Source: an uncultured virus (IMG/VR IMGVR_UViG_3300017782_006724)
Lineage: Duplodnaviria; Heunggongvirae; Uroviricota; Caudoviricetes
IMG/VR virus record: IMGVR_UViG_3300017782_006724
Length of the DNA stretch: 64,000 bases
Reading direction: 5' to 3' (one strand)
The position numbers and the translations under genes were made by a program. Numbering within the stretch: position 1 is the first letter of the stretch; every line of letters starts with the position of its first letter. Below are positions 1 to 64,000 of this stretch, piece after piece. The notes beneath the pieces are model-generated. The model ran no database searches. It saw only the letters and a list, made by a program, of their open reading frames with translations, and was not told the origin of the DNA.

Positions 1-1
1 A

Positions 2-199
2 AAGGAACAAGCACGTAAAGTATTACCAGAAGGAATTACAACTTCACGGTTGTACATGAATGGAACAATCCGTTCCTGGATCCATTATGTGGATCTTAGG
101 TCGGGAAATGGGACTCAAAAAGAGCACATGGAAGTCGCTCGTGCTTGTGCAACCGCACTTGAACCTGTATTTCCTGACATCAAAGATTTTATTCATTAA
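2..199 (+). CDS. thyX: FAD-dependent thymidylate synthase ThyX, C-terminal fragment (runs off window start)
   Basis: Frame 2 reads KEQARKVLPEGITTSRLYMNGTIRSWIHYVDLRSGNGTQKEH..., the typical ThyX C-terminal motif. Confidence 0.9.
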   Translation, partial: KEQARKVLPEGITTSRLYMNGTIRSWIHYVDLRSGNGTQKEHMEVARACATALEPVFPDIKDFIH

Positions 200-214
200 A
201 GAAAGGAATAATTA

Positions 215-1228
215 ATGAAATCATTTTTTAAAGCGCTGGCAGTAATGTCATTATTTTTATTTTCTACAGCATATGCTGCTCCTGTTAAAGTAGGATTTGT
301 ATATGTTGGACCAGTTGGAGACCATGGTTGGACTTATATGCATGAGCAAGGCCGACTCCAATTAGTTGAAAAATTTGGAGATAAAGTAGAAACAGTATAT
401 ATCGAAAGTGTGCCTGAAGGTCCAGACGCAGCTAGAGTTATTAGAGAAATGGCAAGTAATGGTACAGACATTATCTTTGCTACTTCATTTGGATATATGG
501 AACAAATGGTTAAAGTTGCCAAAGAGTTTCCAAATGTAAAATTTGAACATGCTACAGGATATAAAACTGCAGAAAACCTCTCTGTGTATTCTTCTAAGTT
601 TTATCAAGGTAGATATATTCAAGGAGTAATTGCTGGTCATATGAGTAAATCAGGTAAGGCAGGTTATATAGCCTCGTTTCCTATTCCAGAAGTGATTCGT
701 GGTATTAATGCATTTTATGCAGGTGCTATAACAGTTAATCCGGACTTTGATATTGATGTCGTGTGGGTAAATACTTGGTATGATCCAGGTAAGGAAGCTG
801 CTGCAGCAAAAGTTCTTATGAGTGAAGGCGCTGATATTATTACACAACATACTGATTCGCCATCACCATTACAAGCCGCGGCCAAAGAAGGCATCCTTGG
901 ATTTGGTCAAGCATCAGACATGATTAGATTTGCTCCTGATACTCAGTTGACTGCAATTTTAGATGACTGGGGTCCTTACTATATTGAAAGAGTACAAGCA
1001 ATAATGGATGGTACCTGGAAAACGTCTGATACCTGGGGTGGTATGGATTCTGGTATGGTAGGAATGGCACCATATACGAATATGCCTCCAGAACTTGCCG
1101 AACTTGCATCAACATTACAAATGAAAATTACTTCCGGAGAATTAGATCCATTTGGAGGAAAATTTAACACTGGAGAACTTCTTGGTATGAAAGATTATTT
1201 ACCAGGGATTGATGCAATTAAACCTTAA
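215..1228 (+). CDS. BMP-family (PnrA/Med-like) ABC transporter substrate-binding protein, probably purine nucleoside binding
   Basis: Signal peptide; VGFVYVGPVGDHGW, IFATSFGY, INAF, WYDP and QHTDSP motifs of the BMP family. Confidence 0.9.
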   Translation: MKSFFKALAVMSLFLFSTAYAAPVKVGFVYVGPVGDHGWTYMHEQGRLQLVEKFGDKVETVYIESVPEGPDAARVIREMASNGTDIIFATSFGYMEQMVKVAKEFPNVKFEHATGYKTAENLSVYSSKFYQGRYIQGVIAGHMSKSGKAGYIASFPIPEVIRGINAFYAGAITVNPDFDIDVVWVNTWYDPGKEAAAAKVLMSEGADIITQHTDSPSPLQAAAKEGILGFGQASDMIRFAPDTQLTAILDDWGPYYIERVQAIMDGTWKTSDTWGGMDSGMVGMAPYTNMPPELAELASTLQMKITSGELDPFGGKFNTGELLGMKDYLPGIDAIKP

Positions 1229-1235
1229 CTATTAC

Positions 1236-1255
1236 GAGGACCCTTTTGGGTCCTC
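1236..1255 (+). terminator. Hairpin after the BMP gene (GAGGACCC-TTTT-GGGTCCTC)
   Basis: Perfect 8-bp GC-rich inverted repeat; weak U-tract. Confidence 0.55.
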
Positions 1256-1272
1256 TCCTACTGGAGATTATT

Positions 1273-1581
1273 ATGGTTCAAAGTGAACGATTTAAAGAAT
1301 TATTAGAAGAAATGAAAAAAACCCACGATGCAAAACGTCACGACTATGCAAGCGCGGAAGATATTTTTGCAAATTTTAGAACATGTGAGATGGGTGGAAT
1401 TCCAGCCTGGAAAGGTGTTTGTGTTCGCCTAGGTGATAAATTTAGCCGTCTTATGGGATTTGCCAAAAAAGAAAAGTTAGAAGTTAAAGATGAAAGTATT
1501 ACCGATACTCTAATAGATATGGCAAATTATGCTTTAATTGCTTTAATTTTGTACGAGGAATATAAAGCAAATGGTAAATAA
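1273..1581 (+). CDS. Nucleotide-modification-associated, DUF1599-like alpha-helical protein
   Basis: K..HDY...FANF and RLGDKFSR...DTLIDMANYA motifs; GGAG RBS before the ATG at 1273. Confidence 0.65.
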   Translation: MVQSERFKELLEEMKKTHDAKRHDYASAEDIFANFRTCEMGGIPAWKGVCVRLGDKFSRLMGFAKKEKLEVKDESITDTLIDMANYALIALILYEEYKANGK

Positions 1582-1756
1582 GGAAACACTGGATATGACA
1601 GGTACCGGAGATCATATAACTTTACCAGACGAACCAATACAATTGGAATTGTTTCCCGAGTTAAATAATGATCCAGAACCAAAGCGTTACTATGATTGGA
1701 TGCTCTGGGCTTTACGGCGAAAAGGAAAAAACCGTGATAAAAATGTCACACAATAA
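1571..1756 (+). CDS. Hypothetical protein
   Basis: ORF with GAGG RBS, overlapping the upstream stop. Confidence 0.5.
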   Translation: MVNKETLDMTGTGDHITLPDEPIQLELFPELNNDPEPKRYYDWMLWALRRKGKNRDKNVTQ

Positions 1757-1880
1757 AACTTTTTTAAACTATTTTCCTAAGTGATTGATTTTATTATATT
1801 ATTTTTTTAAATTAATTTAAAAAAACACTTTACATTCCCTAAAAAGTATGGTATAATAGTACTATAAAATGATAAAGGAA
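1753..1880 (+). repeat. ~125-bp promoter cassette repeat, copy 1 (copy 2 at 36842-36969)
   Basis: ATAAAACTTTTTTAAACTATTTTCCTAAGTGATTG...ACACTTTACA...TATAATAGTACTATAAAATGATAAAGGAAA is near-identical in both copies. Confidence 0.85.
1802..1880 (+). promoter_or_regulatory. Early sigma70-type promoter cassette (AT palindrome, TTTACA -35, TATAAT -10, conserved leader/RBS)
   Basis: TTTACA 1829-1834, 17-nt spacer, TATAAT 1852-1857; repeated about 17 times in the window. Confidence 0.9.
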
Positions 1881-2090
1881 ATGAAAAAAATGAAACTGGC
1901 TTATTGTGATATGATTGCGTATGCAATTAAAGAAATTCTTCCGGAAAAGACTCAAGGTTTTATTTCTATTGATGGTGGGGTCGAATATGATCTTGCCGAG
2001 GAAGGTTACATGGCATCAACTTCAAAATATATAAATGTAATTGATGGTAACGACAAAAAATATAAAATTACTATTGAAGAGATTTTATAA
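1869..2090 (+). CDS. Early hypothetical protein (true start probably at a downstream ATG)
   Basis: Directly downstream of the early promoter/RBS. Confidence 0.65.
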   Translation: MIKEMKKMKLAYCDMIAYAIKEILPEKTQGFISIDGGVEYDLAEEGYMASTSKYINVIDGNDKKYKITIEEIL

Positions 2091-2170
2091 TTTTTTTTAA
2101 TTAATGTAAAAAAACACTTTACATTGCCTAAAAAGTGTGATATAATAATACTATAAAATGATAAAGGAAG
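2091..2170 (+). promoter_or_regulatory. Early promoter cassette
   Basis: TTTACA 2118-2123, TATAAT 2141-2146. Confidence 0.9.
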
Positions 2171-2388
2171 TGAAAAAAATGAGAAAATATGCATTTAAAA
2201 TTACCGGAAGTACCTTAATGATATTAGGATTTTTCTTAATTTTGGGTACTGCTGGTGCAGATTGTGACGGCGATTGTATGGAAAATTCCATGCCAATATT
2301 GGACATGGTGTTATATAGTTTAATTGGTTTTGCATCTTGCTTTACCGGGTTTAGTATTGTTAATTATGGGAGTAAATATTATGAGTAA
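2158..2388 (+). CDS. Small membrane protein, two TM segments
   Basis: Two hydrophobic stretches flanking GADCDGDC. Confidence 0.65.
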   Translation: MIKEVKKMRKYAFKITGSTLMILGFFLILGTAGADCDGDCMENSMPILDMVLYSLIGFASCFTGFSIVNYGSKYYE

Positions 2389-2590
2389 AATGGGTCAAGC
2401 GGTTTATGAAGCACAGGAATTTGCCACTGAAAATTATAATGTAACTCGAGAAGAGTTTATAACATTGGCAGGTAATGCCTTTGCAAAAAATTCAAATAGT
2501 TTCATATTGAAAAAATGGGCTCTTGAAGAATATGATGTCATTCAGGATGACCTTATGTCAAACTACAATTCATACATGAATAAGGAGTGA
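2381..2590 (+). CDS. Hypothetical protein
   Basis: GGGAG RBS before ATG 2381 (MSKMGQ...). Confidence 0.6.
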   Translation: MSKMGQAVYEAQEFATENYNVTREEFITLAGNAFAKNSNSFILKKWALEEYDVIQDDLMSNYNSYMNKE

Positions 2591-2916
2591 AAATGTTTCT
2601 ATCAAAAAACGGCGAAAAAATTAAAACTGAGGATAAAAGTCCAAAGATTAATTATGCCTTTAATGAGGAACGAATCCTTAAGGAAATGAAAGAGTACATC
2701 GATATAACATACGATGCTCATTATTCTCAAAATAAATATCAGTCAACTGAAATTATTGAGGATATGGGTCATGGTATGGGTTTTGCTCTTGGTAATGTAA
2801 TTAAATACTGTCAACGGTATGGTAAAAAGCAAGGTTTTAATAGAGCTGATTTAATGAAAGTTATTCACTATGGTATTATTGCCTTGTCTATGCATGATCG
2901 TAAAAATTCGAGTTAA
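2587..2916 (+). CDS. DUF3310-like protein (T7 gp1.7 nucleotide kinase-like)
   Basis: HY...GF..GNVIKY..RYGKK...DL.K..HY motif. Confidence 0.7.
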   Translation: MKMFLSKNGEKIKTEDKSPKINYAFNEERILKEMKEYIDITYDAHYSQNKYQSTEIIEDMGHGMGFALGNVIKYCQRYGKKQGFNRADLMKVIHYGIIALSMHDRKNSS

Positions 2917-2919
2917 AGT

Positions 2920-3324
2920 ATGAAAGTAGGATTTACTTGTAGTACATTTGATTTATTACACGCAGGACATATTATTATGCTACGTGAAGCAAAAGAACAA
3001 TGTGATTACCTTATATGCGGATTGCAAGTTGATCCAAGTATAGATAGAAAAGAAAAGAATGCTCCAGTACAAACAGTAGTCGAGCGTTATACGCAACTAA
3101 AAGGTGTAGAGTATGTGGACGAAATTGTCCCATATGGAACTGAAGAGGATTTAGAAGATATACTTGCAATGTATCCTATTGATGTACGTATATTAGGAGA
3201 AGAATATCGCGATAAAGATTTTACAGGCAAAGATATTTGCCGTAAGCGTGATATTGACTTACATTTTAATAAACGTGATCATCGTTTTAGTTCAAGTGAT
3301 TTACGAAGAAGAGTTTGTAATTAA
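2920..3324 (+). CDS. Glycerol-3-phosphate cytidylyltransferase-like (TagD-like) nucleotidyltransferase
   Basis: FDLLHAGH (HxGH) motif and C-terminal FSSS.LR. Confidence 0.85.
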   Translation: MKVGFTCSTFDLLHAGHIIMLREAKEQCDYLICGLQVDPSIDRKEKNAPVQTVVERYTQLKGVEYVDEIVPYGTEEDLEDILAMYPIDVRILGEEYRDKDFTGKDICRKRDIDLHFNKRDHRFSSSDLRRRVCN

Positions 3325-3821
3325 TTAGCCAAAGGATTATCCAAAGCTCTTTGTAATTTTTTAGTAATACGAGATTCTAAATCCTTTATTTTATCATCAG
3401 TACTATCTTTTAATCGGGATGCCTTATCATCATAATCATTTTGTAAGGCATCTCTTTTGTTTTCAAAACGTTCCTCAGCATTTTGTATAATACTACGTTG
3501 TATCTCTTCTGACTTACGAAGTTTATCCTCCATCCTATCAACTTGTTTTTCAATACCTAATATGTCATCTCTTAAACCAGTTTTAATATCTCGTGTGTAA
3601 TCTATTGCTTGTTCAAGTTTTATATCAAGTTGTTTATTTCTTGCCTCTATTGCATCAGTATCGATAGTTTGAATAATTGCTTTCATATCCATATAATCCT
3701 TGTAGAATTCAAACCCTGCCCAAAGACTACCACCTATAGTAGTTAATGCAGTTAATACAAGAAATATTTTGCCACCTTTAAATTTAATTCCGGCAATTTC
3801 CATTTCTGTTTGTTCAGACAT
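3321..3821 (-). CDS. Membrane-anchored coiled-coil protein
   Basis: N-terminal TM segment then a long heptad-like region ending ALDNPLAN. Confidence 0.7.
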   Translation of the reverse strand: MSEQTEMEIAGIKFKGGKIFLVLTALTTIGGSLWAGFEFYKDYMDMKAIIQTIDTDAIEARNKQLDIKLEQAIDYTRDIKTGLRDDILGIEKQVDRMEDKLRKSEEIQRSIIQNAEERFENKRDALQNDYDDKASRLKDSTDDKIKDLESRITKKLQRALDNPLAN

Positions 3822-5192
3822 TTATCTCTCCCATTGCATGTCTACCATTTTCCTATGTAGTATTTGTTGTGCCAATCCATTTCTTAATCCACGTTGATTT
3901 TCAGGTAATTGATCTGAATTATAACCTTGAGCATCTGGATAGAAACCACCAATTAATTTAGCTCCATATTGATTAAATCCTGGCACAAAATTTAATAAGG
4001 CAAGGACTTGTGCTTGAACTGCCTTTTGTGCTTCAATATTAGCCGCTGCACTCATTTTTTCGGCAAGACTAGAAGTCCTTGTTGCAATTAATTTCTTTAT
4101 CTTTTTTTGTTTTTTATCTGTGTCTTTAATGTCAACTTCCTCGACGATTGTTTCATCTGCTGTAAATTCTTCTGTTTCTGTAATTTCATTTTCAATAACC
4201 TCTATTGGTGTACTGTTAACATCCAACCCAGCAATTGAAATAGGTATTTCATTTAGGTCTCCTAATATAGAATCTACTGTAGCATCTCCAGTAATCTCTG
4301 GTACTGTAATATCTTCTGCATTAACAATTATATCTGGTTCGTTTAAATCTTCGGTATGATGATCTTCCTCAGTTATTGCTAAAATTGTATTTGCATATTC
4401 TGGACAACTTGTGTTATATAATGGGTCCATAGTACATTGTTGTGTAAAATATGCTGCAGCATATCCTGGGCATCCTGTATCATATAAGGCACTTGCCTGA
4501 CATTGTTGATCATAAAGTTGTTGTGCATATGCCTCGGCATACCCAATACAATTTGGATCATGCAAGGGATTATTATAACAAGGATTTGTAGAATAAATTA
4601 AATTAAATTCAGATCGTGAAGGATTAAATTCTGGGCCATACCAACCTGCCCAATTGCCACTATCTTGACCTGTTGCCGTAATATCAATGTTACCAAAAAA
4701 TGATGGTGGTAAAAAATTGTCTGGAAATAATTCCGTGCCAGTATGTTCGGTCCAATTATGAGAATATCCGTAATCATAACTATAACTTTTATATAATGAA
4801 CCATCTGCTTTTAAAATGTCAACAGTTATATCAAATGGATCTATACCAGGCTGATTTGTAAATTCATTGGCATTACCATTTTTTACTCTCCATTTATATG
4901 TAAATCCGTCGACTTGAACACCAGCATTTTGTAGAGCAGTATTAATTGCTATAGAAGTACTTAAAGCTGTTTGTCCATAACTCCAAACAAATCCATCACC
5001 GTTTGGAATTCTATTTGGGTTTGGTCCACCTGAAGTACCACCCCAGTATCCAGTACCATACTGGCCCGACCAATTTTGAGCTGAAGGCTCTAAAAGATTT
5101 GTAGTAGTTTCGGCATTACAGTAAGAGCCAAAGAAGCCCAAGAATACCAGCACCAGCAGCGGCACCTTTAAGTTGATCATTTCGTTTCTCAT
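3822..5192 (-). CDS. Secreted protein with Cys-rich repeats and an acidic linker
   Basis: Signal-like N-terminus; three C..(N/S/D)(P/A)L(H/Y)(D/N)..C.(G/E)YA repeats. Confidence 0.75.
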   Translation of the reverse strand: MRNEMINLKVPLLVLVFLGFFGSYCNAETTTNLLEPSAQNWSGQYGTGYWGGTSGGPNPNRIPNGDGFVWSYGQTALSTSIAINTALQNAGVQVDGFTYKWRVKNGNANEFTNQPGIDPFDITVDILKADGSLYKSYSYDYGYSHNWTEHTGTELFPDNFLPPSFFGNIDITATGQDSGNWAGWYGPEFNPSRSEFNLIYSTNPCYNNPLHDPNCIGYAEAYAQQLYDQQCQASALYDTGCPGYAAAYFTQQCTMDPLYNTSCPEYANTILAITEEDHHTEDLNEPDIIVNAEDITVPEITGDATVDSILGDLNEIPISIAGLDVNSTPIEVIENEITETEEFTADETIVEEVDIKDTDKKQKKIKKLIATRTSSLAEKMSAAANIEAQKAVQAQVLALLNFVPGFNQYGAKLIGGFYPDAQGYNSDQLPENQRGLRNGLAQQILHRKMVDMQWER

Positions 5193-5661
5193 TTATTTTA
5201 GGATCCACAGGTTTTAGTTCAGGAGTTTTATCCCACCCAGCTTGTGCACTACTTCCTATATCTCCAAAATACGGACAAGGAGTGCCTGCCATTTCCATAG
5301 CAGTAAATACTCTAAAATCTTGACACATAATCGAAACAGCAGCAACTTTCATACCCATATCATATAGTGTTTTAGATAATTTTAATCTTTCACAGTTCAT
5401 ATCTCGGACAGTAGAGCCACCAGAGATACCAAGTATTTGAGTTTGGACTGCGCCAGAAAATCCAACCGTGCATAAATCTGTATTTGATGTATTAATTGAA
5501 GGAGATATTGCTGATGGTGGTGGAGATTTTACAGTAGTTTCTGCATCAGATTTTGATGTTACCGTACTATTAGATGTTGACTGTGTTACTATTGGGTCAG
5601 CCGCATATGCCACGGTACATAGCATAATAAAGCTAGTAATAACGATTATTATATTTTTCAT
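5116..5661 (-). CDS. Secreted/membrane Cys-containing protein
   Basis: Signal peptide, SPPPSAISP..DLC...NCERLKLS..MCQD, C-terminal TM. Confidence 0.75.
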   Translation of the reverse strand: MKNIIIVITSFIMLCTVAYAADPIVTQSTSNSTVTSKSDAETTVKSPPPSAISPSINTSNTDLCTVGFSGAVQTQILGISGGSTVRDMNCERLKLSKTLYDMGMKVAAVSIMCQDFRVFTAMEMAGTPCPYFGDIGSSAQAGWDKTPELKPVDPKINEKRNDQLKGAAAGAGILGLLWLLL

Positions 5662-6137
5662 CTATTAAACCACATCGCTCCTAAAAAGCCTAAAAATCCT
5701 ATAACTGTGCATAATAGTATAAAAATAGCTATACCATCTCCAACTTGTTGTCTTAGTTTTTGTTGTGCATAGACTTGCTTTTGTCTATCTTTTCTTATCT
5801 GACCTTCCATAGCTAGTAGCTCATCATAGGCCTTTGGGCCATGTGTCATGTTTAGAAAAACCTTGAGTTCATATCTTTGTTCCTCAAGTTTCTTTTTTGC
5901 TGCGTAAGCCTGAAGTGCAGTAGCTTCAATACTTCCTGAACCAAAGAGCTTATCAAACACTCCTGGGTTTTTTGCTTGTTTCTCGGCATTGTCAACATCT
6001 GATACTGCTCCCATCCATCTTGATAGGTCCCCACTCATTTGCTCTAGATCTCTGCCTACGGCAAATCCTTGCTTGATAGCAGAAAAAGCTTTGCCTGCTG
6101 CTCCTACTGCCAGGGATATTGTTACCGGATCTATCAT
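5658..6137 (-). CDS. Membrane protein with C-terminal TM
   Basis: MIDPVT N-terminus, helical body, C-terminal hydrophobic segment; GAGG RBS. Confidence 0.7.
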   Translation of the reverse strand: MIDPVTISLAVGAAGKAFSAIKQGFAVGRDLEQMSGDLSRWMGAVSDVDNAEKQAKNPGVFDKLFGSGSIEATALQAYAAKKKLEEQRYELKVFLNMTHGPKAYDELLAMEGQIRKDRQKQVYAQQKLRQQVGDGIAIFILLCTVIGFLGFLGAMWFNR

Positions 6138-6201
6138 ATTTGCCTCTATTTGTGTTATCTTCTCAAGTCACAAATAAATAACAAAACATTAATTATGTTA
6201 T

Positions 6202-6209
6202 TATTTATA
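6202..6209 (-). promoter_or_regulatory. T4-type late promoter (TATAAATA) for the 6137-3321 operon
   Basis: TATTTATA on the + strand, upstream of the minus-strand operon. Confidence 0.6.
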
Positions 6210-6257
6210 TTTACTTTGCCTTAAACATGTGATATAATATACATTATAATATAAATA
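6210..6257 (+). promoter_or_regulatory. Tandem early (TTTACT-17-TATAAT) and late (TATAAATA) promoters upstream of the tmRNA
   Basis: TTTACT 6210-6215, TATAAT 6233-6238, TATAAATA 6250-6257. Confidence 0.7.
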
Positions 6258-6261
6258 ATAA

Positions 6262-6498
6262 TGGTTTTATGACGTTAGTTGAAATCATACTGGACTCGGG
6301 GGCGGTACCCGACAGCTCCACCAAAAATACTATTATCGAGTATTTCTGACGGGGCTGAAATAGGATCGACAGATGTGGAAGGCTGAAAGAGAACCAAAAT
6401 TGTAAATGCAAACGATAATTTTGCTCCTCAAGATTACGCTCTAGCAGCATAATCGGATAGGGTTTCGGTAGGTTTCCTAGTAACAGAATAACCTACCA
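6262..6498 (+). ncRNA. ssrA: Circularly permuted two-piece tmRNA (alphaproteobacterial type), tag ANDNFAPQDYALAA
   Basis: Acceptor piece ...GGACTCGGGGGCGGTACCCGACAGCTCCACCA (CCA ends 6323) precedes the 5' piece GGGGCTGAAATAGGATCGAC (6351). Acceptor stem has G3.U70. Tag ORF 6408-6452. Outer ends approximate. Confidence 0.93.
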
Positions 6499-6547
6499 CG
6501 TTCATCCTCGGCAGAGGACGGAAGTATGCATAATGCAGAAGGAACGC
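6499..6547 (+). promoter_or_regulatory. Glutamine riboswitch aptamer (glnA RNA motif)
   Basis: P1 CGTTC/GAACG, P2 TCCTC-GGCA-GAGGA, E-loop GGAAGTA...GAAG, P3 TGCA-TAA-TGCA. Confidence 0.8.
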
Positions 6548-6574
6548 ACTTTTACTGTAAAAGGGAGAAGTGTT

Positions 6575-6826
6575 ATGACAAATATAATAGAAACTAAATT
6601 TGGTACTTTAGTTAATACAAAAAAGGTAGCAGCAGGAAGTGCATCTAGTATAAAAAAATCTGGTGCGTTTTATAATTTTTCAATACGAATAACAAATGAT
6701 GATATAAGAGAATACTCATTTACGGATCTTGCAAGAGCTGAATATATGAGAAGAATTATGATTGGTCATTTGGAAGAAAAAATTAAAAAAGAATCAAAGA
6801 GTATTCCTAAAACTACTGTGGCCTAA
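6575..6826 (+). CDS. Hypothetical protein downstream of the glutamine riboswitch
   Basis: GGGAG RBS then ATG 6575; 83 aa, basic. Confidence 0.7.
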   Translation: MTNIIETKFGTLVNTKKVAAGSASSIKKSGAFYNFSIRITNDDIREYSFTDLARAEYMRRIMIGHLEEKIKKESKSIPKTTVA

Positions 6827-6851
6827 AAGATAATTTAATTATGGAGTTAAT

Positions 6852-7283
6852 ATGTATAAAGTGACAGGATATTTTAAAAATGAAAAAGTCGTTCAATATT
6901 TTATTGACAAGTATGATGCTATCGATTTTAGAGATATAGTTGATGCTAATTATCCATTACACGTGACATTTGAAAAAGGAGTTTATCCAATGAAAACGTT
7001 TATTATTAGTAGTTGGAATTCTGTGATGAATTCTAGTTATAATCCCCTACGAAATATTCCACATACGGGTACTCGTCATATGATTATGCAAGTGTTAGCA
7101 TGGATGTGGGTACTTGTTTTTACAATTTCAACTGGTACTTGGGCATATATAGGTTATAATTTTGTTGCTCATTCATTATTACTTGGTGCAATTGTTATTA
7201 CTGTATGTACTTTTGAAGCAGCAAAACGTAAACCACAATACTTTGGTGGATTTGGTAGGGCACAAGGTGGTGAACACGAATAG
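6852..7283 (+). CDS. Membrane protein (NPLRNIP..RHMIMQVLAWMW motif); possible internal start at MKTF
   Basis: Two C-terminal TM segments; GGAG RBS. Confidence 0.7.
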   Translation: MYKVTGYFKNEKVVQYFIDKYDAIDFRDIVDANYPLHVTFEKGVYPMKTFIISSWNSVMNSSYNPLRNIPHTGTRHMIMQVLAWMWVLVFTISTGTWAYIGYNFVAHSLLLGAIVITVCTFEAAKRKPQYFGGFGRAQGGEHE

Positions 7284-7346
7284 TGTGATGACTTAATACA
7301 TCCGCGTGGAGGAACTGTTACCTCCACACCTTTATAGGAGAATAAA

Positions 7347-7565
7347 ATGGCTGAAGAAAAGAAAAATGGAATAGTAAAAAAAGAAGATCATAATGAGTTT
7401 GAACTTGCTATGAGATTCTTTGGTAATGAACTCATTGCAATTAAGTTGGCAGCAACTAATTTCAATGGCAAACTGATAGTATATAGTATATTACTAATGT
7501 TTCTTACATTTATGTTAATGGAAGTCTTTGGTCTTGCTGAACTATTTGGTTATGGAATAGAATAA
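7347..7565 (+). CDS. Small membrane protein
   Basis: AGGAG RBS, C-terminal TM. Confidence 0.65.
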   Translation: MAEEKKNGIVKKEDHNEFELAMRFFGNELIAIKLAATNFNGKLIVYSILLMFLTFMLMEVFGLAELFGYGIE

Positions 7566-7566
7566 T

Positions 7567-8082
7567 TTGACTTTATTAAACATATATACTGCATATTTTA
7601 TTTTAGCCACCATCGGCGCAACAATAGGTTTACATAGATACTGGGCGCATGGTATTGGAAAAAGACGTGTTTGGTTTGAATGGTTATCACTTTCATGTGC
7701 ATTATGTATTGGAGTGTATAAACCACTTGGTTGGATTGGAATACATAGGTTACATCATAAATATCATGACACACCATGGGACCCACATTCTCCAAAACAC
7801 AGAGGAATTTGGAATGTGATATTATCAAGATGGTCAGATCCAGTACCAACTTCTATGATAAAGGACGTCATAAATAATAAGAGAATTAAATTTTTTCAAA
7901 AATATGGAAAGTATTTTATTTGGCTGGTGATAATAATATCTCCATACACTATACTGCTAGGATATGCCGGTATGGGAGTGTTAAACTATTTTGGCCATCA
8001 AAATGGCAAGCCCATAAATAGATGGTTCATAAATATATTTGCACCATTTGAAGGAAATCATTATGACCACCACAAAAGATAA
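7567..8082 (+). CDS. Membrane fatty-acid desaturase (delta-9-like, compact)
   Basis: Three His boxes HRYWAH, HRLHH and HYDHH, plus DPHSP. Confidence 0.85.
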   Translation: MTLLNIYTAYFILATIGATIGLHRYWAHGIGKRRVWFEWLSLSCALCIGVYKPLGWIGIHRLHHKYHDTPWDPHSPKHRGIWNVILSRWSDPVPTSMIKDVINNKRIKFFQKYGKYFIWLVIIISPYTILLGYAGMGVLNYFGHQNGKPINRWFINIFAPFEGNHYDHHKR

Positions 8083-8584
8083 AATACACCATCTTGATAT
8101 GAAAATCAATTACGATATGTTATTGCAAGAATTTCATCAGATGGAATTTAAAAATAATAAATCAGAAAACTGGTGGCGAGCAAAGTCCGAGGAAAGAAGA
8201 CAATTTTGGAAAGAAAGTAAGGCTTGGCAAAAGGCTGTACCATTAGAAATTTATCCTCCGGAAACACAACGGTTAAAGGAATTATTCAAAGCCGATGTTG
8301 TATTACATTATATATTACGGTCAGACTATGAGTTGCCACGGCACCGAGATTGGGAAGTAATTACAGCTGTAAATATAATATTATCTGAAGACAATGCTCC
8401 AATAACATTTGGAAATGACGAAGATGTTTATTATAAATGTGCATTAGTGGATATATCACAAGATCACAGTGTTAAACCATATCCTAATGATAGATACTTA
8501 TTAAAATATTGTTGGAAAGATAAAACATTTGAAGAAGTGAGAAAAGAATTTTATGATAGAAAATTTATACAAAGATGTAAATAA
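8063..8584 (+). CDS. 2OG-Fe(II)/cupin-like dioxygenase
   Basis: HxD (PRHRD) plus distal His (QDHSV) and R..LK. Confidence 0.6.
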   Translation: MTTTKDKIHHLDMKINYDMLLQEFHQMEFKNNKSENWWRAKSEERRQFWKESKAWQKAVPLEIYPPETQRLKELFKADVVLHYILRSDYELPRHRDWEVITAVNIILSEDNAPITFGNDEDVYYKCALVDISQDHSVKPYPNDRYLLKYCWKDKTFEEVRKEFYDRKFIQRCK

Positions 8585-9119
8585 TCCAGACTTATTAAAA
8601 GCATGCGATACTATTGTAAGGTTGTTTGATGGAAGTTTAAATAAAATGGATCTTAACGATTCTATAACAAGAGTGATGGATCCAAAGGAATTGATCCAAA
8701 ATCATCAAATCAAAAAATCTGAAAAACTATTCAAAGAACTAAATTTGGAACTAAAGAGTTGGATGATATTCCTACAAGGTCCAGAACGAGAACAAATTAT
8801 TCACGCAGATGGAAACTCTGAAACTAGGGAAAATTTATCCAACTGGGCATTAAATATTCCACTAGAAAATTGTGAAAACTCTATTATGAAATGGTATGGA
8901 GGAGAACATTTATTAAAGTTAATTAAATCTAAAACTGATGACGTAAACTATTTAAAAATAGAGTGGAAAGAGAATCCCTATATAATAGGAACAAAAAATA
9001 TAACAGGTCCTACAATTGTTAATATTGAAGTTCCACACAGAGTAAAAAATTTTTTAAACAAAACAAGAAAAATATTATCAGTAAGATTTAAAACAGATGA
9101 AAGTTTAATGGCGATATGA
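8553..9119 (+). CDS. 2OG-Fe(II)/cupin-like dioxygenase
   Basis: IHADG...ALNIP...PHRV..R..LSVR. Confidence 0.6.
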   Translation: MIENLYKDVNNPDLLKACDTIVRLFDGSLNKMDLNDSITRVMDPKELIQNHQIKKSEKLFKELNLELKSWMIFLQGPEREQIIHADGNSETRENLSNWALNIPLENCENSIMKWYGGEHLLKLIKSKTDDVNYLKIEWKENPYIIGTKNITGPTIVNIEVPHRVKNFLNKTRKILSVRFKTDESLMAI

Positions 9120-9778
9120 TTGAAGACCTATACTCAGGAAAAACAAACATTATATACATACCAAATGCAGACGAAAATACAGTCAAGCAATTTGGTGTGC
9201 TACAAGAACAAGATGTCCACAATCAAAAAATAGTAAAAATTGGTGATGAGAAATTTAGCCATACCAATGATTTATTATGGCATCAGGATAGAGGTTACCA
9301 TAAAGATATTCCACACTTTTCTGCCTTACTTTGTCTAGAAGCCGATGAAGGATCAAGTCCTACTTATTTTTTAAATATGCAGGAATTATATAATAAAAGT
9401 CCAGATAGTTTAAAACAAAAAGCCGAAGGCGTGTTTTCGATGAATAGTGTGACTAAATATTACAACCAATCATCACATCCATACGAATTTAAATCTAAGG
9501 CAGAAGAAAGATTGTATAGAATAAAAAATAGGGCAGAGCATCCTCTTGTGATGGAAGATGATTGTGGTAAGTTTTATTTTTACAGTCCTGCATACACTGA
9601 AACAGAATTGGAAGATGAATTTTTAAAGTTAATTGAAAAGCAAGAACCTATGGTTCATAGATGGAAAAAGAATGACTTTGTGTTAATCAATAACTTTAAA
9701 ATTTTACATAGAAGAGACAGCACACCAAGTCATGTAAATAGAAAACATTTAAGATACTCTATTAATAAACATGTTTAG
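9116..9778 (+). CDS. TauD/TfdA-family dioxygenase
   Basis: WHQD, HPLV, HRWKKNDFVLINN...LHRR motifs. Confidence 0.85.
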   Translation: MIEDLYSGKTNIIYIPNADENTVKQFGVLQEQDVHNQKIVKIGDEKFSHTNDLLWHQDRGYHKDIPHFSALLCLEADEGSSPTYFLNMQELYNKSPDSLKQKAEGVFSMNSVTKYYNQSSHPYEFKSKAEERLYRIKNRAEHPLVMEDDCGKFYFYSPAYTETELEDEFLKLIEKQEPMVHRWKKNDFVLINNFKILHRRDSTPSHVNRKHLRYSINKHV

Positions 9779-10289
9779 AATAGAAGATAATAAATCACTT
9801 GACGAAATGAAAATATATTTTGAAGTCGCTGAAAATGAAGGGCATCAGAATTCAAACAATTATTCTTATGATAATATGAAAAAAAGATGGGATAAGTACC
9901 TAACCTTTACCTTACTGACCTATTATAAGAATCCACTTGCATTTGCTGGTGTATACAATTATGGAAATAATTTAGTAAGAATTTGTGATAGATATTATGT
10001 ATTTCCACAATATAGAAACATTAATCTTTCGCTTAAACAAAGACCAGCAAATAATTGGATTATACCTTATCATCATAAATATTCAAAATTAAATAACTAT
10101 GAATGTTTTTTCTCAATACAAACTTTAAAGAAAAGGAAAGCCATGCAAAAGAGCGTTAAATATGTAGAGCACTTAGGATTTAAATTACTTGATGGATTAT
10201 ATGCAACTTGCAATCCAAAAAGTGAAAACTGTTGGCAGAATATAGCTTCAACAACAAACAACATTCATTTGCCGTTTCGAGATGTATAG
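9771..10289 (+). CDS. Hypothetical protein, possible GNAT-like fold
   Basis: AFAGV...RICDRYYVFPQYR pattern. Confidence 0.45.
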   Translation: MFRIEDNKSLDEMKIYFEVAENEGHQNSNNYSYDNMKKRWDKYLTFTLLTYYKNPLAFAGVYNYGNNLVRICDRYYVFPQYRNINLSLKQRPANNWIIPYHHKYSKLNNYECFFSIQTLKKRKAMQKSVKYVEHLGFKLLDGLYATCNPKSENCWQNIASTTNNIHLPFRDV

Positions 10290-10794
10290 GTACGGTTTAA
10301 CGGGACATACTCAAGGTCTTGGACTTGAAATAAAAAACTTACTACCAGAAAATACGTTGTGTTTTAGTAGATCAAATAATTATGATATATCAATTCGTTC
10401 TGATAGAAAAAAGATAATAAAGGAATCTATTGAGTGTGACGTGTTTATAAGTAATGCGTATGATAAGTTTTCTCAAGTTGAATTATTGCTTGAATTTGTA
10501 GAAGCGTGGAAAAATGAGAAAAAATGTATTATCAACATTGGGAGCAATATTACCAATTATAAACCTGAAGAATTTAATTACAATAGATTGATTCATAAAT
10601 CACATAAGACAAGTCTTTTACACACAGTTAATGAAATTAATAATTATGATATGAAACTTAATGTATTATATTTTAATATTGTAGGATATATTGGAACTAA
10701 AAAAATTAGAGAAAAATATCCACAAATGACCGATTTCTTATTAACAGAAAAAATAGCAGATGACATTATTAAAACCGCTCAACCATCCCGCTAG
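10282..10794 (+). CDS. Short-chain dehydrogenase/reductase-like protein
   Basis: TGHTQGLG Rossmann motif, FISNA, IINIGS. Confidence 0.75.
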   Translation: MYRYGLTGHTQGLGLEIKNLLPENTLCFSRSNNYDISIRSDRKKIIKESIECDVFISNAYDKFSQVELLLEFVEAWKNEKKCIINIGSNITNYKPEEFNYNRLIHKSHKTSLLHTVNEINNYDMKLNVLYFNIVGYIGTKKIREKYPQMTDFLLTEKIADDIIKTAQPSR

Positions 10795-11461
10795 AATTAA
10801 ATACGAACAAAGTAATAAAATTTCTAATGATCTGTATTGGAATCTTCATACTAAGTTCTTAGTTCCAACTCAAATAAAAATTAACGTGACAGACTTTCAG
10901 CACGACATGTTGCACTATCAAGATTTTTTTAAGCCTTGGGGAAATAACAGATCTGAGTTAAATGATATTAGAAAAGGTTTACCTTTAGTAAACTTAAACG
11001 GAAAATTTGATGGCAATCTAGACGAAAGCATAGGACCTTTAGATTATTATAATACTAACAATCCAGACACACCGTTGTTAGAATATGACTTTACTCGGCA
11101 AACTCAAGTACTTGATTGTGCGTCACTTGAACCTTTATATGTACTGAGAAAATACATGACAAGAAGTAGCATACTGTATTGGAAAAAAGGTGCAAACTTT
11201 TCACCTCATTGGGATGTCATGCTACCTGCAATTAATTTACGTTTGTGGGGTACCGATAATCCGGATTCAATGTCACTAAGATATAAAAAAAATAATGAGA
11301 TGATAGAATGTAAGAATATTGAGGCAGGAAGATTGTACTTAATCGAAACAAGTACAGTACATGATGCAAGATGCATTAACACAGAACTCTATCAGTTTTT
11401 TATTTCTCTTAATATTAACTCTTTTGAACTTGTCAAGTCATTAACACAACCAACGATATGA
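10760..11461 (+). CDS. Cupin/2OG-Fe(II) hydroxylase-like protein
   Basis: FSPHWD...LRLW...GRLYLI.T..VH. Confidence 0.6.
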   Translation: MTLLKPLNHPARIKYEQSNKISNDLYWNLHTKFLVPTQIKINVTDFQHDMLHYQDFFKPWGNNRSELNDIRKGLPLVNLNGKFDGNLDESIGPLDYYNTNNPDTPLLEYDFTRQTQVLDCASLEPLYVLRKYMTRSSILYWKKGANFSPHWDVMLPAINLRLWGTDNPDSMSLRYKKNNEMIECKNIEAGRLYLIETSTVHDARCINTELYQFFISLNINSFELVKSLTQPTI

Positions 11462-11901
11462 ATTCTTTCTTGTATCCAAGAATTGACAAAAGTGTGTCGC
11501 TTTCGAGTGTCAACATAGTATGCCATTCCATTTGCCGGACACCTAATGACTTTGTCCTCATATACAAAAAAACAATTTTCATGCGTCACTAGTGGTACAT
11601 GAATTCTCGGAGTTTTGTCCTGATGATAAGTGTAACAAGTTTTCATTTTCATTTTCATCACTCGGGTACGAAACATACCGAGATGTTGTATAACTGAGTT
11701 CGTATAGGGTAAATCAAATGTAGGTTCACAGAAGTCCTTTTCTTCATAATCAAATTCAGTGGTTCTTCCAATACCTAAAAGAGGATCCGTTACTCCAGCA
11801 GGTGATTGTAGCATGATTTGACTGTTGTATTTTGGTAACATTTCCAACTCTAATAGTATTCGGTCTACATCAATGTTTGTATCAATCTGCGCAATATCCA
11901 T
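11392..11901 (-). CDS. Aspartyl/asparaginyl beta-hydroxylase-like dioxygenase
   Basis: YHQD..PRIHVPLVT...YYVDT.KRHTFVN..ERIHIV. Confidence 0.75.
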   Translation of the reverse strand: MDIAQIDTNIDVDRILLELEMLPKYNSQIMLQSPAGVTDPLLGIGRTTEFDYEEKDFCEPTFDLPYTNSVIQHLGMFRTRVMKMKMKTCYTYHQDKTPRIHVPLVTHENCFFVYEDKVIRCPANGMAYYVDTRKRHTFVNSWIQERIHIVGCVNDLTSSKELILREIKN

Positions 11902-12403
11902 GTTCTTTTAATCTCTCTCTTACTTCTTGATAAGTCCTGTCAAATATCGAAAATTTTAATAATAGTCTTTCGGTCTTAAATTCAGGTACGCCGTGTCTTT
12001 GTGTCGTGTTGAGTAATGCACATCTATACACAACCTCTCCAATATCCTCAAATAAGACAGGCCCAGCACGGTTTGATAAAATGATGTTGATCGCACATTC
12101 GGTATTCATATCACTATGAAACGGTACACTAGAACCCTTGATTTGTGCATAATACCTAGGCCTGACATCCTTTGATTCAATTAAAGTCTCGATCATTTTC
12201 TTTAACCTATGTACCTCAAGATACATTCGACTGTCATTCACTCGACCCACATACCAAGTCTCTTGATTATCGAACCACGTGTCTGTTTTTTTACCCGTCT
12301 GAAAAGGACTGTAATGGACCATAATTGATTCTTCAATTAATTTATTAGAATCATAATCAATGTTTAATCTTTCATAATAATCACTGTGCACATTATTCAT
12401 CAT
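11882..12403 (-). CDS. 2OG-Fe(II)/cupin-like dioxygenase (paralog-like to 8063-8584)
   Basis: PFHSD..CAINIILS...Y.CALL.T..RHGV..ERLLLK, resembling the 8063 ORF. Confidence 0.6.
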   Translation of the reverse strand: MMNNVHSDYYERLNIDYDSNKLIEESIMVHYSPFQTGKKTDTWFDNQETWYVGRVNDSRMYLEVHRLKKMIETLIESKDVRPRYYAQIKGSSVPFHSDMNTECAINIILSNRAGPVLFEDIGEVVYRCALLNTTQRHGVPEFKTERLLLKFSIFDRTYQEVRERLKEHGYCAD

Positions 12404-12420
12404 TGTGTAAATTTCCTGTT

Positions 12421-12603
12421 TTACTTATTTTCACTTTTTCGCCAAATACAATATGCATTAAATAGGTTCATATTGAACCACATTAATAATCCTGCAAGTA
12501 TCGGACTCATTAACATCATTTTATAACATATGAATAACATACATGAGGTTATACCAACCATCATATGATCTCTTGTCTCTAACGGTCTACTCACTAAAAT
12601 CAT
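12421..12603 (-). CDS. Small membrane protein
   Basis: Hydrophobic ORF in the minus-strand operon. Confidence 0.45.
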   Translation of the reverse strand: MILVSRPLETRDHMMVGITSCMLFICYKMMLMSPILAGLLMWFNMNLFNAYCIWRKSENK

Positions 12604-12734
12604 CCTTTATTTTACGTTCCATTATATTATGTTCCTCTGGATTGTTTCTTCTCCACTCTTTGTCTTTATACCAATCATACATAAACATACACATTGCTAT
12701 AATAAACAATCCAAATATACTATATAATATTATT

Positions 12735-13397
12735 TCAATCATTCGTGCTTTTCTTTTCCTCTTCGGTTTTGTAAGCCCATTCATCGGTGTGACCCACACT
12801 CCACCATTTAGGTAATGTTTCAACGGCATAATTTTGTGTACATACTTTAAAGTCAGGTTGTTTTAGGTTTGTATTATCAACTAAACTGTTATCAAAAAAT
12901 TGACATCTATTATTTGGTTGTGCAGCAAATTGCCCGTTATCCAATGCAATGATATTAAATGTTTTATGTTCTGGATCATGTTCTGAAAAATTGGTATCAA
13001 GGACTGAAAAATCCGGATGTGCAGTATCTATTGTAAATTCATATTCTCCAGGATGCATTTTCTTATCTTTGCCGAAGAAACTACATCTACCTAAAATAGG
13101 TTTTTCAACAACTGTAATATTATAATCAAAACAATCCCATAATTCTAAAACATCAAGTGGTAATTGGTCATCCCAATTGATATCTTCCTTCCACACAAAT
13201 GCACTTAAAGGTAATTTGTCAAAAAGTGCACCGTAATCGGTGAGCAGTGTTTCAAAGTACAATGCTTTTGCCTGAATACTTCTAACTGATATCCATAATC
13301 CAGGAGTCAATTCACCGTGTCCCTTTTCAAGATCATAAAGGTATTCTTTTTTTACCCATACTTTTCTTGGTGGTAGTGGGTGTACTAAATATGCCAT
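12735..13397 (-). CDS. Conserved marine-phage-type hypothetical protein
   Basis: EYLYD..KGHGE...GALFDKLP..LELWDCF...FAAQPNNR; long ORF with start MAYL. Confidence 0.8.
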   Translation of the reverse strand: MAYLVHPLPPRKVWVKKEYLYDLEKGHGELTPGLWISVRSIQAKALYFETLLTDYGALFDKLPLSAFVWKEDINWDDQLPLDVLELWDCFDYNITVVEKPILGRCSFFGKDKKMHPGEYEFTIDTAHPDFSVLDTNFSEHDPEHKTFNIIALDNGQFAAQPNNRCQFFDNSLVDNTNLKQPDFKVCTQNYAVETLPKWWSVGHTDEWAYKTEEEKKSTND

Positions 13398-13507
13398 ATT
13401 ATTTCCATTCTTTTCATATTAATATTATTATCGTCCATAAACATACTGCCATCATAAACATGTAGAACATTATCCACCAGTGCATATTCATTATATATAA
13501 CCTTCTG

Positions 13508-13690
13508 TTATTCCTTATTAAATACAGACCACTGCGCAAGATCACGATCTGTTTTTGTGATTTTTTTGCCTAAACAAACCATAGTTATTTTTCTGCCGCC
13601 ATCGACATCGACAACAATCCAGTTTTTTCCATTTCCAGGTGCTTTGAGAATATCACCTTTTATTAGAACTTGATGTCCAACTTTATCCAT
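13508..13690 (-). CDS. Hypothetical protein
   Basis: AAGGA RBS; late promoter TATAAATA at 13722-13729 (minus strand). Confidence 0.55.
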   Translation of the reverse strand: MDKVGHQVLIKGDILKAPGNGKNWIVVDVDGGRKITMVCLGKKITKTDRDLAQWSVFNKE

Positions 13691-13729
13691 ATGATTCCTT
13701 TCCTGCGGGAATGTGTAGTAATATTTATA

Positions 13730-13810
13730 TTTTAAATTAATTTAAAAAAACACTTTACAGAGTCGTTTTTATGTGATATAATAGTACTATAAAATGAAAA
13801 TAAAAAGGAA
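13730..13810 (+). promoter_or_regulatory. Early promoter cassette
   Basis: TTTACA 13754-13759, TATAAT 13777-13782, leader ATAGTACTATAAAATG. Confidence 0.9.
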
Positions 13811-13815
13811 ATAAT

Positions 13816-13965
13816 ATGGAACAGATATATATGGAAATACAATACCCAGACGGAGAGATCGAATATTGGGATTTCGATCAAAATTTCTATCCTGAAATTA
13901 ATCGTTTACAAAAAATACATAACAATAAAATAAAATATAAACTTATTACAGTTTCACAAAATTAA
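13816..13965 (+). CDS. Small early hypothetical protein (49 aa, not in ORF track)
   Basis: AAGGA RBS; MEQIYMEIQYPDGEIEYWDF... Confidence 0.55.
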   Translation: MEQIYMEIQYPDGEIEYWDFDQNFYPEINRLQKIHNNKIKYKLITVSQN

Positions 13966-13978
13966 GGTTTTTTAAAAC

Positions 13979-15106
13979 ATGCAAACAATTTACAGTTTAC
14001 CTAAATTATATAAAAGAGATACTACTGGCAAAGTACGAGAGTGGACTATGCAGTATGGTTGGAACTTAGATGAAACACAAGCAGGTACTAGGACAATTTC
14101 CGGTGCACAGGATGGCAAAAAAGTTACTAGTGAGTGGTATATTACAGAGGCTAAAAATATTGGTAAAGCAAATGCTACTACAAATATTACACAAGCAAAA
14201 TTCGAAGCACATTCAGAATTTGATAAAAGAATAGAAAAAGAATATTTTGAGGATATAAATGCAATAGATAGTTATGAAAATTTTAAACCTATGTTAGCAC
14301 ATGATTGGGCAAAAACACAATTTGAAGAAGGTTACTCACAACCTAAACTAGATGGTATCAGATGTGTTATAGATTCAAGAGGTATGAGAACAAGAGCCGG
14401 TAAGCCTATTAATAGTTGTCCTCATATTTGGGAAAGTGTTAAGCACGTTTTTGATACTATGCCTAATATAATCTTAGATGGTGAACTTTATAATCATGAA
14501 CTAAAAGCAGACTTTCAAAAGATTGTTTCTTTGGTAAGGAAAATAAAATGTAGACCAGAAGAAATTGCAGAAAGTGCAGAATTGGTTGAGTATCATACTT
14601 ACGATATGTATGACAAGGATAATACAACATTAAAGTTTAAAGAGAGACAAGACGTATTATCTGATATTGTAAAAGGTGTTAGTGGTAAAGTTGAGTTAGT
14701 TGCTACTAGCAAAGTTTGGACATTTGCTGACATTGATAAACTTTATGGTCAGTATACTGAAGCCGGATATGAAGGTCAAATGATTAGAGCAGATGCTCCT
14801 TATCAATGTAAAAGAAGTAAAGGCCTTTTAAAAAGAAAAGAATTCATTACAGAAGAATACAAAGTCATAGAAATACAAGAAGGTAATGGCAATTGGGCAG
14901 GATATGCAAAAAGATTTATACTTGAACTTGCTGATGGTACACAGTTTAGTTCAGGAGTAAGAGGTTCTCAGGACAAACTTGCAGAGTTACTAAAAACAAA
15001 GAATAGCATAAATTGGGCAACCTGTAGATATTTTGGATTGAGTAATGATGGAGTTCCTAGATTTCCAGTAGTTATAGATTATGGTCCTGGAACTAGACAA
15101 GACTAA
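13979..15106 (+). CDS. ATP-dependent DNA ligase
   Basis: QPKLDGIRC (motif I), LDGELY, EGQMIR, LLKRK, PRFP. Confidence 0.95.
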   Translation: MQTIYSLPKLYKRDTTGKVREWTMQYGWNLDETQAGTRTISGAQDGKKVTSEWYITEAKNIGKANATTNITQAKFEAHSEFDKRIEKEYFEDINAIDSYENFKPMLAHDWAKTQFEEGYSQPKLDGIRCVIDSRGMRTRAGKPINSCPHIWESVKHVFDTMPNIILDGELYNHELKADFQKIVSLVRKIKCRPEEIAESAELVEYHTYDMYDKDNTTLKFKERQDVLSDIVKGVSGKVELVATSKVWTFADIDKLYGQYTEAGYEGQMIRADAPYQCKRSKGLLKRKEFITEEYKVIEIQEGNGNWAGYAKRFILELADGTQFSSGVRGSQDKLAELLKTKNSINWATCRYFGLSNDGVPRFPVVIDYGPGTRQD

Positions 15107-15127
15107 GTTGTCGGCAACGGTTGATAA

Positions 15128-15212
15128 TTTTTTTTAAATTAATTAAAAAAAACACTTTACATTTGTGTTTTTGTATGATATAATAATACTATAAAATAAA
15201 AATAAAAAGGAA
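15128..15212 (+). promoter_or_regulatory. Early promoter cassette
   Basis: TTTACA 15156-15161, TATAAT 15179-15184. Confidence 0.9.
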
Positions 15213-15219
15213 ATATATT

Positions 15220-16176
15220 ATGGCACACGAAGTTGAAACTATGGCATATGCAGGAGAAGTTCCATGGCACGGTCTTGGAGTTCCTGTATCAAATGACCTA
15301 ACACCTCAGCAAATGATGGTTAAGGCAGGTGTTGATTGGGATGTCCACGAATGTCAATCATTTATTGAGTTCAATGGAAATAAACTTCCAACTGGACAAA
15401 AATCCCTTATCCGTGGCACTGATGGTAAAGTTCTAACAAATGTAGGACCTGACTGGAATCCATGTCAGAACTCAGAGGCATTTGAATTCTTTTCAGAATA
15501 TGTTCTTTCTGGAAATATGGAAATGCATACTGCAGGATCATTAAAAGATGGCCAGGTTGTTTGGGCATTAGCAAAAATTAAAGAATCCTTTGATTTGTTT
15601 AATGGTGATCAAGTTGATTCTTATTTACTATTTTCAAATCCACATCAATATGGTAAATCAATTAATGTTCGATTTACTCCAATCCGAGTGGTGTGTAATA
15701 ACACATTAACACTGTCCTTGGAATCCAAGGCAGATCGTTCAGTAAAAGTCGGTCACCGGACTGTATTTGATCCAAAAATGGTCAAAGAACAACTTGGTAT
15801 TGCTTCTGAAAAACTCAGAACCTATAAAGAAATGGCAGAATTTCTTGGTTCAAAGCGTTATTCAACTGAGGCTCTTATTGAATATTATAATACAGTGTTC
15901 CCTCTTACTTCTGATAAAAAGGTTCAAGGTAAGGGATTATCTGTTGATACTCTTTCAAGAAATGCAAAACTATCGCATGATGCCATTGAACAACAACCTG
16001 GTGCTAAATTTGCCGAAGGTTCCTGGTGGCAGGCATTTAACTCAGTAACCTTTGTTACTGATCATGTTCAAGGTCGTAACCAGGATACTAGGTTATATAA
16101 TAACTGGTATGGTAACAACCAAACTCGTAAGCGTGATGCCCTTAAAATGGCATTGGAATTTGCGGAGAAAGTATAA
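15220..16176 (+). CDS. DUF932-family phage/plasmid protein
   Basis: PWHGLG, TAGSL..G, TPIRVVCNNTL, W.AFNSVT. Confidence 0.85.
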   Translation: MAHEVETMAYAGEVPWHGLGVPVSNDLTPQQMMVKAGVDWDVHECQSFIEFNGNKLPTGQKSLIRGTDGKVLTNVGPDWNPCQNSEAFEFFSEYVLSGNMEMHTAGSLKDGQVVWALAKIKESFDLFNGDQVDSYLLFSNPHQYGKSINVRFTPIRVVCNNTLTLSLESKADRSVKVGHRTVFDPKMVKEQLGIASEKLRTYKEMAEFLGSKRYSTEALIEYYNTVFPLTSDKKVQGKGLSVDTLSRNAKLSHDAIEQQPGAKFAEGSWWQAFNSVTFVTDHVQGRNQDTRLYNNWYGNNQTRKRDALKMALEFAEKV

Positions 16177-16328
16177 TGACTCCCAATCCAAATTATGTTA
16201 ATATGGTCATAAACTTCAGCATCCTTGGGGTGCTGATTTATGTGGCGATACAAGTGTCTTGATGTTTGATAAATTTGTCAAGTATTAGAATTAGTAAAAC
16301 TTTTCTATTGTAACTGTTAGGAGGTAAT

Positions 16329-16583
16329 ATGGAAAAAACAAAGGTAGACAGAAGTGATTTAATTGAAAAACTTCTAGGAAATATTGTTACTGTTGAATTT
16401 ACAAAGGTCAATGGTGATTACAGAAAAATGGAATGCACTTTACAGCAAGGTTATTTACCAGAATCTGATAAGATAAATAAGGATGAATCAAAAACGGCAC
16501 TTTCTGTCTGGGATATTAATGCTAATGGTTGGCGAAGTTTTAGATGGGATAGCCTTAAGGAGTATAGTGTTGAAAGCGCATAA
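16329..16583 (+). CDS. WYL-like SH3 beta-barrel protein
   Basis: V.FTKVNG..R.M.CTL...VWD....WRSFRWD. Confidence 0.75.
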   Translation: MEKTKVDRSDLIEKLLGNIVTVEFTKVNGDYRKMECTLQQGYLPESDKINKDESKTALSVWDINANGWRSFRWDSLKEYSVESA

Positions 16584-16753
16584 ACCAGAAATGATTGCTC
16601 TCTGGGCAAAAGAAAATAAAATCAAAGGTTGGGAACACTACTGGAGAGCTTATCACCCAAGTGAAGTTCAGAAACGTAGACAATGGTCAATTAAAGCCTA
16701 TGATAATAATAAAGTAGAAAAAGAATCCGGTAATAATTTTAAAAGGCATTCTA

Positions 16754-17230
16754 ATGAAAAAACTAGACAAACTTACAAAAAAGGTTAATAAAATGGATTT
16801 AGGCAACCCCGTAATTACTGTTCTTGTTGGATTGGTAGTGTTTTATATAGGACTCAAAATGTTCTCAGGTGGTATGAAGTCAATGGGTAATATGGATCAT
16901 TTGTCATTCTTTATTCATAATCCGTATTGGATGTTCCTTGGTGGAATCGTAATGACTCTACTCTGGCAATCATCTTCTCTTTCAACTACGGCTATTATTG
17001 CTCTTGTAGCTTCTGGCGCTGTACCATTACCTGCCGCAATTGCTGCGGTACTTGGAGCAAATATTGGTACCACAGGCACGATTTGGTTGGCAGGTTTGTT
17101 GGTTTCAGATGGTATGCCGAAAGGTGATACACTACGAATAGCAATGGCACATACTGGAGTCAATTTATTGATGGCGATAGCACTTCTACCATTTGTTGGA
17201 CGAATTGCTCAGTTCCTAGGCCGATTTTAA
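16754..17230 (+). CDS. Na+/phosphate cotransporter-family protein (single-repeat, half-size)
   Basis: QSSS and LGANIGTT signature motifs; multiple TM segments. Confidence 0.85.
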   Translation: MKKLDKLTKKVNKMDLGNPVITVLVGLVVFYIGLKMFSGGMKSMGNMDHLSFFIHNPYWMFLGGIVMTLLWQSSSLSTTAIIALVASGAVPLPAAIAAVLGANIGTTGTIWLAGLLVSDGMPKGDTLRIAMAHTGVNLLMAIALLPFVGRIAQFLGRF

Positions 17231-17249
17231 ATTTTTATATAATGTTAAG

Positions 17250-17275
17250 AAAAGCACCTTTCGGGGTGCTTTTTT
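17250..17275 (+). terminator. Rho-independent terminator (UUCG loop)
   Basis: AAAAGCACCT-TTCG-GGGTGCTTTTTT. Confidence 0.9.
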
Positions 17276-17276
17276 G

Positions 17277-17306
17277 TTTACATTTTGGTATAAATAGTGT
17301 TATAAT
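17277..17306 (+). promoter_or_regulatory. Late promoter TATAAATA (17289-17296) nested in an early-type TTTACA/TATAAT pair
   Basis: Direct reading of the motifs (18-nt spacer). Confidence 0.7.
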
Positions 17307-17329
17307 AACTTATTATTAGGAGATGTTTC

Positions 17330-18388
17330 TTGGCCTACACTTTTTTTCCTACACAGCAATCTGAGATTAGGAAAGAGTTAGCTGATTTTTCTAAGGACAA
17401 CCTTAAGGAAATTGAATCACTTTTTGCTCTTTTAAGAAATAAATCAAAAACGCCTATTAATATTGATCCTGCAAAGAGATCAAATGTAAATATATCACGC
17501 GAATTATCTGATGAAATATCTCTAGCCGATATTAGGAAAAAAGCAAATTTGGATAAAATAAAAATTAAATATGGTAATGGTTCTTCTGGTAACAGAGGTG
17601 CAAACAACCGTGGTAATTTATTTGAACCTCAATTTGCAGAAGCTTTGTTAAATTGGTGGGCTGGTGAGGATGTTGCCAATGATGTAATAATGTCCTCAAT
17701 TAAATATTTGGATAAGGTATACGATATATCCAATTCAACAAAATTTAAAGTTAATGTTGTTGGTGGTGAAAATACAAGACGGCCACTTAAATTTGGATCA
17801 AAGATTGAATTGACAAACCCAAAAGGTACAGGATTTGATGTCGGCGAATCAGTGACCGATATTACATTGGAACTTGATAAAAAAGAAGTTTACCTATCAT
17901 TAAAGCTTGGCGGTACTACAACATTTTTTAATGTTGGCATAAAAACAATTTTAACAACTGCAGAAATTAAAAAAGGCAAGATTACAAATAGAAATGGTCT
18001 AAAACTATTAGGCCTTTTTGGCATTGATCCTGCCAAATTTTGTAATATATTTAATGGTTCTGGAAAAGGATTTATTGATAAGAATCCAGGGTTTAGCAAA
18101 ACTGCATTACAAAATTTATTACAATCCGGAATAGGATTCGGCTATTGTATTGTTCATAAAAAAGGTAGTAAAATACACACCAAAAAAATGGACAAAAAAG
18201 ATATGATAAAGGCCGCGACCATTACCGGTAAACCTATAATTTATTATGGTGGTAAAGGTGGTAAAGGTAAACGAATTGATGTGGAGTTTGAATCAAGCGC
18301 ATACCGATTTAAGATAAATATAAGAGACACACAAGGCGGTGATGGTTATCCAACCCGTATGATGTGTGATTTTACGGATAAAAAATGA
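17330..18388 (+). CDS. Putative PD-(D/E)xK-like endonuclease-fold protein
   Basis: G..FE and TDITL...VYLSLK motif spacing; TTG start with AGGAG RBS. Confidence 0.5.
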   Translation: MAYTFFPTQQSEIRKELADFSKDNLKEIESLFALLRNKSKTPINIDPAKRSNVNISRELSDEISLADIRKKANLDKIKIKYGNGSSGNRGANNRGNLFEPQFAEALLNWWAGEDVANDVIMSSIKYLDKVYDISNSTKFKVNVVGGENTRRPLKFGSKIELTNPKGTGFDVGESVTDITLELDKKEVYLSLKLGGTTTFFNVGIKTILTTAEIKKGKITNRNGLKLLGLFGIDPAKFCNIFNGSGKGFIDKNPGFSKTALQNLLQSGIGFGYCIVHKKGSKIHTKKMDKKDMIKAATITGKPIIYYGGKGGKGKRIDVEFESSAYRFKINIRDTQGGDGYPTRMMCDFTDKK

Positions 18389-19611
18389 TTAATTTTAATG
18401 AATTTATAACAGAGCAGAAAAACACACATATGACTCACATTGAGGACAAGGTTCTTTATGGTGGTGTCGATGGAACACGTGAGGCTATTCTTGCTTTAAA
18501 GGCCCTTAAAAATATGATAGGAGGTGTGAAGGATGGTAACATTAGTATTAAATGGGACGGTGCTCCTGCTGTGTTTGCTGGGACTGATCCACGTGATGGC
18601 AGATTCTTCGTGGCTAAAAAAGGAATCTTTAATGCGAAGCCCAAGGTATACAAGAATCATGCAGATATCGACGCTGATACTAGTGGTGATCTTTCTACAA
18701 AACTTAAGCTCTCTTTGGATCATTTTGCAGATCTAGGAATAAAAGGAGTAATTCAGGGCGATTTGTTATTTGGATCAAAGGATATTAAAACTAAAAAAAT
18801 TAAAGGACAATCATATGTCACTTTTCACCCTAATACAATTCTTTATGCCGTGCCAGCAAATACTTCAATGGCCAAAGAAATTAAAAGGGCAAAGGTAGGT
18901 ATTGTGTGGCATACAACATATACAGGTAAAACATTTGAAACAATGAAGGCTTCATATGGTGTAAATGTAGCTGCGCTTAAAAAAACGGCCAATGTTTGGC
19001 AACAAGATGCCATGTTACGTGATATGACCAATTATACCATGAATTCTAAAGATACTGAGGAAGTAACCAAATATCTTTCCGATGCGGGTAAAATATTTAA
19101 TAAAATTAGTGGTTCCACATTACGTACATTGAAGGCTGATCAAAATTTAGCTCAACACATTGAAACATTTAACAATACATATGTTCGCAAAGGTGAGGTT
19201 GTAGGTAATACCAGAGCTCATACCATAAAATTAATTAATTGGATTAAACAAAAATACCAAAAAGAAATAAATGCCAGAAAAACAGAAAAAGGTAAAAGTG
19301 GACAACAAAAGAAATTAGACAATTTACTTTCATTTTTTTCACCACAAAATAAAACATCTCTTGAAATGATGTTTGAATTACAAAAGGTTATAGTTCTTGC
19401 GAAATTAAAAATTATAAATATATTAAACAAATTGAATAACGTAGAAACATTTTTACAAACTAAAAAAGGATATCAAACAACAGGCCAGGAAGGTTATGTT
19501 GCAATAGATAAACTTGGTGGTGACGCGGTGAAAATTGTTGATAGGATGGAATTTTCCTATGCCAACTTTTCGCCAGATATATTAAAAGGATGGGATAAAC
19601 CAGGGAGATAA
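18385..19611 (+). CDS. Conserved T4-like phage protein (NTHMTHIED; KWDGAPA, nucleotidyltransferase/ligase-like)
   Basis: KWDG, QGDLLF, EGYV and KIVDR motifs resemble ligase-fold motifs. Confidence 0.7.
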   Translation: MINFNEFITEQKNTHMTHIEDKVLYGGVDGTREAILALKALKNMIGGVKDGNISIKWDGAPAVFAGTDPRDGRFFVAKKGIFNAKPKVYKNHADIDADTSGDLSTKLKLSLDHFADLGIKGVIQGDLLFGSKDIKTKKIKGQSYVTFHPNTILYAVPANTSMAKEIKRAKVGIVWHTTYTGKTFETMKASYGVNVAALKKTANVWQQDAMLRDMTNYTMNSKDTEEVTKYLSDAGKIFNKISGSTLRTLKADQNLAQHIETFNNTYVRKGEVVGNTRAHTIKLINWIKQKYQKEINARKTEKGKSGQQKKLDNLLSFFSPQNKTSLEMMFELQKVIVLAKLKIINILNKLNNVETFLQTKKGYQTTGQEGYVAIDKLGGDAVKIVDRMEFSYANFSPDILKGWDKPGR

Positions 19612-19613
19612 AC

Positions 19614-19982
19614 ATGCTTAATTTTTTAGCATTCCTAAATGAAGAAAATGATGTGGAAGAAGGCCTTTCCTTAACAGGCCGCCGTAAATTAGCTCGTACA
19701 GCTAAAAGACGTAAAGCCCAATTAAAATTAGCACGAAAAAGAGCTCGTAGGCGACTAGCCAAAAAAGATGTGCTTAAAAGAAGAGCACGCAGAGGCGTTC
19801 GTGCACAAATAGCCAAAAAATTATTACGTGGTCAAGATAAGAGCAATGTTTCAGTAGCACGTAAAAAAGATATTGAAAATCGCTTATCAAGTAAGAGATT
19901 TCAAACAAGAATTGCATATATGTCAAAACGTCTTATGCCGAAAAAACGTCGTGATGAATTACAAAGGAAAAAGCAAGGGTGA
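19614..19982 (+). CDS. Highly basic putative head-internal protein
   Basis: MLNFLAFLNEE leader then an Arg/Lys-rich body. Confidence 0.65.
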   Translation: MLNFLAFLNEENDVEEGLSLTGRRKLARTAKRRKAQLKLARKRARRRLAKKDVLKRRARRGVRAQIAKKLLRGQDKSNVSVARKKDIENRLSSKRFQTRIAYMSKRLMPKKRRDELQRKKQG

Positions 19983-21028
19983 TTAGGTCATTTAAAAATT
20001 ATTTAGTTGAAGAAGAAAAGACCGTATACTTTACGTTTGGTCGTATGAATCCTCCTACTATTGGTCATGAAAAACTAATGGATAAACTATCCAGTTCATC
20101 TGCAAAAAATCCATATAGAATTTACTTATCACAATCTCAGGATAAAAATAAAAATCCATTGGACTATAAAGCCAAAGTTAAACTAGCACGTAAAATGTTT
20201 CCAAAACATGCCAGACAAATATTATCAGATAAAGGTGTTAAAACCGCAATTGAGGCCGCAGTTAAATTATATAACGAAGGATTTAAAAAAATTGTAATGG
20301 TTGTAGGTTCGGACCGAATTAGAGAATTTGATACCTTATTAAATAAATATAATGGTATAAAAGCTAGACATGGGTTTTATAATTTTCAAACCATAAATGT
20401 TATTTCTGCTGGAGATAGAGATCCGGATGCCGAGGGTTCTAGTGGTATGTCTGCATCCAAAATGAGAACAGCAGCAAAACAAAATGATTTTACATCTTTT
20501 GCCCAAGGTTTACCAAAGGGTGTGTCCAATTCTGAAGCCAAAACTACCTTTAATCAAATTAGAAAAGCAATGGGTTTAAAGGAACAAAAAGAATTTAAAA
20601 ATCATATTCAATTAAAACCTGTATCAGAAACTAGAGAAAATTATATTTCCGGCGACTTATTTAATGCCGGTGATATTGTTGTAATAAAAGAGACTGGTCA
20701 AATTGCAAGTGTAAAACACCTTGGATCAAATTATGTTATTTTGGAAGATGCGTCACGAAAATGGCTTGATGATGTGAAAAAGGTTAATACGGAAAATAAG
20801 GAAGGACCTCAAGATCCAGAGATTAAGGATATGAAAGGGACCCAACCAAAAGGATATTATGCAGGTTTAAAAAAAGGCACAAAAAAGAATAGACATTCCC
20901 AGTTTAAAAAACAGTCAAAAATGTCCGATGATAATCCGGCCGCGTATAAAAAGGCACCAGGTGATAAAAAGAAAACAAAATTAAGTAAACACACAATTAA
21001 ATTTAGACAAATGTTTGGAGATGATTAA
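19979..21028 (+). CDS. Cytidylyltransferase-like (HIGH-superfamily) protein
   Basis: TFGRMNPPTIGH, VVGSDR, MSASKMR. Confidence 0.85.
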   Translation: MIRSFKNYLVEEEKTVYFTFGRMNPPTIGHEKLMDKLSSSSAKNPYRIYLSQSQDKNKNPLDYKAKVKLARKMFPKHARQILSDKGVKTAIEAAVKLYNEGFKKIVMVVGSDRIREFDTLLNKYNGIKARHGFYNFQTINVISAGDRDPDAEGSSGMSASKMRTAAKQNDFTSFAQGLPKGVSNSEAKTTFNQIRKAMGLKEQKEFKNHIQLKPVSETRENYISGDLFNAGDIVVIKETGQIASVKHLGSNYVILEDASRKWLDDVKKVNTENKEGPQDPEIKDMKGTQPKGYYAGLKKGTKKNRHSQFKKQSKMSDDNPAAYKKAPGDKKKTKLSKHTIKFRQMFGDD

Positions 21029-21285
21029 TGAAATTTAAGGAACATACATCTGTAATGGAAGATGCTGATTCAGGACTTAAGAAAAAAGCAGAAAAATCAG
21101 GTATGCCATTAGGGATATTAAGAAAAGTTTATAACCGTGGTATGGCGGCATGGAAATCAGGTCATCGTCCAGGCGCCACTCAACAACAATGGGGATATGC
21201 AAGGGTCAACTCTTTTATTACCAAAGGTAAAGGTACCTGGGGTAAGGCAGATTCTGATTTAGCAGCAAAGGTAAGGAGTAAATAA
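21028..21285 (+). CDS. Small basic conserved phage protein
   Basis: LRKVYNRGMAAW.SGHRPG..QQWGYARVNSF. Confidence 0.75.
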   Translation: MKFKEHTSVMEDADSGLKKKAEKSGMPLGILRKVYNRGMAAWKSGHRPGATQQQWGYARVNSFITKGKGTWGKADSDLAAKVRSK

Positions 21286-21750
21286 ATGAAAACCTTTTGG
21301 GAACTCAGAGATGAGATAAAAAATGAATCTAAAGTAAATGAAATATCAAAAAATCTTGCAAGGAAATATGTAAATAGAGCTGCAATAGATATGTTTCATA
21401 AAGGACGAGATCAAGGTGCGGCTGATACAATAGCTAAAGCTGGTGGTAAACATCCAGATCAAGAATATAAAGGTGGGCCCGAGTTTAAAGGTGCACGAAG
21501 AGCTGGTGGTATCATGAGAGCAACACGAAAGCTTATGAAAAAGGAAGCAATGTCTGATGCTGAAAAGAAAGCTCATGCCGCGTCAATTGCTGCATTTAAA
21601 GCTAAAGGTGGTAAAGTTAAAAAACTTAAGCCAGGTTATGCTCAAGGATATCACGGTAAAGATGATCTTGGAACTGGAATGCATGGTATGATGGATAAAG
21701 GCGATACAAAGTTTATGTCTAAGAAAAAAGTAGGGAGCATGAAACGATGA
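21286..21750 (+). CDS. Putative head-internal protein
   Basis: MKTFWELRDEIK leader; basic. Confidence 0.65.
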   Translation: MKTFWELRDEIKNESKVNEISKNLARKYVNRAAIDMFHKGRDQGAADTIAKAGGKHPDQEYKGGPEFKGARRAGGIMRATRKLMKKEAMSDAEKKAHAASIAAFKAKGGKVKKLKPGYAQGYHGKDDLGTGMHGMMDKGDTKFMSKKKVGSMKR

Positions 21751-21968
21751 GTCTAGCCAAAGCAATTAATAAAGTTAAACAAAGTTTAATTGAAAAAAAT
21801 ATAGAAGAAGATCGTAAAGCTGGCAAATATAAAAAAGGTGAGATGATTGTTTCTGGTCAATGGCCTAATCCTGATCGATGGGCTAAAGAATATATTATGC
21901 CTAATGTAGATAAAAAAGGTGTTCGTATATACTCAGATGGACCGTCATTTAAAATAGAAAAGTTATAG
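21747..21968 (+). CDS. Hypothetical protein
   Basis: Operonic ORF with GGGAG RBS. Confidence 0.6.
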   Translation: MSLAKAINKVKQSLIEKNIEEDRKAGKYKKGEMIVSGQWPNPDRWAKEYIMPNVDKKGVRIYSDGPSFKIEKL

Positions 21969-21979
21969 GAGCAATTTCA

Positions 21980-22312
21980 ATGAAAACCTTTTGGGAACTC
22001 AGAGATGAGATAAAAGAAAAGGAAGATGTTAGTGAAATTAGTAACAAAACAATTGATAGTTACAAGGATAAGGCTGGTAAACAATATAACAAGGCCGCTG
22101 GTAAAATGGGTAGTTCTGCTAAGGCTAAAAAGACTTTTGTTAAAAGACATAAAGGTCTTGGTTCAGTAATAAAAAGAGATTTAGTTAAAAAAAGTGGTCA
22201 GTCTATGGTTACAAAGATGGGTAGAGGCCAAGATATTATGAAAGGTCAAGGCGGCCATGCGTTAACAGCTAAACCTGCTAATAAATTAGCAAAGTCATAT
22301 AAGGATAGATAA
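21980..22312 (+). CDS. Putative head-internal protein
   Basis: MKTFWELRDEIK leader; EISNKTIDSYKDKA motif. Confidence 0.65.
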   Translation: MKTFWELRDEIKEKEDVSEISNKTIDSYKDKAGKQYNKAAGKMGSSAKAKKTFVKRHKGLGSVIKRDLVKKSGQSMVTKMGRGQDIMKGQGGHALTAKPANKLAKSYKDR

Positions 22313-22699
22313 ATGCCATTAGGAAAAAATGCAGATGCTGGTGATTATGTAGATGATTTTAAAAAGTCCAAGGCACCACAGTTTAAAGGTAAGTCAGATA
22401 AGAAAAAACGGCAGATGGCCATTGCTGCATTTTTAGATGCCCGTAAAAAGAAAAAATCTGTTGATGAATCTGTAACTGAAGCTGTAGTTGATTTTGACTC
22501 ACCTGGAATGATGTTTAAGGTATCGGTTGAAGGATTGCCTGATATGTTTATGGCTGGTCGAGGGCCTAGTGATATTAAAGCACAATTAAGAAAAATTGTA
22601 AAACAACCATCTATGATTCAAAGTGTAAAACGTATGCCTAAAACGGCAGTTAAAAAAATGTTTAGAGATATATTTCAAGGTCGGGAGGAAGAGGAATGA
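22313..22699 (+). CDS. Hypothetical conserved T4-like protein
   Basis: DF.KSKAPQFKGKS.KK.RQMAIAA motif. Confidence 0.7.
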   Translation: MPLGKNADAGDYVDDFKKSKAPQFKGKSDKKKRQMAIAAFLDARKKKKSVDESVTEAVVDFDSPGMMFKVSVEGLPDMFMAGRGPSDIKAQLRKIVKQPSMIQSVKRMPKTAVKKMFRDIFQGREEEE

Positions 22700-23517
22700 A
22701 ATCTTTTACGGAATATAAGTATGATTACGGTTCTCCAGAATCCGTTAAATTAATGAAAAAGGTAACCCCTGGTCAAAACGAGGCAATTGTTGATCCTAGA
22801 GATCTAAGAGGTAGACCAAAGAAAGCAGATTCACATCCAGATTCACCTTATGGTAGAAAACACCCACTTCATCCTGCTAACTTAGCAAAGAAGAATAATA
22901 AGAAAACAAAAACAGAGGCAACATGGCCAGACGAAATGCCTAAAGAGGAACTTGATGAGGCAATTAAACAAACACATATTGTTATCAATCCTCAAGGTAA
23001 GGTAATTGGGTATGCTACTGATGAAAAGGGTGCTAAAAGCCTTGCAAAAAACAATATTAGAAAAGAAAACGGTGCAGTCGTTAAACTTAAAACTCCAATA
23101 TCTAACAAGAAAGCACAGGATATGATGGGTGGAAATTTAACAAGAGATATGTTAAATAAACTTAGAGAGGAAGACGAAAAGGATCCTAGTGAATATGACG
23201 AGGAAGGTCTGATGATGAAAGACCAATTGGATATTGTAATGGATGCTGCAGATGAAATTTATGACATAGTAAGTGATAATGAAAATTTGCCAGAGTGGTG
23301 TCAAAATAAAATTACCAAGGCGGCAGATTATATTGACTCAGTTCGCGATTATTTAAAATCACAAAAAACAACCAGTGAAGGTTCTGGACCCTCAATGGCT
23401 GATTTACAAAAAAGAGCTAATATAAACCGACCCGATCAAAATAAACTTCTTAAAATCAGGCAAATGCTTGATAAAGAAAAAACAAATTTTAACAAAAATA
23501 AGATGAAATCAAAATGA
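22696..23517 (+). CDS. Putative head-internal/processed protein
   Basis: MKSFTEY leader; EG.MMKDQL...LPEWCQ.KIT.AADYI. Confidence 0.65.
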   Translation: MKSFTEYKYDYGSPESVKLMKKVTPGQNEAIVDPRDLRGRPKKADSHPDSPYGRKHPLHPANLAKKNNKKTKTEATWPDEMPKEELDEAIKQTHIVINPQGKVIGYATDEKGAKSLAKNNIRKENGAVVKLKTPISNKKAQDMMGGNLTRDMLNKLREEDEKDPSEYDEEGLMMKDQLDIVMDAADEIYDIVSDNENLPEWCQNKITKAADYIDSVRDYLKSQKTTSEGSGPSMADLQKRANINRPDQNKLLKIRQMLDKEKTNFNKNKMKSK

Positions 23518-23819
23518 TCAAATTTAAACAATTTCATGAAGAAAAAGATTCAAGACTTGCAAAAGCTGGAGTGTCTGGTTTTAATAAAGCAAAGAGAACT
23601 CCTGGGCATGCAAAATCAAGTCATATTGTAGTCGCAAAAGCTGGAGACAAAATAAAAACAATTCGTTTTGGTCAACAGGGTGTTTCTGGTTCACCACCAA
23701 AGGAAGGCGAATCAAAATCACATGCTGCACGTCGCCGTAGTTTTAAAGCTAGGCATGCCAAGAATATTGCAAAAGGTAAAATGTCAGCGGCATATTGGGC
23801 AGACAAAGAAAAATGGTAA
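23514..23819 (+). CDS. Small basic conserved viral protein
   Basis: IRFGQQG...RRRSFKARH...SAAYWA.KW. Confidence 0.75.
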   Translation: MIKFKQFHEEKDSRLAKAGVSGFNKAKRTPGHAKSSHIVVAKAGDKIKTIRFGQQGVSGSPPKEGESKSHAARRRSFKARHAKNIAKGKMSAAYWADKEKW

Positions 23820-23851
23820 AAGTTTAAATTTATTCATATGGGAAAAATGAA

Positions 23852-24133
23852 ATGGCAACAGAAACAACTGGCAAAAGGCTAGATCGAATAGAAGAAAAAT
23901 TGGATAAACTCACCGATGCTATGGTTGCCATAGCTCGCACAGAAGAAAAGATGGTAGCATTGCAAGACGATCATGAAAATATGAGAAACAGACTTAATAA
24001 ACATTCTGAAAAACTTGATGAAATTGAACGAATCGTTTTAGATAATCATAAAACTGTGTGTTTTATACACAAATTATTTTGGGTCGCACTTGTGGCCGCG
24101 ACGGGCGTAATCGCCACTAATCTATGGATGTAA
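23852..24133 (+). CDS. Coiled-coil protein with C-terminal TM
   Basis: RLDRIEEKLDKL...ARTEEK; hydrophobic C-terminus. Confidence 0.7.
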   Translation: MATETTGKRLDRIEEKLDKLTDAMVAIARTEEKMVALQDDHENMRNRLNKHSEKLDEIERIVLDNHKTVCFIHKLFWVALVAATGVIATNLWM

Positions 24134-24143
24134 GGAGATATAA

Positions 24144-25358
24144 ATGAAACATCTTATTAAAAAAATAACCGAGATGGCCACTCAACAACCGGCCGAAGAA
24201 ATTCAAGAGGATGCAATGAAAACTGTTACATCTGCTGATAAAAAACCTCAGAATTATAGAAAACCTGATGGTACAATGGGCACAAGAATGGTTCCTGCGG
24301 ATCCAAAAAAGGCACCACCCGCTGCAGAAGGTAAAATGGATCCTGTAGGACAAGCAGATGCCGATATTGATAATGATGGTGATGTCGATAAATCTGATAA
24401 ATATCTACACAATCGTCGTAAGGCTATTAAAAAAGCTATAACCAAAAAGAAGGACCCACAAGGGGAAAATGGAGATACAGCAACTATGAATCCTAAAAAA
24501 GAATCTACAATTCGTTCAAGATTACTTTCTATATTTGAAGGCGATCGTGCAAAACACTATAAAGGTGCTGCTGAAGCCGAAACCATGGACGACAAATATA
24601 AAGGCAATGGTGCTAAAAAAATGAAAAAGGATCATGAAGGTCCTACTGTTGATATTGAAAAACAAAGTCATGATGATGCATCTAAGGCTGGCCGAGCAGT
24701 AAAAGCAAAGGCAAAGGCTAGAAGCGGTAATGATGCCGTAAATTCTGGAGATCAAAATATTGTAAATCCAGTAAAGGAAAACCAATCAGTGTATACTAAA
24801 AAACAAGGAGAAGTAAACATGAATAAAGATTTTAATAAAACTATTGCTGCCTATCTTTCAATGTATGAGACAAAGGAAGAAGCTTTGGATGAACTATCCA
24901 AGGGCACTCTTGGTGGCTATATAAAAAAGGCCGGGCAATCACACGCCAATATGTCAACCAAAGCATCAAGTAAGGATGGTACTGCAAAATTTGGATCAGA
25001 TGATGAAAAATCAAACCAAAAAAGAATTAAAAAGGTAGATACACGTGGAGTGGGTATTAATAGAGCAATTAATAAACTTGTTAAAAAAGAAGGTTCCCTG
25101 GGCGAATTATCCAAAAAAACAATTGGTAGTTATGTAAAGAAAGCTATCGGTCACGATGATTATGATGAAAGACCTACTCTAGGAAATATTAAACAAGCAT
25201 CGTCCATGAAAGATAAGCAAAGAAAACATTCTATGCTAGGTACTCAATATGCCACAAGTAAGGATGGTAAATCTAGATTAAGCCATGATATGCTAAAAAA
25301 GATGAAGGCAAAAAGAAAACAAGGTATTGCTACTGCAGTTAAAAAACTTCAGAAATAA
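24144..25358 (+). CDS. Low-complexity charged protein, putative prohead core/internal protein
   Basis: DADIDNDGDVDKSDKYLH.RRKAI motif; two ELSK.T.G.Y.KKA repeats. Confidence 0.7.
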   Translation: MKHLIKKITEMATQQPAEEIQEDAMKTVTSADKKPQNYRKPDGTMGTRMVPADPKKAPPAAEGKMDPVGQADADIDNDGDVDKSDKYLHNRRKAIKKAITKKKDPQGENGDTATMNPKKESTIRSRLLSIFEGDRAKHYKGAAEAETMDDKYKGNGAKKMKKDHEGPTVDIEKQSHDDASKAGRAVKAKAKARSGNDAVNSGDQNIVNPVKENQSVYTKKQGEVNMNKDFNKTIAAYLSMYETKEEALDELSKGTLGGYIKKAGQSHANMSTKASSKDGTAKFGSDDEKSNQKRIKKVDTRGVGINRAINKLVKKEGSLGELSKKTIGSYVKKAIGHDDYDERPTLGNIKQASSMKDKQRKHSMLGTQYATSKDGKSRLSHDMLKKMKAKRKQGIATAVKKLQK

Positions 25359-25372
25359 AGGAAACACATAGA

Positions 25373-25684
25373 ATGATACAACCACCAGCATATAAAAAGA
25401 ATGCAGTTCCTAGTCCAAGAGGATGGAGACATCCTCGAACAGGTGAATTATTAAAAAAGACAAAATTATCTGAAAAGGAAATTAATGAATATTTACTTGC
25501 TCAAGGTACTATTTCTGCTCCCGAGATAGAAGTGGTTGATGTTTTTAAAGATAAAACACCTTATGTTTTGGATTCTATGAGCAAAAATCAATTAATTGCA
25601 ACTGCTGAGGAATGGGGTATCGAAATTGATCCTAAGGCAACAAAGGCCGTAATAAAAGCAAAACTTGATGAGGAAGTGGTTTAA
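25373..25684 (+). CDS. Hypothetical protein
   Basis: RGWRHPRTGELL; C-terminal helix-extension-helix-like segment. Confidence 0.65.
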   Translation: MIQPPAYKKNAVPSPRGWRHPRTGELLKKTKLSEKEINEYLLAQGTISAPEIEVVDVFKDKTPYVLDSMSKNQLIATAEEWGIEIDPKATKAVIKAKLDEEVV

Positions 25685-25703
25685 TTTATTAATATATAAA
25701 TGT

Positions 25704-26072
25704 ATGATTGTATTTAATGAATTAACCGAAAATAATTTATTCCTATATGCCGCAAAGCATTATAGGAATCCTGGATTTACTGATATCGAAGAATTTTATG
25801 AGGATATCAAAAGATTTAAGTATATAAAAAGACTCTTAAATCGCTATATTGAACATGATGAACTTGCCGAAAGATTAATTTTAAACCACCTAATTGTGGT
25901 GTTTAATTCATTTGGTATTGAAGGAGCTTTAAATATTTTGGAATTAAAAATGAATAAAGGCCATTGGCCTGTTTTAAAACCATTTTTAGTGTATTTAAAA
26001 TATATTAAGGACGATCAATATATAGGTATTAATCTTGATCCAGGCGTTGTGGATAAATTAAGGGACATTTGA
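25704..26072 (+). CDS. Conserved T4-like phage protein
   Basis: ELTENN..LYAAKHY.NP...EF.ED.KRFKYIKRL...RLILNH. Confidence 0.75.
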   Translation: MIVFNELTENNLFLYAAKHYRNPGFTDIEEFYEDIKRFKYIKRLLNRYIEHDELAERLILNHLIVVFNSFGIEGALNILELKMNKGHWPVLKPFLVYLKYIKDDQYIGINLDPGVVDKLRDI

Positions 26073-26662
26073 TGGGATTAGTAAAAAGAGCAGCAGACCT
26101 TGCATATACATTTAGGTTTATCCGTATGTTGGTTATGGATTGGAAAAATTGGGATGCGTATAAGGAAGGTTTAATAGACGAAAATGGTAAAAGAATTAAA
26201 TCGGTTAAAATGGATACCGACGCAAAAAAGTCTTCTTATACTACTTTTATTCGTCTTGCCGCTAACACTAAACGGTTGCTTTCCAAAATTCCAGGTGGTG
26301 GATCAAAACTTGGTTCTTTCGCTGCCGGTTTATTTTTAATTAAAGAAAAATATAATCTTACCGATAATCATTTGGATAAAATTTTAAATAAACTAAATAT
26401 TGATTCATCAGACATTTTAGCAGAAAAAAATGATTGGTTTGTTTTAAAGGATAAATCAATATCTCCTGGTGTATATAGAATAAAAGATGAAAAAATTATT
26501 AACACCACGTGCGAACCTATGGTATTGTCTAAGGATCAGATAAAAGTTTATGAAGGCATCAACTATCCTGTTGGTGATGTTTTTGGTATGGATATTTATG
26601 AGGCAACTCATGTTAAAACCAATCAAAAAATATATATTACTACATCAGAGATCTATAAATGA
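26069..26662 (+). CDS. Conserved T4-like phage protein
   Basis: AADL.YTFRFIRML...AYK.GLIDENG. Confidence 0.75.
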   Translation: MMGLVKRAADLAYTFRFIRMLVMDWKNWDAYKEGLIDENGKRIKSVKMDTDAKKSSYTTFIRLAANTKRLLSKIPGGGSKLGSFAAGLFLIKEKYNLTDNHLDKILNKLNIDSSDILAEKNDWFVLKDKSISPGVYRIKDEKIINTTCEPMVLSKDQIKVYEGINYPVGDVFGMDIYEATHVKTNQKIYITTSEIYK

Positions 26663-27156
26663 GAATAGCAGGTAGACAAAAAGGTTCTAAAGTAAAACCA
26701 TATACACATATTTTAGTACAACCAAGTGCACCAAAATCTCGTTATGTATTTGCCTATTATAGTTCTGAAGCAAAAGCTAATGCTGCACTTAAAAAATATG
26801 AACCATTAATTGGCAATCCTTTAAAGGTAATTAAACAATCCGGTAAAAGTGGAAACACAGATATGCATGAAAAAAATATAGAAGAAAAAGGTTTAGGCTT
26901 ATGGCACAATATCCACATGAAAAGAAAAAGTGGTAAAAAGATGCGTAAAAAAGGCGAAACAGGAGCACCATCACCTGAAGCAATGGCAAGAGCAAAATCA
27001 GCTAGTGAAATGACTACTACTGCCATGGCTGGTATCCCTCAGGATACAAAGGATATGGGCCCAAGATTTAGTACAACAAGTGTATTAGATCGTAGAAAGA
27101 AAAAAAGGCCTGCATTATTAAAAAGATTTTCTAGGTTTATAGAACCAAATGATTAA
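26659..27156 (+). CDS. Basic hypothetical protein
   Basis: GLWHNIHMKRK.G.KMRKKG motif. Confidence 0.65.
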   Translation: MRIAGRQKGSKVKPYTHILVQPSAPKSRYVFAYYSSEAKANAALKKYEPLIGNPLKVIKQSGKSGNTDMHEKNIEEKGLGLWHNIHMKRKSGKKMRKKGETGAPSPEAMARAKSASEMTTTAMAGIPQDTKDMGPRFSTTSVLDRRKKKRPALLKRFSRFIEPND

Positions 27157-27658
27157 AATATATGTTTTAATTTTTGTAATAGGTATTGTAGGTATTGTAG
27201 GTTATGGTGCAAAATATTATTATGATACTACACAGGCTACAATAGCAACATTACGTGAAAATAATGCTCAACTAGAAGTCGCTGTACAAACTGCAACGGC
27301 AAGTTTGGAAACAATCCAAGCAGACGTAGCTAAAATGGCCGCGTTAAATAAAGGTTTGCAAGAAGATTTACAAAAGGCAGAGGCATATGGAGATGAACTA
27401 CGAGGTAAATTAAGTAGAATGAACCTAGTGGTTGAGGCATTAAAAGATGCCGCAGATTTAGAAGGAAGAATGAATAATGCAACAGCAGAACTATGGCGTG
27501 AGTTTATGTCGGACACTGGTAATGATATTGGCGGCAAGTCTTCTCTTCCTGAGTGGTTGCAGTCGATTCCAACCGGAACCGAAGATAAAAGTAGTAACCA
27601 AAATAGAGAAGACAACAGTACCAGTAGTAGCAAGACCGAAACCACTACAGTTAACTGA
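27149..27658 (+). CDS. Putative i-spanin (Rz-like)
   Basis: N-terminal TM plus a periplasmic coiled coil; overlapped by a lipoprotein gene. Confidence 0.65.
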   Translation: MIKIYVLIFVIGIVGIVGYGAKYYYDTTQATIATLRENNAQLEVAVQTATASLETIQADVAKMAALNKGLQEDLQKAEAYGDELRGKLSRMNLVVEALKDAADLEGRMNNATAELWREFMSDTGNDIGGKSSLPEWLQSIPTGTEDKSSNQNREDNSTSSSKTETTTVN

Positions 27659-27890
27659 TACTCGTGTACGTGTAGTTACGAGTGATATATTAGACGAATT
27701 TATTAAAGAGTATAAAGAGCAATACGGTGAGGTTGCCTTTGTAGTATTAAGTATGAAAGATTATGAAAATTTGGCTTTGAACATTTCTGATTTAAAAAGA
27801 TTTATAAATCAGCAAACAGATATTATTGTTTATTATGAAAAGGCAGTAAAACCTGAGGAGTCAAAAGATGAACCTAAATCAAGCAAATAA
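27477..27890 (+). CDS. Putative o-spanin (Rz1-like lipoprotein; start may be 27522)
   Basis: Lipobox LSGC, Pro-rich segment, overlaps the i-spanin 3' end in another frame. Confidence 0.65.
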   Translation: MQQQNYGVSLCRTLVMILAASLLFLSGCSRFQPEPKIKVVTKIEKTTVPVVARPKPLQLTDTRVRVVTSDILDEFIKEYKEQYGEVAFVVLSMKDYENLALNISDLKRFINQQTDIIVYYEKAVKPEESKDEPKSSK

Positions 27891-28581
27891 ATTTGCTAAA
27901 ATGGCCAACATTGCCTATAAAGATGAAAAAGAAGCAAAAAAGAAATATAAAAACCTAGATTGGAATAATCATATATTTTTAGAACACAAAGGAGCACAAT
28001 GTCATATTGTCTGGAATAAAGACGATATTGCTTTATGCTTTAGAGGTACTGAACCAGATGAAATGTCAGATGTACTTGCTGATTTAAATGCATTTCCTAA
28101 TAAATCAATGACAGACGGTTGGGTACATGCCGGGTTTAAAGGTGAATTAGATAAATTATGGTCTCATATAGAACCATTGGTGACAAAATATAAAGAGAAA
28201 AAATTATATATTTGTGGTCATTCACTAGGTGCTGCTATGGCTACTATTTGCACATCTCGTATAGAAGAATTTAGAAAGGTTGAAGTTTTATACACCTACG
28301 GATCTCCACGTGCTGGCACAAGATCATTCGTAAAAGGAATTAAAACTCAACATTGGAGATTTGTAAATAATAATGACATTGTTACAAGGGTACCTTTAGC
28401 TCTTATGGGTTATAAACATCATGGCAATCTTTGTTATATAAACCACTATGGTAAAATTAGAAAAATGACTATATGGCAAAGAATAAAGGATAAGATTAGA
28501 GGTTATAGATCTGGATTACTTGACGGAGCAAAAGATCACTCCATGGAAAATTATGTTAATTACACAATTATGGAGGGGTAA
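27868..28581 (+). CDS. Class 3 lipase
   Basis: FRGTE, VH.GF, GHSLGAA nucleophile elbow, YGSPR, DIVTRVP. Confidence 0.9.
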   Translation: MNLNQANKFAKMANIAYKDEKEAKKKYKNLDWNNHIFLEHKGAQCHIVWNKDDIALCFRGTEPDEMSDVLADLNAFPNKSMTDGWVHAGFKGELDKLWSHIEPLVTKYKEKKLYICGHSLGAAMATICTSRIEEFRKVEVLYTYGSPRAGTRSFVKGIKTQHWRFVNNNDIVTRVPLALMGYKHHGNLCYINHYGKIRKMTIWQRIKDKIRGYRSGLLDGAKDHSMENYVNYTIMEG

Positions 28582-28583
28582 AT

Positions 28584-29021
28584 ATGTATGAGTATAAATG
28601 TAAAATACTACGCGTAGTCGATGGTGACACAGTAGACATTGATATCGACTTAGGTTTTGGTATGTGGATGCATAAGGAACGTGTCCGTATGATGGGTATA
28701 GATACTCCTGAATCACGAACACGTGATTTAATAGAAAAGGCATTTGGGCTTGCAAGTAAAGAAAGACTTAAAGAACTTTTACCAATCGGATCGATCCAAA
28801 TTCTCAAAACAGAAATTGATAGAAGTGGAGAGGATAGCAGAGGAAAGTTTGGAAGAGTATTGGGAGACTTTCTCATCAATGAAAAAAGAGCAACTGATAT
28901 TCTTATTGAAGAGGGATATGCTGTAGCATACTTTGGTGGATCAAAAGATGAAGTTGAAGCACAGCACATGGTAAATAGAGATAGATTAATAACTGAAGGA
29001 AAGGTAGTGTTAAATGATTAA
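28584..29021 (+). CDS. Thermonuclease (SNase-like)
   Basis: RVVDGDT, R..GIDTPE, GKFGRVL. Confidence 0.9.
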   Translation: MYEYKCKILRVVDGDTVDIDIDLGFGMWMHKERVRMMGIDTPESRTRDLIEKAFGLASKERLKELLPIGSIQILKTEIDRSGEDSRGKFGRVLGDFLINEKRATDILIEEGYAVAYFGGSKDEVEAQHMVNRDRLITEGKVVLND

Positions 29022-29178
29022 AAAATGGATTAATAATAGAGTTAAAGAACGCACATCTTGGGATAGTACTGCACTTATTATTTTGGGTTTGATGGTACTT
29101 TTTCTAGCCCCTTTAGCAAAAATTGCTGCAGGTATCGCTATAGCTTATGGAGCTTGGACTATCTGGAAGACTGAATAG
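29014..29178 (+). CDS. Small two-TM membrane protein (holin candidate; not in ORF track)
   Basis: MIKKWINNRVKERTSWDSTALIILGLMVLFLAPLAKIAAGIAIAYGAWTIWKTE. Confidence 0.55.
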   Translation: MIKKWINNRVKERTSWDSTALIILGLMVLFLAPLAKIAAGIAIAYGAWTIWKTE

Positions 29179-29181
29179 ATT

Positions 29182-29451
29182 ATGATAGAAAGAATGTTTG
29201 AAGATACTCTGTGGATATACACAGCAATTGGTGGCTCTTTACTTGGAGCCGCATTTTTAGCATATTTTAAAGACACCAGGGCAGGGCTTTGGTGTTATGC
29301 TAAACTAGATCATTTTCTAGACTACCTCGTCGATCGATGGGGACTTACTTGGTTTCAACAACCTACCGATGCATGGAGAAAAAAATATCCATACGTTACC
29401 AAAAAAATAGATGAATTGGAAAACAGAATAAAAAATCTAGAAAAAAGATAA
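29182..29451 (+). CDS. Small membrane protein
   Basis: N-terminal TM, C-terminal coiled coil. Confidence 0.65.
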   Translation: MIERMFEDTLWIYTAIGGSLLGAAFLAYFKDTRAGLWCYAKLDHFLDYLVDRWGLTWFQQPTDAWRKKYPYVTKKIDELENRIKNLEKR

Positions 29452-29459
29452 TTATTTTG

Positions 29460-29488
29460 TTTACATTCCAGTCTATTTGATATATAAT
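29460..29488 (+). promoter_or_regulatory. sigma70-type promoter of nrdAB
   Basis: TTTACA 29460-29465, 17 nt, TATAAT 29483-29488. Confidence 0.7.
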
Positions 29489-29532
29489 ATACCTAACAAA
29501 TTAAAAATTACTTTCGTTCACAGAGGCGCTTA

Positions 29533-31518
29533 ATGACAATTGTACCAAATTTACAAAAAGACAATTTACTGACTGATTATGCAATTGGCATGTTAAAAGA
29601 TTTTTATTTACAAAATAAAGAAAAGTCTCCACAAGAAGCATACGTACGTGCATCAGAGGCCTGGTCTACCTTTAAAGGAAAAATGGATGTTGAACTTGCA
29701 ACACGTCTTTATGATTATGTTAGTAACAAGTGGTTTATGTTTGCTAGTCCTGTTTTATCCAATGCTCCAAATGGCATTAAAAATGGTAAAGGTTTACCTA
29801 TTTCTTGCTTTTTAACTTATGTGCCAGATACACTTGAAGGTTTAATTGAACATTCTTCAGAACTCAGATGGTTATCGGTTATGGGCGGTGGAGTTGGTGG
29901 TCATTGGTCTGATGTAAGAACTACTTCTGATAAAGCTCCTGGTCCACTTCCTTTTTTGCATACAGTTGATGCTGACATGATTGCATACCGTCAAGGTAAA
30001 ACACGAAAAGGTTCCTACGCTGCATATATGGATATATCACATCCAGATATTATTGAATTTCTTAATATGAGAATTCCTACTGGAGATGTACAACGTAAAG
30101 CATTAAATTTACATAACGCAATTAATATTACAGATGATTTTATGGAAGCAGTAAAATCAAATTCGGATTGGAATCTCAAGGATCCATCAAGTAAAGAAAT
30201 TGCTGATACTATGAATGCTCGTAAATTATGGGAACGTATTTTAGAAATAAGGTTCAGAACTGGTGAGCCGTATCTAAACTTTATCGATACAGCTAATAAA
30301 TATCTACCTGAACCACTAAAAGAAAAAGGACTAAAAATTCATGGCTCAAACCTTTGTAACGAAATTCATTTACCTACCAGTGCTGATCGTACTGCGGTAT
30401 GTTGTCTTTCATCTCTCAATCTCGAATATTATGATGAGTGGAAAAATACCACTATTGTCGAAGATATCATCACTATGCTGGACAATGTACTTGAGTATTT
30501 TGTTGAAAATGCGCCAGATTCAATCTCCCGCGCAAAATATTCAGCCGAAAGAGAAAGGTCCATCGGCCTGGGTGCTATGGGGTTCCACTCCCTCCTCCAG
30601 CGTCAGGGAGTGGCATGGGAATCTGAGTTGGCAAGAGAAATCAATGAAGTGGTTTTCGGAACAATCAAAGAAAGAGCAACAAAACAATCGGAAAAATTAG
30701 CAAAAGAAAGAGGAGAATATCCAGATGGTAAAGGTTCTGGTATGCGTAACGCTCATCTGTTGGCTATTGCTCCTAATGCATCTTCCGGAGTAATATTATC
30801 AACCAGTCCGTCCATTGAACCACAAAAAGCTAATGCATATACACATAGAACAAGAGCTGGTTCATTTCTTGTAAAGAATAAATATCTTGTACCGGTTTTA
30901 GAAAAATATGAAATTAATAATGAGACTATCTGGACATCAATTATTACTAATAAAGGTTCAGTTCAGCATATACCTAATCTTACAGAGCAAGAAAAAGCCG
31001 TATTTAAAACGGCTCAGGAACTTGATCAAACATGGGTCGTTGCACATGCAGCGGATAGACAAAAATATATTTGTCAGGGTCAATCAGTTAACTTATTTTT
31101 TCCTTCCGGTGCACAAAAATCCTATGTTAATAAAACACATATTAAGGCATGGGAAGAAGGCCTTAAAGGATTATATTATCTTCGTACAGAGGCAAAACAA
31201 AGAGCAGAAACTGTTTCAGATAAAGTGGAACGAGTTGTACTTGCCGGTGATATGAGAACCATTGTATATGGTAAGGATGATTGTCCTTTCTGTATGAGAG
31301 CAAAAGAAGAATTAGAATTAAGAGGAATTCCATTTGATTATATTAATCTTGTGGAGTTAGGAAAAACTGCAGCAGAAGTTACAGGCAGAGAAGTAAAAAC
31401 AGTGCCACAAATTTATGTGGAAGGAAACTATGTTGGTGGTTATGATGAACTAATGGAACATCTAAATCAACCAATAACAATCGAATCAGGCGATGAATGC
31501 CGAGCATGTGAGGGGTAA
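29533..31518 (+). CDS. nrdA: Class I ribonucleotide reductase alpha subunit with C-terminal glutaredoxin domain
   Basis: ISCF, SNLCNEI, AIAPNASS, KGLYY; Grx CPFC..TVPQI..VGG; terminal ECRACEG. Confidence 0.95.
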   Translation: MTIVPNLQKDNLLTDYAIGMLKDFYLQNKEKSPQEAYVRASEAWSTFKGKMDVELATRLYDYVSNKWFMFASPVLSNAPNGIKNGKGLPISCFLTYVPDTLEGLIEHSSELRWLSVMGGGVGGHWSDVRTTSDKAPGPLPFLHTVDADMIAYRQGKTRKGSYAAYMDISHPDIIEFLNMRIPTGDVQRKALNLHNAINITDDFMEAVKSNSDWNLKDPSSKEIADTMNARKLWERILEIRFRTGEPYLNFIDTANKYLPEPLKEKGLKIHGSNLCNEIHLPTSADRTAVCCLSSLNLEYYDEWKNTTIVEDIITMLDNVLEYFVENAPDSISRAKYSAERERSIGLGAMGFHSLLQRQGVAWESELAREINEVVFGTIKERATKQSEKLAKERGEYPDGKGSGMRNAHLLAIAPNASSGVILSTSPSIEPQKANAYTHRTRAGSFLVKNKYLVPVLEKYEINNETIWTSIITNKGSVQHIPNLTEQEKAVFKTAQELDQTWVVAHAADRQKYICQGQSVNLFFPSGAQKSYVNKTHIKAWEEGLKGLYYLRTEAKQRAETVSDKVERVVLAGDMRTIVYGKDDCPFCMRAKEELELRGIPFDYINLVELGKTAAEVTGREVKTVPQIYVEGNYVGGYDELMEHLNQPITIESGDECRACEG

Positions 31519-31520
31519 AT

Positions 31521-32495
31521 ATGTCACTATTACAACAATCAAAAACTTATAAACCGTTTCTTTATCCATGGGCTGTGGATGTAACAAAGAAACACGAAGA
31601 AATCCACTGGGTTGAAGATGAGGCTGAATTATCAGAAGATATCCAAGATTGGAAAACTAAATTAACTGACACGGAAAAGGAATTTATTACCCAAGTCCTT
31701 AGGTTGTTTACACAATCTGATGTACAAGTTGGAGAAAATTATTACGAATTATTGATTCCTAAATTTAAAAATAATGAAGTGCGTAATATGCTTGGATCTT
31801 TTGCTTGTAGAGAAGCAATCCATCAACGTGCATATGCACTATTAAATGATACACTTGGGTTGCCAGATGAAGAATTCCATGCATTTCTAGAGTATAGTGA
31901 AATGGCAGAAAAAATTGAATTTATGTCAAAAGGTAATAATAGTACACAGATGGGATTAGCTCAAATTATGGCACAATCCGTATTTAATGAAGGTATGTCA
32001 TTGTTTTCCTCATTCGTAATGCTTCTGAACTTTCAACGCTTCGGTAAGATGAAAGGTATGGGTACAATTGTTGAGTGGTCGATCCGAGATGAATCCATGC
32101 ATGTACAAGGTATTGCTAAATTATTCCGTGAGTTCTGTGATGAACATCCACGTATTGTAAATGATGAATTAAAATCAAAAATTTACACTATGGCAAAACA
32201 GGCTGTAAAACTGGAAGATGCATTTATTAAACTTGCTTATAATGGTAGTGAAGAAATGCAAGGACTAAGCAAACAAGAAGTGAGAGATTACATTAGACAT
32301 ATCGCCGATCGAAGGTTGCTTCAACTTGGGTTAAAACCTATTTTTAAGCAAAAAGATAATCCACTTCCATGGCTTGATTGGGTACTTAATGGTGCGTCAC
32401 ATGATAACTTTTTTGAAAAAAGAGTTACCGAATATTCTGTAAATGGAATGGAAGGTGAATGGGGTTGGGACGAACCTTTACCTGAGGTTGCCTAA
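31521..32495 (+). CDS. nrdB: Ribonucleotide reductase beta subunit
   Basis: EAIH..AY, EG..F.SF, RDESMH, NFFEKRVTEY. Confidence 0.95.
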   Translation: MSLLQQSKTYKPFLYPWAVDVTKKHEEIHWVEDEAELSEDIQDWKTKLTDTEKEFITQVLRLFTQSDVQVGENYYELLIPKFKNNEVRNMLGSFACREAIHQRAYALLNDTLGLPDEEFHAFLEYSEMAEKIEFMSKGNNSTQMGLAQIMAQSVFNEGMSLFSSFVMLLNFQRFGKMKGMGTIVEWSIRDESMHVQGIAKLFREFCDEHPRIVNDELKSKIYTMAKQAVKLEDAFIKLAYNGSEEMQGLSKQEVRDYIRHIADRRLLQLGLKPIFKQKDNPLPWLDWVLNGASHDNFFEKRVTEYSVNGMEGEWGWDEPLPEVA

Positions 32496-32647
32496 TGGAT
32501 ACTTACAGAATAGAGTGTCAAGAATGTGAGGAGATATCCCATATTACCTCCTCAGCTGAACCTGAATTCTGTCCTCTATGTGGTAGAAGACCTGGAGTTG
32601 TAGACCTTTCAAAAGATTTAGATGCATTTAATGATAGTTATGATTGA
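32495..32647 (+). CDS. Small zinc-ribbon protein (not in ORF track)
   Basis: CQEC...FCPLCG. Confidence 0.6.
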   Translation: MDTYRIECQECEEISHITSSAEPEFCPLCGRRPGVVDLSKDLDAFNDSYD

Positions 32648-32784
32648 TAGGTATTAAATGCTTAAAGATTTTTGGTTCTATTATAAGGACTTTGGTCCAC
32701 GGTATGGTTGGTTTTGGAGTATTGGTTACTCAATATTTAATGCACGGTATTTTAACAGAGATGGAACGTGGAAAAAGAAAACGT

Positions 32785-33315
32785 ATGAAAATTAAAGATT
32801 ATATAAAAAGCTATGAAAACTTTCCTAAAAAAGGTATAACATTTTATGACACTATTGGATTATGTGCAGAACCTGCAGGATTTCAATTAACTAATAATTT
32901 CATTACAGAAAATTTATTAAAATATACCAGTGAAAGTTACACTGATAAAATCATAGGAATAGATGCAAGAGGTTTTATATTTGCAAGTCCTTTGGCACAT
33001 AATTCGTCTATACCTTTGGTTTTAGCAAGAAAGGAAGGTAAACTTCCTGGACCAGTAATATCAAAAACATATGATTTAGAGTATGGAACATCCACAATAC
33101 AAATACAGAAAAATAGCATTAATAATAAGGACCGTGTAATTATTGTAGATGATCTTTGTGCCACTGGTGGAACAATACAAGCCACTATTGATATTGTTAA
33201 AAGTGTATCAGCTAAGGTTGTGGCAGTCTTGTGTGTTGTCGATTTACCTGAGCTTGGTGGTTCTGCTAAAATAAAAGAAAGAAATATTCCTTTTTATAAC
33301 GCGGTATCATATTAA
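32785..33315 (+). CDS. apt: Adenine phosphoribosyltransferase
   Basis: FPKKGI.F.D, IDARGF, RK.GKLP, LEYG, IVDDLCATGGT. Confidence 0.92.
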   Translation: MKIKDYIKSYENFPKKGITFYDTIGLCAEPAGFQLTNNFITENLLKYTSESYTDKIIGIDARGFIFASPLAHNSSIPLVLARKEGKLPGPVISKTYDLEYGTSTIQIQKNSINNKDRVIIVDDLCATGGTIQATIDIVKSVSAKVVAVLCVVDLPELGGSAKIKERNIPFYNAVSY

Positions 33316-33475
33316 TGGGAGTCGTGAAACCTAGTAAATCTATAATAGACTATATTGATAAAAATGGTCCAATAATGAAGGAAATCCGAAAACCACCAAT
33401 AAAGTTTATTAAATCGCAAAATTACGGTGTACGAAAGCTCTGGGCAAGGTTGAAAGATCAGTAATATATAATTAT

Positions 33476-33904
33476 ATGGTTTGGAAATATAAAGATAAAG
33501 AATACAATAAAACACCAGAGGAATATCAGGGGTTTGTTTATGAAATCAGAGAATTGTCAACAGATAAGAAATATATTGGTAAAAAGAATTTCTGGCGTCC
33601 AAAGATTCTTCCAAAAAATAGTAAACGATCTCGACGTGTTAAAACAAGAGTTGAATCAGACTGGCAAAAATACTACGGATCGAACCAAGAGTTACAATCA
33701 TTGGTTGAGAAAATAGGACCTGATGGATATGAAAGAAAAATTTTGCATCTGTGTAGAACAAAAGGTGAAATGTCCTATATGGAAGCCAAGTTACAGTTTA
33801 TGTTTGATGTTTTATTAAAAGAGGAATATTATAACGAATTTATTGGTTGTAAAATACATTCAAAACATGTTTCCAAATTAAAAGAAACTTTTAAAATTAA
33901 GTGA
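33476..33904 (+). CDS. GIY-YIG-family endonuclease
   Basis: GFVY...KYIGKK, ESDW..YYGS, YYN. Confidence 0.75.
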   Translation: MVWKYKDKEYNKTPEEYQGFVYEIRELSTDKKYIGKKNFWRPKILPKNSKRSRRVKTRVESDWQKYYGSNQELQSLVEKIGPDGYERKILHLCRTKGEMSYMEAKLQFMFDVLLKEEYYNEFIGCKIHSKHVSKLKETFKIK

Positions 33905-33906
33905 GG

Positions 33907-33914
33907 TATAAATA
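33907..33914 (+). promoter_or_regulatory. T4-type late promoter TATAAATA
   Basis: Exact motif, but only 5 nt before the ATG at 33920. Confidence 0.45.
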
Positions 33915-33919
33915 ATATT

Positions 33920-34336
33920 ATGGATTTGTTAATATATGAGGTCTTAGATAAGGCCGGCAAAGCTAGAAAAAAAGAACAAAAAGTTCAAATCCTGGTTGAT
34001 AATGAATCGTGGGCGCTAAAGGATGTTCTCAGAGGCTCTTATGATTCAAAGGTGAGTTGGTTATTACCCGGCGGTGATCCACCATATACTCCTAGCAAAC
34101 CGGAATCAATTCCATCAAATCTTTTTAAGAAAAATATAGATTTTAAATACTTTGTGCACGGCGGAGAAGGAACCAAGTTACCTGCATATAAGCGCGAGGC
34201 TATTTTCATTGGTTTGATTGAAGCTATCCACCCAGAGGATGCCAAAATTGTTATTAGTATGATTAATAAAGAAAAATTTCACGGTATTACTAGAAACATA
34301 ATTGAGGAGGCCTTTCCTGGTTTACTTTTGGACTAA
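33920..34336 (+). CDS. Conserved T4-like phage protein
   Basis: LLP.G.PPY.P, KRE.IFI.LIE.IHP.DA. Confidence 0.75.
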   Translation: MDLLIYEVLDKAGKARKKEQKVQILVDNESWALKDVLRGSYDSKVSWLLPGGDPPYTPSKPESIPSNLFKKNIDFKYFVHGGEGTKLPAYKREAIFIGLIEAIHPEDAKIVISMINKEKFHGITRNIIEEAFPGLLLD

Positions 34337-34368
34337 TAATATCGTAATCAATTATAAAACCCTAACCG

Positions 34369-34399
34369 TGGCGTGTTAAATAAGCACGCCATTTTTTTT
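34369..34399 (+). terminator. Rho-independent terminator
   Basis: TGGCGTGTT-AAATA-AGCACGCCA followed by T8. Confidence 0.8.
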
Positions 34400-34410
34400 G
34401 GAGATTATTA

Positions 34411-34563
34411 ATGACTGCAATACAGCTCAGAAGACTAAAACAAGATTCCCAAGAATTATTAAATTATGCCAACACATTAAAAAGAAAGGGATTACTTGAG
34501 CGTATGAAAAAGATACTTGAGAAACGAGCATTTATTGATAGGAGAATTGCAGAAGTAACATAA
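34411..34563 (+). CDS. Small basic hypothetical protein (not in ORF track)
   Basis: GGAG RBS; MTAIQLRRLKQDS... Confidence 0.5.
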   Translation: MTAIQLRRLKQDSQELLNYANTLKRKGLLERMKKILEKRAFIDRRIAEVT

Positions 34564-34580
34564 ATTAGTTAAATTAGTTG

Positions 34581-34615
34581 TTTACATTACCGTGTTTTTT
34601 TGATATAATAGTACT
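34581..34615 (+). promoter_or_regulatory. Early promoter
   Basis: TTTACA 34581-34586, TATAAT 34604-34609, AGTACTA. Confidence 0.8.
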
Positions 34616-34636
34616 AACAAATCGGAAAGGCACGGT

Positions 34637-35239
34637 ATGAACATATTTATTCTCGATACAGATCCAGCAATTGCTGCACAAATGATGTGCGATAAACATA
34701 TACCTAAAATGATTGTTGAATCTGCACAAATGCTATCAACGGCCCATCGAATGCTTGATGGCGAAAAAACAACCAGGCGTTCCAAATCTGGTAAACGTAT
34801 GGTTCCATATTATGATTTGTCTGATATTGATTATGAGGCAGAACTAATTTATATGAAGGCAGTTCATTTTGGACATCCTTGTACCAAATGGACTATGGAA
34901 TCATCGGCAAATTACGAATGGCATTGGGAACATTTATATGCCCTTTGTAAAGAATATACATATAGGTATGCAACTGAAAAGGAACCTTACAAAAATACTA
35001 AGGTGGAACGTGAGAGATTGTGGTACTTAAAATCATTACCTACAAATATTCCAAAAACAAAAATGACTCCATTTGCTCAAGCAATGAATCATTACCCTAT
35101 GTGTAAACATACGGATCCAATTCAAGCATACAGAAATTATTATCATGCTGCAAAACCTTTTGCTAAATGGCAAAAAGGCAGAGTAGCTCCATATTGGTGG
35201 GAGGGATTTAAAGGTGCCGACGTATACGCTGCGAAGTAA
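34637..35239 (+). CDS. Pyrimidine-dimer DNA glycosylase/DenV-related protein
   Basis: MNIF.LD.DP..AA...CDKH..KM..E..QMLSTAH, HPCT.W. Confidence 0.75.
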   Translation: MNIFILDTDPAIAAQMMCDKHIPKMIVESAQMLSTAHRMLDGEKTTRRSKSGKRMVPYYDLSDIDYEAELIYMKAVHFGHPCTKWTMESSANYEWHWEHLYALCKEYTYRYATEKEPYKNTKVERERLWYLKSLPTNIPKTKMTPFAQAMNHYPMCKHTDPIQAYRNYYHAAKPFAKWQKGRVAPYWWEGFKGADVYAAK

Positions 35240-35438
35240 AAAAACTGGAAAAACATGGGAAGTGTTTTGTCCACATGAGGAAATGATAGAAAAATTATCT
35301 GATGATGTTGAACGAGTTTTAAGCACTGCATCTTTTATTACAATGGCTGGTGGTACTCTAAGTAGAACACCCTCAGATTACAGAGATAATTTAAAACGCA
35401 TTAAAAAGGGCCATCCAGGAAGTACTATTAAAACATGA
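35214..35438 (+). CDS. Small FmdB-like protein
   Basis: MPTY..., L.RIKK.HPGSTI; upstream of phoH as is usual in T4-like phages. Confidence 0.6.
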   Translation: MPTYTLRSKKTGKTWEVFCPHEEMIEKLSDDVERVLSTASFITMAGGTLSRTPSDYRDNLKRIKKGHPGSTIKT

Positions 35439-36112
35439 GTGGATCAAAAGTTAAATATGAAGAATTGTCTGAAATTAACCCACTAACCAATAATCAGGAA
35501 AAAGCATTTAGTGCCTGGGACGAAGGTGAAAATTTAATTTTAACCGGATCGGCAGGTACTGGTAAAACATTTTTGGCTTTATACTTGGCATTAGAGCAAA
35601 TATTGGAACGCGGTGGATCATATGATAAAATTGTCATTATAAGGTCAATAGTGCCTGTTAGGGAAATGGGATATTTACCGGGAAAATTGGAAGAGAAAAT
35701 AGAACCATTTGCAGTACCATACCAGGCAATATGTGAGGAACTATTTGAGGATAAGGCAGCATATAATAAATTAATAAATGGTAATCAAATACAATTTGAA
35801 ACAACCTCATTCATTAGAGGTAAAACATTTGATAGGACAATTATTATTGTTGATGAGATGCAAAATTTAAATTTCCATGAATTGGATTCGGTCATGACTA
35901 GAATGGGTGAACATAGTAAAATTATATTCTGTGGTGATTATCTACAAACTGACTTTAGGTTTGATGATGAAAAAGGTGGATTATACAAGTTTATGAATAT
36001 TATGGAAAGAATGAAATATTTTACAACCATTCAATTTGGTTGGGACGATATTGTTAGATCGGGTATTGTTCGCGATTACATAATGACAAAAGAAATGATG
36101 GGAATACATTAG
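35435..36112 (+). CDS. phoH: PhoH-family ATPase
   Basis: GSAGTGKT, GYLPG, RGKTF, DEMQN, GD..QTD, DIVRSG. Confidence 0.95.
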   Translation: MSGSKVKYEELSEINPLTNNQEKAFSAWDEGENLILTGSAGTGKTFLALYLALEQILERGGSYDKIVIIRSIVPVREMGYLPGKLEEKIEPFAVPYQAICEELFEDKAAYNKLINGNQIQFETTSFIRGKTFDRTIIIVDEMQNLNFHELDSVMTRMGEHSKIIFCGDYLQTDFRFDDEKGGLYKFMNIMERMKYFTTIQFGWDDIVRSGIVRDYIMTKEMMGIH

Positions 36113-36115
36113 GGG

Positions 36116-36144
36116 TTTACATTGCTGATAAAGTGTGATATAAT
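36116..36144 (+). promoter_or_regulatory. Early promoter
   Basis: TTTACA 36116-36121, TATAAT 36139-36144. Confidence 0.8.
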
Positions 36145-36173
36145 ATACTATATAATTAAAAAGGACTATATAA

Positions 36174-36845
36174 ATGGAATTTATACATGAAAAAATCGAT
36201 ATTGGTTATAAAAGCTTGGATCGTATTGAACACACAGATGGCAGGCGCTATGTTACTCTTGATGGTAATGCTTATCCTTCTGTTACTACAATACTAAGTC
36301 TTGTAAACAAAGAAAAAATTATGGAGTGGCGTAACAGAGTTGGTGCTGAAAAGGCAGATGCCATTTCACATAAGGCAGCAACCAGAGGTACTCATGTACA
36401 TTCCATAATTGAAAAATATGTTAACAATGAAGATACCTCTGATTTTTTACCACACATTAAACAATCCCTCGAAAACTTAAAACCACTTATTGATAAACAC
36501 GTCACTAAGGTTTTTGGTACTGAGGTTCCACTATATAGTAACCACTTACAGGCGGCAGGTACCTGTGATGCTGTAGTTGAATGGGATGGAATTCCTACCA
36601 TCGTTGATTGGAAAACATCACGCAGACCTAAAAAGAAAAAAGACATTGGTAATTACTTTATGCAATTGGCAGCATATGCTGTTATGTGGGAGGAAAGAAG
36701 TGGAATGCCATGTAATGCCACCAGAATTGTAATGGATGTTGATGATTTCCATCCAGTAATGTATAAAGAAACTCGTGATGCCCATATTGATGAGTTTATT
36801 AAGTGGCGAGATGAATATAATAAACGTTTAATGTTCCACGGATAA
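36174..36845 (+). CDS. PD-(D/E)xK exonuclease
   Basis: YPSVTTIL, RGT.VH, AGTCD..IVDWKTS, Q..AYA. Confidence 0.85.
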   Translation: MEFIHEKIDIGYKSLDRIEHTDGRRYVTLDGNAYPSVTTILSLVNKEKIMEWRNRVGAEKADAISHKAATRGTHVHSIIEKYVNNEDTSDFLPHIKQSLENLKPLIDKHVTKVFGTEVPLYSNHLQAAGTCDAVVEWDGIPTIVDWKTSRRPKKKKDIGNYFMQLAAYAVMWEERSGMPCNATRIVMDVDDFHPVMYKETRDAHIDEFIKWRDEYNKRLMFHG

Positions 36846-36969
36846 AACTTTTTTAAACTATTTTCCTAAGTGATTGTTTTTATTACATTATTTTTTTAAA
36901 TTAATTGAAAAAAACACTTTACAAGTGCGATTTTATGTGATATAATAGTACTATAAAATGATAAAGGAA
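36842..36969 (+). promoter_or_regulatory. Early promoter cassette, long form (copy 2 of the 1753-1880 repeat)
   Basis: TTTACA 36918-36923, TATAAT 36941-36946. Confidence 0.9.
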
Positions 36970-36970
36970 A

Positions 36971-37249
36971 ATGAAAATGATTAATTATGTAACAAAATAT
37001 GAATACTCAGGCCGTAATGCAGTTATTTTGGCTAGTGTTGATGCAGATGCTGTAGTAACTTTTAAACAAGCAGTTCGTCAAATGAAAGTACCTGGTAAGA
37101 AGTTAAAAGGTATCAAATCTGTTGCTACTTTGGTTAGGTTTTCAAAAACTGAAAAAGAGGCAGATTCCGAAACTGGGCAAATGAAGCCAAAGCCAATTTA
37201 TTTCTCAGTGTTTGATGCAAACGAAGTTTTAAAAAGGAGTGCTGCATAA
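36971..37249 (+). CDS. Early hypothetical protein (weak resemblance to an ArdC N-terminal-like domain)
   Basis: N.VT..EYSG.N, TFKQA, F.VF. Confidence 0.6.
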   Translation: MKMINYVTKYEYSGRNAVILASVDADAVVTFKQAVRQMKVPGKKLKGIKSVATLVRFSKTEKEADSETGQMKPKPIYFSVFDANEVLKRSAA

Positions 37250-37434
37250 TGAAAAAAGCTGAACACATGATGGATTCAATGACCATGTCAAAACTTATTA
37301 ATTACCAAAATGAATATACCTCTTTGGTAAAGTTACCTAACCCAACTGATGACAATTTGGATCGAATTGGTTTACTAGAAATTATCTTTACCAAACTTGA
37401 CCAAGGTAAAATTTTAATAAGGAGTGCTGCATAA
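37249..37434 (+). CDS. Early hypothetical protein
   Basis: TAATG coupling with AAGGAG RBS. Confidence 0.65.
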   Translation: MKKAEHMMDSMTMSKLINYQNEYTSLVKLPNPTDDNLDRIGLLEIIFTKLDQGKILIRSAA

Positions 37435-37787
37435 TGACACAATTAAATTTATTTTCAAATGACTGGGGAACTAACTCAGGTTTTAAACATCTTTCGGATC
37501 AACTAAATGATCTGATACCTTTCCAAGGTAGATGTGAAAATCCAATGTCAAAAAATAAACATCTAGAAAGATTTAGAAAGGCTCAAAATTTGCTTCATGA
37601 TCTTTTTAATAATGCTCTTATGAATAGGAAATCCGAATTTAAATCTTTCTTTGGTTTTGTACCAATTAACACTTCAAGATATTCCTATCCTGTTACTGCA
37701 ACCCGTTGGGAACAAGTTGAAGAAGAAATGGAAATATTGTTTACGCCAATTATCTTGTCTGCGGCTAAAGAACAAGGACTTAAATAA
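37434..37787 (+). CDS. Early hypothetical protein
   Basis: LERFRKAQN..HDLFNN.L.NR motif; TAATG coupling. Confidence 0.7.
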   Translation: MTQLNLFSNDWGTNSGFKHLSDQLNDLIPFQGRCENPMSKNKHLERFRKAQNLLHDLFNNALMNRKSEFKSFFGFVPINTSRYSYPVTATRWEQVEEEMEILFTPIILSAAKEQGLK

Positions 37788-38326
37788 TGAGTATAATTTA
37801 TTTAGATATGGATGGAGTCATTGCAGATTTCTTTAAGGGTTTAGAATCACATTATGGTGTGAATCACTGGAAGATGCTTAGAGAAGATCAGATCCTTGGA
37901 TTAAAAGGTACCGATTTTTTCAACACTCTGCAACCATTTAAAACTTCGTATAAACTTGTAGACTTTGTAAAGGATATTGCAATACAAAATAATATGCAGT
38001 GGGGAATTAATTCATCTCCATTACGTGGTGATATGATGAATTCTACTTACTGGAAACGTAGATGGTTAGTAAAGTGGAATTGGATGCCACAAGTTAGCAA
38101 TCTGGTTTTTACTGGTAGAAAGGAAAATCATGCTGTTAATAAATTTGACGGCACACCAAATATTCTGATTGATGATAAACCAACCAATCTTACCAAATGG
38201 ATTGCCAAAGGTGGGATTGGTATTAGGTATCAGGCTAATGAGGATGATCTAGAAGAATATTTATTCCCAAAAATAAAGGAGGCTATTGAGAATGTCATTA
38301 ATGGAAGTTTTAAATATAAGGACTGA
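37787..38326 (+). CDS. HAD-family 5'(3')-deoxyribonucleotidase-like protein
   Basis: YLDMDGVIADF, ILIDD. Confidence 0.85.
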   Translation: MSIIYLDMDGVIADFFKGLESHYGVNHWKMLREDQILGLKGTDFFNTLQPFKTSYKLVDFVKDIAIQNNMQWGINSSPLRGDMMNSTYWKRRWLVKWNWMPQVSNLVFTGRKENHAVNKFDGTPNILIDDKPTNLTKWIAKGGIGIRYQANEDDLEEYLFPKIKEAIENVINGSFKYKD

Positions 38327-38528
38327 TTTTGAGAAAATTACTGAAGGTTATAGTATGCCGAAAGGTTCGGATATAAATAATGTTGAGTGGTTTATTGTGA
38401 ATGGTCATAAGTCAAATAGACTTCGTGATGGTTTTAATGATGCTATAGAATGTGCACAGAAAATCAAGGAGCTTACTTATGGCGGAAGAGGAAATAAAGA
38501 AAGCAGGTTATCATCCTGCAGATACTAA
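38286..38528 (+). CDS. Hypothetical protein
   Basis: Operonic ORF; F...GHKSNRLR. Confidence 0.55.
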   Translation: MRMSLMEVLNIRTDFEKITEGYSMPKGSDINNVEWFIVNGHKSNRLRDGFNDAIECAQKIKELTYGGRGNKESRLSSCRY

Positions 38529-38826
38529 TGGTGACGGTATTGTAACTGACGAAGAGCAGGCAATGTATTTGGAGTTTAAAAGAAAAGAAATGGAAGACGC
38601 AGACGCACAAAGAGATGCTATTAGAAAAATGGCATGGTTTGCTTTATTTGGATTATTGTTATATCCATTTGGTATTTTTATAACTTCTGCCTTTGGATTA
38701 TCCGAGGCCGCAGGATTAATTGCCAATATTGCACCAACATATTTTGCATCGATTGCAGTATTGGTTTCAGCATTTTTTGGCGCTGATGCATTAAAAGGTA
38801 AGGCTACCAAACCAAAAACAAAGTAA
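38479..38826 (+). CDS. Two-TM membrane protein with EF-hand-like loop (holin-like)
   Basis: DTNGDGIVTDEE then two TM segments; AAGGAG RBS. Confidence 0.7.
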   Translation: MAEEEIKKAGYHPADTNGDGIVTDEEQAMYLEFKRKEMEDADAQRDAIRKMAWFALFGLLLYPFGIFITSAFGLSEAAGLIANIAPTYFASIAVLVSAFFGADALKGKATKPKTK

Positions 38827-38852
38827 TATATAATTACAAAGTGAAGTGAATT

Positions 38853-39635
38853 ATGAAAAATTTGATATTTCAATACTATATTCCATATGAATCCTTTGAT
38901 GCAGATATGGGTGGAAAACAAATGCCAGAGTGGGCCCATGCCGGATCCCGCTCTGCAAAAGCATACGCTGAAGAATGTAATACACATTATGTACTTTCTC
39001 ATGATAGATTTTTCCAACATTTAGATCCCAGACTAGATTCATTACGACTGGTTTATGATCCCTTTTTTGATGACTATGATAATGTTCTTTGTCTAGATTT
39101 AGATATGCTTGTTCATGAAAATTGTCCTAATATATTTCAATTGGCCGGTAGTGAGGATATCTCAATGGTTCACGAATTAGGTCTCTTTCAGAGTACTTCT
39201 GCTGGATGGTTACAAAAGGTTATGAATGGTCCATTATGGAAACGTGGTGTCATTGCATATGGTAAAAAACTATTTGGTGATGATTGGTCATTTCCAAAAT
39301 CTGAAATGTATCCACAAGAGCCGTTTAGATATTTAAATGGTGGTTTACAAATGTGGACCAAAACCGGTAGAATAAAGGCAAGAAAACATTTTACATCGGT
39401 TGATAATTATTATATGCATACAAGATATACAGAGCAGATGTATATCAATATTCAATTATCACAATCAATGTTTAAAGTACAGGAACTGGATACATCCTGG
39501 AATAGAGTATCATCATATCAATGGCAGAATGGTAAACCAGATGGAAAAATTAACCATTTCTTAGCCAGAGCAAAATTTGATATGCCTAAATTAGAAAACA
39601 CGGAGTTGAGTAAATGGCAAGGTACCTTGAAATAG
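38853..39635 (+). CDS. Glycosyltransferase (GT-A, GT8/GT34-like)
   Basis: DLD DxD motif, LNGG, EQ..IN, WN...HF. Confidence 0.7.
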   Translation: MKNLIFQYYIPYESFDADMGGKQMPEWAHAGSRSAKAYAEECNTHYVLSHDRFFQHLDPRLDSLRLVYDPFFDDYDNVLCLDLDMLVHENCPNIFQLAGSEDISMVHELGLFQSTSAGWLQKVMNGPLWKRGVIAYGKKLFGDDWSFPKSEMYPQEPFRYLNGGLQMWTKTGRIKARKHFTSVDNYYMHTRYTEQMYINIQLSQSMFKVQELDTSWNRVSSYQWQNGKPDGKINHFLARAKFDMPKLENTELSKWQGTLK

Positions 39636-40222
39636 CAGCAAAGGGTAAACGAGGATTAAATTGGGATGGCGTAAGAGATGAACCATATCCAGATTGTATG
39701 GTTTACGATATGACAAAATTACCTATGAAAGGCGTTTCAGATAATACCTACGATGGAGTGTATAGTGAACATTTTATCGAACATCTTACCAAAGAGGAAG
39801 GAGAAAATTATCTTTCCGAAATGCTCAGAATAATGAAACCTGGTGGTATTATACGAACTGTTTGGCCACCTCACGAATTTGTTGATAAATTACTTTCAGA
39901 TGAAAAACTTACTAGTGATGAAGAATACTTTTGTGCAAATTACCATAATTTTTATGTAGTAAAGCATGGGTTTTGCCCTAAGGAACATAGAAATAAATCT
40001 ATAAGAGAACAATGTGCTCATGGATTATTGTGGCAAAATGGTGAACATAAACATGTTTGGCATAAAAAAGATTTAATGGATAAATTAAAAGAATTAGGAT
40101 ATAAAATAGTCAAAGAATATGATTATATGAAAAGCGGTTGTGCAGATTTTAGAAATATTGATACTCCAGGACAAATTAGGGCATTACATTCAGCAGTTGT
40201 CGAGGCCACAAAACCATGGTAA
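39614..40222 (+). CDS. SAM-dependent methyltransferase
   Basis: D.VYSEHFIEHL, RIMKPGG. Confidence 0.8.
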   Translation: MARYLEIAAKGKRGLNWDGVRDEPYPDCMVYDMTKLPMKGVSDNTYDGVYSEHFIEHLTKEEGENYLSEMLRIMKPGGIIRTVWPPHEFVDKLLSDEKLTSDEEYFCANYHNFYVVKHGFCPKEHRNKSIREQCAHGLLWQNGEHKHVWHKKDLMDKLKELGYKIVKEYDYMKSGCADFRNIDTPGQIRALHSAVVEATKPW

Positions 40223-40503
40223 TTGTAAGTTCATTTGATGGAAATCAGAAAAAATTTCATTCATACTGGTTACCTTTAATGTACAAACATCAGGAATGTG
40301 AATTTCATATTTCAGGTAAATTTGTACATCCTAGTGATTTAAAAAATTTGCATGTAAATAAAGTAGAACACGGCAAAGGACCAGTTTTAAAATGTCCAAT
40401 GAATATGGTCCCAACATATAAAGCAATGATTGAATTACAAAATAAGAGTCCAAAATGGATTGGCACTCCAGAGGAACTAGGAGAGAAATTTTACGAAGTA
40501 TGA
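40216..40503 (+). CDS. Hypothetical protein
   Basis: Operonic ORF. Confidence 0.55.
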   Translation: MVIVSSFDGNQKKFHSYWLPLMYKHQECEFHISGKFVHPSDLKNLHVNKVEHGKGPVLKCPMNMVPTYKAMIELQNKSPKWIGTPEELGEKFYEV

Positions 40504-41303
40504 AAAATTTAATTTATCAATATTGGTTAGGTAAACCTGGCCCGGCAGTTAAACACGGCGCTGCAAATATGAAAGCATATGCCGAAAGGATTGGTGCAGA
40601 TTATATTTTTAAGACCAACCCAATCTGGGCACAACAATACTGTGATATTGCACAATACTATAATGCATTTGAACCTATTTGGAATAATACATATCACGAG
40701 AAATATGATAATATATTATTTTCTGATACCGATGTATTTGCAGTTGATGGTTTAATAGAAAATGTCTTTGAACAAGGTGTAAAAGAAATTGGCATCTGTG
40801 ATGAACCTCATAAAGAAATATCCCATTTAACAACCAGAAGTCATATTAATACTGCTGGTGATGAAAAATGGAATAAAGTAATGAAACAAAGATTTGGTAA
40901 AGAGATGCCTAGAAATAAAGATGGCAATCTTAAAATTTATAATTCTGGCGTGGTATTATATACCAGGGAAGGTAGGGAAAAGGCTCAGAAAAACTGGGTA
41001 CCTTTTAAGGAATATATTAATGCTGTCCGTATGGGTGGATGTAATAGATTTTATACGATCGACCAAAATTATCTACATGCAATGCTAATTATTGGTGGTC
41101 ATGATTTTACAACACTTGATAATGGTTGGAATAGTTATGTGCATTATGATGGTGATTCAAACACTACGCCTAGAGCAGTAATAGATAATAGGACAGATAA
41201 AACAAAATTGGTTCATGTACAATTACGGGGTGCTGATGATCAGGATGCTGATTGGCATAATACAGTTGTAAATAAACCGGTATCGGAATGGAAGTTAAAA
41301 TGA
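40500..41303 (+). CDS. Glycosyltransferase (GT-A, paralog of 38853)
   Basis: MKNLIYQY start, DTD, YNSGV, DQNYL, WN. Confidence 0.75.
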   Translation: MKNLIYQYWLGKPGPAVKHGAANMKAYAERIGADYIFKTNPIWAQQYCDIAQYYNAFEPIWNNTYHEKYDNILFSDTDVFAVDGLIENVFEQGVKEIGICDEPHKEISHLTTRSHINTAGDEKWNKVMKQRFGKEMPRNKDGNLKIYNSGVVLYTREGREKAQKNWVPFKEYINAVRMGGCNRFYTIDQNYLHAMLIIGGHDFTTLDNGWNSYVHYDGDSNTTPRAVIDNRTDKTKLVHVQLRGADDQDADWHNTVVNKPVSEWKLK

Positions 41304-41908
41304 AACATACGTTGAGAGATTTAGAAAATATCCATGGTGGTCATCACCGTGAAATTAGTAAATCTGGTAAGAGCCATGCCGGAGGAGATAGATGTTGTGT
41401 AAACGATTATGATAAAATTTATGATCGTTATTTACCTGAAGATCCAAAGATAGTAGTTGAGGTTGGAGTTTTTACAGGAACTGGTTTAAGAGTTTTTTCA
41501 GATTATTATCCAAACGCCAGAATTATTGGATTGGATATAAGTCCAGAAACAGTAAAGGATCCTGGTAGGGCTGAGGTTCATTATTTTGATCAAACCGATC
41601 CAAAAGGTATTGATAAAATTCTTGATGGTAATAAAATAGATGTTGTTATAGATGATGGACTGCATAGAGCATTTTCTATGGTTAATACATATAATTACCT
41701 TAACAAATATTTAAATGATGGTGCAGTGTATTTTATCGAGGATATTACTGTACAAACTAAAATGAATCAATTAATTCATAATTGTGTGCAATTTCAGCCA
41801 AACCCTAACCATGGTAGAATAGCAGTTGTTACAAAACATGATAAAGGTATCAGAGAAGCTGGAATGGATTTAATTAAAAAATATAAGGCATCCGGAGATC
41901 TTAAATAA
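41300..41908 (+). CDS. SAM-dependent O-methyltransferase
   Basis: VEVGVFTG, GLDI, DQ, IDDGLH, YFIED. Confidence 0.8.
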   Translation: MKHTLRDLENIHGGHHREISKSGKSHAGGDRCCVNDYDKIYDRYLPEDPKIVVEVGVFTGTGLRVFSDYYPNARIIGLDISPETVKDPGRAEVHYFDQTDPKGIDKILDGNKIDVVIDDGLHRAFSMVNTYNYLNKYLNDGAVYFIEDITVQTKMNQLIHNCVQFQPNPNHGRIAVVTKHDKGIREAGMDLIKKYKASGDLK

Positions 41909-42588
41909 TGTTTAATGCTTATATTATTACAACCATAAATGCTTTTGATAGTAATAAAGTAAGAACCTTAACGACAAGGGCAAAACATTCATGCGAACAA
42001 TATGGAATTAAACCGTTTTTATTTGATGCCGTTGTTCCAGCAACCCTGGAAAAATATTATCCAGGCTGGCCAGTAAGAGAAGATTATAGAGAAAGGTTGC
42101 TCGGTAATTATAGAAGAAAAGCCGGTAAGGAACCTACCAAGGAAATAGAAAATAGAATGATTGTGATGCAACAATGCATGACAATGTCACATTATCAAGT
42201 TCGTAAAAAAATTATTGAAAATAACGAAACGGCCATTGTTTTAGAACACGATGCTATCGTTCAAAGGAACTTGGATTTAAATCAACCCTATGCAACAAGA
42301 TGTGTAAATCTTTGTAATAGAGAACAGGCAACCCATGGTTATGTGATTAATGCAAAATCTGCTCAAAAATATAATGATATTTATGAGAAACTCGGATTTG
42401 CTGGCCATGATAATATGAACCGATATATAAACAATTATGAAATTATAAAAATCACCCCATATATGGGTGGCAATCCAGTAGTTGGTGGAAATGCATTGCA
42501 TGAAAGCCAATGGGATACGCACAGAGGAGCTTTAAAAACTCGTTTGGATTTTGTACCGACAAGCACAACAGGAGTGTATGATGATTAA
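41908..42588 (+). CDS. GT25-like glycosyltransferase
   Basis: FDAV, C..SH, IVLEHDA, HGYVI. Confidence 0.7.
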   Translation: MFNAYIITTINAFDSNKVRTLTTRAKHSCEQYGIKPFLFDAVVPATLEKYYPGWPVREDYRERLLGNYRRKAGKEPTKEIENRMIVMQQCMTMSHYQVRKKIIENNETAIVLEHDAIVQRNLDLNQPYATRCVNLCNREQATHGYVINAKSAQKYNDIYEKLGFAGHDNMNRYINNYEIIKITPYMGGNPVVGGNALHESQWDTHRGALKTRLDFVPTSTTGVYDD

Positions 42589-43162
42589 TGCTGAACTAGG
42601 CCATGTAAAATCAATACCTGAATTTCATACTGAGATTCGGAAACAACAAGAAGAAGCACACGGCGAACATTATTGCCAAATGCATGACGCGATTAAAGAA
42701 ATGTGGGATGCTGGCAACTGTACCGAGTATATGGAACTTGGAACACACCAAGGTGGAACTGCATCGCTGGCTTTTCAATTACCAAATGTAAAAAAGATTC
42801 AATTGGTTGATATTGATATGAGCCGATATCGTAAGTTCCTATCGCCATTAGCTTATAAATGGTGTGCAGAAAATAATATTGAATTAATATTAAAGGAATT
42901 GGATTCCAGAAGTTTAGGATCTATTGGACGCTGTGATTTATTGGTAATTGATTCTGTACATAATTATGCGTTTATGGAAAAAGAATTGGAACTACATGGT
43001 CATAATGTTAGAAAATTTATTATTGCCCACGACACAGCAGAATTAATGGGTAGAAAAGATGATCAATTGCACCGTTGTTTAACTGAATATGCCGAAAAAA
43101 ATAATTGGACTGTTATGATGCAAGGTGTTGATGGTCCTGGATTTACGGTGATAGGTAAATGA
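42578..43162 (+). CDS. SAM-dependent methyltransferase
   Basis: ELGTHQG, LVIDSVH, IIAHDT. Confidence 0.75.
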   Translation: MMINAELGHVKSIPEFHTEIRKQQEEAHGEHYCQMHDAIKEMWDAGNCTEYMELGTHQGGTASLAFQLPNVKKIQLVDIDMSRYRKFLSPLAYKWCAENNIELILKELDSRSLGSIGRCDLLVIDSVHNYAFMEKELELHGHNVRKFIIAHDTAELMGRKDDQLHRCLTEYAEKNNWTVMMQGVDGPGFTVIGK

Positions 43163-43728
43163 GAACCTGGGAATATGAAAATTATGATGAATATTTAAAA
43201 CATCAAAATGCAACTACCTTAAAGAAAAACAATTGGGTATATGCACAAAAACACACAATAAAAAATATAGCAGATTATAAAGGATTTGCAGTTAAAAATA
43301 TTCTTTGTCATGGTACAAGAGCTGCAGGAGAACAAAAATATTTTGCAGAATTATACCCTAATGCATATATCATTGGTAGTGAAATATGTCAAACTGCTGA
43401 AAAATTTCCTATGACAAAACGATGGGATTTTAATAAGCCAATGGACGAATGGGTTGGTAAATTTGATATAATATACACCAATTCATTTGATCATACAATA
43501 ACACCAATGGAAACACTAGAGGTTTGGAAAAACCAATTAAATTTTACTGGTACACTATTTTTAGAATACTCTGCGAAAAAAAGTGTACATCACCCTAATG
43601 ATCCGTTAGATGCCACCGATGATGAGGTAAGACAAATGATTATAGATAATAATATGATTATTAGAGATGAAATAAATGAAGATGTAAAACATAAAGGTAG
43701 AGTTTTTATATGTGAGGTTTCAAGATGA
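43159..43728 (+). CDS. SAM-dependent methyltransferase-like protein
   Basis: LCHGTR, FDIIYTNSFDH. Confidence 0.7.
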   Translation: MRTWEYENYDEYLKHQNATTLKKNNWVYAQKHTIKNIADYKGFAVKNILCHGTRAAGEQKYFAELYPNAYIIGSEICQTAEKFPMTKRWDFNKPMDEWVGKFDIIYTNSFDHTITPMETLEVWKNQLNFTGTLFLEYSAKKSVHHPNDPLDATDDEVRQMIIDNNMIIRDEINEDVKHKGRVFICEVSR

Positions 43729-44369
43729 AAGCATTTGTAATTACAATCAAAGGGCATGATAAATCCGAGACAGCGGCTAATCGATGTATAAAGTCTGGCC
43801 TTAAAAATGGTCTTAAAATTGAAGAGTTTTATGCAGTAACACCCAAGGATAATCCTAAACAAATTTTTAAGGATAGAGGTTATCCATTAGAATATTTTAC
43901 CGAAGATTTTTCGAAGTCAGAAAATACAACCTCAACCTTTTTATCACATTTATCACTTTGGGAAAAGGCAGTAGAATTAAATGAAGATGTTGTAATATTT
44001 GAGCATGACGCTGTGGTGTTTGATAAAATTCCAACCAATGCTATCTTTAAAGGTTGTATGACATTTAGTAAACCATCATATGGTGATTACCAAACGCCTG
44101 CTCATATCGGTCCTGGACCTCTTACACAGAAACCATATTTTGGTGGCGCGCATGGATATATTGTAAGCCCAGAGGGTGCAAAAAGATTAATCGCAAAGGC
44201 TAAAACTCATGCTGGACCGGCAGACATTTATTTAAATAAAAATAATTTTCCATGGATTGAAGAATATTTTCCATGGTCTTGCGAGGCTAAAGATTCATTT
44301 AGTACCATTCAAAGGGAACGTGGATGTTTAGCAAAACATAATTATAATGAAGCCTATGAATTACTATGA
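43725..44369 (+). CDS. GT25-like glycosyltransferase
   Basis: FLSHLSLW, IFEHDA, GAHGYIVSP.GAK.L. Confidence 0.8.
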   Translation: MKAFVITIKGHDKSETAANRCIKSGLKNGLKIEEFYAVTPKDNPKQIFKDRGYPLEYFTEDFSKSENTTSTFLSHLSLWEKAVELNEDVVIFEHDAVVFDKIPTNAIFKGCMTFSKPSYGDYQTPAHIGPGPLTQKPYFGGAHGYIVSPEGAKRLIAKAKTHAGPADIYLNKNNFPWIEEYFPWSCEAKDSFSTIQRERGCLAKHNYNEAYELL

Positions 44370-45043
44370 TCACAGTCTGTTGTGTATATTGGGGAACAAA
44401 ATTTCCTATCGAATATGTTTATAATTTAAAATCTGCTGTTGAACGAAATACAACAAAGCAGCATAAATTTATAGTATTTTCTGATAGAAAAATAAAGGAC
44501 ATCGAGACAAAAATATTATTACCTGGTTATGAAGGCTGGTGGAATAAATTGCAGATGTTTAACCCTACATATGGTCTTGGTAAAAGAGCAATATATTTTG
44601 ATTTAGATACATTAATTACTGGTAACCTAGATTGGTTATTTGAATATGAAGGCAATATGATGGGCATTGAAGATGTGGGTGCTGTTAATGAGCATCAACC
44701 TCATTTAAAAAATGTTTTTCAAAGTGGTGTAATGTCTTGGAATCCATTAATGATGGGTCACATTTGGACAAAATTTAATTCATCACATATGGATAATATC
44801 AGAGGCGATGGTGAATATTTACAATCATATTTAAACCCACTACAAAGAGATTTGCTACAGCATAAATACTCAAATAAATTAAAGTCATATAAGTATCAGG
44901 TATATCCAAATAGACCAGATAAAAGGACTGCGATTGTTTGTTTTCATGGAAGACCTAGTATTATAGAAGCACAAAAAATATCTATTACTACACCTATGAC
45001 AACATATAAACCACAGAATTGGATTGCAGAGTATTGGAGATGA
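44366..45043 (+). CDS. Glycosyltransferase (GT-A)
   Basis: CVYWG.K, WWNKL..F, YFDLD, SGVM, GD, FHG.P. Confidence 0.8.
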   Translation: MITVCCVYWGTKFPIEYVYNLKSAVERNTTKQHKFIVFSDRKIKDIETKILLPGYEGWWNKLQMFNPTYGLGKRAIYFDLDTLITGNLDWLFEYEGNMMGIEDVGAVNEHQPHLKNVFQSGVMSWNPLMMGHIWTKFNSSHMDNIRGDGEYLQSYLNPLQRDLLQHKYSNKLKSYKYQVYPNRPDKRTAIVCFHGRPSIIEAQKISITTPMTTYKPQNWIAEYWR

Positions 45044-45738
45044 AAGTGAAACGTGTAGGACATATTATTGGTAATGGCGATATGGTCATGTTATTTGATG
45101 AAAAACCTAGAAAAGGTTTTAAGGTTGCTTGTAATGTAACACCCATTGAAACTAACATATACGCAACTGCGATGGTTGATTTTAAATTTATGAATGCTAT
45201 GAAAAGTGGTAGTGTTACGGTTCCTGGTAATTGGGTTTGTGGTTATAGGCCAAAAATCTGGTGTGATAATCCTAAAAATAGTATATATTATTTAAAATGG
45301 TCTAGTCAAATAAAAGAGTTTTATGTTGATTTACCAAAATACACTCTTATGAATGGTGATGGTATTGGTCAAGGATATACAAATTGGAATTGTGGCCACA
45401 TGGCAACACATTGGGCCATTAAAAGACTAAAACTTGATGAAGTCCATATGTTTGGATTTGATTCAATATTTGATTTTAATTTAAAAAGTTATTCAGATTT
45501 TATCCTAAATAGTGATAGGGAAGCAATGAATACAAATAGATTAGCAAATAATTGGCGACCTATATGGGAACATTTATTTAGGGAATTTCCACACGTAAAT
45601 TTTGTATTGCATCATCACCATGATGCCTTTAAAATAAGCGTGCCGAAAAATGTACAGGTAGAAGTTTATAAAAAGAAGGTTAAACCTATAACACAGAAAA
45701 AAGAAACAGTAGTTAATATGAAAGTGTCAGAAGCATGA
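45040..45738 (+). CDS. Sialyltransferase/Maf-like sugar-transferase-fold protein
   Basis: IIGNG, ACN, CGHMA, V.MFGFD. Confidence 0.55.
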   Translation: MKVKRVGHIIGNGDMVMLFDEKPRKGFKVACNVTPIETNIYATAMVDFKFMNAMKSGSVTVPGNWVCGYRPKIWCDNPKNSIYYLKWSSQIKEFYVDLPKYTLMNGDGIGQGYTNWNCGHMATHWAIKRLKLDEVHMFGFDSIFDFNLKSYSDFILNSDREAMNTNRLANNWRPIWEHLFREFPHVNFVLHHHHDAFKISVPKNVQVEVYKKKVKPITQKKETVVNMKVSEA

Positions 45739-46391
45739 ATTGGATAGATAAAAAAATAAAACCGGACTTTCAAATAATGTTAGATACATATAAGGACATT
45801 ATGTATAAAGCAGCAATGAAACATCCAGACAAACGAGGTGCTGATGAGGACCCAACAGATAAATGGATTGGTTTAAAATATTTAAAGGAATATCTTACGT
45901 CTGATAAGGGTGCAGGTGGTCCAAAATATTCTAGACTTTATACGCCAAGACTTAGTGAAAAGGAAGATCCTGAAACCCTTGAAAATATAATTGAATATGA
46001 TGATACATTAAGAAAAAAACTATCTGGTACGGTAGTACCTGGTATTTGGTGGGGATCTGGTGCTGCTCAATATTATCCACCAGGTGGTTATATGTCATGG
46101 CATGACAACTTTAATGCTCCCGGTTATAATATTTTATTTACGTGGTCGGAAAAGGGTGATGGTTTTTTCAGGTGGTATGATCTAAAAACAGGTAAAATAG
46201 AAACAATGCTTGATAGGCCGGGTTGGTCGGCAAAGATTGGATATTATGGTGGTGATGATGAAGAATATATTACAGATCCAGAAAATACTGTCCCACACTG
46301 TTGTAAAAATTATGATCACAGATTTACCTTTGGTTGGATGACTTATAAAAAACAATTTCAAGATCATATGTTAGAAAATATATTTGAATAA
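45735..46391 (+). CDS. 2OG-Fe(II) oxygenase-like protein
   Basis: YPPGGYMSWHDN, PHC...R.T.G. Confidence 0.65.
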   Translation: MNWIDKKIKPDFQIMLDTYKDIMYKAAMKHPDKRGADEDPTDKWIGLKYLKEYLTSDKGAGGPKYSRLYTPRLSEKEDPETLENIIEYDDTLRKKLSGTVVPGIWWGSGAAQYYPPGGYMSWHDNFNAPGYNILFTWSEKGDGFFRWYDLKTGKIETMLDRPGWSAKIGYYGGDDEEYITDPENTVPHCCKNYDHRFTFGWMTYKKQFQDHMLENIFE

Positions 46392-46398
46392 TTATTTG

Positions 46399-46427
46399 TT
46401 TACATTTGACTTATTATGTGTTATAAT
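46399..46427 (+). promoter_or_regulatory. Early promoter
   Basis: TTTACA 46399-46404, TATAAT 46422-46427. Confidence 0.75.
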
Positions 46428-46459
46428 AATATTATAATAAATTCTAAAGGAATCAAAAT

Positions 46460-46882
46460 ATGAAGTTAACACTTTTTACAATAATTTTAATATTATTAAC
46501 AACGAATGTGAATGCAGGACAACAGTCCTCTCAAGCACAAATATCTGATCACTATAAGGAAGTAATTAGACAGAACCCATATCAGGTTGAGGTCTGCAAG
46601 GAAGTAAGAACATCTGGCGATAAAACAGGTGATGCGATAATGGGTGCAATTATTGGTGGTATTATTGGTAATAACGTCACAAAGGACCTACCAGATGGAG
46701 GTACTGCTGGTGCCATTTTAGGTGGTGTGTTAGGTCATCAGAATAGCGATGCTCAGGGTGGTACAAAGGTTCAATGTCGTAGTGAAACACGTTATAATGA
46801 AACTAGACAAACAATGTATTCACACTCTATGGTAACATTTCAATATAATGGTCGCACACATACAATACGTTTTCAAAAATAA
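46460..46882 (+). CDS. Secreted glycine-zipper protein
   Basis: Signal peptide; GAIIGGIIG...GAILGGVLG. Confidence 0.8.
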   Translation: MKLTLFTIILILLTTNVNAGQQSSQAQISDHYKEVIRQNPYQVEVCKEVRTSGDKTGDAIMGAIIGGIIGNNVTKDLPDGGTAGAILGGVLGHQNSDAQGGTKVQCRSETRYNETRQTMYSHSMVTFQYNGRTHTIRFQK

Positions 46883-46950
46883 TTTAAATTAATTAAAAAA
46901 AACACTTTACATTCCTTAAAAAGTATGGTATAATAGTACTATAAAATGAA
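46882..46950 (+). promoter_or_regulatory. Early promoter cassette
   Basis: TTTACA 46906-46911, TATAAT 46929-46934. Confidence 0.9.
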
Positions 46951-46977
46951 AAATTAACCATTTGAGGAGTTTATATT

Positions 46978-47280
46978 ATGTTGGTTACAATTACTTTTAA
47001 TAACAATTACGGTGCAGTACCTTATACTGCCGCGTCTGTTAAAACACCTTTCACGGCTATCGAGGAAGTACTTAAAGCACTTAATTATGCTTTCATAAAA
47101 ACTCAGAACATTGATGAGTCTTGGTCCGAAAGTAAATGCGATGAAATCACAATCGCCCATCATCACTTTGATGGTACACCCCTTAGAAGTTCTATGGTTG
47201 GTGACGAATTCGTTGTTTGGTCTTCGAATAAAGACTTTAAAAAGTATAGGTGTGAATCACTTGGTTGGACGGAGTTATAA
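46978..47280 (+). CDS. Early hypothetical protein (YodL-like RS.MVGD motif)
   Basis: TQNID.SW...RSSMVGD; GAGGAG RBS. Confidence 0.65.
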   Translation: MLVTITFNNNYGAVPYTAASVKTPFTAIEEVLKALNYAFIKTQNIDESWSESKCDEITIAHHHFDGTPLRSSMVGDEFVVWSSNKDFKKYRCESLGWTEL

Positions 47281-47281
47281 T

Positions 47282-47761
47282 ATGATTACTGAAAAGGATG
47301 TTATCGCCACAGTTAAATTGTGTATGAAGGAACTTCGTAAAAAGAAGTATGAATTAAATCTTACTCCTGACGATACAAAAAAAGCATTAAGGTACCTGAA
47401 AACATATAATAGAACAAACGGTCGATCGTATGGAGGTTTCTGTATATTAAGTGTTAACCTTAAGTGTTGGCAGTTTGGTAATAAACGTTGGTCCGAATAT
47501 AAAAGGTTTAACGATAATAAAGTGATTGGCGCTATTGATGTGATCGATGACGATGATATCCTACTGTTATTGGTTGCACACGAGGTATCACACTTTGTTC
47601 AATACACTTGTAGATCATCAATGCCAAAATATCTAAACGAAAAGGCACGTGCAGATAAAGGACATGGTGAATGTTTCCAAACCATATATCGATACCTCCG
47701 TGAAGGTTTGGTAAACCCAAGTATTAAAGCAAAAATGGAATACACAGGAGTTGCAGCATGA
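47282..47761 (+). CDS. SprT-like HExxH metalloprotein
   Basis: AHEVSH..Q and HG..F; GGAG RBS before ATG 47282. Confidence 0.65.
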   Translation: MITEKDVIATVKLCMKELRKKKYELNLTPDDTKKALRYLKTYNRTNGRSYGGFCILSVNLKCWQFGNKRWSEYKRFNDNKVIGAIDVIDDDDILLLLVAHEVSHFVQYTCRSSMPKYLNEKARADKGHGECFQTIYRYLREGLVNPSIKAKMEYTGVAA

Positions 47762-48192
47762 ATGATGTTCAGGCCTTTGGTGCAACTAAATCAAAAAGAA
47801 TCCTTGCTAAGGATGTAGCATACTTTTGTATTAGTGAAATGATGCCACGTATAGAAACATTAGATGTGTGTATTAACCTTGATAAACTATCTGAGGTCGA
47901 TGGCTACTGTTTAGCAGTAACTAATAGGGAATTTAACCTTGAAATAGATAAAAGACTCTGCGAAGATGATTTCATTACTGCTGTATGCCATGAAATGGTA
48001 CACGTTAAACAGTTTGCTAGGGGTGAAACAAAAGATGTCAACCTATTCACTAAAAGGTGGAAAGGTGAGGAGTATCTTAGTGCGTATTCTACGGTGGATG
48101 AGTATATGCAATTGCCTTGGGAAAAGGAAGCGTATGAGTTACAGGAGGTGTTATGTAAATCATATAAGGTATTTAAGGATAAACAAAATTAA
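47758..48192 (+). CDS. HExxH zinc metallopeptidase-like protein
   Basis: CHEMVHVKQ, PWEKEAY. Confidence 0.8.
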   Translation: MNDVQAFGATKSKRILAKDVAYFCISEMMPRIETLDVCINLDKLSEVDGYCLAVTNREFNLEIDKRLCEDDFITAVCHEMVHVKQFARGETKDVNLFTKRWKGEEYLSAYSTVDEYMQLPWEKEAYELQEVLCKSYKVFKDKQN

Positions 48193-48245
48193 TTTAAAAA
48201 AACACTTTACATTACCTTAAGGTTGTGTTATAATAATATTATAAT
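48187..48245 (+). promoter_or_regulatory. Early promoter cassette
   Basis: TTTACA 48206-48211, TATAAT 48229-48234. Confidence 0.85.
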
Positions 48246-48262
48246 TGAAAAGGATGGGATAT

Positions 48263-48925
48263 ATGAAGGTTTATATTACGGCAGGTATTTTGGCTGGTTT
48301 ATATAATTGTTCACCAGCAATTGCAGACACTCCATGTGATTATATTCATAAAGTAGACTCTCAATTTACAAAACAAATTGATAAGACCGAAAACATTGAC
48401 AGAAAAGTATTTCCATATGTTGAAGATACACGTAAATGTGTTATGACTATGGATATTTTTATTGGTGGTGTTTCATATCCTGGTGAAGGAGAATTTGTTT
48501 TTGGTCCAGATATATCCGAAAATATGGCATGTAAAAATGCAATGCAGAAAGCAAAAGAAAAAGTTATCAGATCAGTCTCTCCAGAAATATTAAACGCCAA
48601 AACAGACATGTCGTGTGAACAAAAACATATCGTACCTGCACAAACCACACCAGTGAAAATAGAACCTATAAAAGTAAAGCCTGTCAAAAGGGTAACATAT
48701 CAAAAACCTATAGAAAAAGTATTATATCGAGAACCTGTAGAAAGAGTGATATACCAAGAACCTATAACTACTACCACTACTACACGTGTGGTTTATAGTG
48801 AACCAATTGTGACGGAACGTATCATATATACTGAACCACAATACAATAATAGAAATATAATTACTCCAAATTTAATTGGAACCGCGATCGCGGCTTTTTC
48901 TATTTTTAACCTCATGAAAAGATAA
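48263..48925 (+). CDS. Secreted hypothetical protein with (E/K)(R/K)V.Y.EP repeats
   Basis: Signal-like N-terminus; five short C-terminal repeats. Confidence 0.65.
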   Translation: MKVYITAGILAGLYNCSPAIADTPCDYIHKVDSQFTKQIDKTENIDRKVFPYVEDTRKCVMTMDIFIGGVSYPGEGEFVFGPDISENMACKNAMQKAKEKVIRSVSPEILNAKTDMSCEQKHIVPAQTTPVKIEPIKVKPVKRVTYQKPIEKVLYREPVERVIYQEPITTTTTTRVVYSEPIVTERIIYTEPQYNNRNIITPNLIGTAIAAFSIFNLMKR

Positions 48926-48934
48926 GGAAACATC

Positions 48935-49597
48935 ATGAAAAATTATATTATGTTAGCAGCAGCATGTACAGCGTTAGGTGCATGTAGTCAAACTAAATCA
49001 GTTTCAACCTTGGAAAAGAAAATCCCTACAACATACACTGAGCAAGTTGATGTAGTTAAAGAGCAAGTCGCAATTATTCCGGATTGGTATTTAACACCAC
49101 CAAAGAATGAAAAAGCCATTTATTCCTCTGGAACTTCGGCATCACCAGATTTACAGTTATCCATGGACATTGCCATTCTAAATGCTAAAACAATTTTGGC
49201 CGATAGAATAAACGGTAGGGTAAGATCCAAAACAAAATCATTTATCTCTAGAATTGGTAGTGATGTTGATGCCGCAGTACTTCAAGAAGTAGAAAAGGCA
49301 ACAACCAATTTAATCGCAGATGTTGATGTTGGTGGTTATAGAGTAGATAAATCCGATGTTAAAGTTAATGGTAGATATTACAGAGCATATGTTCTTCTTG
49401 AATATACTGATTCCGAAGCAAATAAAATTATCATGAATAGACTTCGTAAGGATCGTATTCTTCTCTCAAAAATTCGTTCAACCAAAGCCTTTAAAGATTT
49501 AGATGCCTCTGCAGAAAAGCAACATGAAGCCGACAGTATTGAATCTGAAAATAATGCTAAACTTGAACTTGGAATCATTGGTGATAAAAATGATTAA
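48935..49597 (+). CDS. LPP20-like lipoprotein
   Basis: Lipobox LGAC; IPDWY..P, A.LNAK..LADRI. Confidence 0.75.
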   Translation: MKNYIMLAAACTALGACSQTKSVSTLEKKIPTTYTEQVDVVKEQVAIIPDWYLTPPKNEKAIYSSGTSASPDLQLSMDIAILNAKTILADRINGRVRSKTKSFISRIGSDVDAAVLQEVEKATTNLIADVDVGGYRVDKSDVKVNGRYYRAYVLLEYTDSEANKIIMNRLRKDRILLSKIRSTKAFKDLDASAEKQHEADSIESENNAKLELGIIGDKND

Positions 49598-50040
49598 AGC
49601 ACTTTTTTTTATGGCCATAGGCGCTGCGGCAGCATACGGATATTTAAATCCAAGTGATGTCGACGGTATGGTTGATATTGGAAAGCAAAGTATCCATAAA
49701 GGTGCTACAGTAATTCAGAAGGCAACAAAGTGATTGGTTCGTTATGGTTATTAGGTTAATACTTATTTCATTTCTACTTTCTGGTTGTGTCTCTACTGCT
49801 GAAGTTGTTGTAGAGTTATATCAAAAATGTACATATAGAGATCAATGTCCTATACTGGATAGGTTTAGATGAAAAAGAAAATAGACACAAGGCGAGATGC
49901 TTGGGATAGAGATTATATGGGTGATCATTATGTAAAGCCCGAGCCAACAAGTACCAAGCAAATTTCTAATGCAGCACCAGTATTTGTATTTGCATTTTTC
50001 TTTATAGCAATATTAGTTATGGTAGGCAACAAATAGTAAC

Positions 50041-50120
50041 TTTTTTTAAATTAATTCAAAAAAACACTTTACATTTGTATTTTTATGTGATATAATAGTA
50101 CTATAAAATGAAAGAGGAAA
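50041..50120 (+). promoter_or_regulatory. Early promoter cassette
   Basis: TTTACA 50068-50073, TATAAT 50091-50096. Confidence 0.9.
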
Positions 50121-50126
50121 TGTTTT

Positions 50127-50456
50127 ATGATTAAAGTTTACCAAATAGATAACCAAAAATTCTTTGAAAAGAATAAAACCTCATCACTAATGTATGAACC
50201 AGACTATCCACAGTTTAATAATACAACGGTTTTAAATGCATTTAAAAGTGGTGAGTATGTCCATGTTGCAGATTTGGATGTTGATACTCTTGATGAGGCA
50301 TTCGAGGTTGGTAATATAGGACCTGAAGAGAAATATACTCGGTATGAGAGAATGCGTTCTGTTTCAGTTGGAGATGTTTTAATGATGGAAGATGATCCTA
50401 ATATCTATGTAGTTGCTGGTCTTGGTTTTGTAATGGTAGGATTACCATTAATTTAA
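50127..50456 (+). CDS. Early YodL-like hypothetical protein
   Basis: VYQI...Y.HVA..L.EAF..GN...MRSVSVGD. Confidence 0.65.
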   Translation: MIKVYQIDNQKFFEKNKTSSLMYEPDYPQFNNTTVLNAFKSGEYVHVADLDVDTLDEAFEVGNIGPEEKYTRYERMRSVSVGDVLMMEDDPNIYVVAGLGFVMVGLPLI

Positions 50457-50535
50457 ATTAATTTAAAAAAAGTGCAGAAAACACTTTACATTGCCTAATT
50501 TATGTGATATAATAGTACTATAAAATGATAAAGGA
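50452..50535 (+). promoter_or_regulatory. Early promoter cassette
   Basis: TTTACA 50485-50490, TATAAT 50508-50513. Confidence 0.9.
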
Positions 50536-50749
50536 AAATGAAAATATGTCAAAACCAATCTCAACCTCATCTCTTAAGACTTTAATCTTAACATCTAAAA
50601 AGCCTAAGTATCATATTGAAATATTACTTAGAACTCTTCCTTACACTATTAAGCAAGAAGCTAAAAGAAATAATTCAAATATGAAGATATTAAAAGATCT
50701 TACTAATAAGTATACAATGGTTCAAAAACTATCTGAGGAGATTATATAA
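50525..50749 (+). CDS. Early hypothetical protein (true start likely MSKP)
   Basis: Downstream of the promoter/RBS. Confidence 0.6.
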   Translation: MIKENENMSKPISTSSLKTLILTSKKPKYHIEILLRTLPYTIKQEAKRNNSNMKILKDLTNKYTMVQKLSEEII

Positions 50750-51165
50750 TGGAACAGGCTCTTAGAGATTATATTAATGCGCAACGTAAAGAAGCTAGAG
50801 AATTCTCTAAGCAACCGGACTGTTGGATGGGTTCTATGGCCTCTACTTTAAATACCAAGTATTGGAACGAAAGAGTTCCTACTGGTACTCTTAAAGAGTT
50901 CAAGCGTATTGAGCTAGAAGAGTCTGCGTATTACTGTATTGCAGATGCATATAGTAAATCATATGCTCGTAGTATTGATTTCTCTTGGTACTCTGATAAA
51001 GAGCTCAAAAAAGAAATTGATCAAGCTTGTGCACATATGGAAGCAGAGCGTAAGTTTTACGAAGAAGAAGAAAAGAAAGCTCAGGAAGAAGAAGCTAAGT
51101 TGGCCAAAGATCTCAACATTGATGTTGATACACTTAAACGATGGATGAAACAAGAAGCAGCGTAA
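50749..51165 (+). CDS. Early hypothetical protein
   Basis: GAGGAG RBS; ends TLKRWMKQEAA. Confidence 0.7.
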   Translation: MEQALRDYINAQRKEAREFSKQPDCWMGSMASTLNTKYWNERVPTGTLKEFKRIELEESAYYCIADAYSKSYARSIDFSWYSDKELKKEIDQACAHMEAERKFYEEEEKKAQEEEAKLAKDLNIDVDTLKRWMKQEAA

Positions 51166-51168
51166 TTA

Positions 51169-51252
51169 CGCATACCTGAAAGTATGTGAACCAGTTAGAA
51201 ACTACACACCCACTCCTCATTTTCATTTTATCATATTGGGTGTGTGGTTTCT
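51169..51252 (+). ncRNA. Putative structured small RNA (two hairpins; 24-nt loop antisense to early leaders/RBS)
   Basis: CGCATAC/GTATGTG stem and a 16-bp stem AGAAACTACACACCCA/TGGGTGTGTGGTTTCT; G.U pairs favour the + strand. Confidence 0.55.
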
Positions 51253-51332
51253 CTCTAAATTAATTAATTATTAGCTCAAAATTTTCTAAAAAAATGTATA
51301 TATACTAGGATTTATAAAATAAAGGTAACCCC

Positions 51333-52154
51333 ATGACACAACTTATATCGCCCCAAAAATTTACAGACACCGTTGGCCTTTTAAGGTCATTTTTTTTAGA
51401 GAAAGGCTTTTTAGAAGTACACACTCAAAACAGACTATCAATACTTGCTGCTTGTGAAGATCCATTTAATGTAGCAACATATAACTATGCCAATGAAGTA
51501 TGGCCACTACCACAGACAGGTCAGATGTGGTTAGAACATGAATTACTTAGCAAACCTGATTCAAAGGGATTCTTTTGTGTATCAACATCCTATAGACAAG
51601 AACCTAATGCAATACCAGGAAGACATGATATAATATTTCCAATGTTTGAATTTGAAATGCCTGGTAATGTACATGATCTTGCAAGAATGGAATATGAACT
51701 TGTTGAATACTTAGGGTTTAAAAAACCAGAAGAAAGAACCTACGGAAAATGGCAACAATTTTTTGGTTTAAGACTAGACCAAGAATTAGAAGCAGAACAT
51801 GAAACAAAGATGTATAATGAATTTGGTACTGCAATGATAACTAATTTTCCAGAAATGACATCACCATTTTGGAACATGGCACGTTATTGGGATGGCGAAA
51901 CTAGTAAGAAGATTGATGTGATATTAGGAGGAATGGAAACAATAGGATCTGCCGAAAGATCTACAAATGTGGATCAAATGCGTAACACCTTTTATTCAAT
52001 AACTAATGGTGCTTACTCTAAATTATTGTTTGAATTATTTGGAAAAGAAAGAGTTGAAGCAGAATTAGAAGAGTTCCTAAAGTTTGATTTCTTTCCACGT
52101 GTTGGTGGTGGTATTGGTTTGACAAGAATGATTGCGGCTTTGGACTTAAAATAA
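51333..52154 (+). CDS. Class IIb aminoacyl-tRNA synthetase-like catalytic domain (AsnRS/AspRS/LysRS family), no anticodon-binding domain
   Basis: Motif 1 GFLEVHT, LPQTGQMWLE, motif 2 SYRQE...RH..F.M.E.E, E.IGSAER, motif 3 GGGIGLTR; only 273 aa. Confidence 0.9.
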   Translation: MTQLISPQKFTDTVGLLRSFFLEKGFLEVHTQNRLSILAACEDPFNVATYNYANEVWPLPQTGQMWLEHELLSKPDSKGFFCVSTSYRQEPNAIPGRHDIIFPMFEFEMPGNVHDLARMEYELVEYLGFKKPEERTYGKWQQFFGLRLDQELEAEHETKMYNEFGTAMITNFPEMTSPFWNMARYWDGETSKKIDVILGGMETIGSAERSTNVDQMRNTFYSITNGAYSKLLFELFGKERVEAELEEFLKFDFFPRVGGGIGLTRMIAALDLK

Positions 52155-52158
52155 TTAA

Positions 52159-52247
52159 TCTGGAGTGGCGAAATTGGTAGACGCGATAGGTTGTTTCCCT
52201 GTTGTCTTAAGCGAGACGTGGTGGTTCGAGTCCATCCTCCAGAGCCA
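52159..52247 (+). tRNA. Atypical tRNA, anticodon GUU (Asn), long variable arm, encoded CCA
   Basis: Acceptor TCTGGAG/CTCCAGA-G-CCA; D arm GCG..TGGTAGA..CGC; anticodon arm ATAGG-TTGTTTC-CCTGT; V-arm GTCTT-AAGC-GAGAC; T arm GGTGG-TTCGAGT-CCATC. Confidence 0.88.
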
Positions 52248-52257
52248 ATCAAAAATA

Positions 52258-52335
52258 ATTTAATTTTTTTTAAAAAAACACTTTACAAGACGTTAAAAGT
52301 ATGGTATAATAGTACTATAAAATGATAAAGGAAAT
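52258..52335 (+). promoter_or_regulatory. Early promoter cassette
   Basis: TTTACA 52282-52287, TATAAT 52305-52310. Confidence 0.9.
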
Positions 52336-52342
52336 GAAAATT

Positions 52343-52645
52343 ATGTCAAATATTGTAATCACAAAAAATATGTCAACAGAAGAACGTCTTGTGGTTCTTA
52401 AAGAGACCCATCAAAAGATTCTTAAAAAGCAGTCTATTCGTGCCAGACTTGCAGAAGGTGCTCGTCGTGTTCGTAAATGGACTGATGAGGTTGAGACTAC
52501 TAAAGAAAAGAAACTCAACGATAGTATATCCAAAATGGACGAAAACCACAACCATTATCAAGATGGTTCAACATATCTTGCCAAACATTATGGATCCCGT
52601 CTTGCGGATCAGAAATCATATGAGTCCGAAGAAGGTTGGAATTAA
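52343..52645 (+). CDS. Early hypothetical protein
   Basis: Downstream of the promoter/RBS. Confidence 0.65.
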   Translation: MSNIVITKNMSTEERLVVLKETHQKILKKQSIRARLAEGARRVRKWTDEVETTKEKKLNDSISKMDENHNHYQDGSTYLAKHYGSRLADQKSYESEEGWN

Positions 52646-53022
52646 TGAGTGGAATGCATTTGGTTCGTGGCATGTCGTCACTAAATAATAAAAAGCGCAA
52701 GGTTAAGAAAAAAGCTGGTTGGCGTGAAACAGAAATTCAGCACGAGAAATGGTTACGTTCTCGTGGTTGTCACCCGGATCAGTTAAAACAAGTAATTAAA
52801 AAATTTAAAGACCATGAATTCACGAAACCGTTTTTACGCACAACAGAAACTTATCCGAGTCTCAAGACGTCGAACAATTGTTCTGGGTCAACTGCAAAAG
52901 CAGAACCTAAACAATACTCTGGCGACTACATTACTGGACTCGCCACCATGCACAAATCAAATACAGTGCCAGTTGGCAGAGGAACAGATCCCAAAGAATA
53001 TGCACAAATGAGAAGGAATTAG
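52636..53022 (+). CDS. Conserved T4-like small basic protein
   Basis: YSG..I.G.ATMHKSN.VPV...MRRN. Confidence 0.7.
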   Translation: MELMSGMHLVRGMSSLNNKKRKVKKKAGWRETEIQHEKWLRSRGCHPDQLKQVIKKFKDHEFTKPFLRTTETYPSLKTSNNCSGSTAKAEPKQYSGDYITGLATMHKSNTVPVGRGTDPKEYAQMRRN

Positions 53023-53023
53023 T

Positions 53024-53251
53024 ATGAAAATGCATTATGAAAAAACTATAGAATTGCACTGTACTGATACCGATAAGGAACTTATTGCTGAAGTAGATCA
53101 TTTTAAGGAAAAGGTTCACCTTGATGCATATATAGCAAATAATAGAATTAGAATGAAATGGAATGGTAAAGTGTATGTTGGCAATAGTGCTGGTTTAGAA
53201 TTTACTTCTGATGGCCCAATTATGCATTTTGAAAAACAAGGGAGAATATAA
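53024..53251 (+). CDS. Hypothetical protein
   Basis: YVGN.AGLEF.S.GP motif; AAGGA RBS. Confidence 0.65.
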   Translation: MKMHYEKTIELHCTDTDKELIAEVDHFKEKVHLDAYIANNRIRMKWNGKVYVGNSAGLEFTSDGPIMHFEKQGRI

Positions 53252-53712
53252 TGTTAACAGAGGCTTTATTTTGTTTGGCATTAAATGCATATCACGAGGC
53301 ACGTAATCAAGATATCAGAGGCATGATTGCCGTAACACAAGTTGTAATGCATCGTGTGGAATCCGATTTATATCCAAACACTCCATGTGATGTTATATAC
53401 CAAGGTCCTACTAGGGAAAGTTGGAAAACTAGACAATATGCAGATATGAAAGAAGAAGACAGGATATACTATCCAGTAAAACATCGGTGCCAATTCAGTT
53501 GGCATTGTGATGGTAAATCTGATACACCACATGATAATATTGCATGGGCGGAAGCTCAATTAGTTGCAGGTGGTGTATTATCTGGAAAATTATATAATGT
53601 TGTGGGTAAGTCTCTATGGTATCACGCTGATTATGTGAAACCAGATTGGGCGGAAAGTAAAAACAAATTTACACAAATTGGTAATCATATATTTTACGAA
53701 CGGAAAAACTAA
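53251..53712 (+). CDS. SleB-like cell wall hydrolase
   Basis: CLALN.YHEAR, V..RV, CQFSW.CDG, YHADYV.P.W, IGNHIFY. Confidence 0.9.
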   Translation: MLTEALFCLALNAYHEARNQDIRGMIAVTQVVMHRVESDLYPNTPCDVIYQGPTRESWKTRQYADMKEEDRIYYPVKHRCQFSWHCDGKSDTPHDNIAWAEAQLVAGGVLSGKLYNVVGKSLWYHADYVKPDWAESKNKFTQIGNHIFYERKN

Positions 53713-54308
53713 TGGAAGAAAAACAAATACTTTTAAGTGATTATATTAGGGTTTATGACAAGGTACTTGCGCCAGATCTTTGTGATAAGCTTATTAACAT
53801 GTTTGACCTATGTGACAAAAAAATTTATGATGATAATTGTAAAAAGTTTTCACAAATTAATCTAAATGACAATTCATCTTTTTTTCCTGATTTTAATAGG
53901 ATTGTTAACGTGTTTGCACAATGTGCAGAGGCATATAGAAGAGACGTACATGGAACTAATTTTATGCCACCAACAATAATAATGGAATCAATAAAGGTTA
54001 ACCGATATGAGTTAGATGGCTATTTTAAGGAACATGCTGACGCCAACGAGGCAGATACAATGATGCGCTATTTGTCAATGTTTGTATGTTTAACTGATAG
54101 CGGTGGTATAGAATTTTTTGATAATAAAATACCGGCAGAAACAGGAAAGGTGATTTGTTTTCCACCAAATTGGATGTTTCCTTATAGTGGATACGTAGGC
54201 GATAAACCAAGGTACATTATGGAATCATATTTGCATATTGAATTACCATCGGTTAAAAAAGCTAGGGAAAAGAAATCTGACGAATCTGCTCATGATTCAG
54301 ATGAATAA
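53712..54308 (+). CDS. 2OG-Fe(II) oxygenase (prolyl-hydroxylase-like; distal His apparently replaced)
   Basis: F.EHAD, GG..F, FPP.WMFPY.G, RYIM.SYLH. Confidence 0.7.
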   Translation: MEEKQILLSDYIRVYDKVLAPDLCDKLINMFDLCDKKIYDDNCKKFSQINLNDNSSFFPDFNRIVNVFAQCAEAYRRDVHGTNFMPPTIIMESIKVNRYELDGYFKEHADANEADTMMRYLSMFVCLTDSGGIEFFDNKIPAETGKVICFPPNWMFPYSGYVGDKPRYIMESYLHIELPSVKKAREKKSDESAHDSDE

Positions 54309-54326
54309 ACTTTATTAGGAGGTAAT

Positions 54327-54470
54327 ATGGCAAGAAATATATATGGTACTGCTAAAATTGAACGAACCTTTGTAAGAAAAGGTACTACAATAGGCCGAAA
54401 ACCAATTAAATCAACCATGAACAAAGATAAAAAACGTTCATTTAAAAAATATAGAGGACAAGGAAAATGA
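54327..54470 (+). CDS. Small basic protein (not in ORF track)
   Basis: AGGAGG RBS; ...MNKDKKRSFKKYRGQGK. Confidence 0.65.
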   Translation: MARNIYGTAKIERTFVRKGTTIGRKPIKSTMNKDKKRSFKKYRGQGK

Positions 54471-54706
54471 CTATGATGATGAAGGAACAACTTTTAAAAG
54501 CGGCAAAGATGCATGCTGAGGGTGAATATGAACGCGCCAAAACTAATGTGATGGTATATTTAAACCAATCAGTTGGAATTGGTGAACATTCAGATGTTGT
54601 TGAAGCTATCCAAACAGAATTGGATAAAATGGCTTCTGCAAATGATAGATTGGAAATGATTGATCTATTTGATTACGATGAATATAATGGACCACGTGCC
54701 GTTTAA
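54467..54706 (+). CDS. Conserved marine phage hypothetical protein
   Basis: VYL...VGIGEH.DVVEAI..EL. Confidence 0.75.
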   Translation: MTMMMKEQLLKAAKMHAEGEYERAKTNVMVYLNQSVGIGEHSDVVEAIQTELDKMASANDRLEMIDLFDYDEYNGPRAV

Positions 54707-54724
54707 AAAAAGTGAAAAAAACAC

Positions 54725-54753
54725 TTTACATTTACCAAGAAATGTGATAGAAT
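54725..54753 (+). promoter_or_regulatory. Early promoter
   Basis: ACACTTTACA then TAGAAT at 17 nt. Confidence 0.75.
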
Positions 54754-54783
54754 AGTATTCATAATGGTAAAAGGAGATGAAAC

Positions 54784-55926
54784 ATGGTAAAAGTTTCTGG
54801 TATTTCTAAAAAGAAACCTAAGAAAAAATTTGTAAGTAGAGCTCGTTACGGTCTAGTTAATATTCCTATTGACAAAGGATTTCAAGCGACCAAATATTAT
54901 ATGCATAATGAGGTCGACCGAAAAGATATTGCCGATATTCTTAAAAATTATATTAAGGCAAAATTTTCCAAGTCTGATGTGAAGGCTATTCTTACAAATC
55001 CAGAATATAAATTTACTACGTTTTCTCATCATTCTGCTACTGCGTATTGGTTAAATACCGAGCAGAAAGTTGATGAGTTAATCTCCCAGTACGTCGATGG
55101 ACTCAAACGATATTGCAATGAACTTTTGGAACGTGGAAAACTCCTTATAAAGGAAAAAGAGACTGAACAAAAGAACACTGACAATATCATTAGTCTATCT
55201 CCTCAACAAAAGCTTGAGCGTAAAATCGCACGTACCATTATGGTTGATCTGGACAATCTTGAAGATGCCTGGATCAATGATGAAAAGGCAGACATTAATG
55301 TTTATGACCTTTTCAGAAAGCATGGGTTAGGTGGATCGGCCACTTTACCTATACGACAGGTGGTTGAGGGATGGTTGCTTGATTATGGTGATGCATATCA
55401 CAAACGCTGCGAACAAGCAGTCGAGGGTTATGCACATTTGAAAAGACCTGAACTCAACCGCCGCATTAATGTTTGTGAGACTATTTTAAATGACCTGGAC
55501 AGAGTTAAATCTGCCGCCAAGGCAAATCGTACCGTGCGAATTAAGAGACCAGTTACAGCAGATAAACAAGTTTCAAAGGTTAATTATAAAAAGGAAGATT
55601 CAGAATTTAAATTGGTATCAATTACACCAGTAATGCTTATTGGTAAAAAACGATTATTTACCTTTAATACCAAATATAAGGAATTGTGTGAATACGTTAC
55701 CGAGGATCCAAAAGGGTTCACGATTAAAGGTACCACAATACAAAACTACGATGCTGATACCAGCCGAAGTGTTAAATTGAGAAAACCAAATGAGTTTTTA
55801 AATGTTGTTCAAAATAAAACACCAAGGCAGATTGATGTAGCGTGGAAAGGTCTAACAACTAAAACCAGTAAACCAAAAGGAAGATTAAATGCAGAAACAA
55901 TATTGCTTAGGGTGTTTGATAAATGA
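54784..55926 (+). CDS. Conserved T4-like protein upstream of gp33
   Basis: Long ORF; F.IKGTT..N...LRKP...GRLN..TILL. Confidence 0.75.
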   Translation: MVKVSGISKKKPKKKFVSRARYGLVNIPIDKGFQATKYYMHNEVDRKDIADILKNYIKAKFSKSDVKAILTNPEYKFTTFSHHSATAYWLNTEQKVDELISQYVDGLKRYCNELLERGKLLIKEKETEQKNTDNIISLSPQQKLERKIARTIMVDLDNLEDAWINDEKADINVYDLFRKHGLGGSATLPIRQVVEGWLLDYGDAYHKRCEQAVEGYAHLKRPELNRRINVCETILNDLDRVKSAAKANRTVRIKRPVTADKQVSKVNYKKEDSEFKLVSITPVMLIGKKRLFTFNTKYKELCEYVTEDPKGFTIKGTTIQNYDADTSRSVKLRKPNEFLNVVQNKTPRQIDVAWKGLTTKTSKPKGRLNAETILLRVFDK

Positions 55927-56168
55927 CAATTGAACAACAGTTTTTGACCAAAACAAAATTTGCCAAACTTATTGAAGAGACGGTAAACGAATTAAAGATT
56001 CCTTACATGGAGGCTATAATCCATGTGTGTGAAAAAAATAGCATCGAACCAGAAGATGTTAAAAAATTTATCTCTCCAGTTATTAGGGATAAAGTGGAAG
56101 TAGAGGCTATGGATCTAAATTTATTGGACTTACCAAAAAAGAATAATTTAGACTCAGCCTTTGCTTAA
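55923..56168 (+). CDS. gp33: Late transcription coactivator gp33
   Basis: F...IE.....YMEAI..CE.N.IE.E.V.K.IS..I..K.E.EA..LN; adjacent to gp32. Confidence 0.85.
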   Translation: MTIEQQFLTKTKFAKLIEETVNELKIPYMEAIIHVCEKNSIEPEDVKKFISPVIRDKVEVEAMDLNLLDLPKKNNLDSAFA

Positions 56169-56248
56169 AAGTATGATATATACTATAGGTAATTTAAAAG
56201 TTGCCTATTATATTTCAGTTAATATTACAGTAAAATAAGGACGATACA

Positions 56249-57142
56249 ATGTCATTTCAAAATCTAAAAAGAAACCGAGATCAAATCTCAAAACTTATTC
56301 AAGCCGCAGAAGCCACAGGTGGTGGCGGTGAGAAAAAATCCTACCAAGATGATCGATTCTGGAAACCAACGGTTGATAAAGCAGGGAACGGTTATGCCAT
56401 TCTCAGATTTTTACCTGCAGCAGAAGGTCAGGAATTACCATGGGTCAGATACTGGGACCATGGTTTTAAAGGACCTACTGGTTTGTGGTATATCGAGAAC
56501 TCACTTACTTCTATTGGACAAACTGATCCAGTTGGCGAACTCAACTCTCGTTTGTGGAATACAGGTAATGATTCCGATAAGGAAACGGCTCGTAACCAGA
56601 AACGTAGACTGCACTATGTAGTTAATGTTTTGGTTGTTCAAGATCCATCTAATCCATCTACTGAAGGTAAAGTGTACCTTTATAAATTTGGTAAAAAAAT
56701 CTTTGATAAAATCATGGATATTATGCAACCAAGTTTCCAAGATGAGAAACCAGTTAACCCATTTGATTTTTGGGAAGGTGCAGACTTTAAATTAAAGATT
56801 AGGCAGGTTGAGGGTTATCGTAACTATGATAAATCTGAATTTGCTGGACCAACTGCTCTTTTTGAAAGCGATGAGGAAAAGTTGGAACAGGTCTATAATA
56901 AAGTTCACGACCTAGGTGAATTTACTGAACCTAAAAACTACAAAACCTATGATGAGTTAAAAACTAAACTTGCCAGGGTTTTAGGTGAGGAGGCAAATGC
57001 CGGAGCACCCAATGTGGTTGAGATGAATCAGGTTAATGAACCGGCTTCTCAATACGAACCAGTGACTGCTGAAACTGCAGCGGTATCGGAATCAGATGAA
57101 GATACTATGTCTTATTTTGCCAGATTGGCAAATGAGGGCTAA
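56249..57142 (+). CDS. gp32: ssDNA-binding protein gp32
   Basis: DDRFWKP..DKAGNGYA..RFLP, WYIENS, YKFGKKIFDKI, NYDKSEF, acidic tail. Confidence 0.97.
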   Translation: MSFQNLKRNRDQISKLIQAAEATGGGGEKKSYQDDRFWKPTVDKAGNGYAILRFLPAAEGQELPWVRYWDHGFKGPTGLWYIENSLTSIGQTDPVGELNSRLWNTGNDSDKETARNQKRRLHYVVNVLVVQDPSNPSTEGKVYLYKFGKKIFDKIMDIMQPSFQDEKPVNPFDFWEGADFKLKIRQVEGYRNYDKSEFAGPTALFESDEEKLEQVYNKVHDLGEFTEPKNYKTYDELKTKLARVLGEEANAGAPNVVEMNQVNEPASQYEPVTAETAAVSESDEDTMSYFARLANEG

Positions 57143-57348
57143 TATAAACTCTTCGTATTGGAACTAATCCAAGCGGGTTTACAATATGCGGTAACTGTAT
57201 GATTTTTAGGTAAATTATAATAGTTACCGTATTTTTTTACAACCCTTTTTGCAAAGTAATTGCAATCATTTATATTTCTAAAATACATAGGGTTGGTTCT
57301 ATCTTGTATATCTCCTAGTAATATTACTAAGAGAAATGCATGTATCAT
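57139..57348 (-). CDS. Small hypothetical protein
   Basis: MIHAFLL...YF..IN.CNYFA...AYCKP. Confidence 0.6.
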   Translation of the reverse strand: MIHAFLLVILLGDIQDRTNPMYFRNINDCNYFAKRVVKKYGNYYNLPKNHTVTAYCKPAWISSNTKSLY

Positions 57349-58970
57349 TAGAAACCTAATCCTTGTTTATGCCTAGTCATAGGATCCTGAGCATCATTTG
57401 TTTTTACATTACCTATTATTATAGGATTAGATGAGGACGATGAGCTACTAACAGAATTATCCACCACATTAACGGATGAACTTGGCGCGCGTTTACCACC
57501 TCCTGTATCAATAAATTCTCCACTACCTCTACTATTGAGAGATGCTGATGGGTCAATTTTTTTAATTAGTTCACCTGTGTCTTTATCAATGCCGGCATAT
57601 TGGTATACTGAATTAGGTATAGCCTTTGACACTAAATTTGCAGGATCATACCAATTACCATTCGGATCCGGAGTTGGTAATATTGAACGTAATACTGATT
57701 TTAAAAAGTCATTGACCATATCTGCAGCACCGGTTATGGTACTGCCAAGTGTTCCGGCCGGGTCATTAAATAAGTTTTTAAAGAAGTTTTTAATTCCTTC
57801 CCATGCTGGTTCAACTAATTCTGATAAACTAAATTCTCTTAAATTATCTGCCAATCCTTGAAAACCTAATTTTTCCATAATCCATGCAGGTAATTTAATA
57901 AGGATTAGATCAATGGCATCAGTAAATCCTTTAATGACTCCTACTATACCACCCTCGATACCTGCTGTTAATTTTTGAAAAAAGTCTCCACCCTCACTGG
58001 TAAACCCTTTATAAAACCCTACAACAAAATCAACTAGTGATAATAATATTTGAGTAAATGGTCTTAAAGCAGTTTTTAAAATAAATTCAAAAGGTTTCAT
58101 CAATGGTTTTAAAAAATTAAAAATACTACCAAAAAAACCCATTAAACCAGTAGCATCGTCAACACTACCTATTGCTGCTTTTAAGGCTCCAAAGTCAATT
58201 CTAGGAATAAATTTACCTACGTCCAATATACCATTAAAAAAACCTCTTATTGCTTTCATAGGTCCGCCTTCACTTGCGGCTGTAAAAAAAGTTTTAAAGG
58301 GTTTTGCTGCATCATCAAAAAAGGTTGTAATTGGCTTTACCAAATCATCAAAAAAGGTTGTGATTGGTTTTATGGCATTGGCCAATGCCTTTTGTGGATT
58401 ATAAAGGGCTTTCATAGCATCACTAGTTGCTGCAACTGGTTTACCATCAACTCCTAATCCAAATATTTTATAAATCCTTTGTCCAAGAGCTTTCACACCT
58501 TCCTCAGGTAAGAATATAATTCTTGATAAATTTTTACCAAAATCACCAAATTTACCTGCAATGCGTTTTACACTACCTAAAAAGTCTCCAGCTCCTTTTC
58601 CTAAAATTCCAAAACCTGTTACCAATCTTTTACCAAGTTGTGCCAAGCCTACAGCACGAATAGCATCGTCTACGCCTGTAAGACTTGCACCGATCGCGGT
58701 AACTGCAGATGCCAAACCACCTAAACCTAATATTGGTGGTAACATAGAGGAATCACTTGATCTAGCAGTAGCAGGTGGAGCAACTACTGGGACAGAACTT
58801 TTTTCCCTCATTTTTTCAAGCATATCAAGTTGTGATTGCTTCATTAAGGCCAATAGTTTATTAATACCTGATGCAACACCGGCAAGGCCAGCCGCCATTT
58901 TATCTTGACCTTGAGTATTTTCTTTTGCATTTAATATTAATTGTTGTTTGATTTCCTGCAAACTAGCCAC
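57348..58970 (-). CDS. Tape-measure/baseplate hub-like protein (gp29-like position)
   Basis: Long amphipathic-helical Gly/Ala-rich ORF with KPITTFFDD repeats, downstream of the gp26/gp51-like genes. Confidence 0.65.
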   Translation of the reverse strand: MASLQEIKQQLILNAKENTQGQDKMAAGLAGVASGINKLLALMKQSQLDMLEKMREKSSVPVVAPPATARSSDSSMLPPILGLGGLASAVTAIGASLTGVDDAIRAVGLAQLGKRLVTGFGILGKGAGDFLGSVKRIAGKFGDFGKNLSRIIFLPEEGVKALGQRIYKIFGLGVDGKPVAATSDAMKALYNPQKALANAIKPITTFFDDLVKPITTFFDDAAKPFKTFFTAASEGGPMKAIRGFFNGILDVGKFIPRIDFGALKAAIGSVDDATGLMGFFGSIFNFLKPLMKPFEFILKTALRPFTQILLSLVDFVVGFYKGFTSEGGDFFQKLTAGIEGGIVGVIKGFTDAIDLILIKLPAWIMEKLGFQGLADNLREFSLSELVEPAWEGIKNFFKNLFNDPAGTLGSTITGAADMVNDFLKSVLRSILPTPDPNGNWYDPANLVSKAIPNSVYQYAGIDKDTGELIKKIDPSASLNSRGSGEFIDTGGGKRAPSSSVNVVDNSVSSSSSSSNPIIIGNVKTNDAQDPMTRHKQGLGF

Positions 58971-59097
58971 GATTCTGCTCCTGCTCTTGTTTCTGTTTTT
59001 CTTCCTTCAAATAATTTAATAACATGCCTACGTATATTTCTCTTTCCCATGGAATCATTTCTTCTATCTCACGTAACGAATAATTATGATGTTGCAT
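58963..59097 (-). CDS. gp51-like baseplate hub assembly protein (frame open upstream to 59160; not in ORF track)
   Basis: LMQHHNYSL.EIE.MIPWEREIY..ML motif. Confidence 0.8.
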   Translation of the reverse strand: MQHHNYSLREIEEMIPWEREIYVGMLLNYLKEEKQKQEQEQNRG

Positions 59098-59147
59098 TAG
59101 GGAAAAATTAACTTGATAATAATTCTCTAATGATTCATGAGATAGAG

Positions 59148-59855
59148 CTATGATAAAAAACTTTCCACACCCTCCACGGTAACTTTGTTTTTATGTGAGC
59201 ATTTTGTACATTCAAAATTTACATCATGTTTTAATTTAGGTATCTGCTCAAAAAATTCTTTTATCTTTGTAAATTGGCCTGAGCTCATAGATTCTAAAAA
59301 GTCCTGTAATTCAGTTTCAGATATATCTTTTGCTAAAATTCTTTCTGATCCTGTATTAATTGATTTTATACATTTTGCAATAATTGCAAATGCTGATTCA
59401 GTATTATCCTCAATAATTGTAAGATTTTTTATATCATTAAATGTGGGCCAATCAACCTCAATGGTTATATCTTGTTCTAATTCAATTACCTTTTCAATCT
59501 CTGGTAGTGTTACCTTAATTGAATCAAGTGGAATTACTTGGTCATTTGTGGTGGAACATTCAGAACATTTTAAACCCAATTTTACCGTTTCACCTACGCT
59601 TTTTGCTCTTAATTGTAAAAAGACATATTCAATATCAAAGGTTGTTAATTTACCGGCGCTAAAATTATCATCGGTTGCACATGCATTAATTGTATCAACG
59701 AGGCCATTTAAGGCGTCGCTTTGATTGCCACTTTCCATAGCAATCATTAATGCCTTTTCTTCCTTCACTAGAAAAGGACGAAATCGTGCTTTAATTCCAT
59801 TCGATGGAATGGTCAATTCATATTTTGGGTTACTATTAAGTTTTGGTAAAGCCAT
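59148..59855 (-). CDS. gp26-like baseplate hub subunit/chaperone
   Basis: MALPKL..P.Y, RPFLVKEEK, DIEY.FL.LRAKSVGE, two CxxC. Confidence 0.88.
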   Translation of the reverse strand: MALPKLNSNPKYELTIPSNGIKARFRPFLVKEEKALMIAMESGNQSDALNGLVDTINACATDDNFSAGKLTTFDIEYVFLQLRAKSVGETVKLGLKCSECSTTNDQVIPLDSIKVTLPEIEKVIELEQDITIEVDWPTFNDIKNLTIIEDNTESAFAIIAKCIKSINTGSERILAKDISETELQDFLESMSSGQFTKIKEFFEQIPKLKHDVNFECTKCSHKNKVTVEGVESFLS

Positions 59856-59864
59856 TATTTACTC

Positions 59865-60533
59865 CTAGATATTCGCTTCAAATTGAAAACCTCCTGGAAG
59901 GTCTATATTAATTGTTTTTTGTGATGATTGTATTTCACGCCAGTTTGTGTATGCAAATTGCACACTCATCTCTAAAAATCCATCTGGTTCCTGAGTAAAC
60001 TCTGTCGCAGTTGTTGTAATTGGAAATGCCTCAAGTAGTTCTACTGAGTACACAGGTGTTTGTATTTGTACTTGTGGAAATGGAGCAAAGGATCTTGTTA
60101 TATTTCTGGTTATTGGCGATGGAGGAATACCAAGTGATGAAAGCGATAACGCCGGTGTTGCCACAGCAAGTTGATGTATCTTTACAGATTTCTTATAATC
60201 GTCCTTATAGTTGGCAGTTTGTGCTGTTTCATTAATTGTTAATGCTCTCCATGCATCAAAATATTTTTTTACTCTATAATCATTTAAAATTAAAAATGAT
60301 ATATTAATATCATCAACAACATAACCATAGGCAATCTTTTCTGATTCCATGCCTATTCTTCTTTCATGTGTTGCTATCTGTTTTGCCGGTAATGATGCAG
60401 TACGACATAGGATACTTAAATCTCTTGATGTTAATGGATTTCCTGGAATCGATGGTAATTCAACATGAAATTTATTTGGCTTTGCAAGACCACCTGCGCC
60501 TGAAATCGTACTTTTTAAAACATTAATACTCAT
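59865..60533 (-). CDS. Tail tube-like protein (gp54/gp19 family)
   Basis: GLAKPN.F.V, LC..ASLP, L.EAFP, V.F.Y..W. Confidence 0.75.
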   Translation of the reverse strand: MSINVLKSTISGAGGLAKPNKFHVELPSIPGNPLTSRDLSILCRTASLPAKQIATHERRIGMESEKIAYGYVVDDINISFLILNDYRVKKYFDAWRALTINETAQTANYKDDYKKSVKIHQLAVATPALSLSSLGIPPSPITRNITRSFAPFPQVQIQTPVYSVELLEAFPITTTATEFTQEPDGFLEMSVQFAYTNWREIQSSQKTINIDLPGGFQFEANI

Positions 60534-61084
60534 GCCATTTTCTTTCTAGAATCTTTGTATACTTTATTTGCATTTGCTTTATTCCAATCAGCCATTGGCA
60601 GAAAAGTTGCAATTTCCCATTCGGGTTCCTCAACCAAGGCAAATGCACTTTTTACATGTTTGGTTAAATAGTGTTTTCTTGCCGGTGCAAGAAATTTACT
60701 TGGAACACTACCTCGACCTAATATTGCATCAAGAGCTCTTGATCTTAAAACTGGTGGTAGGTAATGTAAATTTAATCCATAAAATCCATTTGGTGCTGGT
60801 CCAAGCATTATAATTAAAGGAAATCCATCATAATATGGCAATGTTTTTTTAAACTTAGGATCATAAAAAAACATATACATATTACCCATTGGATCCTTAT
60901 CAACTTTTTTTGTTTTTGATAATAATTCATCGTCCATAATTTTTTCACGATCTCTTATTACTCTGCCTCGAAACATCTGTCGAGCCTTATTACGAAACCA
61001 TTCGATGCTCTGCTTTGTCCGTGGTGTAATACCAGCACGAAATGCCTCGAATTCTAATTGTTTAAATAATGATTCATTTGCCAT
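60530..61084 (-). CDS. gp2: DNA end protector gp2
   Basis: MY.FFYDPK.K..LPYYD.FPL, GLNLHYLP, KHYL..HV; late promoter at 61093-61100 (minus strand). Confidence 0.9.
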   Translation of the reverse strand: MANESLFKQLEFEAFRAGITPRTKQSIEWFRNKARQMFRGRVIRDREKIMDDELLSKTKKVDKDPMGNMYMFFYDPKFKKTLPYYDGFPLIIMLGPAPNGFYGLNLHYLPPVLRSRALDAILGRGSVPSKFLAPARKHYLTKHVKSAFALVEEPEWEIATFLPMADWNKANANKVYKDSRKKMA

Positions 61085-61101
61085 AGTAGTAGTATTTATA
61101 A

Positions 61102-61605
61102 TTATTTTTTGGGTTTTTTACGGCGATAAGGAGGTAATCTTTTTAATGGTTTTTTTATTTTACCTGGTACAGGTTTTGTCATTAATCCCATTTCCTGTAA
61201 AGTTTTTTCGGTCCATATCTGAAATTCCCATTTACGATCCTTACAATAGGCTTCTGCTGCCTCCCATTTATTCATATTTTTAATATAGGTTAAACCCTCG
61301 GTAATGTATTTTTTGGTGCGTCTTGGCCCTGTTGGTGGCGATGTTTCCTTTTCCGGTTTAATTTCAATCAAAAGAATCTTATCCTCCATGATTATTTTTA
61401 GATCTGGAAAATATCTATGATACCTTTTATCTGCATCATAATAATATGGTATGATAATCTCTTCACTAGACCAACCTTTTACTTTTGGATTTACATCACA
61501 CCACATAAATGCAGATTTTTCCCACAACGAACGATATACAACATTGGCATGATTGCCTTTATATTTTTTAGGATTCTTTACTACATAATGCCCAGAATAT
61601 GCCAT
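61102..61605 (-). CDS. gp4: Head completion nuclease gp4
   Basis: NPKKYKG, YRSLWE, WSSEE..IPY, HRYFPD, EIKP, KWEAA. Confidence 0.9.
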   Translation of the reverse strand: MAYSGHYVVKNPKKYKGNHANVVYRSLWEKSAFMWCDVNPKVKGWSSEEIIIPYYYDADKRYHRYFPDLKIIMEDKILLIEIKPEKETSPPTGPRRTKKYITEGLTYIKNMNKWEAAEAYCKDRKWEFQIWTEKTLQEMGLMTKPVPGKIKKPLKRLPPYRRKKPKK

Positions 61606-61613
61606 CTTTTCAC

Positions 61614-61621
61614 TATAAATA
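61614..61621 (+). promoter_or_regulatory. T4-type late promoter TATAAATA
   Basis: Exact motif upstream of the baseplate operon. Confidence 0.75.
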
Positions 61622-61657
61622 CATTCAAAGTGTTTATATTATCTATAAGGGAATAAA

Positions 61658-62692
61658 ATGGCATTACCGGATAACAGTGGTCAAGGGCCTTACATGTATC
61701 CTATTACTAGGGATCCAGAATTTAAATCAAAAATAGTATTTCAAGCAATAAAAGTTTTACCTCCAAAATTTACGGCAAGCTTTTTTTCATCGTCAACTGC
61801 TGATGAGATAAAAGGTGGAGATAAAACACCAGAAAGAAAAGCAACAAGTGAGGAAATAAAGGTCGCATCATCTGGTATAAAAACAAGTGTAATTCGAGGA
61901 GAAAATGTTAGTCTTTATGTTCCTATTTCATTTAATGTTAATGATACTTTAAGATATACAAATGTTGAATTGGGTCTTGCCGGATCAGCTGTTGCACGGT
62001 CTGCCTCAAGAGGTGGTTCAATAGGCGCCGGTATTTTTCAAGCGTTAAAAGAAACTGGCCAATCTCTTTTTGATTTCTTTTTAGGTACCGGGGCAGCAGG
62101 TGAAACCGCAGCTGTTGCGGCTGTAAGAGGTAGTCAAATGACTCCATTACCGACCAGTATAAAAAATGCTGTTGGATTAACTGCAAGAGTTACATTAAAT
62201 CCTAATTTACGAACACAATTTCAAGGGGTTAATGTTAGGGATTTTTCATTTCAATTTAGTTTTTTTCCTAAAAATCAAGATGAATCAATTATGGTTAAAA
62301 ATATAGTTAAGTTTTTTAGATATCACGCATACCCTGAGGAACTTCTTGATGCCGGAGATTTTTCAATTGCATATAGGTATCCAAATTTATTTAGAATAAA
62401 ATTATTATCTGAAGCAAATGAAGGTCCTGTTGGACCAAGTGGACAAAAAATATTTAAAAATATAGGCACACCAATTAAAATGTCATACTTAACTGGCGTT
62501 CAAACAAGTTATAACCAAGTAAATGCCGTGTTACATCCTGATGGTTCGCCAACTCAGATTGACATAAATTTGGTATTTTCTGAATATAAGGCTCTCAGCA
62601 GAAGAGATATTCAAAATGAGGACGATGATGTTTTTTATCAGTTTGAAAATAGCACTGCAGTTGAACAGCACAAAGCACACGGTGGCACATAA
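61658..62692 (+). CDS. Baseplate tail-tube cap gp48-like
   Basis: LYVP, NPN...F.GV..R.FSF.F.F.PKN..E...I..FF..H.YP. Confidence 0.8.
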   Translation: MALPDNSGQGPYMYPITRDPEFKSKIVFQAIKVLPPKFTASFFSSSTADEIKGGDKTPERKATSEEIKVASSGIKTSVIRGENVSLYVPISFNVNDTLRYTNVELGLAGSAVARSASRGGSIGAGIFQALKETGQSLFDFFLGTGAAGETAAVAAVRGSQMTPLPTSIKNAVGLTARVTLNPNLRTQFQGVNVRDFSFQFSFFPKNQDESIMVKNIVKFFRYHAYPEELLDAGDFSIAYRYPNLFRIKLLSEANEGPVGPSGQKIFKNIGTPIKMSYLTGVQTSYNQVNAVLHPDGSPTQIDINLVFSEYKALSRRDIQNEDDDVFYQFENSTAVEQHKAHGGT

Positions 62693-63438
62693 TGAATTTT
62701 TTTAGATATTTTCCTAGAACCTTTTATAAGTTTGGTGATGAAGCAACCGATGACGTTTTTGAAAATCTTTCAATATATTCTGATGTTGTTGATCAAATAA
62801 AGGATAAGGTAACATTATATCAAGACTATAATATTTTACCTGACGAGAGACCTGATCAAGTTTCACAAAAAATATATGGAACTCCAGATTATCATTGGAC
62901 ATTTTTTCTGATGAATGATAAATTAAGAGAATCAGGTTGGCCATTATCAAATAGCGAATTATATTTGTTTGCTCAAAAGAAATATAATGTCACGGTTTTA
63001 ACCACTCGTACAAAAATATATGATAAATTTAAAATAGGCCAATCCATGTTAGGTCTTACATCTGGCGCGTCAGGAACAATTATACACAGAAATTTACAAC
63101 TTGGTCAGTTGTGGGTTAAAGGCATTCCTGATCCAGCATTTTTAAATTCTGAATTAATTTCATCAACGAATGCTGAGGGTGTTGGAGAGTTTATAATTTT
63201 AAATAATTCTGAAATACAGTATAATGCTATTCATCATTATGAAAATACAGATAAGGAATGGGTTGATATTGGTTTTGAAAATAATGATGATTATTCAGAT
63301 CCAGGTGGCTTATTAACACCAATTACGTGGTTGGATAAATTATCAGCTAAAAATAGTGATTTAAAACAAATACAAGTTATTAGACCTAATTCCATAGAAA
63401 TTGTAGCAGAATCATTTAGAACAGCCGTAGGATTGTAA
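62692..63438 (+). CDS. Baseplate wedge gp53-like
   Basis: F..FP...Y, ERPD.VS.KIYG..YHW...MN, WP, IHHYE. Confidence 0.85.
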   Translation: MNFFRYFPRTFYKFGDEATDDVFENLSIYSDVVDQIKDKVTLYQDYNILPDERPDQVSQKIYGTPDYHWTFFLMNDKLRESGWPLSNSELYLFAQKKYNVTVLTTRTKIYDKFKIGQSMLGLTSGASGTIIHRNLQLGQLWVKGIPDPAFLNSELISSTNAEGVGEFIILNNSEIQYNAIHHYENTDKEWVDIGFENNDDYSDPGGLLTPITWLDKLSAKNSDLKQIQVIRPNSIEIVAESFRTAVGL

Positions 63439-63439
63439 T

Positions 63440-64000
63440 ATGGCTGATACCAAATCTCCCGATGCAAAAACAAGTTTTAGATTTGATTCAATTTTACTTG
63501 AATCAGAAAGACTTCAGTCTCCCATAGAATGTAAAGGTATTGTCACAGATTTGGATATTTATGAACATATTGATAAACCGTACTTAACTGCAAAATTATT
63601 GTTACTTGATAGTGAAAAATTAATTGAAAATGTTGATTTTTTAGGTGGTGAAAAATTCACAATTTCAATTAAATCAAATAAACCAGGATCAAAAGTAATT
63701 GTTAATGTTTTTTATGTCACGGATGTACCAACCATAGAAAAAGTTAATAATGATATTCAAGTAGTTGGATTTCAATTGATGGAAGACTTTGCATATTTTT
63801 CAAATGTTCAAATTATAAGTAAAGCATATTCTGGTAAGATATCTGAAATTATTACAAAAATTTCAAAAAACTTTTTACAGAGCAAACCAATTAAAACTAA
63901 TAGTGCTGATAAAAATAATATAAAACTTATTATACCTAACCTTAACCCTATCCAAGCATTAATTTGGTTAAAACAAAAGGCAAAAACAATTAATGGGTAT
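63440..64000 (+). CDS. Baseplate hub/tail protein (gp27-like), runs off window end
   Basis: Open frame from ATG 63440; IYE.I.KPYLT...D...GGE, IIPNL.P..A..WL; follows gp53. Confidence 0.65.
   Translation, partial: MADTKSPDAKTSFRFDSILLESERLQSPIECKGIVTDLDIYEHIDKPYLTAKLLLLDSEKLIENVDFLGGEKFTISIKSNKPGSKVIVNVFYVTDVPTIEKVNNDIQVVGFQLMEDFAYFSNVQIISKAYSGKISEIITKISKNFLQSKPIKTNSADKNNIKLIIPNLNPIQALIWLKQKAKTINGY

Follow-up and report, generated by a model that had tools for sequence, protein, structure and literature searches.

A type-1 glutamine (glnA) riboswitch lies directly behind the tmRNA gene in the window, by which we mean the whole 64,000-nucleotide stretch of DNA analysed here, from an uncultured virus of the Caudoviricetes (IMG/VR record IMGVR_UViG_3300017782_006724). 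Judged from its sequence, the element is a genuine, canonical glutamine riboswitch, and it probably switches the translation of an 83-aa ORF (hereafter ORF83) whose start codon is at position 6575. Glutamine-dependent gating of this ORF, which an earlier sequence-only reading of the region had put forward, appears to be the best reading, given a match to the Rfam glutamine family RF01739 and a helix that flanks the SD (Shine–Dalgarno) sequence and is linked to the ATG at 6575. The combination of tmRNA and riboswitch has already been published for related phages; what is added here is comparative support for the expression platform.

The whole window was scanned with cmscan at the Rfam gathering thresholds, and four RNAs were detected, including RF01739, RF01849 and RF04321. 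The RF01739 (Glutamine) match, at 6497-6550 on the plus strand, had an E value of 3e-10 and a score of 58.2 bits, the cut-off being 35; it spanned the full model (positions 1-53 of 53) and contained no pair flagged as non-canonical. Thus the covariance model bore out the proposal of a glnA-type aptamer immediately after the tmRNA, whose terminal hairpin is separated from stem P1 of the aptamer by 1 nt. The sequence and the cmscan alignment showed a three-stem junction in which every pair is standard, made up of P1 (6499-6503/6542-6546), P2 (6505-6509/6514-6518), the conserved junction strand CGGAAGUA (6519-6526) and P3 (6527-6529/6535-6537), the last followed by the conserved strand GAAGGAACG and then CA. 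P2 and P3 covary over the 75 loci of alignment A1 (described below): among the matches listed, column pair 32-43 was CG in 36 loci, GC in 32 and AU in seven, and column pair 9-22 was UA in 66 and CG in nine. Directly after P1, the conserved C is present in the window as C6547. In the solved aptamer the ligand-dependent long-range pair is G23-C60, and C60 is described as the 'linchpin' (Klähn et al. 2018; PMC6212724). C6547 would be the equivalent of this residue, and its long-range pair is predicted here. The aptamer sits in a gene leader together with an expression platform, in which a covarying helix lies around both the SD (6563-6567) and the AUG at 6575.

Two kinds of departure from the single canonical aptamer were seen among the viral loci. 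A variant before an ORF83 homologue (L124, 2424-2476, plus strand) scored 42.9 bits, above the cut-off; its P1 reads CGUUG/CAACG in place of CGUUC/GAACG, so that the change is compensatory, and its P2 is rebuilt. In five viral loci (L041, L059, L092, L095 and L115) two glutamine aptamers stand in tandem ahead of a small ORF, and both copies at L059 were confirmed by Rfam (53.0 and 55.3 bits).

For comparison, a pattern for the aptamer core was run over IMG/VR and gave at least 120 loci, 80 of them with 1.5-kb flanks; the loci were thus selected by a strict aptamer pattern in which GCA was fixed. The 120 IMG/VR loci listed, the window and the locus of phage Melnitz form a set of 122 loci. Alignment A1 was built from 75 of the 93 unique single-aptamer leaders among the matches listed, all with the same platform type. 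The 18 leaders left out (L003, L006, L012, L013, L016, L017, L028, L037, L043, L046, L049, L057, L058, L069, L084, L091, L097 and L117) have other platform types, mostly before YRG-repeat proteins, and include one with a mis-called start.

The window sequence right after the aptamer is GCACUUUUACUGUAAAAGGGAGAAGUGUUAUG. On the plus strand, the 5' strand of the platform helix begins at C6547 (6547-6552; A1 columns 54-60), the SD sequence GGGAG (6563-6567) stands 7 nt before the AUG, and the 3' strand of the helix (6567-6572; columns 81-86) comprises the end of the SD and the spacer. RNAfold of 6545-6585 gave a hairpin of -8.7 kcal/mol (z -3.1; one of 200 shuffles as good), in which 6546-6552 pair with 6567-6573, and G6563, G6564 and G6567 of the SD are paired in the ligand-free fold. 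The conserved part of this hairpin is the outer helix 6547-6552/6567-6572. Pairing around the ribosome-binding site (RBS) had been noticed in the sequence-only reading; its outer SD-flanking helix proved to be real, conserved and covarying, whereas the inner CUUUUAC/GUAAAAG pairing is specific to the window.

In A1, among the matches listed, column pair 54-86 was CG and column pair 55-85 was AU, each in 74 of the 75 loci, and the pairs further in varied with pairing kept: 56-84 was CG in 61 loci, UG in ten and UA in three, 57-83 was UA in 39, CG in 32 and UG in three, and 59-82 was UG in 42, UA in 24 and CG in seven. For the whole named structure, 92.6% of cells in A1 were paired, compared with 32-52% when the partners were slid by one to three columns. 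The observed covariation score was reached by none of 500 shuffles, a control that overstates significance, the rows being related. The conserved helix is short (5-6 pairs), and its first two pairs are invariant, partly through the GCA fixed in the search pattern. For the 78 unique platforms among the matches listed, whatever their type, the minimum free energy averaged -8.3 kcal/mol compared with -2.9 kcal/mol for shuffles, and in 58 of these 78 listed platforms half or more of the 16 nt that precede the start codon were paired.

The arrangement suggests how the switch may operate. Without glutamine, nucleotides 6547-6552, starting from the linchpin C, would pair with 6567-6572, and an inner pairing of 6555-6556 with 6563-6564 would add to this outer helix, so that the ligand-free hairpin would bury part of the SD and the entire SD-AUG spacer. 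With glutamine bound, the aptamer would draw C6547 into the long-range pair, the helix would be weakened and the ribosome could load, giving an ON switch. We infer glutamine binding and the ON direction by analogy, both being carried over from the cyanobacterial homologues. Klähn et al. (2018; PMC6212724) reported for Synechocystis that glutamine, by way of the type-1 switch, raises IF17 synthesis and that the C equivalent to the linchpin and the next nucleotides can pair with the putative RBS; they postulated that glutamine melts this inhibitory pairing and so turns translation ON, and wrote of the type-1 switch that the way it acts is still unclear. We favour translational ON control because the phage leaders share the design described in that study, here with compensatory changes, and covariation now backs a mechanism that the reference study (PMC6212724) called unclear. 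Transcription attenuation is disfavoured, since no terminator-like site was found in 5900-8300, either between the tmRNA and ORF83 or after ORF83.

It is unlikely, in our estimate, that the same switch acts on the same ORF in the opposite direction, with glutamine turning it OFF, or that it works via mRNA decay rather than ribosome access. The direction in the window rests on analogy, and in the related type-2 glutamine riboswitch the RBS lies within a ligand-stabilised pseudoknot, a precedent that counts for OFF control. However, the helix that buries the SD and the spacer starts with exactly the C which the aptamer requires in its bound state, and bound fold and helix therefore compete; moreover, Klähn et al. 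(2018; PMC6212724) found the type-1 switch of gifB to be ON in vivo.

The gene behind the switch, ORF83 (6575-6826, plus strand), encodes a basic protein (pI 9.8; 15 K+R compared with nine D+E), as had been read from the sequence. A 97-aa form beginning at the ATG at 6533 would have its start codon within the aptamer, and we regard it as an artefact of gene calling. Gene callers lengthen ORF83 to 97-108 aa with starts inside the aptamer, both in the window (6533-6826) and in related proteins (P0001, P0002 and P0005); these added N-termini are probably artefactual and conceal the riboswitch in annotations.

Far from being the orphan phage ORF for which it had been taken, ORF83 belongs to a conserved family. 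A total of 283 database proteins matched it at E <= 0.01, with only generic names among them, and 31 columns are invariant among 24 aligned members. At least 35 ORF83 loci were found in GTDB representative genomes, mostly of the SAR116 cluster and including a complete 2.2-Mb chromosome, and the SAR116 homologues are 82-92% identical to ORF83 (among the matches listed). By pattern, no aptamer was found within 130 nt upstream of any of the 37 genomic copies among the matches listed, and many genomic copies have a TTGAC-type hexamer within that distance. Among 58 viral copies an aptamer was present at seven (six by pattern, and L124 by Rfam); about 50 viral copies stand directly behind another gene, beside virion-protein genes. 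Because all of the 37 listed genomic copies and 51 of the 58 viral ones are without a riboswitch, glutamine control is not intrinsic to ORF83.

The window locus is itself a mosaic. Its aptamer is nearly identical to that of a tmRNA-linked group with 29-aa peptides behind the aptamer (L023, L052, L078 and L103), and its ORF matches those of L123 and L036, where the aptamers are different variants and a tmRNA is absent. This, and the fact that ORF83 is mostly found without a riboswitch, would fit an aptamer that is a carried-over module without regulatory use in this genome, either a structured 5' end left by tmRNA processing or a recombination relic that joined a tmRNA-linked leader to ORF83. 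We regard this as very unlikely: aptamer, linchpin C, helix, SD and AUG are all intact in the window, the window helix is as stable as at other loci, and the same platform has been kept at seven other aptamer-bearing ORF83 loci. Glutamine-gated translation of ORF83 remains the preferred reading of the locus.

No function could be assigned to the protein by homology or fold in the searches made. ORF83 matched no Pfam family at E <= 0.1, its only PHROGs match was marginal (phrog_14733, E 0.0078, no assigned function), and the protein atlas returned unnamed viral clusters only. The AlphaFold model (pLDDT 73.6, pTM 0.55) shows a beta region and a long C-terminal helix. Structure prediction, which the sequence-only reading had recommended, yielded no fold match above noise: Foldseek against the PDB found nothing at E <= 0.001, and the best hits of a wide VIA-align search (Z 5.1; PH-domain-like 1h10_A and 6d7k_H) were within the stated noise. 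A tblastn search of a collection of isolated phages with ORF83 and with the L040 peptide found none. Three candidate identities were rejected. For a DUF4278/IF17-like protein (PF14105), there was neither a Pfam match at E <= 0.1 nor a YRG motif; for a T4 gp33-type late-transcription coactivator, the Melnitz homologue of which lies after ssrA, no BLASTP alignment was obtained at E <= 100; and for kinship of the C-terminal helix with the riboswitch-linked peptides, the hhalign probability was 0.07%. In the loci examined, no nitrogen genes lay beside the cellular ORF83 copies or the SAR116 chromosomal riboswitch cassette. The proposal that ORF83 acts in nitrogen assimilation thus gained no backing from a DUF4278/IF17 signature, from a fold match or from nitrogen genes by the cellular copies.

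This is also where the window departs from the gifB (IF17) leader of Synechocystis (PMC6212724). Both have the same aptamer family, a linchpin C that can pair, with the next nucleotides, to the RBS and, as predicted for the window, an ON switch on translation of a small protein. The gifB product, however, is a DUF4278 glutamine synthetase inactivating factor, and the window leader lies in a phage genome, is fused to a tmRNA and has no evident NtcA-type promoter.

Upstream of the riboswitch lies a two-piece (permuted) alpha-type tmRNA gene (6206-6497, plus strand; RNA body from about 6263), which was matched by RF01849 (6206-6497; 126.6 bits) and RF04321 (6263-6452; 108.8 bits) and reported by ARAGORN as tmRNA*. 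The tag reading frame, ANDNFAPQDYALAA followed by a stop codon, occupies 6408-6452 on the plus strand (ARAGORN coding part 178-222, gene start 6231; codons read from the sequence) and ends in ALAA; with the curated-model matches, this is what a permuted alphaproteobacterial-type tmRNA shows. The coding piece ends in a terminal hairpin on the same strand (6467-6497; arms GGTAGGTT and AACCTACC at 6467-6474/6490-6497), and no T run follows it.

The riboswitch and ORF83 have no promoter of their own in the window. They would be transcribed as the 3' continuation of the two-piece tmRNA, from sigma-70-like and late-type motifs at 6210-6257, and the riboswitch-ORF83 mRNA would presumably be split from the tmRNA by processing. 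The sigma-70-like promoter upstream of the tmRNA (TTTACT-17-TATAAT with a TG extension; 6210-6238, plus strand; 10 of 12 matches in a consensus scan) counts as a motif match only, as 15 such sites were found in the region and 12.2 were expected. The motif TATAAATA (6250-6257, plus strand), which we take to be a T4-type late-promoter core, ends 5 nt before the tmRNA body; in this AT-rich DNA the motif is not enriched in the window (nine found, 14.4 expected), and its position alone suggests a promoter role. A T4-type late-promoter motif was also used by Buchholz et al. (2022; PMC9004378). The junction of tmRNA and aptamer is spanned, with 31 nt or more to either side, by RNA-library contigs (metatranscriptomes) from two studies, namely X17 record 17 (6339-6568, running on into the peptide ORF of a relative) and X20 records 20 and 21; three further contigs (X15 records 3 and 4, and X16 record 11) reach the junction with less than 31 nt on one side and were left uncounted. 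The bridging contigs fit co-transcription of the tmRNA and ORF83 and give it weak support, because RNA libraries can contain DNA and contigs do not represent single transcripts, nor do they define starts, ends or strand, and stretches that they leave uncovered carry no meaning.

The host may be either a SAR11-like or a SAR116-like alphaproteobacterium: the tmRNA is of the alpha type, but three SAR116 genomes have another tag, ANDNYAPVAAAA, in place of ANDNFAPQDYALAA; ORF83 and the membrane domain of the next ORF have homologues in SAR116; and the nearest phage relatives of the window by DNA are Melnitz and pelagiphages.

The comparison set indicates what the switch is attached to. A complete ORF of 26-83 aa stands directly behind the SD at 118 of the 122 loci (among the matches listed), the other four being cut by contig ends. 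In 67 of 121 loci (among the matches listed; 0.64 expected from the flanks), or in 56 of the 103 unique loci among them, the TAAATA core of T4-type late promoters lies upstream of the aptamer, its end 5-9 nt away. A tmRNA abuts the aptamer in ten of the 82 long-flank loci among the matches listed, the window included: ARAGORN found it in eight (the window, L002, L021, L023, L044, L052, L063 and L066), and Rfam added L064 and L078. The length of the linker between tmRNA and aptamer varies by lineage, from about 1 to 10 nt, and at L019 both programs placed the tmRNA downstream of the riboswitch cassette. ARAGORN detected a tmRNA in none of the seven other riboswitch-linked ORF83 loci, nor did Rfam in L123 or L124, the two such loci scanned. 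Since small ORFs and late cores are so much more frequent than tmRNAs at these loci, what recurs is a promoter with aptamer, platform and small ORF behind it; the window has a tmRNA gene after the promoter and ahead of the aptamer. Most likely, then, the riboswitch gates translation of the small protein that follows it and not the tmRNA.

A different assignment was made by Buchholz et al. (2022; PMC9004378), who described the tmRNA and glutamine riboswitch layout in the Methylophilales (OM43) phage Melnitz and also named Pelagibacter phage Mosig and a Prochlorococcus phage. In their wording the tmRNA is 'controlled by' the riboswitch, with a speculation on lysis timing. We confirmed the layout at the Melnitz locus (L002; tmRNA 3685-4102, RF01739 aptamer 4110-4158, 52.8 bits). 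Melnitz and Mosig resemble the window in being of the marine T4-like myophage type and in having an alpha-type permuted tmRNA followed within a few nucleotides, on one strand, by an RF01739 aptamer, and Melnitz shares the platform GCACUU...GGGAGAGUGUUAUGAC; behind its switch, however, is an unannotated 32-aa peptide ORF (L002, 4181-4279) instead of the 83-aa ORF. The same study reported that tmRNA and riboswitch occur together rarely and in isolates only, whereas here they abut in eight metagenomic viral contigs. The sequence-only reading had considered the element notable for a likely alphaproteobacterial phage; a glutamine riboswitch beside a tmRNA had already been published in that study (PMC9004378) for phages that infect marine heterotrophs.

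That the riboswitch controls the tmRNA itself is highly improbable; the precursor's 3' end would then fold in response to glutamine and so set maturation or stability of the tmRNA coding piece. In favour of it, this reading is the published one (PMC9004378), tmRNA and aptamer adjoin each other in the window as they do in nine others of the 82 long-flank loci (among the matches listed), the window linker is 1 nt and the ARAGORN tmRNA span extends into the aptamer. Against it, an aptamer 3' of the tmRNA cannot act on its synthesis, most cassettes have no tmRNA and carry the late-promoter core in its place (67 of 121, among the matches listed), the tmRNA of L019 lies downstream of the cassette, the linker differs in length between lineages and the conserved platform aims at the SD and AUG. 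What the locus contributes is therefore a corrected reading, in which control of the tmRNA is mechanistically unlikely, and the comparative data point instead to putative glutamine-gated translation of whichever small ORF follows the switch.

Among the matches listed, the phage ORFs behind glutamine switches fall into several families. One comprises basic peptides of 28-38 aa with a W-C-[YF]-[KR] start, including the Melnitz ORF; another comprises peptides of 31-35 aa beginning MTYRPFSW; and others are ORFs of 46-55, 50, 64-65 and 78 aa and the YRG-repeat proteins. A Pfam scan of 49 of the 101 unique riboswitch-linked ORFs gave three that pass the DUF4278 (PF14105) cut-off of 25.3 bits (L086, 35.5; L058, 27.9; L046, 26.3) and seven below it. 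At one further locus (L119, 122-274, minus strand), the ORF behind the aptamer has 51 aa and its C-terminal 19 residues match PqqA (PF08042, 41.5 bits, cut-off 21.1); the sequence suggests a PQQ precursor peptide that is joined to a riboswitch-linked peptide or is reached from it by read-through.

The leader was also found in cellular genomes. The aptamer was present in two of three SAR116 genomes tested individually and in 14 of 121 genomes in a sample of the SAR116 order, as a tandem pair in 12 of the 14 (examples are L216, 1358-1611, minus strand; L217, 1366-1612, minus strand; and L229-L233). The RF01739 scores were 50-68 bits in 25 of 26 matches, with one at 37.6 bits. Behind these aptamers come a platform of the phage type and then a 36-40-aa peptide of the MTYRPYQW type, and the flanks are ordinary cellular genes. 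The SAR116 cassettes thus have the same aptamer family as the window and the platform GCACCUAACUUUAA..GGAGGGUG, and their peptide family also occurs behind phage switches (L005, L009, L014, L019, L060, L114 and L120). They differ in being cellular, in usually having two tandem aptamers and a sigma-70-like promoter, and in encoding a peptide instead of ORF83. No description of these cassettes or peptides was found in the literature searched, which held few subscription journals. Klähn et al. (2018; PMC6212724) reported the class to be exclusive to cyanobacteria, and RF01739 is briefly noted for SAR86 MAGs in a paper of 2025.

Thus the same leader with its SD-flanking helix occurs in more than 100 phage contigs, often at a fixed distance from a late-promoter core, and also in SAR116 chromosomes, although the 2018 reference study (PMC6212724) limited the class to cyanobacteria. 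The unstudied small proteins encoded behind it are candidates for a regulatory role linked to nitrogen, both in marine heterotrophs that are abundant and in the phages of these. As a tentative and rather doubtful extension, the cassettes of riboswitch and small basic protein may form a glutamine-responsive module common to SAR116 alphaproteobacteria and marine T4-like phages, usually fired from late promoters in the phages, whose products (ORF83 and the 26-78-aa peptides) would be functional analogues of cyanobacterial IF7/IF17 that inhibit or modulate host glutamine synthetase or another step of nitrogen assimilation. If so, the phage would, in line with the glutamine pool, readjust the nitrogen flow of its host at a late stage of infection. 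Any role given to ORF83 is an inference, as are its co-transcription with the tmRNA and the processing of the transcript.

The genes around the cassette gave some further observations. The sequence-only reading had suggested that the switch might also reach the downstream membrane proteins; the next ORF (6852-7283, plus strand) is provided with a GGAG and an ATG of its own, so that a switch acting on translation would not have to extend to those proteins. The C-terminal half of this ORF is a membrane domain with the motif RHMIMQVLAWMW and has SAR116 homologues, and its DNA also matches Melnitz hypothetical genes (73% identity). A homologue of the membrane half lies at L212 (4661-5032, minus strand), in a MAG of an uncultured Alphaproteobacteria bacterium, about 2 kb from an ORF83 homologue, so that two adjoining window genes have relatives near each other in a cellular genome. 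Further downstream, a 171-aa ORF (7567-8082, plus strand) contains the histidine-box-like motifs HRYWAH, HRLHHKYHD and HYDHH, which resemble those of membrane fatty-acid desaturases; it had no Pfam match at E <= 0.01, and its PHROG match was only to phrog_35201, which has no assigned function. Near the start of the window, the gene at 215-1228 (plus strand), probably an auxiliary gene derived from a host, encodes an ABC-transporter substrate-binding protein that is Bmp/PnrA-like (PF02608, 186 bits) and whose start resembles a signal peptide.
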